A DNA stretch of 61,867 nt, the filler included, from Chthonomonadaceae bacterium (lineage in GTDB: Bacteria > Armatimonadota > Chthonomonadetes > Chthonomonadales > Chthonomonadaceae), in NCBI GenBank assembly GCA_035650735.1. It is 4 parts of 4 records of this genome, joined end to end, with 100 filler letters (N's around TTAATTAATTAA, not from the genome) between each part and the next. Parts side by side here need not be neighbours in the genome. Positions count along the whole stretch, not along the records: positions 39,023 to 55,988 come from DASRGZ010000027.1; 3 more parts are not named here. The stretch is one strand, 5' to 3'. Within the stretch, counting starts at the first letter, position 1, and each line of letters starts with the position of its first letter. The notes beneath the pieces are model-generated. The model did no database searches. It had not been told where the DNA came from and was given only the letters and a program-made list of their open reading frames with translations. This document shows, piece by piece, positions 1 to 61,867 of the stretch. A program made the translations under genes and the position numbers.

Positions 1-81
1 ATCCTGGAGTTGAACCTGCCCAGTTACCGTATGGAGCAGGCGCAAAGCCAGCAGCAAGCAGCAGAAATCGCACCATCCTGA
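1..81 (+). CDS. 3' end of an unidentified CDS (partial)
   Basis: Open frame from base 1 (ILELNLPSYRMEQAQSQQQAAEIAPS) ending in TGA at 79-81. Confidence 0.45.
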   Translation: MLELNLPSYRMEQAQSQQQAAEIAPS

Positions 82-155
82 AAAAGAGGCAACGGGAAAT
101 CTAATTGTCGCCGACCAGGAAGGATATTTGTCGTTCAACACAAGGGAGAGCGTAA

Positions 156-1106
156 TTGACCCATACGATTCTCTGGATAGCTTTTGCCGTAACCATTCTG
201 TTTTTCCTCGCTCTGGATCTGGGCGTGCTCCACCGCCAGGCGCATACCGTCACCCTGCGCGAGGCGGGGCTCTGGAGCGCCCTCTGGGCGGGGCTAGCGA
301 TGGCCTTTGCCGGGGGAGTCTTCCTCTTCCGGGGACACACGGCGGGCCTGCAATTTCTCACCGGCTACGTCATCGAGCTTTCCCTTTCGGTAGATAACGT
401 CTTTCTCTTTGCCGTCATCTTCACCTATTTCCAGGTTCCCGCCAGGTACCAACACCGCGTCCTCTCCTGGGGCGTGTTCAGCGCCGTCGTCATGCGCGGT
501 ATCATGATTGCGGCGGGCGCGGCGCTCTTTCGACAGTTTGCCTGGATCATCTATGTGTTCGGCGCCTTCCTGATCCTCACCGGAATTAAGCTATTTCTCC
601 GACGCAACGAGAGGGCCGATATCAGCAAAAACCCGCTCATCCGCTGGCTGCAGCGCGCGCTGCCCTTCACCGAACGCTACGACGGCCAGAAGTTCTTCAC
701 GCAGATTGACGGCGTGCGCTACTCCACGCCGCTGCTGCTCGTGCTCACGCTTGTTGAGTCGACCGACCTGCTCTTTGCGCTTGATAGCATTCCTGCCGTC
801 TTCGCCGTCACCCGCGACCCGTTCATCGTCTTCACATCCAACATCTTCGCCATTCTCGGCCTGCGCTCGCTCTACTTCTTGCTGGCCGGCATCATGGGTC
901 TGTTTCGCTATCTTTCGGTGGGGCTATCCGCCATCCTGGTCTTCGTCGGCGTCAAGATGCTCGCCTCCGCCTGGGGCCTCCACATCCCCATTGAGGTCTC
1001 CCTGCCGGTGATCGCCGGAATTCTCGCCCTCTCCATCGGCGCCTCGCTGCTTACCGCGCACCGTGAGCGCAGCCGTGCGCTGCCCAAACCCATTGGGCAG
1101 CGATAA
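156..1106 (+). CDS. TerC/Alx family integral membrane protein
   Basis: TerC motifs ELSLSVDNVF, ESTDLLFALDSIPA and SNIFAILGLRSLYF; multiple TM segments; GGGAG upstream of the TTG start. Confidence 0.92.
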   Translation: MTHTILWIAFAVTILFFLALDLGVLHRQAHTVTLREAGLWSALWAGLAMAFAGGVFLFRGHTAGLQFLTGYVIELSLSVDNVFLFAVIFTYFQVPARYQHRVLSWGVFSAVVMRGIMIAAGAALFRQFAWIIYVFGAFLILTGIKLFLRRNERADISKNPLIRWLQRALPFTERYDGQKFFTQIDGVRYSTPLLLVLTLVESTDLLFALDSIPAVFAVTRDPFIVFTSNIFAILGLRSLYFLLAGIMGLFRYLSVGLSAILVFVGVKMLASAWGLHIPIEVSLPVIAGILALSIGASLLTAHRERSRALPKPIGQR

Positions 1107-1108
1107 TG

Positions 1109-1139
1109 AAAAGAGCCGGGCATGGAAAATGCCCAGCTC
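1109..1139 (-). terminator. Intrinsic terminator after gltD (between convergent genes)
   Basis: Stem GAGCCGGGCAT/ATGCCCAGCTC followed by TTTT on the minus strand. Confidence 0.6.
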
Positions 1140-1162
1140 AAAATTCCGCAGGACTCCGGCCT

Positions 1163-2623
<1,461 letters not shown>

Positions 2624-2646
2624 GTAATATTATTCTCTCCCCTTCA

Positions 2647-3894
2647 CTAACAGTATATGAATGCCATATGGGTAGGTCCCTTATACATATTTTCACTACT
2701 AAAAATGGCATTCTGTAGCGGCAAGGATGCTGAAGCAGTTATCAGCTGCCCAAGAGCTGGTGCGCCTAAGGCTTTTTGAAGTACACGGATAATATACAGG
2801 CGGGCTATTTTCTCAGCATCCCAAACTCGATTAGCAATCTGCTCTCTTGCGAGTTTGTCTAAGGGATCAGCGGTTCCATGCCCGATATGGCTTCGAAGAT
2901 CATATAAGTGCTTCCGTTTAACCTTTTTATAAAATATTTCGACAGGCTCCTTATCAGGAGCGAAAACGCTTGCCAAGTGGCGTTTCAATCGCTGTGTAAT
3001 AGACACAACACAATCAAAATAGGCTCTTTTGATTGCTTCTTCTGCATCTTTGTCAAGGAATTTAGCCAGTGTATCTCGGATACATCGTTCGCACTCCGCC
3101 CGTTTCTCGATTTCAGACAAAGTGCCCGTTCGTAGATTCGCTAATGGCGATGTAGCATCGTCCTGCTTCTCAATATATGTAGCAAGGGACTCAATAGCAA
3201 GTATACAACAGAGAAAATGAGGTTCTGGCTCGTTCAATCGTATACCCTGAGAAAGCCATGCCAAGCTTCGGTAAATTGCCACACGGTCTTTCTCATGGAG
3301 CGGTTCAAGGAGCTTGGCAATCGTTTCAAGGTCGCTGAGATGAGCATCTGCAACTTTGAAAGACGAAGATGGTTCTTTGAAAAACGGATATTTCGGCTCC
3401 CAGTCAAAATGGGTACGTCCGTACAAGGCGAGTAGGGAAAGTGCCTCGCCTACGTTCCTAACAGTCTGTCGAACAGTTTCAGTGTCCCATTTTAGAATAG
3501 GAACCCATCCATCGTAGATATATCTAGCCGCAGTTGCCATCCTTGAGGTAGCGTCTACAAGCGGGTCGCCTAGGGTTGATCCTTCAATCTCCGGCAAGAA
3601 ACAGGGCATAAGAACGACGTCACCCGTAAGTGTCACGGGTTTATTGAGACGGGCATTGGAGAAGGCGACAAACTCTAGGCCATCACAGCCGGTCAATTCG
3701 TGTAGATAGAACGCAGCTTTTTCAACTTTTGATAGGCCACTTTTGCTTGCGCAGGTGTACGCTCGGCGTCTTCTGTCTTCATCTACCGAAACAAGGGGTC
3801 TCCTATGACACCACTCATTGAATTTTTCTAATCTCGTTTCGTAAGTGACGACTTGGCCTGGTACTTTCCTTTCGGGCTCAATCCCCTCGTTCAT
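2647..3894 (-). CDS. HEPN (ApeA-like) domain protein, putative RNase
   Basis: C-terminal RSLAWLSQG...FLCCILAIESL...LYDLRSHIGHG contains the HEPN Rx4H motif; visibly AT-richer than the flanking genes. Confidence 0.65.
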   Translation of the reverse strand: MNEGIEPERKVPGQVVTYETRLEKFNEWCHRRPLVSVDEDRRRRAYTCASKSGLSKVEKAAFYLHELTGCDGLEFVAFSNARLNKPVTLTGDVVLMPCFLPEIEGSTLGDPLVDATSRMATAARYIYDGWVPILKWDTETVRQTVRNVGEALSLLALYGRTHFDWEPKYPFFKEPSSSFKVADAHLSDLETIAKLLEPLHEKDRVAIYRSLAWLSQGIRLNEPEPHFLCCILAIESLATYIEKQDDATSPLANLRTGTLSEIEKRAECERCIRDTLAKFLDKDAEEAIKRAYFDCVVSITQRLKRHLASVFAPDKEPVEIFYKKVKRKHLYDLRSHIGHGTADPLDKLAREQIANRVWDAEKIARLYIIRVLQKALGAPALGQLITASASLPLQNAIFSSENMYKGPTHMAFIYC

Positions 3895-4038
3895 GGCGAA
3901 AGTCCTAAACCGCAGATTTCACAGCTGTAACGCATCGGTGTCGCCTTTCGCTGTGAATATTGCAGTTTCAGCTATACCTCCTCACTTTATTGCGAGGAGA
4001 TTCGATTTTACTCCTCAGCACTTCTGCCCGCTCGCCTA

Positions 4039-4400
4039 TCATGGCAAGGCTTCTATCGTTACACTGCCGCCATCTATTGCTTCAACTTGAAACCATAAAG
4101 CAGAGACATTCCAACGAGCGTTGCATCTGACTCGTATACTAGCACGGTCTGCGGCTGCCCATCCCAAATAACTGTTCCTTTGTACGCGCTCATCTGTACC
4201 GAATTGCCGTCTCCCAATACCATAACAGTATCATATTGGTAAGTCAGCGCCAGATTGCCGATTGTCGTAGAAGACAGCGTAAGTGCCTCTGTAAACCCTG
4301 TATCCACGATGGCGCTCACATCTTCTTTTTGTCCGCTCGGACCGTATACTTCCAAAGGGATAAGAGCCTGACGGTTTGCTGTAACCTGTCCGGCAATCAT
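4039..4400 (-). CDS. Clan AA (retropepsin-like) aspartic protease, frameshifted near the C-terminus
   Basis: AIVDTGF catalytic motif and LVGMSLL motif; ORF stops at 4074 but a plausible tail VEAIDGGSVTIEALP* continues in another frame to 4039. Confidence 0.75.
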
Positions 4401-4687
4401 AGCCTCTCCATTGCAAACGGCCCACCAATACGACCGAACGCTGGATAGCCAATGCGCATAGCATAGAGAGCCGCATCTTTATGTTTAGCATGAAGGCGTT
4501 CCGACAGAGGCAGGCTATCCTCGCCGATCTCGTAATCTCCGGTTTCAACATCAATCACCAGGACTTTGCCCTTGTTGCCTGCCTCAACCTGAGCGCGTAT
4601 CTTACTTTCATATAGCTCTTTTCCGCGCCGGACAACTTCCTCCGGACTTAAACGCGCGTGTGGCATAATCGAACTCCTTAGAATCAA
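4397..4687 (-). CDS. Small hypothetical protein (DUF5678-like), overlapping the protease start
   Basis: GKVLVIDVETGDYEI...RIGYPA; its stop overlaps the protease ATG (ATGA); paralogue of 4713-4985. Confidence 0.7.
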   Translation of the reverse strand: MILRSSIMPHARLSPEEVVRRGKELYESKIRAQVEAGNKGKVLVIDVETGDYEIGEDSLPLSERLHAKHKDAALYAMRIGYPAFGRIGGPFAMERL

Positions 4688-4712
4688 GACTACCGGCTTA
4701 CCGCGCCGGGAA

Positions 4713-4985
4713 TCATCTGTTGCTGGCTCTTAAGCTGCCGCCGACCTTATAGACGGCGGGATAGCCGATCCATAGTCCGTAAAGCAGATGTCCTGGATGC
4801 TTCGCTTTCGCGCGGCGTGTTGCGGCGACCTGAGCCTCATCTAGCTCATACTCGCCCGTCTCAATATCAATGACGAGGATTTTGCCGAGGTTCTCTTCCG
4901 TCTCGACTTTTTCACGGATGCCTTTCTCGTACCACTCTTGGCCGCGCCGGGTAATCTCTTCTGCTGAGTATGTCAATTGCGCCAT
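4713..4985 (-). CDS. Small hypothetical protein (DUF5678-like), paralogue of 4397-4687
   Basis: GKILVIDIETGEYEL...IGYPA; GGAGG upstream of ATG. Confidence 0.7.
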   Translation of the reverse strand: MAQLTYSAEEITRRGQEWYEKGIREKVETEENLGKILVIDIETGEYELDEAQVAATRRAKAKHPGHLLYGLWIGYPAVYKVGGSLRASNR

Positions 4986-5005
4986 AGGAATGCCTCCTTA
5001 ACATA

Positions 5006-5257
5006 TCAGGAGGCTTTGGTGATAGACTGCGCTTTCTGCTCTTCTACCAGCCGCGCGGCCTCTTCCAGAATGTTAAGCTCTTCTAAAGCCGTGCCGACAT
5101 ACACATCTTGAGGATGCGCGCGCATCCATTCCCGCATTCGCTGTACCGCCTGTTGCAGAGAATCCAGGTCACGCTTGCTAGTCAAAGCGCGCATCTCCTT
5201 TACAAAGGTCCGGCTGGCAGCGTATTCATCTCCTGCCATCTCCGTTGTCCTCTCCAA
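5006..5257 (-). CDS. Small helical hypothetical protein
   Basis: 83-aa ORF; GGAGAGGA/GGAG SD-like sequences suggest the true start is ATG 5239. Confidence 0.55.
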   Translation of the reverse strand: MERTTEMAGDEYAASRTFVKEMRALTSKRDLDSLQQAVQRMREWMRAHPQDVYVGTALEELNILEEAARLVEEQKAQSITKAS

Positions 5258-5323
5258 CAGTATGTAACATGGGGTGAGGGAACGAACCCTTTGCGATCCC
5301 TCACCATTACGGAAGAGTGGAAG

Positions 5324-8300
5324 CTAGGCCACCGTGGCGTTGGCTTGCTGCTCGGCTTCAAGCTCGGCCTGCGCGCGGCGATACTCCAGCGAGACCACCT
5401 TGACGAACTGCGGCAGCGTCCTGTCCCAGTTTTGCAGGAGGGTCGCCGCCCGGTCGCTGCTGGTGTATTCCAGATGCTTCTCGATCAGGCCGCGCAGCAG
5501 CTCCACGTCGCGCGGCTCGCAGACCGATTCCAGAAGGGTCAGGCCGTGATTGCGGTTACAGCGCCGCTCGAAGTCGCCGTCGGGGTCCCAGACGTAGGCC
5601 ACGCCGCCGCTCATGCCCGCCGCGAAGTTGCGCCCGGTTTTGCCGAGGACGACCACCACGCCGCCCGTCATGTACTCGCAGCCGTGATCGCCCGTGCCCT
5701 CCACCACCGCCGTCGCGCCGGAGTTGCGCACCGCAAACCGCTCGCCCACCACGCCGCGCAGATAGCACTCGCCGCTCGTTGCGCCGTAGAGGAGCGTGTT
5801 GCCCGCCACGATGTTCTCCGCCGGGTCGAACGGCGACTCGCGCGGCGGGTAGACGATGATGCGCCCGCCGGAAAGGCCCTTGCCCAGATAGTCGTTGGCG
5901 TCGCCTTCCAGCGTAATCGTGATGCCTTTCGCCAGGAACGCGCCCAGGCTCTGGCCCGCCGATCCCCGGAAGTTGAGACGGATGGTATCGTCCGGCAGGC
6001 CCTGCGCGCCGTACTGCATGGCGATGCGCCCGGAGAGCATCGTGCCGACCGTGCGGTTGCGGTTGTAGATGGGCAGCTCCACCGCCACCGGCGTGCCATG
6101 CTCCAGCGCGTCCTTTGCCACCTCGATCAGATGGTAGTCCAGCGCGTTCTCCAGGCCATGATCCTGTTTGGTCACGCAGCGGATCGGCACGTCCTCCGGC
6201 ACATCGGGTTTAGTCAAGAGTGGCGTCAGGTCGAGGCCGCGCGCCTTCCAGTGGTTGATCGCGTCCTCCACGTCCAGCCTATCCACGCGCCCGACCATCT
6301 CATCCACCGTGCGGAAGCCGAGCTCCGCCATGATCTCGCGCAGCTCCTGCGCCACGAAGAAGAAGTAGTTGATCACGTTCTCCGGCTGGCCCGCGAAGCG
6401 CGCGCGCAGCACAGGGTCCTGCGTGGCGATGCCGACCGGGCAGGTGTTCAGATGGCAGACGCGCATCATGATGCAGCCCATCGAAACGAGCGGCGCGCTG
6501 GAGAAGCCGAACTCCTCCGCGCCCAGAAGCGCCGCAATCGCCACGTCCCGCCCCGTTTTAAGCTGCCCGTCGGTCTGGACGCGGATGCGCCCGCGCAGGT
6601 TGTTCTTGACGAGAACCTGCTGCGTCTCGGCCAATCCTAACTCCCAGGGCGTGCCCGCGTACTTGATGCTGGAGAGCGGCGACGCGCCCGTGCCGCCGTC
6701 ATGCCCGCTGATGAGCACGTGGTCCGCGTGCGCCTTCGAGACGCCCGCCGCGACCGTGCCCACGCCGATCTCGGCCACCAGCTTGACCGAGATGCGCGCG
6801 TTCGGGTTGACGTTCTTCAGGTCGAAGATAAGCTGCGCCAGGTCCTCGATAGAGTAGATGTCGTGGTGCGGCGGCGGCGAGATAAGCGTGACGCCCGGCG
6901 TCGTGTGGCGCACCTTCGCGATGTACCGATCTACCTTATGGCCGGGCAGCTCGCCGCCCTCGCCGGGCTTCGCGCCCTGCGCCATCTTGATCTGTAGCTC
7001 GTCCGCGTTGACCAGGTAGTGCGTCGTCACGCCGAAGCGCGCGGAGGCCACCTGCTTGATCGCGCTGCGGCGGCTGTCGCCGTTCGGGTCGGGGATGTAG
7101 CGCACCGGGTCTTCCCCGCCCTCGCCGGTGTTGCTTTTGCCGCCCAGGCGGTTCATGGCGATGGCGAGCGTCTCGTGCGCCTCCCGGCTGATGGAGCCGA
7201 GCGACATGGCCCCGGTCGCGAACCGCTTGACGATCTCTCTGGCCGGCTCCACCTCCTCAATCGGGATCGGATTGCCCGGCTTGAACTTGAGCAGTCCGCG
7301 CAGCGTCGCCAGGTGCTCGCTATGGTTATTGGCAAGCTGCGAGAACTCCTTAAACGTCTTGTAGCTGTTCTGCCGGACGGCGTGCTGGAGCTTGGCGACC
7401 GTGTCCGGGTTGTACTGATGGTACTCGCCGCCGCGCCGCCACTGGTACTGCCCGCCCGGATCGAGGTCCAAGTTCTCCGGGACCTCCCGCTTGGGGAACG
7501 CGAACGCGTGCCGGGCCAGCGCCTCTTTCTGGAGGACATCCAGCCCGACGCCCTCGATCTGCGAGGGCGTGCCGGTGAAGTACTTGTCCACCAGCGCCTT
7601 GCTCAGCCCGACGGCCTCGAATATTTGCGCGCCGCGATAGCTTTGCAGCGTCGAGATACCCATTTTGGCGAAGGTTTTGAGCAGGCCCTTGCTGATGGCC
7701 TTGATATAGTTCTTCTCCGCCTTCTCCAGCGACAGGTCTTCCGGCAAAATGCCCTGCAGCTTCATGTCCGCCAGCGTCTCGAACGCCAGGTAGGGGTTGA
7801 CCGCGCTCGCGCCGTAGCCGACGAGCAGCGCAAAGTGCATCACCTCGCGCGCCTCCCCCGACTCGACGATCAGGCCGACCTGCGTGCGCGTGCCCTCCCG
7901 CACCAGATGATGATGGACGGCGGAGGTCGCCAGCAGGCTCGGAATCGGCGCGGTGTTCTCGTCAATGCCCCGGTCGGAGAGGATGATAAAGCTGTAGCCG
8001 TCCGCCACCGCCTGCGACGCCGCCTGGCACAGATCGTTGAGGGCGCGCTCCAGGGTGTCCTCCCCGTTGTCCAGGAAGAACCACATCGGCAGCGTCTTGG
8101 CGCGGAAATCGCCCGCGCGCACGTGCCGCAGCTTCTCCAGGTCGAAGTTGGTCAGAACGGGCGATTCCAGCTTCAACTGATGGCAGTGCTTGGGCGTCTC
8201 GTCGAGCAGGTTGCCGTCGCGCCCGATGTAGTCGTCCAGCGACATGACCAGCTCCTCGCGGATCGGGTCAATCGGCGGGTTGGTGACCTGGGCGAACAGC

Positions 8301-9901
8301 TGCTTGAAGTAGTTGTAGAGCAGCTGCGGGCGGTCGGAGAGGACGGCCAGGGGCGTGTCGGTGCCCATCGAGCCGAGCGGCTGCTCGCCGCCCACCGCCA
8401 TCGGCAGCATCAGGAAGCGGATGTCTTCGAGCGTGTAGCCAAACGCCCGCTGCCGCGTCAGAATCGTCTCATGATCCGGCAGATGGACGTGGGGCGGATC
8501 GGGCAGGTACTTCAGCTCGATGCGGTTCTCCGCCACCCACTTCCGGTACGGCTGCTGCGTGCAGATGGTCCTCTTCAATTCCTCATCGCTGATGATGCGG
8601 CCCTGCTCGGTATCCACCAGGAAGACCTTGCCGGGCTGCAAGCGGCCCTTATACCGCACTCGGGCCGGGTCCACGTCCACCACGCCCGTCTCCGAGGCCA
8701 TAACCACCAGATCGTCCTCGGTGACCAGATAGCGGGCCGGGCGCAGGCCGTTGCGGTCGAGCACCGCGCCGATGCTGCGGCCATCGGTGAAGGCGATGGC
8801 CGCCGGGCCGTCCCAGGGCTCCATCAGGCAGGCATGGTACTCATAGAAGGCGCGCTTATCCGGGTCCATCTGCGAGTCGCTGCCCCAGGCTTCGGGGATG
8901 AGCATCATCATGGCGTGCGCCAGGCTCCGCCCGCCCAGCACCAGCAGCTCAAAGGCGTTGTCAATGGTGGCCGAGTCGCTGCCCGTCTCGGTGACCAGCG
9001 GCTTGATCTTGTGCACATCCTCGCCGAAGAGGTCGGACTTGAGCTGCGCCTCGCGGGCGCGCATCCAGTTGCGGTTGCCGCGCAGCGTGTTGATCTCGCC
9101 GTTGTGGGCCAGGTAGCGGTAAGGGTGCGCCAGCGGCCAGGTCGGGAAGGTGTTGGTGGAGAACCGCTGATGAACGAGCGCAATCGCGGTAACGAGGCGC
9201 GGGTCGCGTAGGTCGTGATAGAACGCGGCGATCTGGTGGGCCATCAGCAGGCCCTTGTAGACCACCGTGCGGCACGAGAGGCTGGGGATGTAGAAGTAGC
9301 CATCCTCTTGGAGATTGAGCGCCGCGACCGCGTTCTCGATCTGCTTGCGGAGGACGTAGAGCTTGCGCTCGAAGGCGCTGTCGTCGGGGGTGTTGGGGCC
9401 GCGCGCGATAAAGACCTGCCGGATGACCGGCTCGACCGTGCGGGCCACTTCGCCAATTTTGGTGTTATCTACGGGAACGTCGCGCCAGGCGAGGATGGCT
9501 TGCCCTTCGGCGGCTGCCAGGCGCTCCACCGTCTCCTCGCACAGACGCCGCTCCGCCGCGTCGCGCGGCAGGAACAGCATCCCGACGCCGTAGCGCCCGG
9601 CGGGCGGCAGCGTCACGCCCTGCGCTTCCAATTCAGCGCGGAAGAAGGCATCGGGGATCTGGAGCAGGATGCCCGCGCCGTCTCCGGTCTCCGGGTCGCA
9701 GCCGCAGGCGCCGCGATGGGCCAGATTGACCAGCACGCCGAGCGCCTTTTCGACAATGGCATGAGACTTCTCGCCCTTGATATGAGCGACAAAGCCGACG
9801 CCACAGGCGTCATGCTCAAATTGCGGGTCATACAGGCCCTCAGCCGAAGGCAGTTTTCCGGAGGGTGCGTTCACGGGTTTCACTGGTTGCGCGTCTCCCA
9901 A
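5324..9901 (-). CDS. gltB: Glutamate synthase large (alpha) subunit
   Basis: EHDACGVGF Ntn cysteine, [34 protein letters not shown] 3Fe-4S motif, C-terminal GXGXG domain. Confidence 0.98.
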
Positions 9902-10088
9902 GATTTCAAGTCAAGCGGAACAGAAAAAGCGAGCCGTTCCGCGGCAAGCAAAGGGTCATTTGCAGCCACACGGAACGAATCGCTCTGGGAGGCCCGCACA
10001 ACCGGTGAGCGGGGCAAAGGTTAGGAAGGACAAAGGCTCTTCGTATCCGGGGCTACACTCCTCTCACAACGCTGTGAAGTGGGCATAT

Positions 10089-10117
10089 ATCGTAGCACAT
10101 GAAACGGCAAAAGTCAA
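10089..10117 (-). promoter_or_regulatory. Sigma70-type promoter for gltB
   Basis: Minus strand TTGACT-17 nt-TACGAT with an extended TG; about 190 nt upstream of gltB. Confidence 0.55.
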
Positions 10118-10235
10118 CCGCAAGACACTGCTTTTTGAGCGCTTCTTACCGGTTTTGCCCGGTTTCTGATAAATCTATCTAAAGAGGCGCCTCAGCCCGT
10201 TTTAGCGGTATGTATGGGCGTGTTGGGAGCCTTAG

Positions 10236-11666
10236 TACTACAGTGGCAGGATCGCTGGTAGATGTGGAAGAAGCAGAGCATGAACACTCAAGCTCTTCCT
10301 TATCTGTACCAACAACTCGATCCGCTTCCGTCCTGGCAGCAGGCACTCGAAACGCTGGCACAACGGATCGCCAAGCACTTTGCCCGCCCGGATGCACGTC
10401 AAAGTGCGCGCGACTACTGGCAGGGTCTGCTCAGTCCCGTAGAAAGAAAGAACGGCTGGCAACTGGCCCAGCAACTGGGTTATGCCACGCCCTATAAAGT
10501 GCAACACTTGCTCGGACGCGCCGTCTGGGAGGCCGATGCCGTCCGGGATGAGCTTGTTAGCTATGTCATCGAGCACTTAGGCCACCCCGAAGGCATTCTG
10601 GTCCTCGACGAGAGTGGCTTTCTCAAGAAGGGCGACAAGTCCTGCGGGGTCGCCCGCCAATACTGGGGCACGGCAGGTCGGATTGAAAACTGCCAAATCG
10701 GCGTCTTCCTCAGCTATGCCCGTGCGAAGGGACATACCTTCTTGGATCGGCAACTCTATCTGCCCAAGGAATGGACCGACGCCCCAGCCCGCTGCCGAGA
10801 GGCGGATGTGCCGGAGGAGGTGGCCTTTGCCACCAAGCCTAAGATCGCCCGGCAGATGCTGGAACGCGCTTTTGGGGCAGGCGTTCCTTGTGGATGGGTA
10901 ACCGCCGATGCCATCTACGGCAATGACCGCAGCCTGCAACTGTGGCTCCAGCAGCGTGGGCAAGCCCATGTGCTGGCGGTCTCCGGGCAGGAGAGTGTCT
11001 GGGTCGGCTGGCAGCAGCATCGGGTCAAAGACCTGCTGCCCCAGGTTCCCCAGCAGGCTTGGCACCTGCTTTCTGCCGGAGAAGGCAGTAAAGGTCCGCG
11101 TCTCTACGCCTGGGCCAGGCGCCCGCTCAACCCCGCCCCGGGGGCCGCATGGGAACGCTGGCTGCTGGTGCGAAAGAGCCTCTCCGATCCTGAGCAGGTG
11201 AACGGCTACATCGCCTTTGCGCCAACAGGAACGCCCCTCGAGAAACTGGTGGAGGTGGCCGGAACCCGCTGGACGATTGAGTGCTGCTTCGAGGCAGCCA
11301 AGGGCGAAGTCGGACTAGATGAGTATGAAGTCCGAAGCTGGCACGGATGGCATCGGCCTATCACCTTGGCGATGCTGGCCCATGCGTTGCTGACGGTCTT
11401 GCGTGCCCAGCAAGCCGAGGGCGACCTCCAAAAGGGGCCGAAGACACCCGGCAATTCGCTGAGGACGTTCAAGCAGTCGCGCGGCCTATGGTGCGCCTGA
11501 GTGTGGCTGAGATCCGTAAGCTCCTTTCGATGGTGGCATTCCGAAGCATTTCGGAACCGCTCTATTGGTTGCATTGGTCGCTCTGGCGGCGCGTTCACCA
11601 AGCTATTGCCAGAGCCTGTCATTATCGGAGAAGGCTCAAAAGAGCTATGCATCTGCAACTGTAGTA
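10236..11666 (+). mobile_element. IS701-family insertion sequence
   Basis: Terminal IRs TACTACAGTGGCAG / CTGCAACTGTAGTA (13/14 match); TTAG direct repeats at 10232-10235 and 11667-11670; contains the transposase. Confidence 0.9.
10262..11500 (+). CDS. IS701-family DDE transposase
   Basis: LDESGFLKKG, GVARQY, ENCQIGV, ADAIYG, RWTIECCFEAAKGEVGLDEYEVRSW; the typical C-terminal WSxWRRxHQAxARxCHY lies in the -1 frame (to 11664). Confidence 0.93.
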   Translation: MWKKQSMNTQALPYLYQQLDPLPSWQQALETLAQRIAKHFARPDARQSARDYWQGLLSPVERKNGWQLAQQLGYATPYKVQHLLGRAVWEADAVRDELVSYVIEHLGHPEGILVLDESGFLKKGDKSCGVARQYWGTAGRIENCQIGVFLSYARAKGHTFLDRQLYLPKEWTDAPARCREADVPEEVAFATKPKIARQMLERAFGAGVPCGWVTADAIYGNDRSLQLWLQQRGQAHVLAVSGQESVWVGWQQHRVKDLLPQVPQQAWHLLSAGEGSKGPRLYAWARRPLNPAPGAAWERWLLVRKSLSDPEQVNGYIAFAPTGTPLEKLVEVAGTRWTIECCFEAAKGEVGLDEYEVRSWHGWHRPITLAMLAHALLTVLRAQQAEGDLQKGPKTPGNSLRTFKQSRGLWCA

Positions 11667-11723
11667 TTAGAGTACCTAACAAAACCTCGTATCGCCCTTT
11701 CTTTTGAGAGGAACAAAGGAGGT

Positions 11724-12107
11724 TTAGCTAGGCATTCTTAGTGCCGCCTGGTTGCGCGTTAGGCTCAACTCGTTTACCTGAATAAATTCATTGATGAGAA
11801 AATCAAGCGACAGAGGCGGGAAGAGCGTCGCTCCGATAGAGGGCAAATATTCGGAGGGAAGTTGGGGCACGAAGCGTTGGAAAGACCCATTTGCCAGATC
11901 GCCGAGCAGGTACGTGTAATTGGCAAGGAGCGTATTGAGGTGGGCCATGACCAGGGCCGTCCGGGGTGTTTCCGGATCATCTACAAATACCGTCCCGTCC
12001 CGGCGTCCTTCCAGAACCGAACAGATCAGCGCCAGATGACCACCGCTTTCTTTCGCATGGACGAGGGGCAAGACCTTAGGAAAGTCACTGGCTGCCAGAG
12101 GTTGCAT
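11724..12107 (-). pseudogene. Probable truncated GNAT-type acetyltransferase (N-terminal part)
   Basis: SVLEGRRDGTVFVDDPETPRTALV resembles the N-terminus of longer GNAT acetyltransferases; no acetyl-CoA-binding half follows. Confidence 0.4.
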
Positions 12108-12237
12108 TATCTACCCTTCCTTGTTAGTCATCTTACGTGTTTCCGCTCTTTTTCGTGTCTACGTTTCTTGGGCCATTATCCCTGTGAGGAGGGGAAGAGG
12201 CGTGGGCCTAGTGTGCCCGCTCCGGCCTCGGGCCGGT

Positions 12238-13218
12238 TCAGAGATAGAGGGCGTAATCCGTACCGGGATGGGCCAGGCCCGCCTCCTGGAGCCTGCGGCG
12301 GGTGAGGGCGATGGCACATTCCGAGCGGTCAATCCCGACCCAGCGGCGGCCCAGCGCCTGAGCGGCTAAGAGGGTGGTGCCGCCGCCGCAGCAGGGGTCC
12401 AGAACGAGGTCGCCTGGCGCGCTGCTGACGCGCACAATGCGCTCCAGTAGAGCTAGCGGCTTCTGGGTGGCATAGCCGCGCTTCTCGGCGGAGAAGCTCT
12501 TGATCCAGGGCGAGTAGAGGGCCGGCTCGTCCCATACATCGTCGAGCGCCACGCCCAGCGGATTGCCACCGCCGCCGCGCCGCCGATAGCCCGGCGGGTG
12601 TGGGCGGAAACGGGCCGCGACATCAAAGGCGAAGTGACGGCGGTCTTTGACGTAGTAGAGCAGGGTATCGTGGTTGCGAACCCAGTTTTTGGCTCGCGTC
12701 TTAAAGCCGGAAACCCAGCCGCTGCGCCAGACGATCTCCCGGCGGAAATTCTCCGGCCCGAATAGCGCATCCAGCAGGGGCTTGAGGTAGTGGCTGGCGG
12801 CAGGATCGCAATGCAGATAGAGGCTGCCCGTCGGGGCCAGGACGCGATGAAGCTCGACAAGGCGGGGGAGCATCATCACCAGGTAGGCGGCCAGGCCGTC
12901 GCGCTGCCGCGCCTCCACGAAGGCCCGCAGCAGCCCGGCAAGAGCGTTCGGGAGGCCGCCCAATAGCAGAGCACGATAAGCGGCCTCGTCCCATTCCCAG
13001 GTATCCGAAAAGGCCAGCGTCTCTATCTCGCCCGGATCATTACGGCCCTTGGAGGAGAACAGAGTGTAATCCCGCTGGCTGGCAAAGGGCGGGTCGAGGT
13101 AAATCAGATCGGCGCAGCCGTCCGGGATGCGGGCGCGCAGCACCGCCAGGTTATCCCCCTGATAGAGCGCGCAGCCGGGCGGGGCGATGCCATTCGCTCC
13201 GGTAAATAGGTGAGACAT
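12238..13218 (-). CDS. Orphan N6/N4 DNA methyltransferase (beta class)
   Basis: DLIYLDPPF catalytic motif before TQKP and VLDPCCGGGTT SAM-binding motif; no adjacent endonuclease. Confidence 0.85.
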   Translation of the reverse strand: MSHLFTGANGIAPPGCALYQGDNLAVLRARIPDGCADLIYLDPPFASQRDYTLFSSKGRNDPGEIETLAFSDTWEWDEAAYRALLLGGLPNALAGLLRAFVEARQRDGLAAYLVMMLPRLVELHRVLAPTGSLYLHCDPAASHYLKPLLDALFGPENFRREIVWRSGWVSGFKTRAKNWVRNHDTLLYYVKDRRHFAFDVAARFRPHPPGYRRRGGGGNPLGVALDDVWDEPALYSPWIKSFSAEKRGYATQKPLALLERIVRVSSAPGDLVLDPCCGGGTTLLAAQALGRRWVGIDRSECAIALTRRRLQEAGLAHPGTDYALYL

Positions 13219-13337
13219 CGGTACGATGATCGTCCTGAAAGCGGTCGCGCCTGGTCATATGTCAGGGGCCGAGGCGCCTTACCGAACGGTTCGCGGCGCC
13301 TCGTCCATTTTCCTGCAATGCCCTCGCGGGGGCGCTC

Positions 13338-13592
13338 CTATTCGTTTCGGTTCAATCCGGCGCCCTGCGCCCCCCGGCTCATCCCCCGGCCCTGTAGGTC
13401 TTTAAGCTCCAGATTGGCTTTTGTGCTGGCCCTGCCGTCCGCGGCTGTCGCAGCATTCGGCGGCGCCTCCCCTGGTTTTATCGGGACGGGGGCCGGCTCT
13501 CGGTTAATCAGATACCAGCCGAAAGCTATCACGATCACCATCACCACGACGGCCAGCACGACGGCTACAGGCGTGGATACGTCTCTACGCAT
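13338..13592 (-). CDS. Small single-TM hypothetical protein
   Basis: N-terminal hydrophobic helix; AGGAGA upstream of ATG. Confidence 0.6.
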   Translation of the reverse strand: MRRDVSTPVAVVLAVVVMVIVIAFGWYLINREPAPVPIKPGEAPPNAATAADGRASTKANLELKDLQGRGMSRGAQGAGLNRNE

Positions 13593-13763
13593 GTGTCTGT
13601 CTCCTGGGTATCTCTACCGGCAGGCTTATAGCGTCTCCTTATAAGTTTGGGTAGTGTACCCATAGAGAGTTGATACTTCGTCGCCGATGACCTTATCAAC
13701 TCTGTAGAGGGACACTACCTAAGTTTGCCTGCCGGAAAAAAAGCGCTTCTCTCCACGGGCGCG

Positions 13764-13845
13764 GGTAGACACTCCCAGCCGTGTGGATCAATCTCACGCA
13801 GCCTGCTGCTGAGGAGATATGTCAACACCGTTGGGAGGGATTACC
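13764..13845 (+). mobile_element. 82-bp MITE, copy 1
   Basis: GGTAGACACTCCCA...TGGGAGGGATTACC flanked by 8-bp direct repeat CGGGCGCG. Confidence 0.88.
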
Positions 13846-13947
13846 CGGGCGCGGCCAACAACCATTTAGGCACGCCCAACCGGCCGCCGGACGAAAAGAA
13901 TCCTTATCTCCACCCTACGGAGAGGGAATGCCCTTCGCCTCCTCGGA

Positions 13948-14862
13948 TCACAAGCTAAAATCGTAATCGGGCGCAAAGGTGATGGCATGGCAGCCGTCAT
14001 TCCAGTAATAGTGGAAGCCATCATACGGAAACCCGTTGCTGTCGTAGTAGGGGAAGGGATCGTTGTTGTAGTTGGAGATGAGGTTGGGATAGGGCGGGCC
14101 GCCCATGTGACGCCACTTGGCATGGCCGTCTGTAAGCACAAAATTCATCCCCTGGGAGTGTATCCAGGCCGTCCCGAAAAAGACTTGCTGATTGTTTTCA
14201 TCCACATAGGGGAAGAAACTAAGCTCGCCATTGCGGTCTGCGCTGCAATTGGCCGAAGAGGGGACATAGCGGCAAGGCTGACTGCCGTCAGGACAGTAGA
14301 GGGTCGGCGCAGAGGTCGCCAGTCCTGCCAGGCTCGCCTTTCCCATTCCTGCCCATAACAGAGGAAGCTTGGCGGGCGAGGCGACCGCCGCTTCCGGATA
14401 GCTATGCAGCAGGCCGTTATAGGTGTAGGAGACGTCCGCCCACGGCTTTAATGGCTTATCGTAGGAATTGCCTTCCAGGCGCTTCTCCGGCGCGGAAGGG
14501 CAGCTATAGATGCCGTAGTTCTTGATGTAAGGATAGAGCGTGTTGGTCCAGGAACCGGCCATCGCCCGGACGTAGTTGGGGCCGGTGCCCTGCCAGTCCG
14601 CCGGCGTATCATGGTAGTACAGAGACAGCCATCCGACGGCGGGATGCCACCCAAACGCCATCGGAAACGTTTCGTCATAATCCTGGATGTACATGGGAAA
14701 CGCCGTGCCGAATTGCCGGGTGTAGGAGAGACAGGCTGTCTGCCGCGCTTGTTCGCGCGCCTGGGCGAAAACGGGGAAGAGAATAGCGGCTAGAATCGCG
14801 ATAATGGCGATGACGACGAGCAGTTCAATTAACGTAAAAGCTCGTTTGGCAGTAGTAGGCAT
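13948..14862 (-). CDS. Prepilin-type N-terminal methylation / DUF1559-like protein with H-X9-DG motif
   Basis: AFTLIELLVVIAIIAILAAILFPVFAQAREQAR N-terminus; C-terminal HSQGMNFVLTDGHAKW; AGGAGG SD. Confidence 0.9.
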   Translation of the reverse strand: MPTTAKRAFTLIELLVVIAIIAILAAILFPVFAQAREQARQTACLSYTRQFGTAFPMYIQDYDETFPMAFGWHPAVGWLSLYYHDTPADWQGTGPNYVRAMAGSWTNTLYPYIKNYGIYSCPSAPEKRLEGNSYDKPLKPWADVSYTYNGLLHSYPEAAVASPAKLPLLWAGMGKASLAGLATSAPTLYCPDGSQPCRYVPSSANCSADRNGELSFFPYVDENNQQVFFGTAWIHSQGMNFVLTDGHAKWRHMGGPPYPNLISNYNNDPFPYYDSNGFPYDGFHYYWNDGCHAITFAPDYDFSL

Positions 14863-14934
14863 GATCGAACCTCCTCATTGTCATGGCTTACCCTCCCAAA
14901 CGAGAAAAAAATAACAAAGCAGAACTGGAAATCT

Positions 14935-15016
14935 GGTAATCGCTCCCAACGGTGTTGACGTATCTCCTCAGCAGCAGGCTGCGTGAGATTGATCCACACG
15001 GCTGGGAGTGTCTACC
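14935..15016 (-). mobile_element. 82-bp MITE, copy 2
   Basis: Reverse complement of copy 1 (near identical); 8-bp direct repeat GGAAATCT. Confidence 0.88.
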
Positions 15017-15141
15017 GGAAATCTCGCTGCACCGCTAAAATAGAACAGTTTCCAGAGCGGTGCGAGTTCCCACAGCCCAAATTCGCAAGAATGGAGAAGT
15101 TGGAATAGAAAACTAAACGGGAAACGGAAATCGCAGGGCCG

Positions 15142-16062
15142 TTAATCCCAGGCCAGGCGCACGATGCGCTGATTGAGCGTATCGGCGACGTAAATTTCGC
15201 CGTTGGGGCCGAGGGCGACGCTGGAGGGAGCGCGAAAGGGGCCAAGTCGGGGGTTGGGCGAGTCGTAGGTGAGCAAAGAGCCGCCCTGCGCGTCGAAGAC
15301 ATGCAGGCGGTTGGCGCCGGCCTCCGCCAGATAGATCCGGCCCTGACTATCCACGGCGACGCCGCGCGGATCGGCCAGACGCCGTATCTCGCCGAGCGCC
15401 TGAGCGCGGACACCGAAATAGGTGTAGCGGGTCACGTCGCTGGTCGCGCCATCTGTGACGTAGATATTATGGGCGTGGTCGCAGGCGACGGAGAGAGGCC
15501 GCACGATGCCGACGGCCTGATCCATCCCGCCGATAAACTGGTTGTTGCGCGGATTGAAGCGCAGCAGGCGCGATTGGCCGGTGTCGGCGATCCAGAGCAT
15601 GCCTTCGGCGTCAAAGGCGACGCCGGAGGGACTGCGAAAGCCGCCGATAGCGCCCCGGCACTGCCCCAGGAAGTGGAAGCACTGCACGCGATTATTGCCC
15701 TGATCGGCCACGTAAACGAACTGCCCCGTCGGATCGACGGCGACGGCGACCGGCCCCCACATCTGCCCGGGGGCGCTGCCGGGCCGTCCATAGACCTTGA
15801 CATCGCCGTTGAGGGCGATTCGCTGGACGCGGTGGTTATTGCTGTCGGCGACGTAGAGCGTGCCATCCCGGTCTACGGCCAGCCCCGTCGGCGCGGCGAA
15901 TTGTCCCACTCCCGTGCCCGGATCGCCGATCACCTCGACGGCGCGCAGGCGCAGCGGCTTCCAGCCTGGAGCGCTGTCCGGCCCGCGCTCCTCTGCAGCG
16001 GGCGCAGGCGCGGGCCTGGGCAGCTCATCCCCGATCTCCAGATAATTAAACCGATCACTCAT
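15142..16062 (-). CDS. NHL-repeat beta-propeller protein
   Basis: Repeated P.G.AVD..G..YVAD..N.RV units; ATG 16062 (MSDRFNYLEI) is a more plausible start than the longer ORF start. Confidence 0.85.
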   Translation of the reverse strand: MSDRFNYLEIGDELPRPAPAPAAEERGPDSAPGWKPLRLRAVEVIGDPGTGVGQFAAPTGLAVDRDGTLYVADSNNHRVQRIALNGDVKVYGRPGSAPGQMWGPVAVAVDPTGQFVYVADQGNNRVQCFHFLGQCRGAIGGFRSPSGVAFDAEGMLWIADTGQSRLLRFNPRNNQFIGGMDQAVGIVRPLSVACDHAHNIYVTDGATSDVTRYTYFGVRAQALGEIRRLADPRGVAVDSQGRIYLAEAGANRLHVFDAQGGSLLTYDSPNPRLGPFRAPSSVALGPNGEIYVADTLNQRIVRLAWD

Positions 16063-16254
16063 AAAAGTGCTAGCCAATGAGTCAGCGGCAGCCCCGCATT
16101 CCAACGTGGCTTGAGACGGAGGGTTCGGCCACCGAATCGCCGTCTCCTGCGGGGCTGCCGGGTCAACGGATCAACAAGGAATTCCCCTTATGCAACCGGG
16201 CTTCTGATGGGCACAGAACGTACCCGGATACCTCATGAACCCTCGCTACTTCCT

Positions 16255-17898
16255 CTAGCTTCCGCCCTCGCCCGGGATGCGCACGGGCGCGGGAGGCGGG
16301 GCCGGGATGACGCTCTTCAAATCTACCGCATGGGTATCTAGCTGCTGCGTGGCCGGGTCAATCGCCTTGGTGAGGAGCAGTTCGCTTGTGATAGTATCCA
16401 TGTCCTCGGCGTGGGCGCTGGAGGCGGCACGAGCGCGCGTGGCGGCCCATGCGCGCAGATCCTCGATGCGCTCGCGCATGGTCATCGCGAGGGGCACGGT
16501 GTGATGCGCGGCGGCGATGATCGACTCGGTGGTCAGCTCGCGTTTCTCGTCGAAGGCGTCGTAGAGGGCTTCGACGACGCAGGCTTCGATCTCAGCGCCA
16601 GAGAAGCCCGGCGTTGCCTCCGCCAGCCGATCCACGTCGAAATCGTCCGGGTTGCGCTTACGCTTTTGCAGATGAATCTTGAAAATCTGCTTGCGCTCCT
16701 CCTGCGAGGGCAGGTCAATGAAGAAAATCTCATCGAAGCGGCCCTTGCGCAGTAGCTCCGGGGGCAGCGCGGTGACATCGTTGGAGGTGGCGACGACGAA
16801 GGCGGGAGCGCGCTTATCCTGCATCCAGGTCAGGAACGTGCCGAAGACGCGCGCGGTCGTACCGCCGTCCGACATACCCGAGCTCTGCGTGCCGGATAGT
16901 CCCTTTTCCAGCTCGTCCAACCAGAGCACACAGGGCGCAACCGACTCGGCGACGCGGATGGCCTTGCGCATGTTCTCCTCGGAGGAGCCGACGATCCCGG
17001 CGAAGATGCGGCCCATATCCAGCCGCAGCAGCGGCAGCCGCCACAGCGAGCCGATGGCCTTGGCGGACAGGCTCTTGCCGCACCCCTGCACGCCCAACAG
17101 CAGCACGCCGCGCGGAGCCGGCAGGCCAAAGTCCCGCGCTTTCTCCGTAAAGGAGACGGTGCGCTTCTCCATCCAGTCCTTGAGCAGGTCCAGCCCACCG
17201 ACGTCCGAGATCTGTTCGCTGAATGGGTAGTACTCCAGGATGCCCGACTTGCGGATGATCTGCTCTTTCTCGCTCAAGATCACATCCACGTCAAAGCGGT
17301 GCTTCTCAACCAGCGACTTGGCGAAGACGTTTTCGGCCTCATTGGCCGTCAGGCCCTGCGCCGCCTTGAGTATCTGATCGCGCTCCAACTCCGTTAGCTC
17401 GGTATTGATCTGAGGGTTGTCCTTGACGGATTGGATGATGCCCTCCAATAGCTGGTCGAGGTCGTCGCGGTCGGGCAGGCCGTAGTCCACGACGGTGACC
17501 TCCTTTTCCAGTTCCAGAGGGAGCTTTAGGGTGGGGGAGAGGATAATCAGCGTCTTATAGCTTGTTTTGAGGGCGACGGTCAGATCGCGCAGACGGCGCG
17601 TCACCGTCACGTCGGAGATGAACGGGTGATAGTCCTTGAGCACGAACAGCGCCTGGTCGCGCGAGTCCATCACGGCGTTGAGGGCCGCAATGGGGTCGCG
17701 CGTGGCGTTGTCCTGGCTGTTGGGGTTGAGCACCATGCCCTGGGTGATCGTCCAGAAATAGATTTTCTTGCCGCGCGCCTGGGCGATGGAGCGCAGGGCG
17801 TCTTCGACGCGCTTCTCCTCCCAGGAGACGATATAGATGATAGGATAGCGAGCGCGAATCAGCGTCTCAAGTTCTGTATGGATCGCGGAAGCAGCCAA
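16255..17898 (-). CDS. AAA+ ATPase, Ycf46-like (degenerate N-terminal AAA + active AAA)
   Basis: Walker A GVQGCGKS, Walker B LWLDELEK, SRH LPPELLRKGRFDEIFF; N-terminal LIRARYPIIYI...LKDYH. Confidence 0.88.
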   Translation of the reverse strand: MAASAIHTELETLIRARYPIIYIVSWEEKRVEDALRSIAQARGKKIYFWTITQGMVLNPNSQDNATRDPIAALNAVMDSRDQALFVLKDYHPFISDVTVTRRLRDLTVALKTSYKTLIILSPTLKLPLELEKEVTVVDYGLPDRDDLDQLLEGIIQSVKDNPQINTELTELERDQILKAAQGLTANEAENVFAKSLVEKHRFDVDVILSEKEQIIRKSGILEYYPFSEQISDVGGLDLLKDWMEKRTVSFTEKARDFGLPAPRGVLLLGVQGCGKSLSAKAIGSLWRLPLLRLDMGRIFAGIVGSSEENMRKAIRVAESVAPCVLWLDELEKGLSGTQSSGMSDGGTTARVFGTFLTWMQDKRAPAFVVATSNDVTALPPELLRKGRFDEIFFIDLPSQEERKQIFKIHLQKRKRNPDDFDVDRLAEATPGFSGAEIEACVVEALYDAFDEKRELTTESIIAAAHHTVPLAMTMRERIEDLRAWAATRARAASSAHAEDMDTITSELLLTKAIDPATQQLDTHAVDLKSVIPAPPPAPVRIPGEGGS

Positions 17899-18151
17899 TG
17901 GAATATCCCTCTGCCGAAAAGATAGGAACGGGTAGCGTCTATTCTATTATACCAGTAGAAACGATTCTATTTTAAAGGATTAGCCCTGGATCGTCAACGA
18001 CCCGCCAGTGACATATTCCACAGCCGAACTGTGCCAAACTAGACAGGGACAGCGGCCCCGGAACACGAATTAAGAACGGGAAAGCGAGCCAGCGCGCCCG
18101 ACTCGTCCGAGTTCACGGAGCGCGCGGTCTGGATTTGCAGGGAGGGGTCTC

Positions 18152-20680
18152 ATGGCGGCAAGAGGCGCTCTGTCCTCGTTTCTGCGTTGGGTTATCCTCG
18201 GCATAAGCGTCGCCGTGCTCCAGGCGCCGCTGCGAACCCGGGCGCAAGTCCCAGCATCTGTCGCTCCGGGCAAGCAGGAGATGCCTGCCCGGCCCTCCGC
18301 GCTGGAGCAGGAATTCAACCGGCTGGAAAAAGAGGGCAGTCGGGCCGATGACAACTACGATTACCCCGCAGCGGAGAGAGCTTATCAGGCCGGATTGAAG
18401 CTGTCGCAGGCCAATCGGGATACCTGCCGGACGGCCAGCTTCCTCATGCGCCTGGGCGGTGTGTACGTTGATATTGATCAATACGACAGGGCATTAGATT
18501 GCTTTGCCCGCGCCGTGACGCTGCTGGAGAGATCAGATAAGCCCCAGGACACCGCCCGCTGCCTCAACGGCCTGGGCGCAGTATACGGCAACCTCGGCCA
18601 ATATGAGAGGGCCGCAGATTACTTCCGGCGTGAGTTGACCATTGAGAAATCGCTCGGAGACGACCGGGGCGTCGTCGTGTGTCTCTCCAATCTCGGCGCA
18701 ATTTGCGGTCGCCTGAATCGGCACGAAAAGGCACTAGACTATCTCACGTCCGCCCTCCAGATCGCAGAAAAGGTAGGCGACCCACGTCTCATTGCCAAGA
18801 CCCTGATCAATCAGGGCGATGCCTATGATCATACAAGCCAGTTCAGCAAGGCCGTCGCCTGCTATGACCGCTCTCTGGCTCTTCTGGAGAAACTGCCCAA
18901 TCGGTTTGATCTCGCCCTATGTCTGGATAATATAGGGGGTATCTACCAGGAGCGGGGCCTTTTCGATAAGGCGATAGAGTATCGCAGGCGCGCGCTGGAA
19001 ATCTACCGGGCGCTCAAGAGCCGGTTATATGCCATTTCCTGCCTCAATCACCTGGCCGAGATCTACTTTCTGCAATTGAAGTTCGAGAAGGCAGAGGAGG
19101 TGGCCGACGAGGCTTGCCGCGACTACGAAGCGATGAGCGCGCAGGTGGTCGATCCCAGCCAGCTAGGAGCTTTCCTGGATGTCGTCGAGCATGCCTACGC
19201 GCGCTATGCCTATCTGTTGATGTGGCGCAAGCGCCCGGAGGATGCCCTGGTCATGCTGGAGCGCGGGCGCGGGCGTGGTCTGGCCGTGCTGGCGCATCAG
19301 GGCCATGCCGGGCTGGAGGCCCTTCTCAGCAGCGAGGAAGCGGCCCGGCTGCGTGCGGCGACTGCCGAATTGAACCGCGCCAGTAACCGCTGGCGTGCCG
19401 CCTCCCTACAGAGCATTCCCCAGGAGCAGACCTCTCGGCAGGCTTTCCTGGCGCAGGTCTCGACCGCCAGGGCCGCCTATGATGAGGCCGAGCGCCGTCT
19501 GACGCTGCTGCGGGATACCCTGCTGCTCAACCATCCGACCTATGGCCGCTTGCAGGGAGCCAGGCCGCCGACGTTTGCCGAGCTGCGCCGGTTGGCCCGC
19601 CAGCACCCCGACACCCTTTACCTGGAATGGGGCATTGTGCATACCAGCGCTACCCTGCTCTGCGCCCTTTCGCAGCAAGACGGCCTCCGCACCTTCACCC
19701 TCCATATCGGCGATGAAGGGCTGAGCAAGCAGGTGCAGCGGTGGCGGCAGGCGCTGCTCGCGCAGCAGCCAGAGGAGCCAGAGTACGCCAACGCTCTCTA
19801 TACCGCCCTCTTTGATCCGCTGGAGCAAGCCGGCCTCTTGCGGCCTGGACGTTACCGACGGCTGGTGCTTGTGGCCGACGGGCTATTACAGGATGTGCCC
19901 TTCGCCGCTCTGCGGGATGCCAGCGGCAAACGGCTGGTGGAGCGCTTTTCGCTCTCCTCGGCCATCTCGTTAGGGATGCTCACCTGGCCGCAGAACCGCT
20001 CTCGCCCAACCGGCACGCTGCTGTGCGCTGCCGATCCGACCGATGCGCGCGGCGTGGTCTTGCAGAGCCGGACGCGCGGCGGGCTTGGGCGCCTGCCCAG
20101 GGCGCGCGCGGAAGGGGAGCAGGTGGTGCGGCTGTTTCCCGGTGCGGTCGGGCTGGTGGGGTCGAGAGCGCGTGAGGCCGTCATCAAGCGGCAGATGGGG
20201 CGCTATGCCCTGCTGCACTTTGCCACGCACGGCGTGCTGGATACGGTCAACGGATTGCGGTCGGGCCTGGTGCTGGCCCCGGAGCCGTCCGGCAGCGCGG
20301 AGGATGGCATTCTGGAGGCGCGCGAAATTATGGAGATGCGGCTGGCGGCGCAGCTGGCGGTGCTGTCGGCGTGCGAGACGGCCCAGGGACAGCAGAGCGG
20401 AGGTGAGGGCCTGCTGGGGTTGGCGTGGGCGTTTCGGGCGGCGGGATGCCCCGCCGTGGTGGCCTCGCAATGGAGTGTGGAGGATGGGGCGACGGAGAGG
20501 CTGATGGTCGTCTTTTACCGGCAATTGCGAGCGGGCAAGCCCAAGGATGAGGCGGTGCGGCAGGCGATGCTGGCGATCAAGAAGGAAAGAGGGCGCGCGG
20601 CGCCATTCTATTGGGCGGCCTTTCAGGTCATTGGGGATACAAGCCGCTTGGTTCTGCCGCACGCTGCCTACAGGCAATAG
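18152..20680 (+). CDS. TPR-repeat CHAT (caspase-like) protease
   Basis: Multiple TPR repeats; C-terminal LLHFATHG and VLSACET dyad motifs, VVASQWSV, PFYWAAF. Confidence 0.92.
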   Translation: MAARGALSSFLRWVILGISVAVLQAPLRTRAQVPASVAPGKQEMPARPSALEQEFNRLEKEGSRADDNYDYPAAERAYQAGLKLSQANRDTCRTASFLMRLGGVYVDIDQYDRALDCFARAVTLLERSDKPQDTARCLNGLGAVYGNLGQYERAADYFRRELTIEKSLGDDRGVVVCLSNLGAICGRLNRHEKALDYLTSALQIAEKVGDPRLIAKTLINQGDAYDHTSQFSKAVACYDRSLALLEKLPNRFDLALCLDNIGGIYQERGLFDKAIEYRRRALEIYRALKSRLYAISCLNHLAEIYFLQLKFEKAEEVADEACRDYEAMSAQVVDPSQLGAFLDVVEHAYARYAYLLMWRKRPEDALVMLERGRGRGLAVLAHQGHAGLEALLSSEEAARLRAATAELNRASNRWRAASLQSIPQEQTSRQAFLAQVSTARAAYDEAERRLTLLRDTLLLNHPTYGRLQGARPPTFAELRRLARQHPDTLYLEWGIVHTSATLLCALSQQDGLRTFTLHIGDEGLSKQVQRWRQALLAQQPEEPEYANALYTALFDPLEQAGLLRPGRYRRLVLVADGLLQDVPFAALRDASGKRLVERFSLSSAISLGMLTWPQNRSRPTGTLLCAADPTDARGVVLQSRTRGGLGRLPRARAEGEQVVRLFPGAVGLVGSRAREAVIKRQMGRYALLHFATHGVLDTVNGLRSGLVLAPEPSGSAEDGILEAREIMEMRLAAQLAVLSACETAQGQQSGGEGLLGLAWAFRAAGCPAVVASQWSVEDGATERLMVVFYRQLRAGKPKDEAVRQAMLAIKKERGRAAPFYWAAFQVIGDTSRLVLPHAAYRQ

Positions 20681-20777
20681 CGCCGGGCCGTGCCCGAAAG
20701 AAAAAATTCTATTTCACCTCACCTTCGATCCGAATGAGATGGAAAGGCGCCGGCGCTGGAGAATAGAACTTACCGGG

Positions 20778-20807
20778 TTGACAACGGAGCGAAAAAGCCG
20801 CTACACT
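20778..20807 (+). promoter_or_regulatory. Sigma70-type promoter
   Basis: TTGACA-18 nt-TACACT about 40 nt upstream of GTG 20848. Confidence 0.5.
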
Positions 20808-20847
20808 AAGCACGCCATTGTTTCTCTCTTCGCACCGGAGGTTTGCC

Positions 20848-21267
20848 GTGTCCACGCGCGCGCTGATAGAACAGATTCTGGAGCAACGCAATTTTGCCGT
20901 CGCCGGCGCCTCGCGCGATCCAGACAAATACGGTTACAAGGTCTATAAGACGTTAAAAGAGGCAGGCTATAACGTCTATGCCGTCAACCCGAACGCCGAT
21001 ACGATTGATGGCGATCCCTGCTATCCCTCGCTCGACAACATTCCCGGCCCCATTGATTGCCTGGTGACCGTTACGCCGCCCGAGATCACGGAGGAGATCA
21101 TCCGCACGGCGGGCCACCTTAAAGTGCCCTATTTGTGGATGCAGCCCGGCTCCGAGTCCATGCCCGCCTTTAACCTGGCGCGCAGCTATTCCATGCAGAT
21201 CGTCTCCGGCGGGCCCTGTATCATGGTGGCGGTGGCGCAGCGACGGGCGCGCGATGTCGCGGCCTGA
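20848..21267 (+). CDS. CoA-binding (YccU-like) protein
   Basis: AVAGASRDPDKYG, VYAVNP, LWMQPG, GPCIMV; GGAGG before GTG 20848. Confidence 0.88.
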   Translation: MSTRALIEQILEQRNFAVAGASRDPDKYGYKVYKTLKEAGYNVYAVNPNADTIDGDPCYPSLDNIPGPIDCLVTVTPPEITEEIIRTAGHLKVPYLWMQPGSESMPAFNLARSYSMQIVSGGPCIMVAVAQRRARDVAA

Positions 21268-21778
21268 TGGCAAAGCGGTGACGGCGCGCGCTTCTGGCAC
21301 TGCCGCTCCCAACGCCCGCCGCATGGCCGCGATGCTGGCGCTGCTGCGCGTGTTCGTGGGCGTCAAGTTTGTGCTGGCGGGCGCGCATAAATGGGACTGG
21401 ATCGGCACGCCCCAGCTTGCCAGGCTCCTGACCGGCTGGATTAGCGCCGAGCGCATGACCCCTTTCGGCTGGCACATCCGCTTTCTCACCCAGACCGTTC
21501 TGCCGCATACCTCCCTATTTACCTACCTCGTGGTCTTCGGGGAGGTCGGGGTGGGCCTGTTGCTGACGCTGGGCCTGTTGAGTCGCGCGGCGGCCCTTCT
21601 CGCCCTGGTGATGAACGCCAACTACCTGCTGGCGACCTGGGCACTTGGCCCGGCCTACCAGGGATATAACGAGGCTCTCCTGGCGATGGAGCTGGCCTTC
21701 CTGGTGGTCGGGGCCGGCCGCGCCTACGGACTGGATGCCCGCCTGGCCCGCAAGCGCCCGCGCTGCCCCCTCTGGTAG
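21254..21778 (+). CDS. DoxX family membrane protein
   Basis: LLRVFVG...GEVGVGLLLTLGLLSR...GAGRAYGLD; four TM segments. Confidence 0.82.
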   Translation: MSRPDGKAVTARASGTAAPNARRMAAMLALLRVFVGVKFVLAGAHKWDWIGTPQLARLLTGWISAERMTPFGWHIRFLTQTVLPHTSLFTYLVVFGEVGVGLLLTLGLLSRAAALLALVMNANYLLATWALGPAYQGYNEALLAMELAFLVVGAGRAYGLDARLARKRPRCPLW

Positions 21779-21813
21779 CTATTCTTAACCACCCGCTAGA
21801 AAAGCCAGAGCCT

Positions 21814-21956
21814 CAACAGGATGAACAGGATTATGCAGGATTAAACAGGATTTCTAAAACCTACCTACCCAACCGAGTCCTTATGCCTCTGGACTTCAAG
21901 TTGACTGAAAGGCTTCTGTCTTTGTCTTAATCCTCTAAATCCTGTTCATCCTGTTG
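21814..21956. repeat. Inverted-repeat element built from (A)ACAGGAT units
   Basis: Perfect 19-bp IR CAACAGGATGAACAGGATT (21814-21832) / AATCCTGTTCATCCTGTTG (21938-21956), with further CAGGATT and AATCCT units inside. Confidence 0.8.
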
Positions 21957-21962
21957 GAAGCT

Positions 21963-23138
21963 TTAGAAGTGGATGTGCTGGCCGATACGGTGGACGGCCT
22001 CCTGGATGCGCTCGCCGTTCTTGTCGCCCAGCACTGTCAGGGACATCCGCACGTAGCCTTCCCCGTACTCCCCGTAGCCGCTTCCGGGAATCACGTTGAC
22101 GCTCGCCTCCTCCAATAGCAGCCTGGCAAAGGAGGCCGAGGTATGCCCCTCCGGGACGCGCGCCCAGACGTAGAAGGTCGCCTTCGGTTTGGGCACTTTC
22201 CAGCCCAGCGCGTTCAGGCCGTCGCAGAGAATATCCCGGCGGCGGCGGTAAAGTTCCAATGTGGCGCGGTTGTCGCCGTGCAACAGGGCGTAAGCGCCGG
22301 CCACCGAGACGGCGGGAAACTGCTTGCTGTCCAGGTTGGACTTCAGCTTGTTCAGCGTGGCGATGGCCTCCGGGTTGCCAATGGCGAAGCCTAGCCGCCA
22401 GCCGGTCATGTTGAAGGTCTTGGAGAGCGAATGCAATTCGATGGTAACGTCCTTTGCGCCGGGGATCTGTAGGAGCGACGGCGGGCGATAGTCGTCATAG
22501 TAGACTTCGGAATAGGCCGCATCGTTGACGATGAGCAGGTCGTGGTCGCGGGCGAAGGCGACCGCATCGGCATAGAAGTCGAGCGAGGCGACGGCCCCGG
22601 TCGGGTTGTTGGGATAGTTCAACCAGAGTAGCTTCGCCTTTTTAGCGACATCTGCGGGAATGGCGGTCAGGTCGGGAAGGAAGCCGTTCTCCTCCCGGAG
22701 CGGCATCGTGTGCGTCTCGCCGCCGGCCATGAGCGTGTTGACCTTGTAGACGGTATAGGCCGGGTCGGGCACCAGGGAGATGTCTCCAGGGTCCATATAG
22801 GCCCAGGCCAGGTGCGCCAGTCCCTCCTTGCTGCCGATGAGCAGCAGGGCCTCCGTCGCCGGGTCTATCGTGATGCCAAACCGCTTGCCGCAGAAGGCGG
22901 CCGCCGCCTCCAGGAAGGGCACCCAGCCTGCGCTCGTTTCGTCGTAACGGTGGGTTTCCGGGTCGTGGGCGGCCTCGCAGAGCGCATCCACAATGCTTTC
23001 GGGCGTGGGCTGGTCGGGATCGCCGATGCCCATGTCAATCAGGTCTTTGCCTTCGGCCAGAGCCTTGCGCTTGAGCGCGGCGATCTCCCCGAACAGGTAG
23101 GGCGGTATTTTGTCCAGGCGTTGGGCGCGAGCGATCAA
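21963..23138 (-). CDS. dapL: PLP-dependent class I/II aminotransferase, LL-diaminopimelate aminotransferase-like
   Basis: IPPYLF, IDMGIGDPDQPTP, GSKEG, LNYPNNPTG, SLSKTFNMTGWRLG; specificity inferred from resemblance only. Confidence 0.7.
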   Translation of the reverse strand: MIARAQRLDKIPPYLFGEIAALKRKALAEGKDLIDMGIGDPDQPTPESIVDALCEAAHDPETHRYDETSAGWVPFLEAAAAFCGKRFGITIDPATEALLLIGSKEGLAHLAWAYMDPGDISLVPDPAYTVYKVNTLMAGGETHTMPLREENGFLPDLTAIPADVAKKAKLLWLNYPNNPTGAVASLDFYADAVAFARDHDLLIVNDAAYSEVYYDDYRPPSLLQIPGAKDVTIELHSLSKTFNMTGWRLGFAIGNPEAIATLNKLKSNLDSKQFPAVSVAGAYALLHGDNRATLELYRRRRDILCDGLNALGWKVPKPKATFYVWARVPEGHTSASFARLLLEEASVNVIPGSGYGEYGEGYVRMSLTVLGDKNGERIQEAVHRIGQHIHF

Positions 23139-23278
23139 ATTTCTTTCTCCTCCAAGAGCAGGATTGGGTTGTGTCTAGCTATAGTTTACCCGCTCCGGCC
23201 CCAAACTTCCCCGACGGCGCGGCGGGCATTATGATATAATAGACAGAAGATATATGGCCTATTAAGAGGAGGCACAGA

Positions 23279-23518
23279 ATGGCAGCCGCACCCAAGCCGG
23301 ATAGACCGGACGTCAGCCGGTTCTTCGTCAGCGAGGAAAAGAGAGCGGAACTGCGCAAAATCGCGCGGGAGGTAAATGCACGCGCTGGCATTCCTTTCGA
23401 CCCAACAATCACTGCGGAGCAGGAGCTAATGCGGGCACAAGGCGTTCGCCCGGAGAATAACGGCGCCTCGCGCGAACTCCTGAGGATGCGCTACGGCGGC
23501 GATTACGAAGAGGAGTAG
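23279..23518 (+). CDS. Putative antitoxin
   Basis: 79-aa ORF with GAGGAGG SD ending 3 nt before a PIN gene; extended -10 TGATATAAT at 23232-23240. Confidence 0.65.
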   Translation: MAAAPKPDRPDVSRFFVSEEKRAELRKIAREVNARAGIPFDPTITAEQELMRAQGVRPENNGASRELLRMRYGGDYEEE

Positions 23519-23521
23519 CCG

Positions 23522-24025
23522 GTGCCGCAATTGCCTTGGGATGCCAGTGCTTTAGTAAAACGGTTTTATACAGAAACGGGCAGCGATACCGTGAATGCTC
23601 TGTTTACGTTCACGCCTGCCCTCCAGATGGCTTCAACGTATATCAGCTATGCAGAAACCGCCTCTATCCTCCGCCGAAGGTTCAATCGCGGCGATATCAC
23701 ATTAGTCGCCTTTAATGCCGTCCGCAACGCGCTTGCAAATGAGGTGCTCCATAGTGCCGATGTTAGCCTGATGTCAGTAGACGATACGGCAGTGCTGGCC
23801 GGTATTGCGCTCTCTGATGCGTATAACATTAACTCTTCGGATGCCGCTATTCTGGCTGTCTTTCTGCGCTATGCGCGTTCTCTGCCGCCTACAGACCCCG
23901 CCTGTGTCCTGGTTGCCTCCGACCAGCGCCTTCTCCGCGCTGCCGCAGCGGAAGGGCTGACTATCCTCAACCCGGAACTCCTGGCCGTCGCCGACGTGGC
24001 TGCCTTCCTCGCTTCCCTCGCCTGA
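23522..24025 (+). CDS. PIN-domain (VapC-like) toxin
   Basis: [19 protein letters not shown] and [10 protein letters not shown] acidic PIN motifs. Confidence 0.85.
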
Positions 24026-24035
24026 TCTGCCGATA

Positions 24036-24044
24036 TGCTATAAT
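24036..24044 (+). promoter_or_regulatory. Extended -10 promoter for lepA
   Basis: TGCTATAAT 36 nt upstream of the lepA ATG. Confidence 0.5.
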
Positions 24045-24080
24045 GGACAGGAGAGAAAAAGCAGACCTAACGAGCAACCT

Positions 24081-25880
24081 ATGAATCAAGATCATATTCG
24101 TAATTTTTGTATCATCGCCCACGTCGATCACGGCAAGTCCACCCTGGCCGACCGCATCCTGGAGGCGACCCACGCCATCAGCCAGCGGGAGATGCAGGAC
24201 CAACTGCTCGATACGATGGATCTGGAGCGCGAGCGCGGCATCACGATCAAGATGACCGCCGTGCGCCTGCACTACACGGCCAGAAACGGGCAGGAGTACC
24301 AGTTCAACCTGATTGACACGCCGGGCCACGTGGACTTCACCTACGAGGTGTCGCGGTCGCTGGCCGCCTGCGAGGGCGCGCTGCTGGTGGTGGATGCGGC
24401 GCAGGGCGTGGAGGCGCAGACGCTCGCCAACGTCAACCTGGCCTACGCCAACCATCTGCACCTTATTCCGGTGATCAACAAGATTGACCTTCCCGCCGCC
24501 GACCCGGAGCGAGTCAAGGACGAGATCGAGAACGTCCTGACTCTGGACGCTTCCGACGCCATTCTGGCCAGCGCCAAGGCGGGCATCGGCATTGAGGAGA
24601 TCCTGGAGGCCATTGTCGAGCGCATTCCGCCGCCCTCCGGCGACCCGAAGGCCCCGTTGCGCGCCCTGATCTTTGACAGCACATTCGACCCCTATCTTGG
24701 CGTCGTGTGCTACGTGCGCGTGGTGGATGGGGCCATCCGACCGGGGCAGCGTATTCGCTTTATGGCGACCGGCAAGGATTTCGAGGTCACCGAGGTCGGC
24801 ACCTTCGCCCCACAGCGGCGCGTCGGCCAGCAGATCGGCACGGGCGAGGTCGGCTATGTCGCCGCCAGCATCAAGACCATCGGGGATGCCCGCGTCGGGG
24901 ATACCATCACGGACGCGGCCCATCCCTCGCACACGCCCTTGCCTGGCTACCGCACGGCCAAGCCGATGGTGTTCTGCGGACTCTACCCGGTGGACGGCGC
25001 GGAGTACCCGGACCTGCGCGAGGCCCTGCTCAAATTGCAGCTTAACGACGCCGCGCTCTCCTTCGAGCCGGAGACCTCCGCCGCACTCGGCTTCGGGTTC
25101 CGCTGCGGCTTCCTGGGCCTGCTGCACATGGAGATCGTGCAGGAGCGGCTGGAGCGCGAGTTCGACCTGGGCCTGATCGCTACCTCACCCTCGGTTGTCT
25201 ATAAGGTCTATAAGACCGACGGCAAGGTCGTAGATGTGGATAACCCGGCGCACATGCCGCCGCCAACCGCCATTGACCACATTGACGAGCCGTTTGTGGA
25301 TGCGACCATCATGCTGCCGAGCACCTACGTTGGGACGGTCATGGAGCTTTGCCGCGATAGGCGCGGCGAGTTTATCAAGATGGAGTATCCGGCCCCGGAT
25401 CGAGTCATCCTACACTACAAGCTGCCGCTCTCCGAGATCCTGATGGATTTCTTCGACCAGCTTAAATCGCGCACGAAAGGCTACGCCTCCTTCGATTACG
25501 AGATGGCCGGGTATCAGCAGGCGAATCTGGTCAAGATTGATATTCTGATCAACGGCGACGTGGTGGATGCGCTCTCGTTCATCACGCACCGTGATAAAGC
25601 CTATTCGCGCGCCCGCCTCTTTACCGAAAAACTCAAAGAGGTCGTGCCGCGCCAGCAGTACGAGGTCCGCATTCAGGCGGCCATCGGCGGCAAGATCATC
25701 GCCGCCGAGTCGGTCAAGCCCTTTAGAAAGAACGTAACGGCCAAGTGCTACGGCGGCGACATCACCCGCAAGCGCAAGCTGCTGGAGAAGCAGAAAGAGG
25801 GCAAGAAGCGGATGAAGCAGGTCGGCAGCATCGAGATACCGCAGGAAGCCTTCCTCAGCGTCCTCAAAATCGGCGAGTAG
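24081..25880 (+). CDS. lepA: Elongation factor 4
   Basis: [64 protein letters not shown]. Confidence 0.98.
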
Positions 25881-26009
25881 CCCTGTGCCGTCCCCTTATG
25901 GTAGAGAAGGGACCGCACAGGGCCGGTATATGGACCGTTAACAGGCAAAGACAAGTATATTTGCTTGTAGAAGGCTGGCACGCTCTCTATTTGAGATTGT
26001 GAGGCAGCA

Positions 26010-26282
26010 GTGATGACAATCCCCCTTGAGTTAACAGCAGAACAGAGTGAGCACTTGCAACAGGAGGCGACCAAACGTGGATTGAGCGCTGCCGAGTATG
26101 CGCAACGGCTAATCGAAAGCAGCCTGCCACTACGACCGCCTGCATCCCACTCGCTATGGTACACGCTCACGCCGGAGGAATGGGTACAACAGACCAGGGA
26201 ATGGACGGATAGTAACCACGATCTGCCTATTCTTTCCGACGAGGCTATATCTCGCGAAGGCATCTGCGAAGGACGCCCTTGA
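26010..26282 (+). CDS. Small hypothetical protein, antitoxin-like, without a toxin
   Basis: TIPLEL...ATKRGLSAAEY N-terminus and LSDEAISRE C-terminus resemble proteins usually found before PIN toxins. Confidence 0.55.
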   Translation: MMTIPLELTAEQSEHLQQEATKRGLSAAEYAQRLIESSLPLRPPASHSLWYTLTPEEWVQQTREWTDSNHDLPILSDEAISREGICEGRP

Positions 26283-26312
26283 CCGCTACACCATAGTCAC
26301 CGAGCGCAGGTG

Positions 26313-26771
26313 CTAAGGGGTGGCACTGACGACCGCTTGCTCGTCTGCCGCTGCCATATCTGCGACGACCGACCCGCACGCCTTGCACTTCCTAGCCGCC
26401 GCAGGAATGGTCTCCAGGCACTCGGGACAGGCCTTGGTCGGCGGGGCAGGCGGTTCCGGCACCGGCTTGAGCAATGCCTTTGTAATCAGGTACACCACAA
26501 AGGCAATGATGAGGAAGTCTATCACCGTCCCGACGAAGTGGCCGTACTGGATGGCGCTTTCGGTCACTTTCCCCTGGGCATCCGTGGTCGTCTTTAAGAC
26601 CATTTTGGCTTCCCGCCAATCTCCGGCGGGCATTATGATCCCGATGACCGGCATGAGCAGATCCTCCACGATGCCGGTGACGACCTTGCCGGTAGCCGCG
26701 CCGATGATGACGCCGATAGCCAGGGCCAGGGCGTTGGATTTGGTCAGGAACGCTTTAAACTCTTGTAGCAT
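26313..26771 (-). CDS. mscL: Large-conductance mechanosensitive channel with C-terminal zinc ribbon
   Basis: MLQEFKAFL, LAIGVIIGAA, IQYGHF, FLIIAFVVY; CPEC...CKAC tail. Confidence 0.9.
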   Translation of the reverse strand: MLQEFKAFLTKSNALALAIGVIIGAATGKVVTGIVEDLLMPVIGIIMPAGDWREAKMVLKTTTDAQGKVTESAIQYGHFVGTVIDFLIIAFVVYLITKALLKPVPEPPAPPTKACPECLETIPAAARKCKACGSVVADMAAADEQAVVSATP

Positions 26772-26849
26772 AGTAGCCTCCCGTGCGCATCACATGCAGT
26801 CGAAGCTGATAAAACGAGCCTAACTGTAAATCTACGCTTTTTACATTCC

Positions 26850-26931
26850 GGTAGACACTCCCAGCCGTGTGGATCAATCTCACGCAGCCTGCTGCTGAGG
26901 AGATACGTCAACACCGTTGGGAGCGATTACC
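26850..26931 (+). mobile_element. 82-bp MITE, copy 3
   Basis: Near identical to copy 1; 8-bp direct repeat TACATTCC. Confidence 0.88.
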
Positions 26932-27145
26932 TACATTCCCTAATACAGGAGAGGTTTCCTGCTCACTTTTGCCTGCTTAACCCCTAAAGTCTCACTTGCC
27001 TCCCACGAAACTCGCATTTGCCCCGGCGCTATTCCCGCACTTTGCGCGGCGGACCTTCCTCAACCGCGTGGAACAACCTCGTTGAAGCATGGCTTCCGCC
27101 CCTGAAAAGGGCTAACCTGTCTTACGATCTTTGCTCTCGCATCAG

Positions 27146-27258
27146 GCCCTTCCGAGGCGAGAAAACTATCTCGAAAGAGAAGCAAAGGGCCTAAGGCAAG
27201 GGGCGCCATGCCGGTGGTGCCGGGCCTCGCGCCTCGATGGCCGGGCCGCCGAAAGGGC
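27146..27258 (+). ncRNA. Possible degenerate c-di-GMP-I (GEMM)-like riboswitch
   Basis: TCTC-GAAA-GAGA hairpin, GCAAAG, GGCCTAA and ATGGCCGGGCCGCCGAA in GEMM order, closed by GCCCTT/AAGGGC; upstream of a pilin; some consensus elements missing. Confidence 0.35.
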
Positions 27259-27337
27259 GATGACCACAGACCTATCCAGGGAGGATAGGCTTCTTTTGCA
27301 CGACCTTTATCCAACGAGGCAGACAAGGAAGGCTGTT

Positions 27338-27757
27338 ATGTATCACCTAGTTTCCGACAGGAGTCGCAAAGGGTTTACTTTGATCGAGCTGCTGGTCGTC
27401 GTCCTGATCATGGCGATCCTGATGGCCATCGCGATTCCGGCCTACCTGGCTTCCATCGCCGAATCGCGCCGGCGTACCTGCCGGGACAATATGCAGACGA
27501 TTGCCCATGCCGAACAGGCGTTTCTGGTACGCAATGCGATGGGGGGCTATACCAACGATTTAAGCGTGGGAGGACCGCTGATAGGGCCTGGCAAAGACCT
27601 GCCGGCGGTGCCTCTCTGCCCGGAGGGAGGCACCTACAGCGTGGATACCGGCGTCAATAACAGGGGGCCGATGACCATCCATTGCAGCGTTCCGGCGCAC
27701 GACCGGACCGACGACGGGCAGAATACGGGCTATCAGCCAGGGCGGGATGCCTCGTAG
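27338..27757 (+). CDS. Type IV pilin-like prepilin
   Basis: KGFTLIELLVVV cleavage motif, C-terminal CPEGGTY...CSVPAH; AAGGAAGG upstream of ATG 27338. Confidence 0.88.
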   Translation: MYHLVSDRSRKGFTLIELLVVVLIMAILMAIAIPAYLASIAESRRRTCRDNMQTIAHAEQAFLVRNAMGGYTNDLSVGGPLIGPGKDLPAVPLCPEGGTYSVDTGVNNRGPMTIHCSVPAHDRTDDGQNTGYQPGRDAS

Positions 27758-27967
27758 GAGTAGGTGCCTTCTTAGGGCGAGCCGCACAAACGCATTTTTC
27801 TCTTGCGTCCCACCTGACGGGCATGAACTCTGGGTGAGATAGCTAACGATTCAGGCAGAAGAAAGTTTAGCAATCCCGCTTGGGGTCTATAAAGGAGAGG
27901 CAGAGGCGCGGCCCTGGATTCGCTCCGGGCGCGGCGTAGCGGTCCGGCGCAATGCCGGCAGCCAGGG

Positions 27968-28978
27968 CTATTCCCGGCATTGCGTGGACCATTGCGTATG
28001 GATCGGGTCCAGCCTGCCGCTGGCCAGGCAGTCCAGAAGCTTATGGAGGCGCGCTGCCAGGCCGGCCAGGGCCGTATCGCCGGGCTGAGTCCGCGCGAAC
28101 GCCTCGGCGGTGGTCGCCGCCTCGGCAAAGAAGCCGGCATCCCAGAGCGCGCGCAGAAGCAGCACGCGCAGCGCGGGGTCCTCGGGGTGGGCCCTGACTT
28201 CGGCGCGCAGCGCCTCCAGGTTCTGCCGGACGGACGGCGCCGCGACCCAGAAGATGGTTTGGGCCTTGCTTTCGGGCTGAATGCCGTCGGAGGGAACGGT
28301 CACGACCCATCGGTAGAGTTGGCCGGGCGCGAGCGCCGGCTTATCCGCCGGGTATTGAGCTGTGGCCGTATTTCCAGGAAACTGCTGCTGCCAGAGCGGC
28401 GTTGGGTCGCGCAGCGGGTAGACCGCGATGACCACGTTATCGGGGGCCGGCACGGTGTTCCAGGAGAAGCGGGGCCTTGTCTCCAGGATCGCGCCCAGCG
28501 GCGCGTTCATCCGGGTCAGTACGGGAGAGAGGTCGGCGCTGCGGATATTGGTCATCAGGCCCCCCTCGCGGGGCCGGCGCACATCCTGGCGGTTGTAGGA
28601 GATGCGAGCGCCGGGCGTGGGGAGCCGTTGAGGCGCCGGCCCGGCGATGCGCCGCAGCCCCGCAGGCGTGACGACCGCCCGGGCGCCCGCCGTCAGCCGA
28701 TAGCGCGCACTGGATTTATACCAGGCCAGGGTGAGGGCCGCGCCACGACCCGCCGCCACAGCGATCTCCTGACCAGGGGCGACCTCCTCGCCCAGCATCA
28801 GGGGCGACGACGACCGGACGCCCGGATGGGCGCGCACCTGCGCGCTGCCCTGAACCGCCACCACCAGTGCCACCGGGCCGTTGGCCCGCCCCGTCTTCTG
28901 CGCTGCGATGGCGGGAGCGGAGCTAGCCCACGCCAGCAGCCACCATCCCAGGATGCCTACCACCCGCAAGGCTGTCAT
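27968..28978 (-). CDS. Secreted hypothetical protein, DUF928-like central region
   Basis: Signal peptide; RPRFSW...YPADKPALAPGQLYRWVV; start overlaps the cyclase stop (ATGA). Confidence 0.6.
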   Translation of the reverse strand: MTALRVVGILGWWLLAWASSAPAIAAQKTGRANGPVALVVAVQGSAQVRAHPGVRSSSPLMLGEEVAPGQEIAVAAGRGAALTLAWYKSSARYRLTAGARAVVTPAGLRRIAGPAPQRLPTPGARISYNRQDVRRPREGGLMTNIRSADLSPVLTRMNAPLGAILETRPRFSWNTVPAPDNVVIAVYPLRDPTPLWQQQFPGNTATAQYPADKPALAPGQLYRWVVTVPSDGIQPESKAQTIFWVAAPSVRQNLEALRAEVRAHPEDPALRVLLLRALWDAGFFAEAATTAEAFARTQPGDTALAGLAARLHKLLDCLASGRLDPIHTQWSTQCRE

Positions 28979-29418
28979 CGTCCGGTTTCCCTCTCCTTCT
29001 GGTTTTGCCTGCGCACGATGTAGACCAAAATCGCGTCATGGTTAGAGGGCGTATAGATGCAGGGGCCCTCCACGCAGAAGCCGGCGCCGAGGCGCGCGAA
29101 TTCGGTGCCGGCCCCCATACGCTCAAATGTGGCGGCGCTCATCACGATGGCGGCGCCGAAATGCTTGGTGGCGTCCTCCAGGCGTGCGGCCACGTTGACC
29201 GTATCGCCAATCGCCGTATATTCCGGTTTCTGACGTGCCTGGAGAAAGCCTACGACCGCCGGGCCGCAGTGGAGGCCAATGCCTAGCTGCAAGCCGGGAA
29301 ACATCGCGTTTAGCTCTCTATCCTGCGAGACCGCCGCCTGCATCTCCAGGGCGCACCGCACCGCCCGCTGAGCGTGATCCGCCATCTCCAGCGGCGCCCC
29401 GAAAAATGCCATCATGCC
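28975..29418 (-). CDS. Class III adenylate/guanylate cyclase, C-terminal part (cut by contig end)
   Basis: MAFFGAP, HAQRAVRCAL, GIGLHCG, YTAIGDTVNVAARLE. Confidence 0.9.
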   Translation of the reverse strand, partial: GMMAFFGAPLEMADHAQRAVRCALEMQAAVSQDRELNAMFPGLQLGIGLHCGPAVVGFLQARQKPEYTAIGDTVNVAARLEDATKHFGAAIVMSAATFERMGAGTEFARLGAGFCVEGPCIYTPSNHDAILVYIVRRQNQKERETGR

Positions 29419-29518
29419 NNNNNNNNNNNNNNNNNNNNNNNNNNNNNNNNNNNNNNNNNNNNTTAATTAATTAANNNNNNNNNNNNNNNNNNNNNNNNNN
29501 NNNNNNNNNNNNNNNNNN
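29419..29518. other. Artificial contig spacer
   Basis: N44-TTAATTAATTAA-N44 (stops in all frames). Confidence 0.97.
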
Positions 29519-29853
29519 GCTCTGTTTGGCTCTGTGCGGCGCAGAAAGTGCTACATAGAGCAGCGGGCTATCCTCTAAAGCAGGCTGAACCGACTTGTTG
29601 CTCGCCTTATGGGTAGCTGTTGTCGCTAGAGGCTGGTGAAAAGTGCATAACACGCTCTAAAGACTAAAACAGACCACACCTCGCGCCTTCCCAGACCGCT
29701 AATGCTCGTCGGGAACAGAAAAATGCTGCCTACTCCAAATACGGCAACGTTGTGGGCAGATGCAAGGAGGTGAGATGGCACCTGCCGGGTGGCTACCCGG
29801 CAGACAGATACCGAAGGATAGCCCTGTCATCCAGCGTGGTTGCCTCTCGAAGG

Positions 29854-29949
29854 CTCCATCTCAAACCACTGTTAGCGCGGGGCTGGGCATCCACGACCTG
29901 TAGGCGCTCGATGCCTGCCTCCATTTCAAACCATTGTTAGCGCAGGGCT
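29854..29949. repeat. Two 31-bp direct repeats separated by 34 bp
   Basis: CTCCATCTCAAACCACTGTTAGCGCGGGGCT (29854) and CTCCATTTCAAACCATTGTTAGCGCAGGGCT (29919), 28/31 identical. Confidence 0.75.
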
Positions 29950-30016
29950 AGTCGGCCTGGCAATAGCGAATGGCAACACCGCACGAAACGGTGATTCCAT
30001 CTCGAACGCGCAAGCT

Positions 30017-30098
30017 GGTAATCCCTCCCAACGGTGTGGACGTATCTCCTCAGCAGCAGGCTGCGTGAGATTGATCCACACGGCTGGGAGTGTCTACC
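30017..30098 (-). mobile_element. 82-bp MITE, copy 4
   Basis: Reverse orientation; 8-bp direct repeat CGCAAGCT. Confidence 0.88.
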
Positions 30099-30175
30099 CG
30101 CAAGCTCTAATCATGGATGAATGCAGCCCTGCCAGGCGGATGCAGTTTGCAATAGATACGGAAAAGGAGAGATTT

Positions 30176-33334
<3,159 letters not shown>

Positions 33335-33366
33335 TCCGCCCAACGAGTCCTGGAAGCGACCTTTAT

Positions 33367-33403
33367 CCCCGCTCTTCTGCTCTACGGAAGGGCGGGGGTT
33401 TTT
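33367..33403 (+). terminator. Intrinsic terminator
   Basis: CCCCGCTCTTC...GAAGGGCGGGG followed by GTTTTT just after the subtilase stop. Confidence 0.65.
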
Positions 33404-33459
33404 CTTCGTTGGGAGAGCACAACGCATCTTCAGGGTCCTTCCGTTTCCCGGCACTCGAC

Positions 33460-33723
33460 GCCGGGCACGGAAAGTACCCGGCTCTAGGGCCTACGGCCAA
33501 GCGACTGCAAGGGACGCCGCTCAACGGTTCGCGGCTCGGCCTTGCGACTAGCGGACGCACAGCCAAGCCAGGTGTTCCGTCCGCCAGTCGCAAGGCAAAG
33601 GCACGAGTGTCGCTAGGCGGAGGAACGAGCGTGCGTAGTTCCGACCCTAGCAGTGGCAGTGCCGTCCCTTGCAGTCGGTTGGCGGCGTAGCCGCCCTAGA
33701 GACGGGTACGTTCAGTGCCCGGC
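33460..33723. repeat. Nested palindromic modular repeat element
   Basis: IR arms 33474-33490/33693-33709 (16/17), 33496-33516/33663-33683 (20/21), 33539-33557/33578-33596 (18/19); modules recur at 39098-39266 and 59339-59424. Confidence 0.8.
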
Positions 33724-33930
33724 TCCAGGGCTGCGGACGCCAAAAACGCAAAAGCACCGAGAATGGAAGGACCCTGCCGCATCTTATGGTTTGCAGGGAT
33801 CAGGGAGGGCAGGCGCGAATTGCTTTGGAGAAGCAAACCGATGCCAGGACGCGGCTGCTTCTTCAGGCAGTTATCGGGCTATTGGATTTGCAAGGTCATG
33901 GCGCTCTGAAGCCAGAGGAGGAGGGCGAAG

Positions 33931-34923
33931 GTGATACGTGTCGGACTGATCGGATGCGGATCGATAATGGGCGCGCACCTGCCGGGCTGGAAGGCGGTCG
34001 AAGGGCGCGCGCAAGTGGTTGCTGCGTGCGACGTGCAGGAGGCCAACGCGCGCAAGCGCGCGGAGGAGTTGGGCGGCACGGCGCGGGTCTTTACCGACTG
34101 GAAGGCCCTGCTCTCGGAGGGCAACGTGGATGCGGTGGATGTCGCCCTACCGCACCACCTGCATCGGGATGCGATTGTGGACGCTGCCGAGGCGGGAAAG
34201 CATATCCTGACGGAGAAGCCGCTCTGCACCACGCTGGAGGAGGCGCGCGACATTGAGGCGGCGGTCAAGGCCAATGGCGTGACCCTGGTGTGCGCGCACT
34301 GCCAGATGTTTGAGCCGGCCCCACGCACGGCGCGTCAGTGGATCAAGGAGGGCAAGATCGGGCGGGTCTTTAGCCTGCGGACGGTAGATTGCTTCTATTT
34401 CCCCGTTGAGGACAAGGCGAAGTGGGGCTGGCGCGGCTCAGCGGCGGAGGCGGGCGGCGGGTGCGCGCTCGATACGGGCTACCATCCGACCTACCTGCTG
34501 ATCTCCATCGCCAACTCGGAGCCTAAAGAGGTGGTCAGCTTCAGCGCCAACTATAACCAGCCGACGCTGGATGCCGAAGATACCGCGCAGACAATGGTGC
34601 GCTTCGCCAACGGCGCTGTCGGCACGCTGGAGACCTCCTGGGGGCATCCGGTTCCCAATGGGCACTGGCAGTTCCATGCTATCGGCGAGAAGGGCCAGAT
34701 TTTCGGGCGCGGCAACAACCTCTACTTCCAGCCGTTACAGGGCGAGATCGAGAAGCACATCCTGGAGCCGGAGAACGGTTTCGTCGGGGAGATCAAGCAC
34801 TTTGTGGAGTGCATCGAGACGGGCAAGACGCCGGAACAGGGCTTGCACGAAGGCATCACCGTGCTCAAGGTCATTCTGGGCGGCTATCAGTCGGAGCACG
34901 AGAAGCGCGTCATCCCGCTTTAA
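33931..34923 (+). CDS. Gfo/Idh/MocA family oxidoreductase
   Basis: VGLIGCGSI, GKHILTEKP, GGGCALDTGYH. Confidence 0.92.
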   Translation: MIRVGLIGCGSIMGAHLPGWKAVEGRAQVVAACDVQEANARKRAEELGGTARVFTDWKALLSEGNVDAVDVALPHHLHRDAIVDAAEAGKHILTEKPLCTTLEEARDIEAAVKANGVTLVCAHCQMFEPAPRTARQWIKEGKIGRVFSLRTVDCFYFPVEDKAKWGWRGSAAEAGGGCALDTGYHPTYLLISIANSEPKEVVSFSANYNQPTLDAEDTAQTMVRFANGAVGTLETSWGHPVPNGHWQFHAIGEKGQIFGRGNNLYFQPLQGEIEKHILEPENGFVGEIKHFVECIETGKTPEQGLHEGITVLKVILGGYQSEHEKRVIPL

Positions 34924-35126
34924 ACCACGCCGCGCTGCCGCTCTGTACATTGCAAACTTGCCGCTGATTTTCACCAAATCCACAACCGGATGCCTCCTGC
35001 CAAGAGACATCCGGTTCTCTTTTGCTAAGTTCCATACAATGGCCGGGAGGCTAAGCGCGGTGGCGGCGCCGCCGCGTGGAGAGGACCGACTGCTACGGCC
35101 CGGTTGGCTGCTCCAAAGAGAAGCAC

Positions 35127-35898
35127 CTACTCCTTTGCGCCCGCCTGCTTGAGCATCTGAAGAATATGAGTCTGCTTGTATCGCTTCGCCAATCCAAGTG
35201 CCGTCTCGCCTGTAGGAGACTTATAGTTATCATTGGCATGATGCTTGAGCAAGAGCTTGACGACCTCTATACGCCCATAGTGGATAGCCACCATCAAAGG
35301 CGTCCTGCCAAAATCGTTAAATCGCTGGTCGTAGTCCCGTCTCATTACGGGAGCGTTGATATCCGCGCCTGCATCTAATAGTATCCGTACAATCTCTGGA
35401 TGTCCCGCCTGGGCCGCCAAAGCCAAGGCTGTCTCACCTGTGTCCTTGCCGGTATTAGGGTTGGCTCCCTTACTTAATAAGAACCGGACAATATTGCTTT
35501 GGCCGTAACCCACTGCTCGTAGAAAAGAATTGGTATAGAAATCCTCTTGCACAGGCCAGCTCTTCTTCCACCAGAACTTGAGGATCGCTAGGTGTCCTTG
35601 TGCTGCCGCCTCATCCAGAGCCACTTGTGTACCATACCGACGGGGAGATTTGGCGCATCAGTGCCTCAAAAGCAGCAACATCCCCTTCGTGTGCGGCCCT
35701 GAAGAGAGCATTGGTCAACGCTCGATAATGGGTCTGCTCAGCTTGCGTGCGTTCCTTTTGCTCCCGCCGTAGATGTTCTTGCTTATCCAGATAGATTCGA
35801 TGGATGATGTAATTGGAGAGAAGAATACCAACAAACAGAATTGGCACGCTCAGCGGTAATAAAGCACGAAACTTGGGTCTGTTCTGGGTGGTTATCAT
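35127..35898 (-). CDS. Membrane-anchored ankyrin-repeat protein, apparently split by a frameshift near 35640
   Basis: 35611-35898 has a TM segment and ALFRAAHEGD; overlapping 35127-35624 has ankyrin repeats GETALALAA, GRTPLMVA. Confidence 0.7.
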
Positions 35899-35935
35899 CC
35901 CGATTGCCTCCCAGGCTCCTATCGCTTAAAACCGA

Positions 35936-36586
35936 CTATTGCCTGCCCAAGTAATCTTCAACCTGAGATAGGTTCCCTAATTTGATCACTTTTCTCGCCG
36001 GAGTACAAAGCAAGAAGGTGGGCGTGGCATTCACGCCCAATGCCTTGCCGAGTTGCAGATCGCTCTCGACGGCTGCCGGTGCCGCCTGGCTAAGATCGCG
36101 CCTCAGTCGGTTGGGGTCTAGCCGCAGCCGTTGTACATAGGTTTGGAGATCAGAGGCAAGCAAGTGGCCGTTGGAGTTCATAAGCAGGTCATGCAGGGAC
36201 CAGAATTGCCCCTGTACGCGAGCGGCTTCGGCCTCAATGGCCGCCGGTTTCGCTTGTGGATGCATGGGCAGAGGAAAGTGATGAAAGAGTAGTTTCACCT
36301 GCTCTTTAGGGCGGTGTAATGTCTCCAGCACCCTGGGATGCATGGCAATACAGGCTGGGCATTGATAATCGGCAAATTCCACCAGCACGAAGGGAGCTTG
36401 CGCATTTCCTCGGTAAAGCGGATGTTTTCCGATAACTGTCTCTTGGGACACCGACAGAACCTCTGGTTTCTCTGCGCTTGGATGGTATCGCTTGAAGATA
36501 CAGTTCGACACGTATAAGACCATCCCTGCCGCCAGTAAAATAAAGAGGCTCAAAATGGCACGATCCATTCGGTTCATATGCGCCAC
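35936..36586 (-). CDS. DsbA-family thiol-disulfide oxidoreductase
   Basis: EFADYQCPAC, HFPLPMH, GVNATPTF; N-terminal TM segment. Confidence 0.88.
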   Translation of the reverse strand: MAHMNRMDRAILSLFILLAAGMVLYVSNCIFKRYHPSAEKPEVLSVSQETVIGKHPLYRGNAQAPFVLVEFADYQCPACIAMHPRVLETLHRPKEQVKLLFHHFPLPMHPQAKPAAIEAEAARVQGQFWSLHDLLMNSNGHLLASDLQTYVQRLRLDPNRLRRDLSQAAPAAVESDLQLGKALGVNATPTFLLCTPARKVIKLGNLSQVEDYLGRQ

Positions 36587-36684
36587 TTTCCTATCTGCGT
36601 CATTAGCATCCAGTCAAAGCGCCTGCATTTTGGAGGCTTATCACTGGCATTGATGCATCAGCCAATAGATACACCCAAAAAAAT

Positions 36685-37764
36685 TATAGTACTCCCCAGA
36701 GTCAAGACAGTTTTGGGGAAATTTAGATTAAGTTTGCATGCCCGGCGAGAGCCGCTTGCGGCTGTCTGTTGAGGAGCAGGCTCTCCTGCCCAAAGTAAAC
36801 GGCGGCGGGCGTCTTGTATCCCAGGGATTGGTGCAGACGCTGCTCATTATAGAAAGGAAAGTAGGCGTCCAGACCGGTGACGGCGTCCTGGGCCGTGGCG
36901 TACTCTTGGAGGTAGACTTCCTCATATTTGACCGTCCGCCACAGTCGCTCTACGAGATGTTATCCAGGGCACGGCCTCTCCCATCCATGCTGATCTGAAT
37001 ACCGCAATCCAGCAGACGACCGGTGAACGCCTGACTGGTAAACTGACTGCCTTGGTCGGTGTTGAACACTTCCGGCAACCCTTGCAGCAGCGCCGCATCC
37101 AAGGTCTTGAGACACTACTCCCCTTCCAGCGTGGGAGAAACCGACCAGGCCAGGACAGAGCGACTGAACCAGTCGATGACCGCCAATCAAGTAGACAAAG
37201 CCCGCCTGCATCCGCACATAGGGGATGTCGCAACTCCAGACCTGATTGACCCGTCCAATCGTAACATGACGCAACAGGCAGGGATAGACCGTGTGTTCGG
37301 GCGCGCTCAGGCTGGTTTTGGGCTGCGGGCAAAGAGCTGCAGGCCCATCGCCCGCAACAGACGCCGCACCCGCTTGGGATTGACAACATATCCCTGCGTG
37401 CTCAACCACTCGGTCATTTTGAGCACGCCATAGAAAGGAGTGCGCGTGTACTGCTCGTCCAACAGCCGCATCAAATGCAGGTTCTCTTGGTTCTCCCCCT
37501 GCGGCTGGTAGTGTAGACTCGAACGTGACAGACCCAGCAGTTGGCACTGACGCACCAGGCTCAGGCGCGGCTGGGCCGGCTCCATGAGCGTGCGCTTGTA
37601 CTCAACGGGCCGGTCCAACTTTTTTTCAACCAGTCCAACTCCAATTGCAGTTGCCCGATCTGCTGGTAGAGACGCTCCCGCAGGGTTTCTTCGTCCGCGC
37701 CGGCCTTGGCCCGCTGCGAGGAGAACACGCAGGGCAACTCCTCGAGTACCTGCTTCTTCCACTG
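36685..37764 (-). mobile_element. Degenerate IS3-family element (multiply frameshifted, 5' truncated)
   Basis: Fragments QWKKQ...LYQQIGQLQLELDWLKKS, RQCQLLGLSRSS, PFYG..KM, KRVRRLLRAMGL, NQVWSCDIPY in different frames; boundaries approximate. Confidence 0.8.
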
Positions 37765-37837
37765 TGACAGAAGCACGGGGGGATGCCGTAGCCCTGTGTG
37801 TCTATAATAGGTGAGACAATTCCTGGGCCAACGTAAC

Positions 37838-38922
37838 TGTAATGAAACTATCAGCACAGGGCGGGGAAAGATGTCCATCAATATGTCAGCAACGACCGTA
37901 CCATCACGACTTGCCAGCCTGTTCCAGAAGAACGGAGCCGGTCAATCCTCTCCCAATGGATTGACCGCCCGGTTGGAGGAGCCGGAGGCGACGACAAGCG
38001 AGCGGTCAAGCGCCGCCTGTGGCGGCGCCACGACCCCTGGTCCTGAGCCCGCTCTCGAACCCCACCAGACTGCCAAGGCCTGCCGGCGCCGCTATAGCAA
38101 AGCCGAGAAGCTACGCATCCTGCGCCTGGCCGATGCCTGCAAAGAGCGCGGTCAACTCGGCGCTCTCCTGCGGCGAGAAGGCATCTACCCCTCGACGCTG
38201 CGCGATTTCCAACAGCAGCGTGCCAACGGGCACCTCGAACCCAACTCCGAACGAGAGCAACAGGCCGCCCGTGCCGAAGCGAAGCAGGACAAGCAGCGCA
38301 TTGCCGAGTTAGAGGCGCACAACCGCCAGCTTCAGCACCGGCTGGAGCAGGCCGAACTGAGCATCGACGTCCCAAAAAAACTCTCGCAGCTTCTGGGCAT
38401 CTCCCTGCCGCAGACGCCGCAAGAGGAGGGTCCGATGTACTCTTAAAGCGAGCCGAGGAACTGGCTCGACAGGTTGGTCCGACCCTGACCTGCCGCGCCC
38501 TCGGTCTCAGCCGCGCCACCTTCTATCGGCGCCGGGCCTCACTACCGGCCAGAAGCTTCCCGAGCAGGCCCGATCCTGCTGCCCAATCCTCGGGGGCGCC
38601 TCGGCGCAAGAGTGCGCGGGCACTTCCCCAGCAGGAGCAACACAGCGTGCTCGATTTACTCTATTCGCCGCGCTTCGCCGAGATGGCGCCCGCCGAGATC
38701 GTGGCGACGCTCTTAGACGAAGGAGCCTATGTTTGCTCGGTTTCAACGATGTATCGGTTGCTCCGAAGCCATAAGGCGGTGCGCGAACGGCGGCGCGTGC
38801 TTCGGCATCGGCGCTACACGCGACCCGAACTGCTGGCAACCGGCCCCAACCGGCTCTGGAGTTGGGACATCACCAAGCTCAAAGGGCCAGGCAAATGGCC
38901 CTACTACTATCTGTCTGTGAGC
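37838..38922 (+). mobile_element. IS3-family element (orfA plus 5' part of orfB, cut by contig end)
   Basis: orfA RRRYSKAEKLRILR...LLRREGIY; A7C slippery run at 38374-38381 into an open -1 frame encoding CRALGLSRATFYR...PELLATGPNRLWSWDITKL; left boundary approximate. Confidence 0.82.
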
Positions 38923-39022
38923 NNNNNNNNNNNNNNNNNNNNNNNNNNNNNNNNNNNNNNNNNNNNTTAATTAATTAANNNNNNNNNNNNNNNNNNNNNN
39001 NNNNNNNNNNNNNNNNNNNNNN
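38923..39022. other. Artificial contig spacer
   Basis: N44-TTAATTAATTAA-N44. Confidence 0.97.
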
Positions 39023-39097
39023 TCCTCGCGGACGGAACAACCGGCCTATCGGCAGGGGGATTGCCTTCGTAGAGCGGAAAGAGCCGTCCGCAACGGA

Positions 39098-39266
39098 GCG
39101 TCCGCTAGTCGCAAGGCAGAGGCGCGAGTGTCGCCAGGCGGAGATCGCCAGGCAGAGCCGCGAACCGTTGAGCGGCGTCCCTGGCAGTCGAGCGTGCGCA
39201 GTTCCGACCCTAGCAGTGGTAGCGCCGTCCCTTGCAGTCGCCTGGCCGCAGGCCCTACAGGCGGGT
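39098..39266. repeat. Modular palindromic repeat, related to 33460-33723
   Basis: Shares CGTCCGCTAGTCGCAAGGC, GAGCCGCGAACCGTTGAGCGGCGTCCC (inverted) and AGTTCCGACCCTAGCAGTGG modules. Confidence 0.75.
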
Positions 39267-39342
39267 CATTCATGGCCCGGCTGGAGGCTCTTTGCAGGCA
39301 GCGGCGGCGTCAAGTGCCAAACGCACAAGAGGCCATTATAAT

Positions 39343-39377
39343 AAAAACCGGCCTGTCGGAATGCCCCGACAGGCCGG
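39343..39377 (-). terminator. leuS terminator
   Basis: Perfect stem CCGGCCTGTCGG/CCGACAGGCCGG followed by TTTTT on the minus strand. Confidence 0.8.
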
Positions 39378-39396
39378 GCTTGCGTTGGGGTGGACG

Positions 39397-42093
<2,697 letters not shown>

Positions 42094-42184
42094 ACATCGC
42101 CCCTTGTTATGGGTGGGAACCTCCCCGGCACAGGGCCAGAGGCGTTTCGCCCCCCACCCCTTGTTCGGTAAAAAGGAAGATAGC

Positions 42185-42218
42185 AAAAAACCCGGCGGAC
42201 CGCCATGCGGTCGCCGGG
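42185..42218 (-). terminator. Attenuator terminator in the leuS leader
   Basis: CCCGGCGACCGC-ATG-GCGGTCCGCCGGG-TTTTTT on the minus strand, about 90 nt before leuS. Confidence 0.8.
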
Positions 42219-42252
42219 CCTGGAAAGGATAAGCAAAACGTCGGGCAACCGC

Positions 42253-42351
42253 TCAGGAGACGCACGCGAGGGCAAGGCGCGCAAGAAGGAGCGGCGTATG
42301 TAGCCGGCCGTTTGCAAAAGAAGGCGGATTATTGGCTGCTATGTGTGCCAT
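42253..42351 (-). CDS. Leu-rich leader peptide (32 aa)
   Basis: MAHIAANNPPSFANGRLHTPLLLARLALACVS*: six Leu codons, three consecutive, between the promoter and the terminator. Confidence 0.7.
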   Translation of the reverse strand: MAHIAANNPPSFANGRLHTPLLLARLALACVS

Positions 42352-42405
42352 AACAAAAAAGCCAGCGTTCCACAAAAGATACTGCGGTGAGATTTCAATC
42401 ACTTT

Positions 42406-42434
42406 ATTATACGCTGTAGAAGGCGCTAAGTCAA
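42406..42434 (-). promoter_or_regulatory. Sigma70 promoter for the leader-leuS transcript
   Basis: Minus strand TTGACT-17 nt-TATAAT. Confidence 0.75.
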
Positions 42435-42499
42435 CGATCTGTTTTCTAAGGACGGCGCTGCCGTATAATTTGCAGCGTAAGGATCATCATTCGCTAAAG

Positions 42500-42770
42500 C
42501 CCTCATCCCCTGCCCCCCTCTCCCGGCGCTGCGGGAGAGGGGAGAGCAGAAGCCGGGTCCCCCCTTTCGCTGCCGCGTGAGCGGCGAATCAGGGTCGCTA
42601 GGTGGAGGGCTGTGGCAAGGCGGAGGCAAGGGCCGTAACCTTGCCGACCCTGGCAGTCCATTGTAGGCCCGACCCTTGCAGTGGGGTGGGCACGGTGATA
42701 GGCGTGCGCTGGATATAGGTCTTGCAGTCCATTGCAGGCCCGACCCTTGCAGTGGGGGCCGGGGGGTTAG
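42500..42770. repeat. REP-like palindromes and modular repeat cluster
   Basis: CCCTCATCCCC...CCCCTCTCCC...GGGAGAGGGG plus duplicated GCAGTCCATTG(T/C)AGGCCCGACCCTTGCAGTGGGG; inverted relatives at 46521-46745. Confidence 0.7.
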
Positions 42771-42904
42771 GTGCAATACGAGTTTAGCAGGGGAGGGGCT
42801 GTCTTACGGGGAATATCTCTGTGCGGTTGGCGAAAGACCAGAGGCAGGAGCTTCAGGAAGGCTCGCGAATCAATAATTCCTTCATGGGAGTGAGCAAATC
42901 CACA

Positions 42905-43915
42905 ATGCAGACGAACAGAACTGTATTTATCGAGGACGTGCGGCGCAAAAGGCGTGGTGTTTCGGCGCTGCTGGCATTGGCGGCGGTTTGTGCGGCGCTG
43001 GCGGGCGGGTGCGCCCGGTCTACCGTGACGACGACCATCAATCCCAACGGCTCCTGGGTGCGGCAGGATGCCTTCCACGCCACGGCTTCCGACGAGAAAG
43101 GATTCAATCTCGGCGTTAAGCTGGAGGATGTTTTCTTCCTGCCGAGCGGGGTAACGTGGAAGGTAACACGAGCAAAGAAGGGCGATGAAGTCGCCTACAC
43201 TGCTGAACGGACCCTGCAGGCCGGAGAGACGCTGAAGCAGGACATTGCCTGGAAGGGAGAAGATAAGGCGGCCCAGACCAGCGCGCTGGGCAACGAAGTC
43301 ACCGTGCGCCAGGTGGCGCCCGGCAGGTACGAATACCGGGAAGTGCTGCACTGGCAGGGCAAATTGCCCAAGGAAGTAACCGAGTTAGATCCGCAGTTGC
43401 TTGCCGCCGTTAAGGGCGCGCTGCCGCCCGCCCTGGCTACCGATGCCAACGCTAAAGAGACTGCCCAGATCGTCAACCGGGAGTTTCTGCGAATGTTATT
43501 CGGCCCGCGCGACCCCATGATGATATCCTTTTTTGCCCAGATACTGATGAGCCCCGATCTGATGGAGCGGCGCGTCATGAGTCGTATCGGGGGCGCGGTC
43601 AGCAAAGCGCTGGAAGAGAAATTCGGCGCACAGCTTCCGCCGGAAGAGCGGCGTGCCGTAGCGATAAAGATCATGACCGCCGCCTTCAACTCGGCGCAAA
43701 CAAAGGTCAAGTCGCAAGCCAAACCGGAGGCAGCAGCCGGCGCGAATTCGGCCCCCTCTCCCTCCCTGACGTTCATCGTGAAAATGCCGGGCAAGATCGT
43801 AGACACCAATGGCGAGGTGGATGAGTTCACCGGCGAGGTCTACTGGTCGTTCTATCCCCAGGCGGCAGCGCTGGGCGATGTCATCCTGACGGCGACCTGC
43901 GACGTAAACAAGTAA
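42905..43915 (+). CDS. Hypothetical lipoprotein
   Basis: Basic N-region, hydrophobic stretch and LAGG-C lipobox-like site; start uncertain. Confidence 0.7.
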   Translation: MQTNRTVFIEDVRRKRRGVSALLALAAVCAALAGGCARSTVTTTINPNGSWVRQDAFHATASDEKGFNLGVKLEDVFFLPSGVTWKVTRAKKGDEVAYTAERTLQAGETLKQDIAWKGEDKAAQTSALGNEVTVRQVAPGRYEYREVLHWQGKLPKEVTELDPQLLAAVKGALPPALATDANAKETAQIVNREFLRMLFGPRDPMMISFFAQILMSPDLMERRVMSRIGGAVSKALEEKFGAQLPPEERRAVAIKIMTAAFNSAQTKVKSQAKPEAAAGANSAPSPSLTFIVKMPGKIVDTNGEVDEFTGEVYWSFYPQAAALGDVILTATCDVNK

Positions 43916-44048
43916 ACAAAGGAGTGCCGGGCCTGCCCCTGCGCTTGCGGGCTTATTCCGGCCTATTCTCATCCAGGGCAGGCAATGGTAAGCACATCCC
44001 GCGCGCACGCGCAGGTGCAGCATTGATTTTCCACACGGAGGAGCTAGT

Positions 44049-45067
44049 ATGTCACACGGATTTCGTTCCCTGATTCGGGTTGGAAGTGCTCTGGCCCTGC
44101 TGGCGCTCTGCCTGGGAGCGGCGGGACTGGCTGCGCTTCCCGTCCGCGCCGATACGGCCATCACGGCGGGCGCAGACAAGAAACTCAAGATATGGAATAT
44201 CGCCGACGGCACGGTCACGAAGACCATTGAGGCCCATGATGGCGCAGCCAATGCGGCCGTCCTCAGCCCGGACGGCAAGCTGCTGGCGACCGGCGGAGCG
44301 GATAAGAAGATCAAGCTCTGGAACCCGACCGACGGCACGCTGATCCAGACCCTGGACGCCCATGATGGCGCTGTGACCAGCCTGTTCTTCCTGCCGGACA
44401 ACTCCAAGCTCCTCTCCGGCGGGGCCGATAAAAAAGTCAAGGTCTGGAAGGTGGAGAACGGCAAGCTTCAGGAGAAGCCGCTGGTAGCCGTCGAGGCGCA
44501 CGAGGGATCGGTTATCGGCCTCTTCGGCACAGCCGACATGATTATTTCCGGCGGCGCGGATGGAATGATGACCGTCTGGGATGCGGCGGGCAACCCGACC
44601 ATATCGTTTCCGACCGAGCATGAGGGCGGCCTGACCAGCATGACACCGCATCCGAAGGAGCGTATGCTCTACACGGGCGGCAAGGACGGCAAGATCAAGT
44701 ACTGGAGCCAGGCGGCGCAGGGGACGTTCGAGGGCGCGCAGGGCAGCGCGGTGACGGCGCTGGCCGTTCTGCCCGACGGCAAGAACTCGTCTCCGGCGGG
44801 GCCGACGGCAAGGTCAAAATCTGGGACACCGACACGCACAAGCTGCTGACAACCATTGACGATGCGCACAAGGGCGCCGTCACCGTAATCTCCTTTTCCC
44901 CGGATGGCCGCATGATCTTCACGGGCGGGGCCGATGGCAAAGGGAAAGCCTGGAGCCCGGACGGCAAATTAATCCATTCGGTGGACGCGCACGACGGCGC
45001 GGTCACCGTCATCCTCTACCGTGCCGACAAGCCTGCCGGGGAGGAGAAGAAAGCGGAGAGCAAATAG
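44049..45067 (+). CDS. Secreted WD40-repeat protein with a frameshift near 44784
   Basis: Signal peptide; repeated AHDGAV...SPDGK.L.TGGADK.IK.W units; repeats continue in another frame (LVSGGADGKVKIWD...) to TAG 45065-45067. Confidence 0.85.
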
Positions 45068-45297
45068 GAGCGCCTGCCGCTTTCGGGCCGGGCCAGGGTC
45101 CTTCCGGTTTCTTTCCGGGCGGCGAAAGAACATGAGAACAGCGCCGATCGTGCTAGAATTTAGATAACTCAAGTTGCTACCTTGCCTCTTCGAGAAGGCA
45201 AACGGTGATGCAAAAGCCGGTTTCCAGAGCGATTCTCTCTCAAACGTGTTCCTAGGTAGCAACTTGGGTTAGATATATCGTCCGAGGAGGAGACGTT

Positions 45298-45765
45298 ATG
45301 CTGAATTTGCCGCAAGAGATCGCTGCCGCCTGCGCCCCACTGTTTGAGGCTATTCCGCTGGAGCAGGCGATGGACCAACTGCAAGGCAGCCATCCCAAAC
45401 AGACTCAACTGGTGGAGAGCGCCCTGCGCCATCCCGCGTTGGCCAGCCGCCCCCACCTTGCCGCCGGATTGTGGCTCTACGTGGATAACCTGGAGCGCAG
45501 CCATACCATCAGCCAGGGCCTCAACGATGCCGCCGGCGCCTACTGGCACGGCATCATGCACCGCCGGGAGGGCGATTTCGCCAACAGCCACTACTGGATG
45601 CGCCGGGCCAGCGCGCACCCGCTGCGCCAGGCCCGTCCTGACCTGGACCCTGATACCCTGGTGGATCAGGTGGCTGCCGCCCGCGGCCAGAATGCCCCGG
45701 AACTGGTGGCGCGACAGCGCGAGGAGTGGAAAGCGCTCTTCGAGTGGTGCGCCGCTAACGGCTAG
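45298..45765 (+). CDS. Hypothetical protein
   Basis: GAGGAGGAG SD; motif SHTISQ...YWHGIMHRREGDFANSHYW. Confidence 0.8.
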   Translation: MLNLPQEIAAACAPLFEAIPLEQAMDQLQGSHPKQTQLVESALRHPALASRPHLAAGLWLYVDNLERSHTISQGLNDAAGAYWHGIMHRREGDFANSHYWMRRASAHPLRQARPDLDPDTLVDQVAAARGQNAPELVARQREEWKALFEWCAANG

Positions 45766-45935
45766 AGTCCGAGGGTAAAGAAAAAACGCGCTGACGGCGT
45801 AAATTTGCCCATAAATTTGCAGATATTGGCAGGAATCGCGGAGAGCGGAAAGGGAAATAGGCAAGTGTTTCCACTGGAAGAAGCCGCAGGGCTTTCGCCC
45901 GCGCGGAGCGTCACCCAAAAAGGAGAGAAAGAGTC

Positions 45936-46367
45936 ATGAAGAAACTCGTATCTCTGATTGCGGCTGGTCTGCTGCTGGCGAACGTGACGACGCTGGCGCA
46001 GGACGCGGAGAAGAAGCCGAAAGTTTACACGCTCGTCGTTGATGGCGTCGTTTGAGCGGGATGTGCCGGTCAGGTGATCGGCTCAATGAAGTCCGTCGAG
46101 GGCGTCACCGTCATCACGGAGCCGAAGCCAGGCGGCAAGAACGCGCAGAGCCTGGCTATTGTGGAACTCAGCGGCAAGGCAAGCCTGGGCAAGCTGCTGA
46201 CGGCGCTGGAAGCCGCCAAGACGCCGCACGCCGAAAAAGCGCCGCCTGGCGCAGAAGCCGTCATTCCGGGCAGACTCAAGCCCACCGCCACGCCCGAAGC
46301 CATTATGAGCGCCCTGGATAAAGCCGGCTTGACGGCCTCGGAGAAGGAGGAGGCGGAAGTCAAGTAA
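45936..46367 (+). CDS. Secreted HMA-like protein with in-frame UGA (candidate selenoprotein, UxxC)
   Basis: AGGAG + ATG 45936, signal peptide, YTLVVDGVV-UGA(46053)-AG-C-AGQV, same frame continues to TAA 46367; SECIS-like hairpin 46065-46082. Confidence 0.72.
46065..46082 (+). promoter_or_regulatory. Candidate bacterial SECIS element
   Basis: Stem GCCGGTC/GATCGGC, apical loop AGGT starting 16 nt after the UGA. Confidence 0.6.
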
Positions 46368-46404
46368 CGGCTCGCCTGCTATTGACAATTGCCAGGGTAG
46401 AAAC

Positions 46405-46438
46405 ATCGGGCGGCTCTCATCTCGGAGCCGCCCGATTT
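46405..46438 (+). terminator. Hairpin / probable terminator
   Basis: Perfect 12-bp stem ATCGGGCGGCTC/GAGCCGCCCGAT with a short T run. Confidence 0.55.
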
Positions 46439-46445
46439 GCGTTCC

Positions 46446-46745
46446 GGGAGCATCATAGCCCTCACCCCCGGCCCCTACTGCAAGAGCCATCTTTCTACTC
46501 GACCAGGTTGGCGATCACCAGGGAGCATCATAGCCCTCACCCCGGCCCCTACTGCAAGGGTCGGCCCTGCAATGGACTGCCAGGGTCGCGCCTACAATGG
46601 TTGGGCCCCTGCTCGGGTCGGCAAGGTGCTGCAAGGAACGGGCCTGCCATGGTTGGGCCTTCTGCCTTGCGAGGCCCTTGCCTCCGCCTAGCCACACCTG
46701 GCCACAGCCCTCCGCCTGGCGAGCCACGCTGCGGGAGAGGGGAGC
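46446..46745. repeat. REP-like / modular repeat cluster
   Basis: Direct repeat GGGAGCATCATAGCCCTCACCCC(C)GGCCCCTACTGCAAG at 46446 and 46521; inverted homology to 42595-42770. Confidence 0.72.
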
Positions 46746-46797
46746 GATGTTTTCCTACGCGATGGTGCGCCCCACGCAGGGAGGGTTAGAGCGCTCC

Positions 46798-48363
46798 CTA
46801 CCGGGACAGGGCCGAGGTTGTGGGTGAGCCCTGGAGCGTAGGCGAGAGCAGGTTGACGGCATTGAAGGGAATGACGGTCACCGAGCCGAGCGGGCGCACC
46901 GCGCTCTCAATGGCCTTCGCGTCGCCCACCAGAACGATCTGGGGATGCTCCAGGTTGAGGCTGGACATGATCGTGCGTATCTGCTGCGGCGTGACGGCCT
47001 GCACGCGCTGCGTGTATTGCGTCAGGTCGGAGGGGCCGTTGCCGTAGAGCACGGCGGGAATGAGGCGGGTCAGCACGCCGGGCGGTGTGGCCACGCTGAC
47101 GGCAAAGTAGCCGTTTAAGAAGTCCTTGCGCTCCTGCAACTCCTCGGGCGGGGTGAGTTCCCGGCTGAGCTTCAGCCCTTCCTGTAACGCCAATTGGATG
47201 ACCTCGGCGGTGGAGGCGTTCTTGGTGAAGGTGCTGATCTGGAAGGTGCCGGCCTGGGCGTTGCGGGAGAAGTAGCTTGCCACGCCATAGGTCAGGCCGC
47301 GCTTGACCCGGATCTCTTTGGTCAGGCGTCCCTCGAACTGCCCCAATCCCAGCACCGCCGTCGCTACCGTCCCGACGATACGGTTGGGATCGCGGTAGCC
47401 GGGCGTGAGCGTGCCGATACGAATTTCAGTCTGGGCGGCGCCGGGCCGGTCAATCAAGGTGATCTGGGGCCGCGTGGCGTGCGCGGCAGGCCCCGGCGTG
47501 GGCGGCGAGGGAGGCGAGGGCACCTCTTTGCGCTCCCAGACGCCGAACGCGGCCTGCGCCTTTTGCTCGGCCTGCTCCGGGGTGATGTCGCCGACCAGGA
47601 ACAGCGTGGCGGCGTTGGGCGCGAAGTAGGTATCGTGGAATTTCTGAAGGTCTTCCCGGGTGATGGCGCGCAGGGTGGCCGGCGTGCCGCTGGTGTAGTT
47701 ACCGTAGGGGTGCGCGCCGTAGACCAGGCGGTCGAACGCGGCGCTGGCCATCGTCGCCGGCTGCGAGAGGTCATAGCGGATCGCATTGAGCGTGCGGGTG
47801 CGGGCGCGTTCCAGCTCCGCCTCCGGGAACGTCGGATGCAGGGTGATGTCGGCGGCCAGGTCGAAAAGGGCGTCCGTGTAGACGCTCAGGCCGCTGGCAG
47901 CCACGATCAGGAAATCATCCTCGGCGCTGGCGCTCAGCGTCGCGCCCAAGCTGTCTACCGTATCGGCGATCTGGGTTGCAGTGCGCGTGGTCGTGCTCTT
48001 ATTGAGCAGGTCGGCGGCCATCTCCGCCAGCCCCACCCGGTCTTTGGGATCGCGGATGGTTCCGGCGGGAACCGCCAGGCGCAGCCAGAGGGCAGGCTGG
48101 GTGTGGTCTTCCAGCAGGAGGATCCGCAGGCCGTTGGGCAGCGTCTTCTGGACGATGGGCGGCAGGTGCAGGCGCGGCGGCGGACCGAGCGGCGGGGGCT
48201 TAACGCCGCCGGTTTCGGTCTGCGCGCCGGGCTGGTGGGGCGGCTGAGTCGGGTTGGCGCCCTGCCGCTGCGCGGAAGCGATGCCGGCGGGCAGCAGCAG
48301 CGCCAGCAGAAGGCACTGAACCCTTAGGGGCCGTAGCAAGGCAAACAAGGCTCGAAGCGGCAT
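46798..48363 (-). CDS. M16 family peptidase, non-catalytic subunit
   Basis: TLPNGLRILL, no HxxEH, RLTKEIRVKRGLTYG; signal peptide. Confidence 0.88.
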   Translation of the reverse strand: MPLRALFALLRPLRVQCLLLALLLPAGIASAQRQGANPTQPPHQPGAQTETGGVKPPPLGPPPRLHLPPIVQKTLPNGLRILLLEDHTQPALWLRLAVPAGTIRDPKDRVGLAEMAADLLNKSTTTRTATQIADTVDSLGATLSASAEDDFLIVAASGLSVYTDALFDLAADITLHPTFPEAELERARTRTLNAIRYDLSQPATMASAAFDRLVYGAHPYGNYTSGTPATLRAITREDLQKFHDTYFAPNAATLFLVGDITPEQAEQKAQAAFGVWERKEVPSPPSPPTPGPAAHATRPQITLIDRPGAAQTEIRIGTLTPGYRDPNRIVGTVATAVLGLGQFEGRLTKEIRVKRGLTYGVASYFSRNAQAGTFQISTFTKNASTAEVIQLALQEGLKLSRELTPPEELQERKDFLNGYFAVSVATPPGVLTRLIPAVLYGNGPSDLTQYTQRVQAVTPQQIRTIMSSLNLEHPQIVLVGDAKAIESAVRPLGSVTVIPFNAVNLLSPTLQGSPTTSALSR

Positions 48364-48365
48364 GG

Positions 48366-49832
48366 CTATCTCCTTCCCTCGTGGGACGCGCTCGCACCGA
48401 TGGAACGAACAGAGGGGCCGGCAGGAACGGCGGCTTTGGGCTGCATGGACGCCGGCAGCAGATAGAGGACATTGCGCTCGTCCGGCCCGAAATAGGTCTG
48501 CGCGACGCGCTGGATGTCGGCGGCGGTGACCGCCGCGAGCTTTTCATACTCCCGGTTGGCCTCTTCCGGCGTGCCGTAGAGCAGGTCGGCCTGGCCCAGG
48601 GCGCTGGCTTTCTGTTCGGTGGAGAGCCGGCCAAAGACCAGCCCGGTCAGCGCTTGGTTTTTCGCCTTGGTCAGTTCCTCCGGGCTGACCGGGCTGGAGC
48701 GCAGCTTGTCTACCTCCTCGACCAGCGCCTTCTCCACGACATCCGGCGCGACCCCGGCGTTGCCGATGGCAGAAAAGAAGAAGATGCCTCCGAGCTTGAG
48801 AGCCAGCACAGAGCCTTCTACCTCGGTGGCGATCTGCTTATCGCGCACCAGGGAGCGATACAGGCGCGAGCTCTCCCCGGTGGAGAGGATATGGGCCAGG
48901 ATCCGCAAGACGGGCGTGTCGGGGCTATCGGCGGGCGGCAGGCGGTAGGCCATGACGACCATGGGCAGCGGCGCCAGCTTGTCGTAGACGACCTGGCGCT
49001 TCTCGGCCGTCTGCTGAATGGGCGGGACCGGGTAGCGCGTGAACGGCTTTGTGGCCGCCGGGATCGGCCCGAAGTAGCGGCGAATCCGATCCAGAGCCTC
49101 GGCGCGCTTGAAGTCGCCGACCAGCACCAGGGTAGCGTCGTTGGGCTTGTAGTACTCGTTGTGGAAGGCGCGCACGTCGGCGAGCGTGGCGCGATCCAGG
49201 TCGGCCATCACGCCGATAGTCGGATGCGCGTAAGGATGGGAGGGCGGAAACAGCATGGCGTCCAGTATCTCCATCATCCTGCCGTAGGGCGCGTTCTCCA
49301 CGTCCAGCCGGTGTTCCTCTTCCACCACCGCGCGCTCGGATCGCATATTCTTCTCGTCCACGCGCAGCGAGGCCATGCGGTCGGCTTCCAGCCAGAGGAC
49401 GCGGTCGAGGGCGTTGTCGGGCACGGTCTCAAAGAAGAGCGTGCGGTCGTAGAAGGTGTTGGCGTTATACTGGCCGCCGATCTGCTCGATGTAGCGCGCG
49501 TGCTCTTCCGGCCCAACGTGGGCCGATCCCTTGAACATCAGGTGCTCGAAGAGATGGGCGAAGCCCGCCTTGCCGGGCGCTTCGTCCTTACTGCCCACAT
49601 GATACCAGATCTGGAGAGTCACCACGGGCGCGCGGTGGTCTTCCAGCGTGATGACCTTGAGGCCGTTGGGCAGCGTGGTCATCTGGTAGTTGAGGCGGGG
49701 CGGCTTGACGGATTGCGCGGCGGCCTCTGGATTGGGCGGCTGGGCGCGGGCCGGCAGGCCGGCGCTCGTCGCCAGCAGTACCGTGAGTATAAATGCGCCC
49801 CACCAACGTTGAGGATTTCGATTAAATTTCAT
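48366..49832 (-). CDS. M16 family zinc peptidase, catalytic subunit
   Basis: GFAHLFEHLMFKGS (HxxEH), NANT, EADRM; signal peptide. Confidence 0.92.
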   Translation of the reverse strand: MKFNRNPQRWWGAFILTVLLATSAGLPARAQPPNPEAAAQSVKPPRLNYQMTTLPNGLKVITLEDHRAPVVTLQIWYHVGSKDEAPGKAGFAHLFEHLMFKGSAHVGPEEHARYIEQIGGQYNANTFYDRTLFFETVPDNALDRVLWLEADRMASLRVDEKNMRSERAVVEEEHRLDVENAPYGRMMEILDAMLFPPSHPYAHPTIGVMADLDRATLADVRAFHNEYYKPNDATLVLVGDFKRAEALDRIRRYFGPIPAATKPFTRYPVPPIQQTAEKRQVVYDKLAPLPMVVMAYRLPPADSPDTPVLRILAHILSTGESSRLYRSLVRDKQIATEVEGSVLALKLGGIFFFSAIGNAGVAPDVVEKALVEEVDKLRSSPVSPEELTKAKNQALTGLVFGRLSTEQKASALGQADLLYGTPEEANREYEKLAAVTAADIQRVAQTYFGPDERNVLYLLPASMQPKAAVPAGPSVRSIGASASHEGRR

Positions 49833-49858
49833 GATTTTTCCTTGGCTGGAGGTGAGGG

Positions 49859-50806
49859 CTACTCCAGCGGGATCTCACGACGGACGACAGGCCCTCGGAT
49901 GCGGTCGCCCTCCCGGGTCAGGCCGGTGATCGTGTGGATGCCGAAGCGGAGCAGAAACGCGCGCGCCTCCGCAATGCCCATGCCGACCTCCGCAGGGCGG
50001 TGGCTGTCGTCGCCAAAACAGCAGGGAATGCCCATCACATGGGCCTGACGCATCAGCCAGGACGCGGGGTAGGGCTCGCCCAATCCCTTGCGCCAGCCTG
50101 CCGTGTTCAGGTCAAGAATGGCGTTATGGGCGCGTACAGCCTCCAGAGCGCGCCCGGCGGCGGCGCGCGCGCGCGGCGTGTGCAGGGCCTCCGTTGGGAA
50201 CCCCGCCGCCTTTACGTTCTTCTTGATCAGGTCCAGGTGCCCGACGACCTCGGGCCGCAGCGCCTCCACCATCTGCGCGACCGCCTCATAGTAGCGCACG
50301 GCCAGCGCTTCCGGTCCCCCACACGCTTCCACCGCCTGCGCGTATTTTTCCGGTCGGCCATCAATTTGAATCTCGTCCACGTAGTGCACAGAGCCGACGC
50401 AGTAATCGAAGGCGGGCGTGCCGTCGGGCAGCCTTTGCCCCCGGAAGGCGCGCATCTGGCGGACATAGTCGGCGGTCGGCACGACCTCGGCCTCGAAGCC
50501 CCGCAGCACGATCAGCCGGTCGGCAAATTCCTCTACCAGCGCGGGCAGAGCGGCGGTGTAGCGGGCGAAATCGGCCTGGATTTTGGGCACGTCCCAGCCG
50601 CGAGCGCGCTCTTCGCTATAAAGGAAGCGCTCCTCGCTGCGCGGCGCGTGCTCGCTGACGCCGAAGGTATGATACCCGGCGGCGACGGCGGCTTGCAGCA
50701 TCTCGCGCAAGGTGCCTACGGCATGGTCGCAGAACTCGCCGCTGTGCCCGCCGTGCAGCGACACTCTCCAGGGGGACGCGGCGCCTGCCGGAGTCGCGGT
50801 ATCCAT
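49859..50806 (-). CDS. PHP-family histidinol-phosphatase (HisJ/HisK type)
   Basis: SLHGGHSGEFC, SEHAP, GSVH, GHLDLIK, GDDSH. Confidence 0.85.
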   Translation of the reverse strand: MDTATPAGAASPWRVSLHGGHSGEFCDHAVGTLREMLQAAVAAGYHTFGVSEHAPRSEERFLYSEERARGWDVPKIQADFARYTAALPALVEEFADRLIVLRGFEAEVVPTADYVRQMRAFRGQRLPDGTPAFDYCVGSVHYVDEIQIDGRPEKYAQAVEACGGPEALAVRYYEAVAQMVEALRPEVVGHLDLIKKNVKAAGFPTEALHTPRARAAAGRALEAVRAHNAILDLNTAGWRKGLGEPYPASWLMRQAHVMGIPCCFGDDSHRPAEVGMGIAEARAFLLRFGIHTITGLTREGDRIRGPVVRREIPLE

Positions 50807-51118
50807 TGCTATCCTCCTGCAATGTCCTCCCGGCGCGGTGGATACACCCGATCCGGTCCTCGCCGCATCCTTACCTGCGGAGGGGGCATCCTGTCACGCC
50901 CTCGCCGCCAGGACGTTGATTCTACGATGCCAGGCGACAGGCGCCTGGAACCAGAATCGGATTATGACCGTCCTGTTTGCAGGAGGGCCGCTTAGGGCGC
51001 GCTCTCCGCAGGAAGGATAGCGAGATAAGGCGGGCGCAGGCTGGCTTTTAGACGACGACGCGCCCGGCAAAGTTTCTTTCGAATCGGGGCCGTGCCGCTC
51101 CGAGAAAGGAATAACCTG

Positions 51119-52012
51119 ATGAGCAGAGAGAAACAACCCTCTGATCTGTGTACGTGCGGAGCCAGGGGAGAAGTTCATGCGGCGGGCTGCCGTTGCCACC
51201 GAGCCGGGGAGTTCCTGGCCGCTCCGACCGCTGCCTATATGACCTCACGCCGGGCCTTTCTCCGCAGCCTGCTCGTCGGCGGGCTGACCGCGGCGACGCT
51301 GCCGCTGCTGGAGACGTCGGCCAGTGCGGATATCTTCACGCCCAGCGTCAGCGACCAGAAGCGGCTGGGAGAGCAGGCGGCGGCGCAGGTCTTGCAGCAG
51401 TATCATGAAGTCCGCGACAGCCGCGCCCGCGACTTCCGCCATGTCGGCGAGCGGCTGGCGGACTCTTTAAGCCCCCAGGAGCATGGGCCGTGGGACTATC
51501 GCTTCCGTGTGATCCAGAGCAAGGAAGTGAACGCCTTCGCGCTGCCGGGCGGCAATATGTTCATGTTCACCGGCCTGATGGACCGCATCCACTCCGACGA
51601 TGAGCTTGCCGCCGTCACCGGCCATGAGATGACCCATGTCCGCAAGCAGCACTGGGCCAAAGCGGTTGCCGAACGCACCAAGCGCGAACTAGGGCTGGGG
51701 ATAATCCTGGGATTGGCGCATGCCAATCAGAGCTGGCGGCAATTGGCAGGCGGCGTGGATACGCTCCTGACGCTGCGCTATTCCCGCAGCGAGGAGGACC
51801 AGGCGGACGCGGGCGGCCTGGCGAACATGGCCGAGGCCGGCTACGATCCGCACGGCATGCTCGACCTATTCCGTACGCTCCAGCAAGCGGCCAAAGGCAG
51901 CCCTACCTTGCCGGTGTTCCTGAGCGATCACCCGCTGACCCAGGATCGCATCCGCCACACCGAGGAGCGTATCGCCCAGATGGAGGAGGAAGCGCCGGGC
52001 GCCAGAGAGTGA
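51119..52012 (+). CDS. M48 metallopeptidase with Tat signal
   Basis: SRRAFL Tat motif, VNAFALPGG, HEMTH, YSRSEEDQAD, FLSDHP; start uncertain. Confidence 0.9.
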   Translation: MSREKQPSDLCTCGARGEVHAAGCRCHRAGEFLAAPTAAYMTSRRAFLRSLLVGGLTAATLPLLETSASADIFTPSVSDQKRLGEQAAAQVLQQYHEVRDSRARDFRHVGERLADSLSPQEHGPWDYRFRVIQSKEVNAFALPGGNMFMFTGLMDRIHSDDELAAVTGHEMTHVRKQHWAKAVAERTKRELGLGIILGLAHANQSWRQLAGGVDTLLTLRYSRSEEDQADAGGLANMAEAGYDPHGMLDLFRTLQQAAKGSPTLPVFLSDHPLTQDRIRHTEERIAQMEEEAPGARE

Positions 52013-52015
52013 GGA

Positions 52016-52918
52016 TTGGGGAATTTAAGGAGTCAGGCCATCGTGGATACCGGCTTGCAGGGCAAAGTCGTCCTGGTCACCGGAGCCAATCACGGCATTG
52101 GCGCGGCAACGGCGAAAGCCTTCGCGGCGGAAGGCGCTGCGGTCGCCATTACCTATCTGCGGCTGCCGGCCCGAGGTCGGGGGCCGGCAGCCGCCTCGAT
52201 CACGACTCCGGGGCTGGCCTTCTACTATGCGCAGCAGGCTCGGTCCGCCGACGAGGTTGTTCAGAGCATTCGGCAGCGGGGAGGGCGCGCGGAGGCCAGA
52301 GAAACCGACCTGGCCGTTCCGGAAAATATCGCTTCCCTGTTCGATTGGGCGGAGGCGGCGTTCGGCCCGGTGGAGGTGCTGGTCAACAACGCCGCTCACT
52401 GCGTGCCCGATACCTTCCTTCCCGCCAGCGTTCTGGGGCCGCAGGCGAGCGCGGTGGATGGGCAGAGGATCGAGACCCTCACCGCCGAGACCCATGATCG
52501 CCATTTTGCGGTCAACAGCCGCGCCGTCGCCCTGATGATGGCCGAGTATGCCCGCCGCCATATTGAGCGCGGGGCCGGCTGGGGCCGGATCATCAACATC
52601 AGTACCGACGGCGCCTCCGGCTTCACCAGCGAAATTTCCTACGGGGCGAGCAAGCACGCTCTGGAGAGCTACAGCCGCGCGGCGGCCTCCGAGCTGGGGC
52701 CTTATGGCATCACGGTCAATATCGTCTCGCCGGGGCCTATCCAGACGGGATACATTGCGCCGGATTTGGAAGCGGTCATCCTGCCGGCGATTCCGCTGCG
52801 GCGTATCGGCCAGCCGGAAGACATCGCCGACGTCATCGTTTTTCTGGCCTCCGAACAGGCCCGCTGGGTCACGGGGCAACTCCTCTACGTCGGCGGCGGA
52901 CACCAGATGCCCCTGTAA
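52016..52918 (+). CDS. SDR family oxidoreductase
   Basis: TGANHGIG, VLVNNA, YGASK, VSPGPIQT. Confidence 0.92.
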   Translation: MGNLRSQAIVDTGLQGKVVLVTGANHGIGAATAKAFAAEGAAVAITYLRLPARGRGPAAASITTPGLAFYYAQQARSADEVVQSIRQRGGRAEARETDLAVPENIASLFDWAEAAFGPVEVLVNNAAHCVPDTFLPASVLGPQASAVDGQRIETLTAETHDRHFAVNSRAVALMMAEYARRHIERGAGWGRIINISTDGASGFTSEISYGASKHALESYSRAAASELGPYGITVNIVSPGPIQTGYIAPDLEAVILPAIPLRRIGQPEDIADVIVFLASEQARWVTGQLLYVGGGHQMPL

Positions 52919-52956
52919 CCTTGCTCCCCTCTTGATCTACCCCCGGTAGAGCGAAA

Positions 52957-54828
52957 ATGGAAGGATCCTGCCGGCGCTCCCCTCAGGAGGATTCGCGCGC
53001 GGAGGCGTCCAAACAACTTCTGATGAAGTATCTGTTCTTGCAAATGACCCCGGTGGATGGCAAGGCCGGAACAGAGGCCGCGACAGCCGTCGCCGTGGAG
53101 ACGCCAGAGCGCGCTTCTTCTGAGCCGCCGCCTGCCGCCGGCAAGCGGCGAGTCGGCTGGTGGCTGGACCTGGCGCTGTTTCTGGCCCTGTTCCTGGCGG
53201 CGCTGCCCCTTAGCTACGCCTATACGCGGGGCGATTTCTGGGGCGATGAGTGCTCTTACGCGCTGGCGAGCGAGCATGGCTTTCAGGCCAATCGCTGGGA
53301 CCTTCCCGATAAGCCCGGCCAGCCAAGTCCACTCGTTATCCTCCGCCATTACCATCCGCCGCTGACCGCCCTGGCTATCGGCGTGGCGCGTCACTGGGGC
53401 AATTCCGAGCGCACCCTGCGCCTGCCTTTCGTGCTGGCGGGCGAGCTGACCGTCGGTCTGATCTATCTATGCGGCCTGACCCTGTTCGAAGGGCGGCGTG
53501 AGATTGGGGTGGCCTGCGCCGCGCTGCTGGCCGTCACCCCGGCCCATCTGCGTGCCTCCTCCCATGCGATCCCCTGGGCCTTTATCATTCTCTGGCTAAT
53601 GGCGCTGCTCTGGACGATGCTGGGATACGCCCGAACGCGCCGTCCCGGCTGGCTTGCCGGCACGCTGGCCGCGCTGGGGGCGATGTTCGTCACGTCAGAG
53701 ATGTTCTTTCCGGCGCTGCTGGCCGTCGTCGTCGCGCTGCCCGTGCTGCTGTGGCCGGATCGCACGCAGCCGGAAAAACGCAAGCCGCTTCTGGCGGCGG
53801 CCCTTGCCGGGCTGGCCGCCTTCTTTGTCCTCGTCGGGATAATATGGCCGGCGGGCCTGCTGGGCGGGATGTGGCGCATGTTCACGCACTATGCGCTGGA
53901 CGTGGCGAACCTGCCGGTAGCGGCCACGATTGGCGGTCAGACCTATACCCCAGCGCCGAAGTGGGCCTATCTCTACTGGTACTGGAACGACTACCGCCCC
54001 TACTTCCTCTGCTATGCGCTCGGCCTGCTGACGGCCCTGATCCTGCTGGCGCGGCGCAAGCTCTCTACTGCTGGCGGCGTGCTCCTGATCTTCACTGCCG
54101 TCATCCTCCTGACGGCGCATAAGGCCCATATCCTCGGCCCCGAGTATTTCGTCCACTGCCTGCCGCCGCTGACGCTGCTGGCGGGGCTGTTCTTCCTGGC
54201 CATCAGCCGCATTTATCGGCCACTCGGCATCGCCGTGATAGCGGCGATCTGCCTCTACCTGATTCCCTGGCGCGCACCGCGTCCGCTGATCGCCGGGCCG
54301 GAGCCGCGTCTGTGGATACCCTGGCGCGAACACAAGACTCTATCGGGCGTCGGAGAGCGTGAGCAGCTTGCCCGCTGGCCGGCGGCGGCGCGGTTTCTGG
54401 CGGCGCGCTGGCGTCCGGGAGACCGGCTGCTGATCGGGCCGCAGCCGCAGGACTATGCGCGCTGGTACGTGCGCGGCTATGCGGGCGTTCCCGCGCGGGA
54501 CGACGACCTGGTCGCCCTCCCGGCCCGCAAGCCGAGCGCGCCGTTTTTGAAGAAACTTTTATCCGGCGGCTACCGATATGTTGTCATAAGCAGCACCTTC
54601 CACGATCGGCCCGCCATAGAGCCGGCGATCTACCGGATCATCCAGACCTGGCCTATCGTGTGGCAGAGCGATGAGCAGGGCAAAGGCCCGTCACGCCTGA
54701 TTATCTATACCGTGCCTCCGGGCGTCAGCCCGCGCCATCCGCTGCCGCCGCCCAGATCGGTGGAAGCGCCCGCCCTGCCCGCGCCTGCCGATAATTCCTC
54801 TGAGACCGATAACGACGAGCAAGACTGA
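52957..54828 (+). CDS. ArnT/PMT-like (GT39/GT83) membrane glycosyltransferase
   Basis: WGDE...Y, HPPL, LRLP motifs and many TM segments; start may be ATG 53044. Confidence 0.78.
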   Translation: MEGSCRRSPQEDSRAEASKQLLMKYLFLQMTPVDGKAGTEAATAVAVETPERASSEPPPAAGKRRVGWWLDLALFLALFLAALPLSYAYTRGDFWGDECSYALASEHGFQANRWDLPDKPGQPSPLVILRHYHPPLTALAIGVARHWGNSERTLRLPFVLAGELTVGLIYLCGLTLFEGRREIGVACAALLAVTPAHLRASSHAIPWAFIILWLMALLWTMLGYARTRRPGWLAGTLAALGAMFVTSEMFFPALLAVVVALPVLLWPDRTQPEKRKPLLAAALAGLAAFFVLVGIIWPAGLLGGMWRMFTHYALDVANLPVAATIGGQTYTPAPKWAYLYWYWNDYRPYFLCYALGLLTALILLARRKLSTAGGVLLIFTAVILLTAHKAHILGPEYFVHCLPPLTLLAGLFFLAISRIYRPLGIAVIAAICLYLIPWRAPRPLIAGPEPRLWIPWREHKTLSGVGEREQLARWPAAARFLAARWRPGDRLLIGPQPQDYARWYVRGYAGVPARDDDLVALPARKPSAPFLKKLLSGGYRYVVISSTFHDRPAIEPAIYRIIQTWPIVWQSDEQGKGPSRLIIYTVPPGVSPRHPLPPPRSVEAPALPAPADNSSETDNDEQD

Positions 54829-55775
54829 TGAAATTGCAATTGCGAATCGCGATGGCCGCGCCGGGGCTGTTCCTGGCGCTCGCGCTCCTTTCCGGCATGG
54901 CAGTGCCCGCGGCCAACGGCCAGACAGACGCCTCCCTCCAGAAGACCTATCGGCTGCGTATTGAGAACCGGCAGTACGGCCGGATCGAGGTAAGCGCGGA
55001 CGGCGCCCACTATTTTCTGGTGGGCCGCGTGCTGCATCCGGCCACGGCGCTCGCTTCGGACAAGGTGGCGACCACGCCCGGCAGCGTGCTGCGCAGCGGC
55101 AATGCCGCCCTGACGTTCGCCGTCGCGCCCGGCAAGACGCTCAAGCTGCGTCCCTATACGAGCAGCCTGCCATCCGGCGCAGGCCGCAAGCGCCGGCATC
55201 CGAGCGTCGGTTCGCGAATGCAGGAGGCTTCCGCCATCATTACCAACCTGGAACCGGGACGCGGCCTCTTTGGCGAGCTGCTGCCGCCGTTCCGCTGCCC
55301 GGTGCGCCTGGAGACCGGCACGGAGGCGCTGATGGCCTTTCCCGCGGCCTATACGCCGACCGAGGACGATGTCTTCGTCTTTCTGGTGACACTGCCGCCT
55401 GCCCCCGCAAACGAGAAAGAGGCAGTTCGTCAGCGCGTGGAGAGGCTGGCGCAGGTGTATGCGGCGGGCGCCGTATCCCGCGCTCGCGCCGAAAACCGCA
55501 TGGTCGTCTCCGGCCTGCTGACCCTGCGCGCCAAGCTCCCTCCCGGCGAGCCGGACCCCATCGCCGCCGTCACCTACGCTATAGATAACCATGTGGTGGC
55601 CGCGCAAAACACGCCGCCGTTTGTCTACACCTGGGATACGCGCCAGGTTTCCGACGGTGAGCACGTCGTCGAGATACGCGCCCTCAACGGCGGCGGTGGT
55701 CTCCTGACGCGCGCCCGCGCCCTCATTGTCGTCCACAACGCCGCGTCGGAAGCCTCCGCGCCGCCCCCTATGTAG
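54828..55775 (+). CDS. Secreted protein with C-terminal Ig-like domain
   Basis: Signal peptide; C-terminal PPFVYTWDT..VSDGEHVVEIRA. Confidence 0.7.
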   Translation: MKLQLRIAMAAPGLFLALALLSGMAVPAANGQTDASLQKTYRLRIENRQYGRIEVSADGAHYFLVGRVLHPATALASDKVATTPGSVLRSGNAALTFAVAPGKTLKLRPYTSSLPSGAGRKRRHPSVGSRMQEASAIITNLEPGRGLFGELLPPFRCPVRLETGTEALMAFPAAYTPTEDDVFVFLVTLPPAPANEKEAVRQRVERLAQVYAAGAVSRARAENRMVVSGLLTLRAKLPPGEPDPIAAVTYAIDNHVVAAQNTPPFVYTWDTRQVSDGEHVVEIRALNGGGGLLTRARALIVVHNAASEASAPPPM

Positions 55776-55806
55776 GGAATCAGCCCTCACCCCCGGCCCC
55801 GTGTGC

Positions 55807-55859
55807 AGGGTGTAGGGGATAGGGTGTAGGGGATAGGGTGTAGGGGATAGGGTGTAGGG
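55807..55859 (+). repeat. 14-bp G-rich tandem repeat
   Basis: (AGGGTGTAGGGGAT) x about 3.8, flanked by two CCCTCACCCCC REP-like units. Confidence 0.88.
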
Positions 55860-55988
55860 TCGCCCTCACCCCCCGCCCCTCTCCCACGCTGCGGGAGAGG
55901 GGGAAGCGGATGATCCGGCTTCTGCTCTCCCTTCTGCCTTGCAGGGAGAAGGGCCGGGGAGGAGGGGAGAGAAGGCAGAACCGAAGAA

Positions 55989-56088
55989 NNNNNNNNNNNN
56001 NNNNNNNNNNNNNNNNNNNNNNNNNNNNNNNNTTAATTAATTAANNNNNNNNNNNNNNNNNNNNNNNNNNNNNNNNNNNNNNNNNNNN
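55989..56088. other. Artificial contig spacer
   Basis: N44-TTAATTAATTAA-N44. Confidence 0.97.
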
Positions 56089-57042
56089 GCCGAAGTCCTG
56101 TCTGAGGAGGACAAACTGAGGCTCGACATTGACATAGCCCCGCAAAAACTCCCCCGGACCGTTGCTGCTTATCCCCCAGAACTGCCCGTGACTGACTAGC
56201 CCATTGCGCACCACCCACGGCAGCACGCACAGCACAAACACCACCAAGCTAGCCAGCAAACCCCTCAGCCCCTGGCCCTGTCCATTCCGGCCCGTTCCTG
56301 CCTCTGCCTGCCCCTTCGTTCGCCCCTGCTTCTTCCAGGCCCAAAAGACCAGAGGCAGGAACACGAAGGGATAGAACAGAGGCAAGGGCTTTACCAGTGT
56401 GGCCGCTCCCACCACCAACCCGAACAGCGCTCCGGTGCTCACCGTAGGACGGCGGTAGAGGTTTAAGCCCGTCAGCGCCATCAGCACCAACAACAGCCCC
56501 AGGCTCGTCTCCACCTCCGTCATCCCCACATACCGGTAGACCTGAGGGGTCAGGGCGCACAGAAGACCGGCCACCAGGCCCGTGCGCTCTCCAAAGAGCT
56601 TACGCGCCAGAGCAAAGGCACTCAGACAGGTCAGGCCCACCATCAGGCACTGAGCCAGCAAGACAGGCCGATAGACCAGGGCCTCGGGGCCGGAGGAACC
56701 GCAGAGCCGGAGCAGGAGGGCAGCAAAAGCCGGATAGAGGGGAGCGCGTCGGAGGGTAGGGCCGTAGCCGAGGCTGAAGCCGTCTCCGTGGGCCAGGTGT
56801 CGGGCCAGTTGTCCGAAGCCGTTGAGGTCGATGACGGGTTGGATGAGGCCCTGGCGGGGGTAGAGCAGGAAGGCGTAGACGTAAGCTATCACAGACCCTA
56901 ACAAGAACACAAACAGGCCAGGGAGCAGAGACGCTCTGGCCCGCGGCCTGTCCGCGCCGGGCTGCTCCCGTAAGCCCAGGGGCTCCAGTGAACCCGGTTG
57001 TTTCTCGATAACGGCGAGCTTTTCTTCCATGCCTGCGTCCAT
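56089..57042 (-). CDS. ArnT/PMT-like membrane glycosyltransferase (3' end lost at contig end)
   Basis: RAPLYPAFAA, TEVET, ATLVKP, PWVVRN motifs; multi-TM. Confidence 0.78.
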
Positions 57043-57052
57043 CCCCCAGCTC

Positions 57053-58056
57053 TCATGATTTTCCTGCCGACTGCGCGACCGGCGCCGCCGCAGGTGTATC
57101 CCTCTCCACAGCCCTGCAAACTGCCTGGCCCGTAACTTCTATTTCCTGCGCCGGCTTGCGCCAGATGGCGATCAGATTGACGGACAGGAGCTCCTCATCG
57201 GCGTAGTCCTGAAGTTCGCCGTTGGCCCGGATGCGGCTCAACTCGGCGCTCAGGCGCTCATGCAATTCCTGATGGAATCCATCAGTCTCAAACTGCACGC
57301 CGGGCATGTGCTCCTGAAAGAGACGATGCCACTCCGCCAGACGCAGCTCGTTAAGGTAGGCGTTGGGCTGTACCTTTTCTCTGTGCTGCGGGCGCAGATG
57401 CGCCCAATAGGGAGGCCGCTGCGGATCGTCGGCGAAAACGCGGGGGTCGTGGCAGCCGCCCTCGCTGGTGTACAGGTGCAAACTAATATAGCACGCGCCG
57501 CCGGGCCGTAAAACCCGCACAATTTCTTGAATCGCCGCGTCGGGCTTAGGGATATGCTCGAAGACCGCAAACGTGTAGACGAAATCGAAGCTCGCATCGG
57601 GAAATGCCATCCGAGCCGCGTCCATTTGCCGCAGCGAGGTGGAGGGGAAACGCCGAATCCCCAACTGTTTTTTGAGCTCCCGGGCGGCCAGGGCATCCAG
57701 GCCCAGGCATTTGCGCGCCAGGGTTTTGATCATGCGCGTCGGCCCATTGCGCCGCAGCATGGCCAGATAGGCACTCAGGCTAAAGCCCCGCGCGATCACG
57801 TCCAGATCGATCCCCACGACCCGGTTCTTTACGCCGAAAAAGGCCATCTCTGTGCTGCCCTGGCCCGGCCCAATAATCAGCACGTCCCGTTCCTCCAGGC
57901 GCAGGCCGATATACCGAGCCACGCGCTGTTCGACGCTCTGCAGGAACTGGATCGCGCCGCGCACCTGGTTAGCAAGGTCACGCGTATGGATCCGGTACAG
58001 CGGGCCTCGCGTACAAGCGCAATCATCCCCTTAGACGCAAAGGTGTAGGTTTTCAT
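57053..58056 (-). CDS. Class I SAM-dependent methyltransferase, probable frameshift near 58003
   Basis: VLIIGPGQG, MDAARMAFPDASFD, FEHIP, RVLRPGG; GGAGGA + ATG 58056 is out of frame with the main ORF (57053-57964). Confidence 0.8.
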
Positions 58057-58369
58057 GGGGACTTCCTCCCGGGGTGCGCGCGCCTCCGCCAGAGGGAAAG
58101 GGCGCTTCTAGGAAAGCTTGGAGAGGGCTTCCGGCCTTACATACGTTCTACCTGAGCAAAATACCTGCTGCAAGAAGTATGCCAATACTGACAAAAAAGC
58201 GTGCCTTCTCTTGCGCTTCCACGACAATCGTTCGGGGTGCTCCCCGGCAGGCCCGGCCTCGGGCCAATTTGCATCGGTTTGCGGGGCATACAGAAGGAAC
58301 AAGAGGCTCGCGCGGCCAAAAGAGAAGCGTACGCGCACATAATTCCCACGAAGGAAAGGGCAGACAACG

Positions 58370-59287
58370 ATGGCAACTCTGGAACAGCGCCTCCTGGGCC
58401 GCCGCACCGGTTTGAATGTGACTGTGCTCGGCTATGGCGCTATGGAGATTCGCGGCCCCCGTATCTGGGGAGGGCGTCCCGTCACCGATCAGCAGGCGGA
58501 AACTATCTTGAATGCGGTGCTTGACGCAGGCATTAATTTCATTGATACCGCCAACGACTACGGACGCAGCGAGGAGTTCATCGGCAAGTACCTGAGCAAA
58601 CGCCGGGGAGAGTTCTACATCGCCACCAAGTGCGGCTGCAGAGTCACCTACAAGGACGAGCATACTGACGAGACGCCGCACGTGTGGACGCGGGAGAACC
58701 TGTTTCGCGGCCTGCATGAGAGCCTGGAGCGCCTGAAGACCGACTACATAGACATCATGCAGCTGCATAACCCCAGCGTGGAGCAGGTGGAGCAGGGCGA
58801 CCTGGTGGCGGCATTGCAGGAGATGCAGCAGCAGGGCAAGGTGCGCTTTATCGGCTGCTCCTCTACCTTGCCCCATATTACCACCTACATTCAGTGGGGC
58901 GTCTTCGATGTGTTTCAGATCCCCTACTCCGCTCTGGAGCGCCAGCATGAGAACGTGATCACGCAGGCGGCGCAGGCGGGCGCGGGCATCATTGACCGGG
59001 GCGGCGTGGCGCGCGGCGAACCCGGCGTGGGCCTGGGCAGCCAGGATCGGTGGAAGAAATACGAGCAGGCCAACCTGGATGAGCTGCGCGCGCCCGGCGA
59101 GTCGCGCACGGCGTTCCTACTGCGCTTCCTAATCTCGCACCCGGGGATTAGCACTACCATCGTCGGCACGCTGCATCCGGAGCACCTACAGGAGAACGTC
59201 GCTGCCGCCGAGAAAGGCCCGCTGCCTCCCGACGTCTACGCGGAGGCCAAGCGCCGCCTGGATGCCGTAGGAGAAAAACCGGCATAG
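58370..59287 (+). CDS. Aldo/keto reductase
   Basis: LGYGAM, GINFIDTANDYG, IATKCG, SLERLKTDYIDIMQLH. Confidence 0.93.
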   Translation: MATLEQRLLGRRTGLNVTVLGYGAMEIRGPRIWGGRPVTDQQAETILNAVLDAGINFIDTANDYGRSEEFIGKYLSKRRGEFYIATKCGCRVTYKDEHTDETPHVWTRENLFRGLHESLERLKTDYIDIMQLHNPSVEQVEQGDLVAALQEMQQQGKVRFIGCSSTLPHITTYIQWGVFDVFQIPYSALERQHENVITQAAQAGAGIIDRGGVARGEPGVGLGSQDRWKKYEQANLDELRAPGESRTAFLLRFLISHPGISTTIVGTLHPEHLQENVAAAEKGPLPPDVYAEAKRRLDAVGEKPA

Positions 59288-59338
59288 CCCTCACCCCCTC
59301 CCCTCTCCCGGCAGGCTGAACCCTGCCGCTGTGGGGCT

Positions 59339-59424
59339 CTGCTAGGGTCGGAACTGCGCACGCTCGACTGCCAGGGACGCCGCTCAACGGTTCGCGGCTC
59401 TGCCTGGCGATATCCGCCTAGCGA
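59339..59424. repeat. Modular palindromic repeat, inverted copy of part of 39098-39266
   Basis: CTGCTAGGGTCGGAACTGCGCACGCTCGACTGCCAGGGACGCCGCTCAACGGTTCGCGGCTC is the reverse complement of sequence at about 39155-39216. Confidence 0.78.
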
Positions 59425-59529
59425 GGCCCTCTGCCTGCCTACGCAGGCAGGCAGAGGAGAGAAGTCGGGTCACCCCCTTCCCTTGTAGGGAAGGGGGCCG
59501 GGGGGTTAGGTCAAAAAGGAAACGTAACG

Positions 59530-60216
59530 ATGCTCACAGAACCGATGCCCGCCGAACTGCTGGACTACGCCACCGCGCTCTTTGCGCCGGAAGATGCCGC
59601 CCTGGCCCTGCTGACTCAGGCCGCGCACGCTGCCGGAATGCCGCCCGGTTGGGAGATCACTCCGGATGTGGGGCGGCTGTTCCAACTGCTGTGCCGGGCT
59701 GTGGGCGCGCGGCGCGTGCTGGAGTTCGGGACTCTGGCAGGCCACAGCGCGCTGTGGTTCGCCCGCGCCCTGCCGGAAGACGGCAAGGTGATCTCCGTTG
59801 AACTTAGCCCGGAATATGCCGCCGTGGCGCGGGCGGCTCTGGCGGAGGCGGGCGTCGGGGCCAGGGTCGAGGTGCGCGTTGGGGCAGCCCTGGAGATGCT
59901 GCCGGAGCTGGAGCAGGAGGTGCAGGCGGGCGGCCCGCCCTTCGACGTCATCTTCCTGGATGCGGACAAGGCCCACTACCCGGAGTTTCTGGACTGGTCG
60001 GTGGGCGTGCTGCGGCCCGGCGGCCTGCTGCTGGCCGACAACGTCCTGCGCTCCGGCTCCTGGCACGGCCAGACGCTCCTCGACCCTGCCGCCGACGATC
60101 CGCGCATCCTCGCCATCCGCGAGTTCAACCGCCGCCTGGCCGCGCATCCCCAGTTTGTCTCTCTCATCGTGCCCATGCGCGCCGGCGTCGCCGTCGGACT
60201 CTTCCAGCCAGAATAA
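59530..60216 (+). CDS. O-methyltransferase (caffeoyl-CoA OMT/YrrM-like)
   Basis: VLEFGTLAGHS, FDVIFLDADK, GGLLLADNV. Confidence 0.9.
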   Translation: MLTEPMPAELLDYATALFAPEDAALALLTQAAHAAGMPPGWEITPDVGRLFQLLCRAVGARRVLEFGTLAGHSALWFARALPEDGKVISVELSPEYAAVARAALAEAGVGARVEVRVGAALEMLPELEQEVQAGGPPFDVIFLDADKAHYPEFLDWSVGVLRPGGLLLADNVLRSGSWHGQTLLDPAADDPRILAIREFNRRLAAHPQFVSLIVPMRAGVAVGLFQPE

Positions 60217-60361
60217 ACCACCCGCTGCGCTAGAGACACGGAGACACGGAGGCGGCACGGAGAAAGCCAAAAGCCGTTTCAATCAGGGCTATTCCGTTCT
60301 TGATCAACAGGATTTCTGGGCTGACGTGCCGAACTGATTTCCAGGTTATCTATTAGGAGGG

Positions 60362-60443
60362 GGTAATCGCTCCCAACGGTGTTGACGTATCTCCTCAGCA
60401 GCAGGCTGCGTGAGATTGATCCACACGGCTGGGAGTGTCTACC
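60362..60443 (-). mobile_element. 82-bp MITE, copy 5
   Basis: Reverse orientation; 8-bp direct repeat TAGGAGGG, which is the SD region of the next gene. Confidence 0.88.
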
Positions 60444-60458
60444 TAGGAGGGGGCGCAG

Positions 60459-61361
60459 GTGAAAATACTGATTACCGGGGCGCGCGGAAATTTCTGCTCC
60501 ATTCTTATCCACCTCCTTGCTGCCGAGGAGCATCAGCTTGTGCTGCTGGACCTGGAGCCGATGGACGCGCCGGAAGGCAGCGTCAGCGTGCAGGCCGATA
60601 TCCGCGACGCGGGCGCGGTCATGCACGCCATGCAGGGATGTGAGGCCGTCATTCACGCGGTAGCCTATCACGGCAATATGGCCGCTTCCCGCAATTACGA
60701 CGATTACTACGGGGTCAACGTCACCGGCACGCATAACGTCCTGCGCGCCATGCTCATCAACGGGGTACGGTATCTGGTCTTCTCGTCCAGCGAGGTCGTC
60801 TATGGCGACGGGATGCGCGGTCGGCGCGTGATGGATGAGAACGTTCCCTGCATCCCCACCCACATCTATCCGCTGACGAAGGTGCTGGGCGAGGAGATGT
60901 GCCGCTTCTACGCGCGCAAGCACGCTTTTCATATCGCCATCCTGCGCTACGGCTGCTTTGTCCCGGCCGACTGGAAGGTGGCGGGTCTGGGGCGGCTCAA
61001 CAACTGGCTGGACGCCGAAGACGTCGCGCAGGCCAACCATCTGGCGCTGGGCGCTGTGATAGCCGAAGAATTCTCCTGTGAGCCTTTCCTTATCCACTGC
61101 GCCAAGCCGTTTCAGGATGAGGACTGGCCGGACCTGGCGACCAACCCGGCTCCGGTCATCGAGCGCTACTATCCCGGCGCGGTGGAACTGCTGGCCAGAC
61201 ACGGCCTGACCGTGCCTCCCATCCTTACCCGCTTCGACATCAGCAAGGCCAGTTCCATGCTTGGCTACGAGCCCCAGCATAACTTCGACCAATTCCTCGC
61301 CCGACTCCGCGAGGAAGAAGCACACCACAAGGAGGCAACGACATGGAATACCGCGCCCTAG
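60459..61361 (+). CDS. NAD-dependent epimerase/dehydratase
   Basis: ILITGARGN, NVTGT, FSSSEVVYG, YPLTK. Confidence 0.9.
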   Translation: MKILITGARGNFCSILIHLLAAEEHQLVLLDLEPMDAPEGSVSVQADIRDAGAVMHAMQGCEAVIHAVAYHGNMAASRNYDDYYGVNVTGTHNVLRAMLINGVRYLVFSSSEVVYGDGMRGRRVMDENVPCIPTHIYPLTKVLGEEMCRFYARKHAFHIAILRYGCFVPADWKVAGLGRLNNWLDAEDVAQANHLALGAVIAEEFSCEPFLIHCAKPFQDEDWPDLATNPAPVIERYYPGAVELLARHGLTVPPILTRFDISKASSMLGYEPQHNFDQFLARLREEEAHHKEATTWNTAP

Positions 61362-61867
61362 GCCGCACCGGCGCGCAGGTGAGCGTCTGGTGCTTGGGGG
61401 CAATGACTTTTGGCTGGAAGACAGACCAGGAGGAAGCCATCCGCATGGTGGACCGCTTCCTCGATCAGGGCGGCAACTTCCTTGATACCGCCAACGTCTA
61501 CTCGCGCGGCCAGAGCGAAGTTATGGTCGGCAACGCCCTCAAGCGAGATGGCAAGCGCGAGAAGGTCTTCCTCGCCACCAAAGTACACGGCAAAATGGCC
61601 GACGACGACCCTAACGCCTGGGGCAACACGCGCTTCCACATCCTCAAGGCGTGCGAGGACAGCCTGCGCCGCCTCCAGACCGACCATATTGACCTCTACC
61701 AGATCCATCGCCCGCAGTCCTCCGTGCCCATTGACGAGACCCTGCGCGCCCTGGACGACCTCATCCGGCAGGGCAAGGTGCGCTATATCGGCACCAGCAC
61801 CTTCGCCGCCTGGCAGGTCGTCGAAAGCCTCTGGGCCTCTAAGGAATTGGGCCTGAACCGCTTTGTC
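61343..61867 (+). CDS. Aldo/keto reductase (partial, runs off the window)
   Basis: AAGGAGG + ATG 61343: MEYRALGRTGAQVSVWCLGAMTFG...DTANVY...SLRRLQTDHIDLYQIH. Confidence 0.92.
   Translation, partial: MEYRALGRTGAQVSVWCLGAMTFGWKTDQEEAIRMVDRFLDQGGNFLDTANVYSRGQSEVMVGNALKRDGKREKVFLATKVHGKMADDDPNAWGNTRFHILKACEDSLRRLQTDHIDLYQIHRPQSSVPIDETLRALDDLIRQGKVRYIGTSTFAAWQVVESLWASKELGLNRFV

Follow-up and report, generated by a model that had tools for sequence, protein, structure and literature searches.

The window analysed here is a 61,867-nucleotide stretch of DNA from a Chthonomonadaceae bacterium (Armatimonadota), made up of contigs joined by N runs at 29419-29518, 38923-39022 and 55989-56088. On its contig C27 (positions 6914-7342 of that contig) lies a + strand gene at 45936-46367 that encodes 143 amino acids if its in-frame TGA is read as selenocysteine (Sec), and whose homologues align over both halves. 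An SD-like AAGGAG (45920-45925, +) sits 10 nt 5' of the ATG at 45936, codon 40 is TGA (46053-46055, +) in the context YTLVVDGVV-U-AG-C, and the frame closes at a TAA at 46365-46367. The features that the initial annotation had read from the sequence are all present, as is the split it had described in the ORF track: the ORF list of the window holds the downstream piece only, and protein collections store a 39-aa upstream piece and a 93-aa downstream piece as separate entries. The split database gene most likely encodes one 143-residue protein with Sec in a loop of the copper/mercury-chaperone type.

Residues 1-21 (45936-45998, +) form a predicted Sec-pathway signal peptide with a basic n-region, a hydrophobic h-region (hydropathy up to 2.7) and T-L-A before the likely cut, and full-length homologues have similar N-termini; judged by composition, the protein is thus predicted to be exported. 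Residues 28-112 (46017-46271, +) form a heavy-metal-associated (HMA) domain of ferredoxin-like fold, called from an AlphaFold2 model and its structural matches, in which the inferred Sec40 is the first position and Cys43 (46062-46064, +) the second position of a UxxC motif. A perfect 12-bp inverted repeat (46405-46436, +) begins 38 nt 3' of the stop and may be a terminator or a repeat-element hairpin; a consensus scan of the + strand called no intrinsic terminator, this repeat included, and no sigma-70-like promoter was called. The flanks within the window hold an uncharacterised 155-aa ORF and two convergent M16 peptidases. The gene is not fused to a P-type ATPase, the next genes are on the other strand, and tblastn found no paralogue in the same genome. 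Below, G denotes genomes (G000 being the gene's own), L loci and P protein-collection records.

The gene's own genome encodes the machinery for Sec insertion, with selA at 535.7 bits (cut-off 267.9), selB at 368.8 bits (cut-off 242.25), selD at 374.5 bits (cut-off 125) and a tRNA-Sec (selC) with anticodon TCA at 71.7 bits (cut-off 47); selD itself has one in-frame TGA with a downstream hairpin. TGA is also the commonest stop in this genome and terminates 612 of 1712 long coding-like ORFs, so that reassignment to Trp (code 4 or 25) was excluded and TGA taken as an ordinary stop. In the genomes of TGA-bearing homologues that were tested (G053, G057, G058, G274 and the two-domain G056; G411 lay outside the test), we found selA and selB in all five and tRNA-Sec in four, the fifth genome being 77% complete. 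Against a phylum background of selA in 215 of 401 genomes, this is consistent with Sec but not strong support alone.

Conservation of the TGA carries more of the argument. At the Sec column, the one-domain family comprises eight distinct sequences with TGA (this gene included), six with Cys and one with Trp. The seven other TGA sequences (G053, G057, G058, G274, G411, L021 and L023) are 36-55% identical where measured and, like the Cys forms (L022, P0003, P0004, P0006, P0009 and P0055; P0041, a near-copy of P0004, was left out of the count), bear out the expectation that homologues would have Cys or Sec at this position. Because TGA is kept at the same column in seven other distinct sequences and Cys occupies it in six, the finding is above chance. 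The TGA sequences come from two classes, all eight have a Cys codon at the second UxxC position, and synonymous differences from five homologues are many in both halves of the gene.

These sequences came from several searches. Among 60 related genomes, a one-domain TGA homologue was found in three (G053, G057 and G058) and a two-domain TGA relative in one (G056); three weak matches were dropped, L014 and L016 being ordinary copper-ATPase-type HMA domains and L015 failing to realign. Searching 401 phylum genomes added G274, and 68 class genomes added G411. Metagenomes contributed L021 and L023 with TGA and L022 with TGT. A locus search with a six-row alignment returned three genome loci and six metagenome loci, one of them this DNA, and two spurious short matches (L024 and L025) were discarded. 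The other five Cys forms and a Trp-bearing record (P0044) came from protein collections, where a word-index search gave two matches only and a profile search added only two-domain Cys relatives. Among 31 library representatives, 10 were full-length proteins with CxxC and Thr-Pro-His, 1 was the upstream piece of this gene, 5 were other, and 15 were fragments starting 3' of the Sec column, a systematic annotation error; some of the 15 may reflect wrong starts, and P0030 is the only one tied to a TGA (in G053).

The conserved column also bears on whether the TGA is a true stop (in a pseudogene or between two small ORFs), a sequencing error, or Trp under another code. The storage of the two pieces as separate database proteins fits such an account, and so does P0044, a JGI record with Trp at the Sec column. 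However, the other seven of the eight members of the P0044 cluster are 61-90-aa fragments, and the Trp is for that reason probably an artefact, a gene caller's code-4 reading of a TGA. Contigs of four public runs from three studies show no letters other than those of TGA, and no TGC, TGT or TGG; three of these runs may be the source of this DNA, and the fourth has a depth of 2.7. The public runs carrying this DNA are labelled soil and mine metagenomes, and most may be the source sample. Given TGA at one column in eight distinct sequences from two classes, with synonymous changes still accruing in both halves, the run contigs, the stop usage of the genome and its TCA-anticodon tRNA-Sec, we rejected pseudogene, sequencing error and Trp decoding, which together are very unlikely. 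The gene is almost certainly a real selenoprotein gene, its TGA decoded as Sec. Separately, one further homologue record, P0022, appears to lack the Sec/Cys column altogether (G-T-L-G-G-C), perhaps because a TGA was skipped or the source is frameshifted.

We then considered the hairpin downstream of the TGA, a 7-bp stem (46065-46071 paired with 46076-46082, +) closed by an AGGT loop (46072-46075) with G at its second position and separated from the TGA by a 16-nt spacer, as the initial annotation had described it. The accessible portion of PMC1088965 describes bacterial SECIS elements as stem-loops immediately downstream of the UGA whose small apical loop includes a G, and this element has that form. 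Over the first 60 nt from the UGA, folding gave z = -1.66, with 18 of 200 shuffles equally good; a 21-nt window gave z = -3.69, a value biased because that window was chosen around the hairpin. The SECIS-like hairpin filter was passed by 30 of the 144 coding-flanked TGAs of the genome, and the hairpin alone is weak evidence for Sec. Under a synonymous-codon null the hairpin of this gene was reached in 3 of 1000 cases, and p < 0.05 was obtained in four of the seven one-domain Sec sequences tested (0.003 for this gene) and also in the two-domain G056; the hairpin was not unusual by this null in G058 (0.14), G053 (0.27) or G274 (0.50).

The hairpin occupies the same position across homologues. 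In the alignment, 78.6% of 56 cells pair and both sides have changed at three of the seven pairs, a modest covariation signal whose score 13 of 500 shuffles also reach. A compensated change in this gene turned one C-G pair into U-A by way of GGT, a rare codon that makes up 6.6% of Gly codons. The Leu codon in the loop is TTG in six of the seven Leu-bearing Sec homologues, which are kin and not independent, versus 6.7% TTG in this genome. The Cys homologue L022 retains the same hairpin, which is therefore partly dictated by the protein sequence; its presence there also fits a remnant SECIS after reversion from Sec to Cys, a pattern described in the available part of PMC1794560.

A genome-wide scan reduced 144,508 six-frame TGAs to 144 with coding-like flanks and then to the 30 with a SECIS-like hairpin, and the 143-aa gene ranked within the top six by coding score. 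When ten other TGA candidates were compared with NCBIfam, a peroxiredoxin and two AhpD-like proteins exceeded their cut-offs, four redoxin- or deiodinase-like proteins fell below, and three were unmatched; the organism is selenoprotein-rich on account of these further candidates. Loops of the other candidates' hairpins (GTT, GGT, AGGTC and AGTTC) resemble the AGGT of the 143-aa gene.

Several of these frames deserve separate mention. A second hidden exported selenoprotein candidate in the same genome (G000:C177:6720-7328, +; L077, L080) carries the motif C-P-Y-G-x-x-G-U-W and a signal peptide; in its predicted structure (pLDDT 82.7) an OB-fold domain comes after an HMA domain, with structural matches to Ccc2a (Z 8.4) and PriB/SSB (Z 7.7); its TGA is kept in 3 others of 68 genomes, and it has no NCBIfam match. 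A TlpA/ResA-like frame with UxxC (G000:C79:5545-6163, -; L074, L079) lies between an ArsR regulator and a merA/merTP-like cluster and meets a second TGA 34 codons later, after which it looks non-coding, so that a frameshift or a true stop is possible. Two other candidate selenoproteins have strong hairpins and no NCBIfam match, namely a signal-peptide protein with C-P-V-U (G000:C143:303-890, -; L068) and a membrane protein with U-P-W-C (G000:C152:17045-17698, +; L069).

We modelled the protein with AlphaFold2 from a 29-row alignment (mean pLDDT 87). The model has strands at residues 29-36, 57-61, 71-78 and 105-111 and helices at 41-52, 84-92 and 120-129, giving the HMA order beta-alpha-beta-beta-alpha-beta followed by an extra helix (120-129); U40 is placed directly before helix 41-52 and C43 in the first turn of that helix. 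Structural matches were led by CsoZ (Z 9.0, rmsd 1.8, 69 aligned), Ccc2a (8.9), RAN1 (8.8), ZntA-N (8.6) and PacS-N (8.5), and nine of the top ten were HMA domains of metal chaperones or transporters, the tenth being a plant HMA domain; Z values of 8-9 stand only slightly above those of common folds. Foldseek against the PDB gave no match at E <= 0.001. The family profile searched against the PDB matched CopA N-domains best (E 1.5e-9), together with MerP (E 1.7e-7), and querying a protein atlas with a naturally Cys-bearing homologue produced leads to HMA clusters that were all below 0.9 (best 0.83). The HMA assignment made from the sequence is thus borne out by fold and family profile, though the single sequence falls under the Pfam HMA cut-off (PF00403, 11.4 bits and E 0.46 versus 24.8 bits). 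Pfam HMA was matched at E <= 0.1 by 11 of the 29 family rows (best 2e-5), and the 143-aa protein reached no Pfam or NCBIfam cut-off.

Across 22 full-length rows, G37, U/C40, C43, T96 and H98 are invariant and P97 occurs in at least 90%. None of the 22 has the canonical Met at position 38, two residues before the first Cys, that completes the G-M-x-C-x-x-C motif seen in the PDB alignments of the family profile. The Thr96-Pro97-His98 signature (46221-46229, +), identified from the 22-row alignment and the model, lies in a lengthened alpha2-beta4 loop between helix 84-92 and strand 105-111. In the HMA fold the beta1-alpha1, beta2-beta3 and alpha2-beta4 loops are at one end, and both insertions, in the beta2-beta3 loop and in the Thr-Pro-His loop, would therefore flank the UxxC. 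On this topology, His98 would take the place of the missing Met, either as a third ligand or as a gate. In the chaperone Atx1, His61 may serve as a Cu(I) ligand. A figure legend in PMC3763678, part of which was accessible, places Atx1 His61 in the hydrogen-bond network of a Zn-bridged dimer, and the accessible part of PMC11672702 held nothing relevant on a loop His ligand.

Comparison with known systems sets the family apart from each of them. HMA metallochaperones (CopZ, CsoZ 6ff1, Atx1/HAH1 1fe0, Ccc2a 1fvq and ZntA-N 1mwz) share the predicted fold (Z 8.2-9.0, rmsd 1.8-2.4 over 66-75 residues) and have the xxC pair where helix 1 begins, whereas the 143-aa protein has Sec for the first Cys, no Met at -2, a signal peptide, an extra C-terminal helix, longer beta2-beta3 and alpha2-beta4 loops and an invariant Thr-x-His. 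MerP (TIGR02052; 1afi, 1osd) shares a signal peptide, as judged by composition, and a single HMA domain, and is the best NCBIfam match (E 0.007); however, the 143-aa protein scores 16.9 bits against the 92.55 required and carries Sec, and none of the ORFs flanking the examined loci is a mer gene, the merA/merTP cluster of this genome being on another contig. With NF041115 (UxxU metal-binding) there is weak similarity over beta1-UxxC-helix1 (E 0.053), but the score is 13.7 bits versus 95 required, and the second position is Cys, not Sec, in all eight TGA sequences. NF045683 (MerT/CopZ fusion-like) did not match the 143-aa protein at E <= 1, its best score in the scan of full-length Sec homologues was 24.5 bits (cut-off 375), and the 143-aa protein has no MerT membrane part.

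The UxxC of the Sec-containing P1B ATPases of family TIGR01525 lies in their HMA domain. That family, 'Cation-transporting ATPase E1-E2', is listed as a predicted selenoprotein family with UxxC and a role in heavy-metal transport (PMC13188914, Table 1); its members are large membrane ATPases, whereas the protein described here is small, stands alone with a signal peptide and ends at 143 aa. Three HMA matches with one in-frame TGA in other genomes (G209:C32:18735-18977, G185:C19:18309-18536 and G131:C2:127533-127760), in frames of about 810-835 aa lying 3-6 kb from selA on the same contig, are probably such known Sec-containing P1B ATPases.

Sec in HMA loops is already known, then, from the P1B-ATPase, MerT/CopZ and UxxU proteins. 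Table 1 of PMC13188914, which covers 119 prokaryotic selenoprotein families, lists Sec in the P1B-type ATPase (UxxC), MerT-like, UxxU metal-binding and CopZ-like 2Fe-2S proteins, and no stand-alone exported HMA protein is among the 119; the families of Haft and Tolstoy 2025 (mSystems) were compared through this table and NCBIfam only. The accessible portions of PMC9312934, PMC1976440, PMC12013277 and PMC13326102 contain no stand-alone exported HMA selenoprotein, and none was named in the partial texts returned by a literature search that lay mostly outside subscription journals. The gene represents an uncatalogued family of the HMA metallochaperone type (MerP/CopZ), outside MerP, CopZ and the named HMA selenoprotein families, and adds one such family to the bacterial selenoproteome.

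The closest relatives found have two HMA domains. A group of exported proteins (P0024, P0025, P0027-29, P0032, P0033 and P0035-38; one labelled Pirellulales) has a signal peptide and a first HMA domain with CxxC and Thr-Pro-His, with Cys only in those seen and a Cys-less second HMA domain. By alignment, the one-domain family seems to retain one helix of that second domain. In a midpoint-rooted tree of 35 first domains (G411, P0055 and P0044 left out), the one-domain family formed a clade with support 99/96 (7 Sec and 5 Cys rows), and its nearest relatives were two-domain Cys proteins with the same Thr-Pro-His (grouping support 96/91). Within the clade, Sec occupies the two deepest rows, and the Cys rows are nested in at least three places; this arrangement suggests an ancestral Sec, subject to weak inner supports and the midpoint root. 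In other Armatimonadota families, proteins with a signal peptide and two HMA domains carry UxxC in the first (G056, L043, L044, L056 and L059), and Cys counterparts of these exist (L045, L047, L048 and L053); the G056 protein is below every NCBIfam cut-off.

No neighbour was common to the one-domain loci examined, and the metal connection by context comes from two places. Directly upstream of the orthologue in G057 is a second signal-peptide HMA-like gene with C-x-x-TGA, and the two-domain relative in G056 (L013:1476-2057), which has the same UxxC and Thr-Pro-His, neighbours an ICMT-like gene, a heavy-metal-binding-domain protein and a MerR-family regulator; the G057 tandem gene and the G056 cluster point to metals. 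The upstream G057 gene (L018:4285-4875, +) reads C-P-T-U (CxxU) and has a downstream hairpin, which makes the pair tandem exported HMA selenoprotein genes.

Taken together, these observations support a soft-metal-binding role outside the cytoplasm as the main job of the 143-aa protein, to which we assign a probability of about 0.6. As is established for bacterial selenoproteins, SelB would bind the hairpin and bring Sec-tRNA to the UGA; the signal peptide is predicted to be cleaved after residue 21 and the product exported; and the mature protein would adopt a single HMA fold whose first helix begins at the UxxC. The Sec40-x-x-Cys43 loop would then probably bind a soft metal, for example Cu(I) or Hg(II), possibly joined by His98, and the protein would act as a periplasmic metal buffer or carrier. 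A selenolate is ionised at lower pH than a thiolate and binds soft metals more tightly, properties that would suit such a buffer or carrier in the oxidising periplasm. The model and the family profile both point to HMA metal domains; against this role stand the lack of shared neighbours, the absent canonical Met and scores far below cut-off for the Pfam HMA, MerP and CopZ models.

The same UxxC might instead be a redox site: carried on an HMA scaffold, a selenenylsulfide/selenolthiol couple would reduce, isomerise or protect thiols in the periplasm, and His98 would act as acid/base. The accessible text of PMC13188914 (section 7) regards most uncharacterised selenoproteins as probably redox, and the family-matched TGA candidates of this genome are largely redoxins (the peroxiredoxin and AhpD-like proteins above cut-off; TlpA/ResA-like, thioredoxin-like and deiodinase-like proteins below). 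An oxidised MerP structure (1osd) is among the fold matches, the canonical Met is missing from all 22 rows, and the gene has no metal-gene neighbourhood. However, the fold is that of HMA and not thioredoxin, there is no conserved Pro-containing thioredoxin-type motif, none of the loci examined has an adjacent gene for a redox partner, and the G056 relative sits in a heavy-metal cluster. A redox function is in our view clearly the less favoured of the two and merits serious thought, given the missing canonical Met and the lack of a linked transporter.

Distribution and a single neighbourhood could suggest something more specialised than general detoxification: the exported protein might carry or store selenium, or serve one particular periplasmic metalloenzyme as a Sec-tuned sensor or assembly factor. 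The gene's distribution is patchy, in that 41 other genomes of its own family yielded no copy and the one-domain form occurs in 4 of 24 sister-family genomes; the two HMA Sec genes of G057 come after cysteine-synthase-like and ThiS/ThiF/rhodanese genes. This sulfur-carrier neighbourhood, however, was seen at one locus only among those examined, and full-length Cys forms are common, which speaks against a task specific to selenium. We consider such a specialised function improbable, and retain metal binding as the preferred reading.

On that preferred reading, a broader picture can be sketched, though we hold it as speculative and less likely than not. The gene may be one branch of a largely unannotated group of exported HMA-fold selenoproteins in Armatimonadota, with a new Se/S/N site (Sec40, Cys43 and the loop His98) undescribed in any metallochaperone, in which an ancestral Sec was repeatedly reverted to Cys. 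At least three architectures (one HMA domain with the His loop; two HMA domains; HMA with an OB fold) would then make up a selenium-based periplasmic metal-handling system. The available part of a 2026 review states that the roles of such Sec residues in metal-binding sites need further study. The family bears on the question of why selenium replaces sulfur in a metal-binding rather than a catalytic site, which can be tested directly on its natural pairs of small, soluble Sec and Cys proteins that share 63-64% identity (G058 and L022; G411 and P0055).

The window holds some further features. Intergenic repeat units occupy 46444-46660, 3' of the gene, with spacings of 75 nt and 52 nt, and a similar stretch lies near 42426-42776; a 30-39-nt piece of the repeat recurs on at least six other contigs, as in a REP-like dispersed repeat. 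What we take to be a fragment of an IS3-like transposase extends into the gap at 38923. At 44049-44849, a signal-peptide WD40 protein ends at 266 aa with a tail out of character for it, and may be frameshifted near its 3' end.
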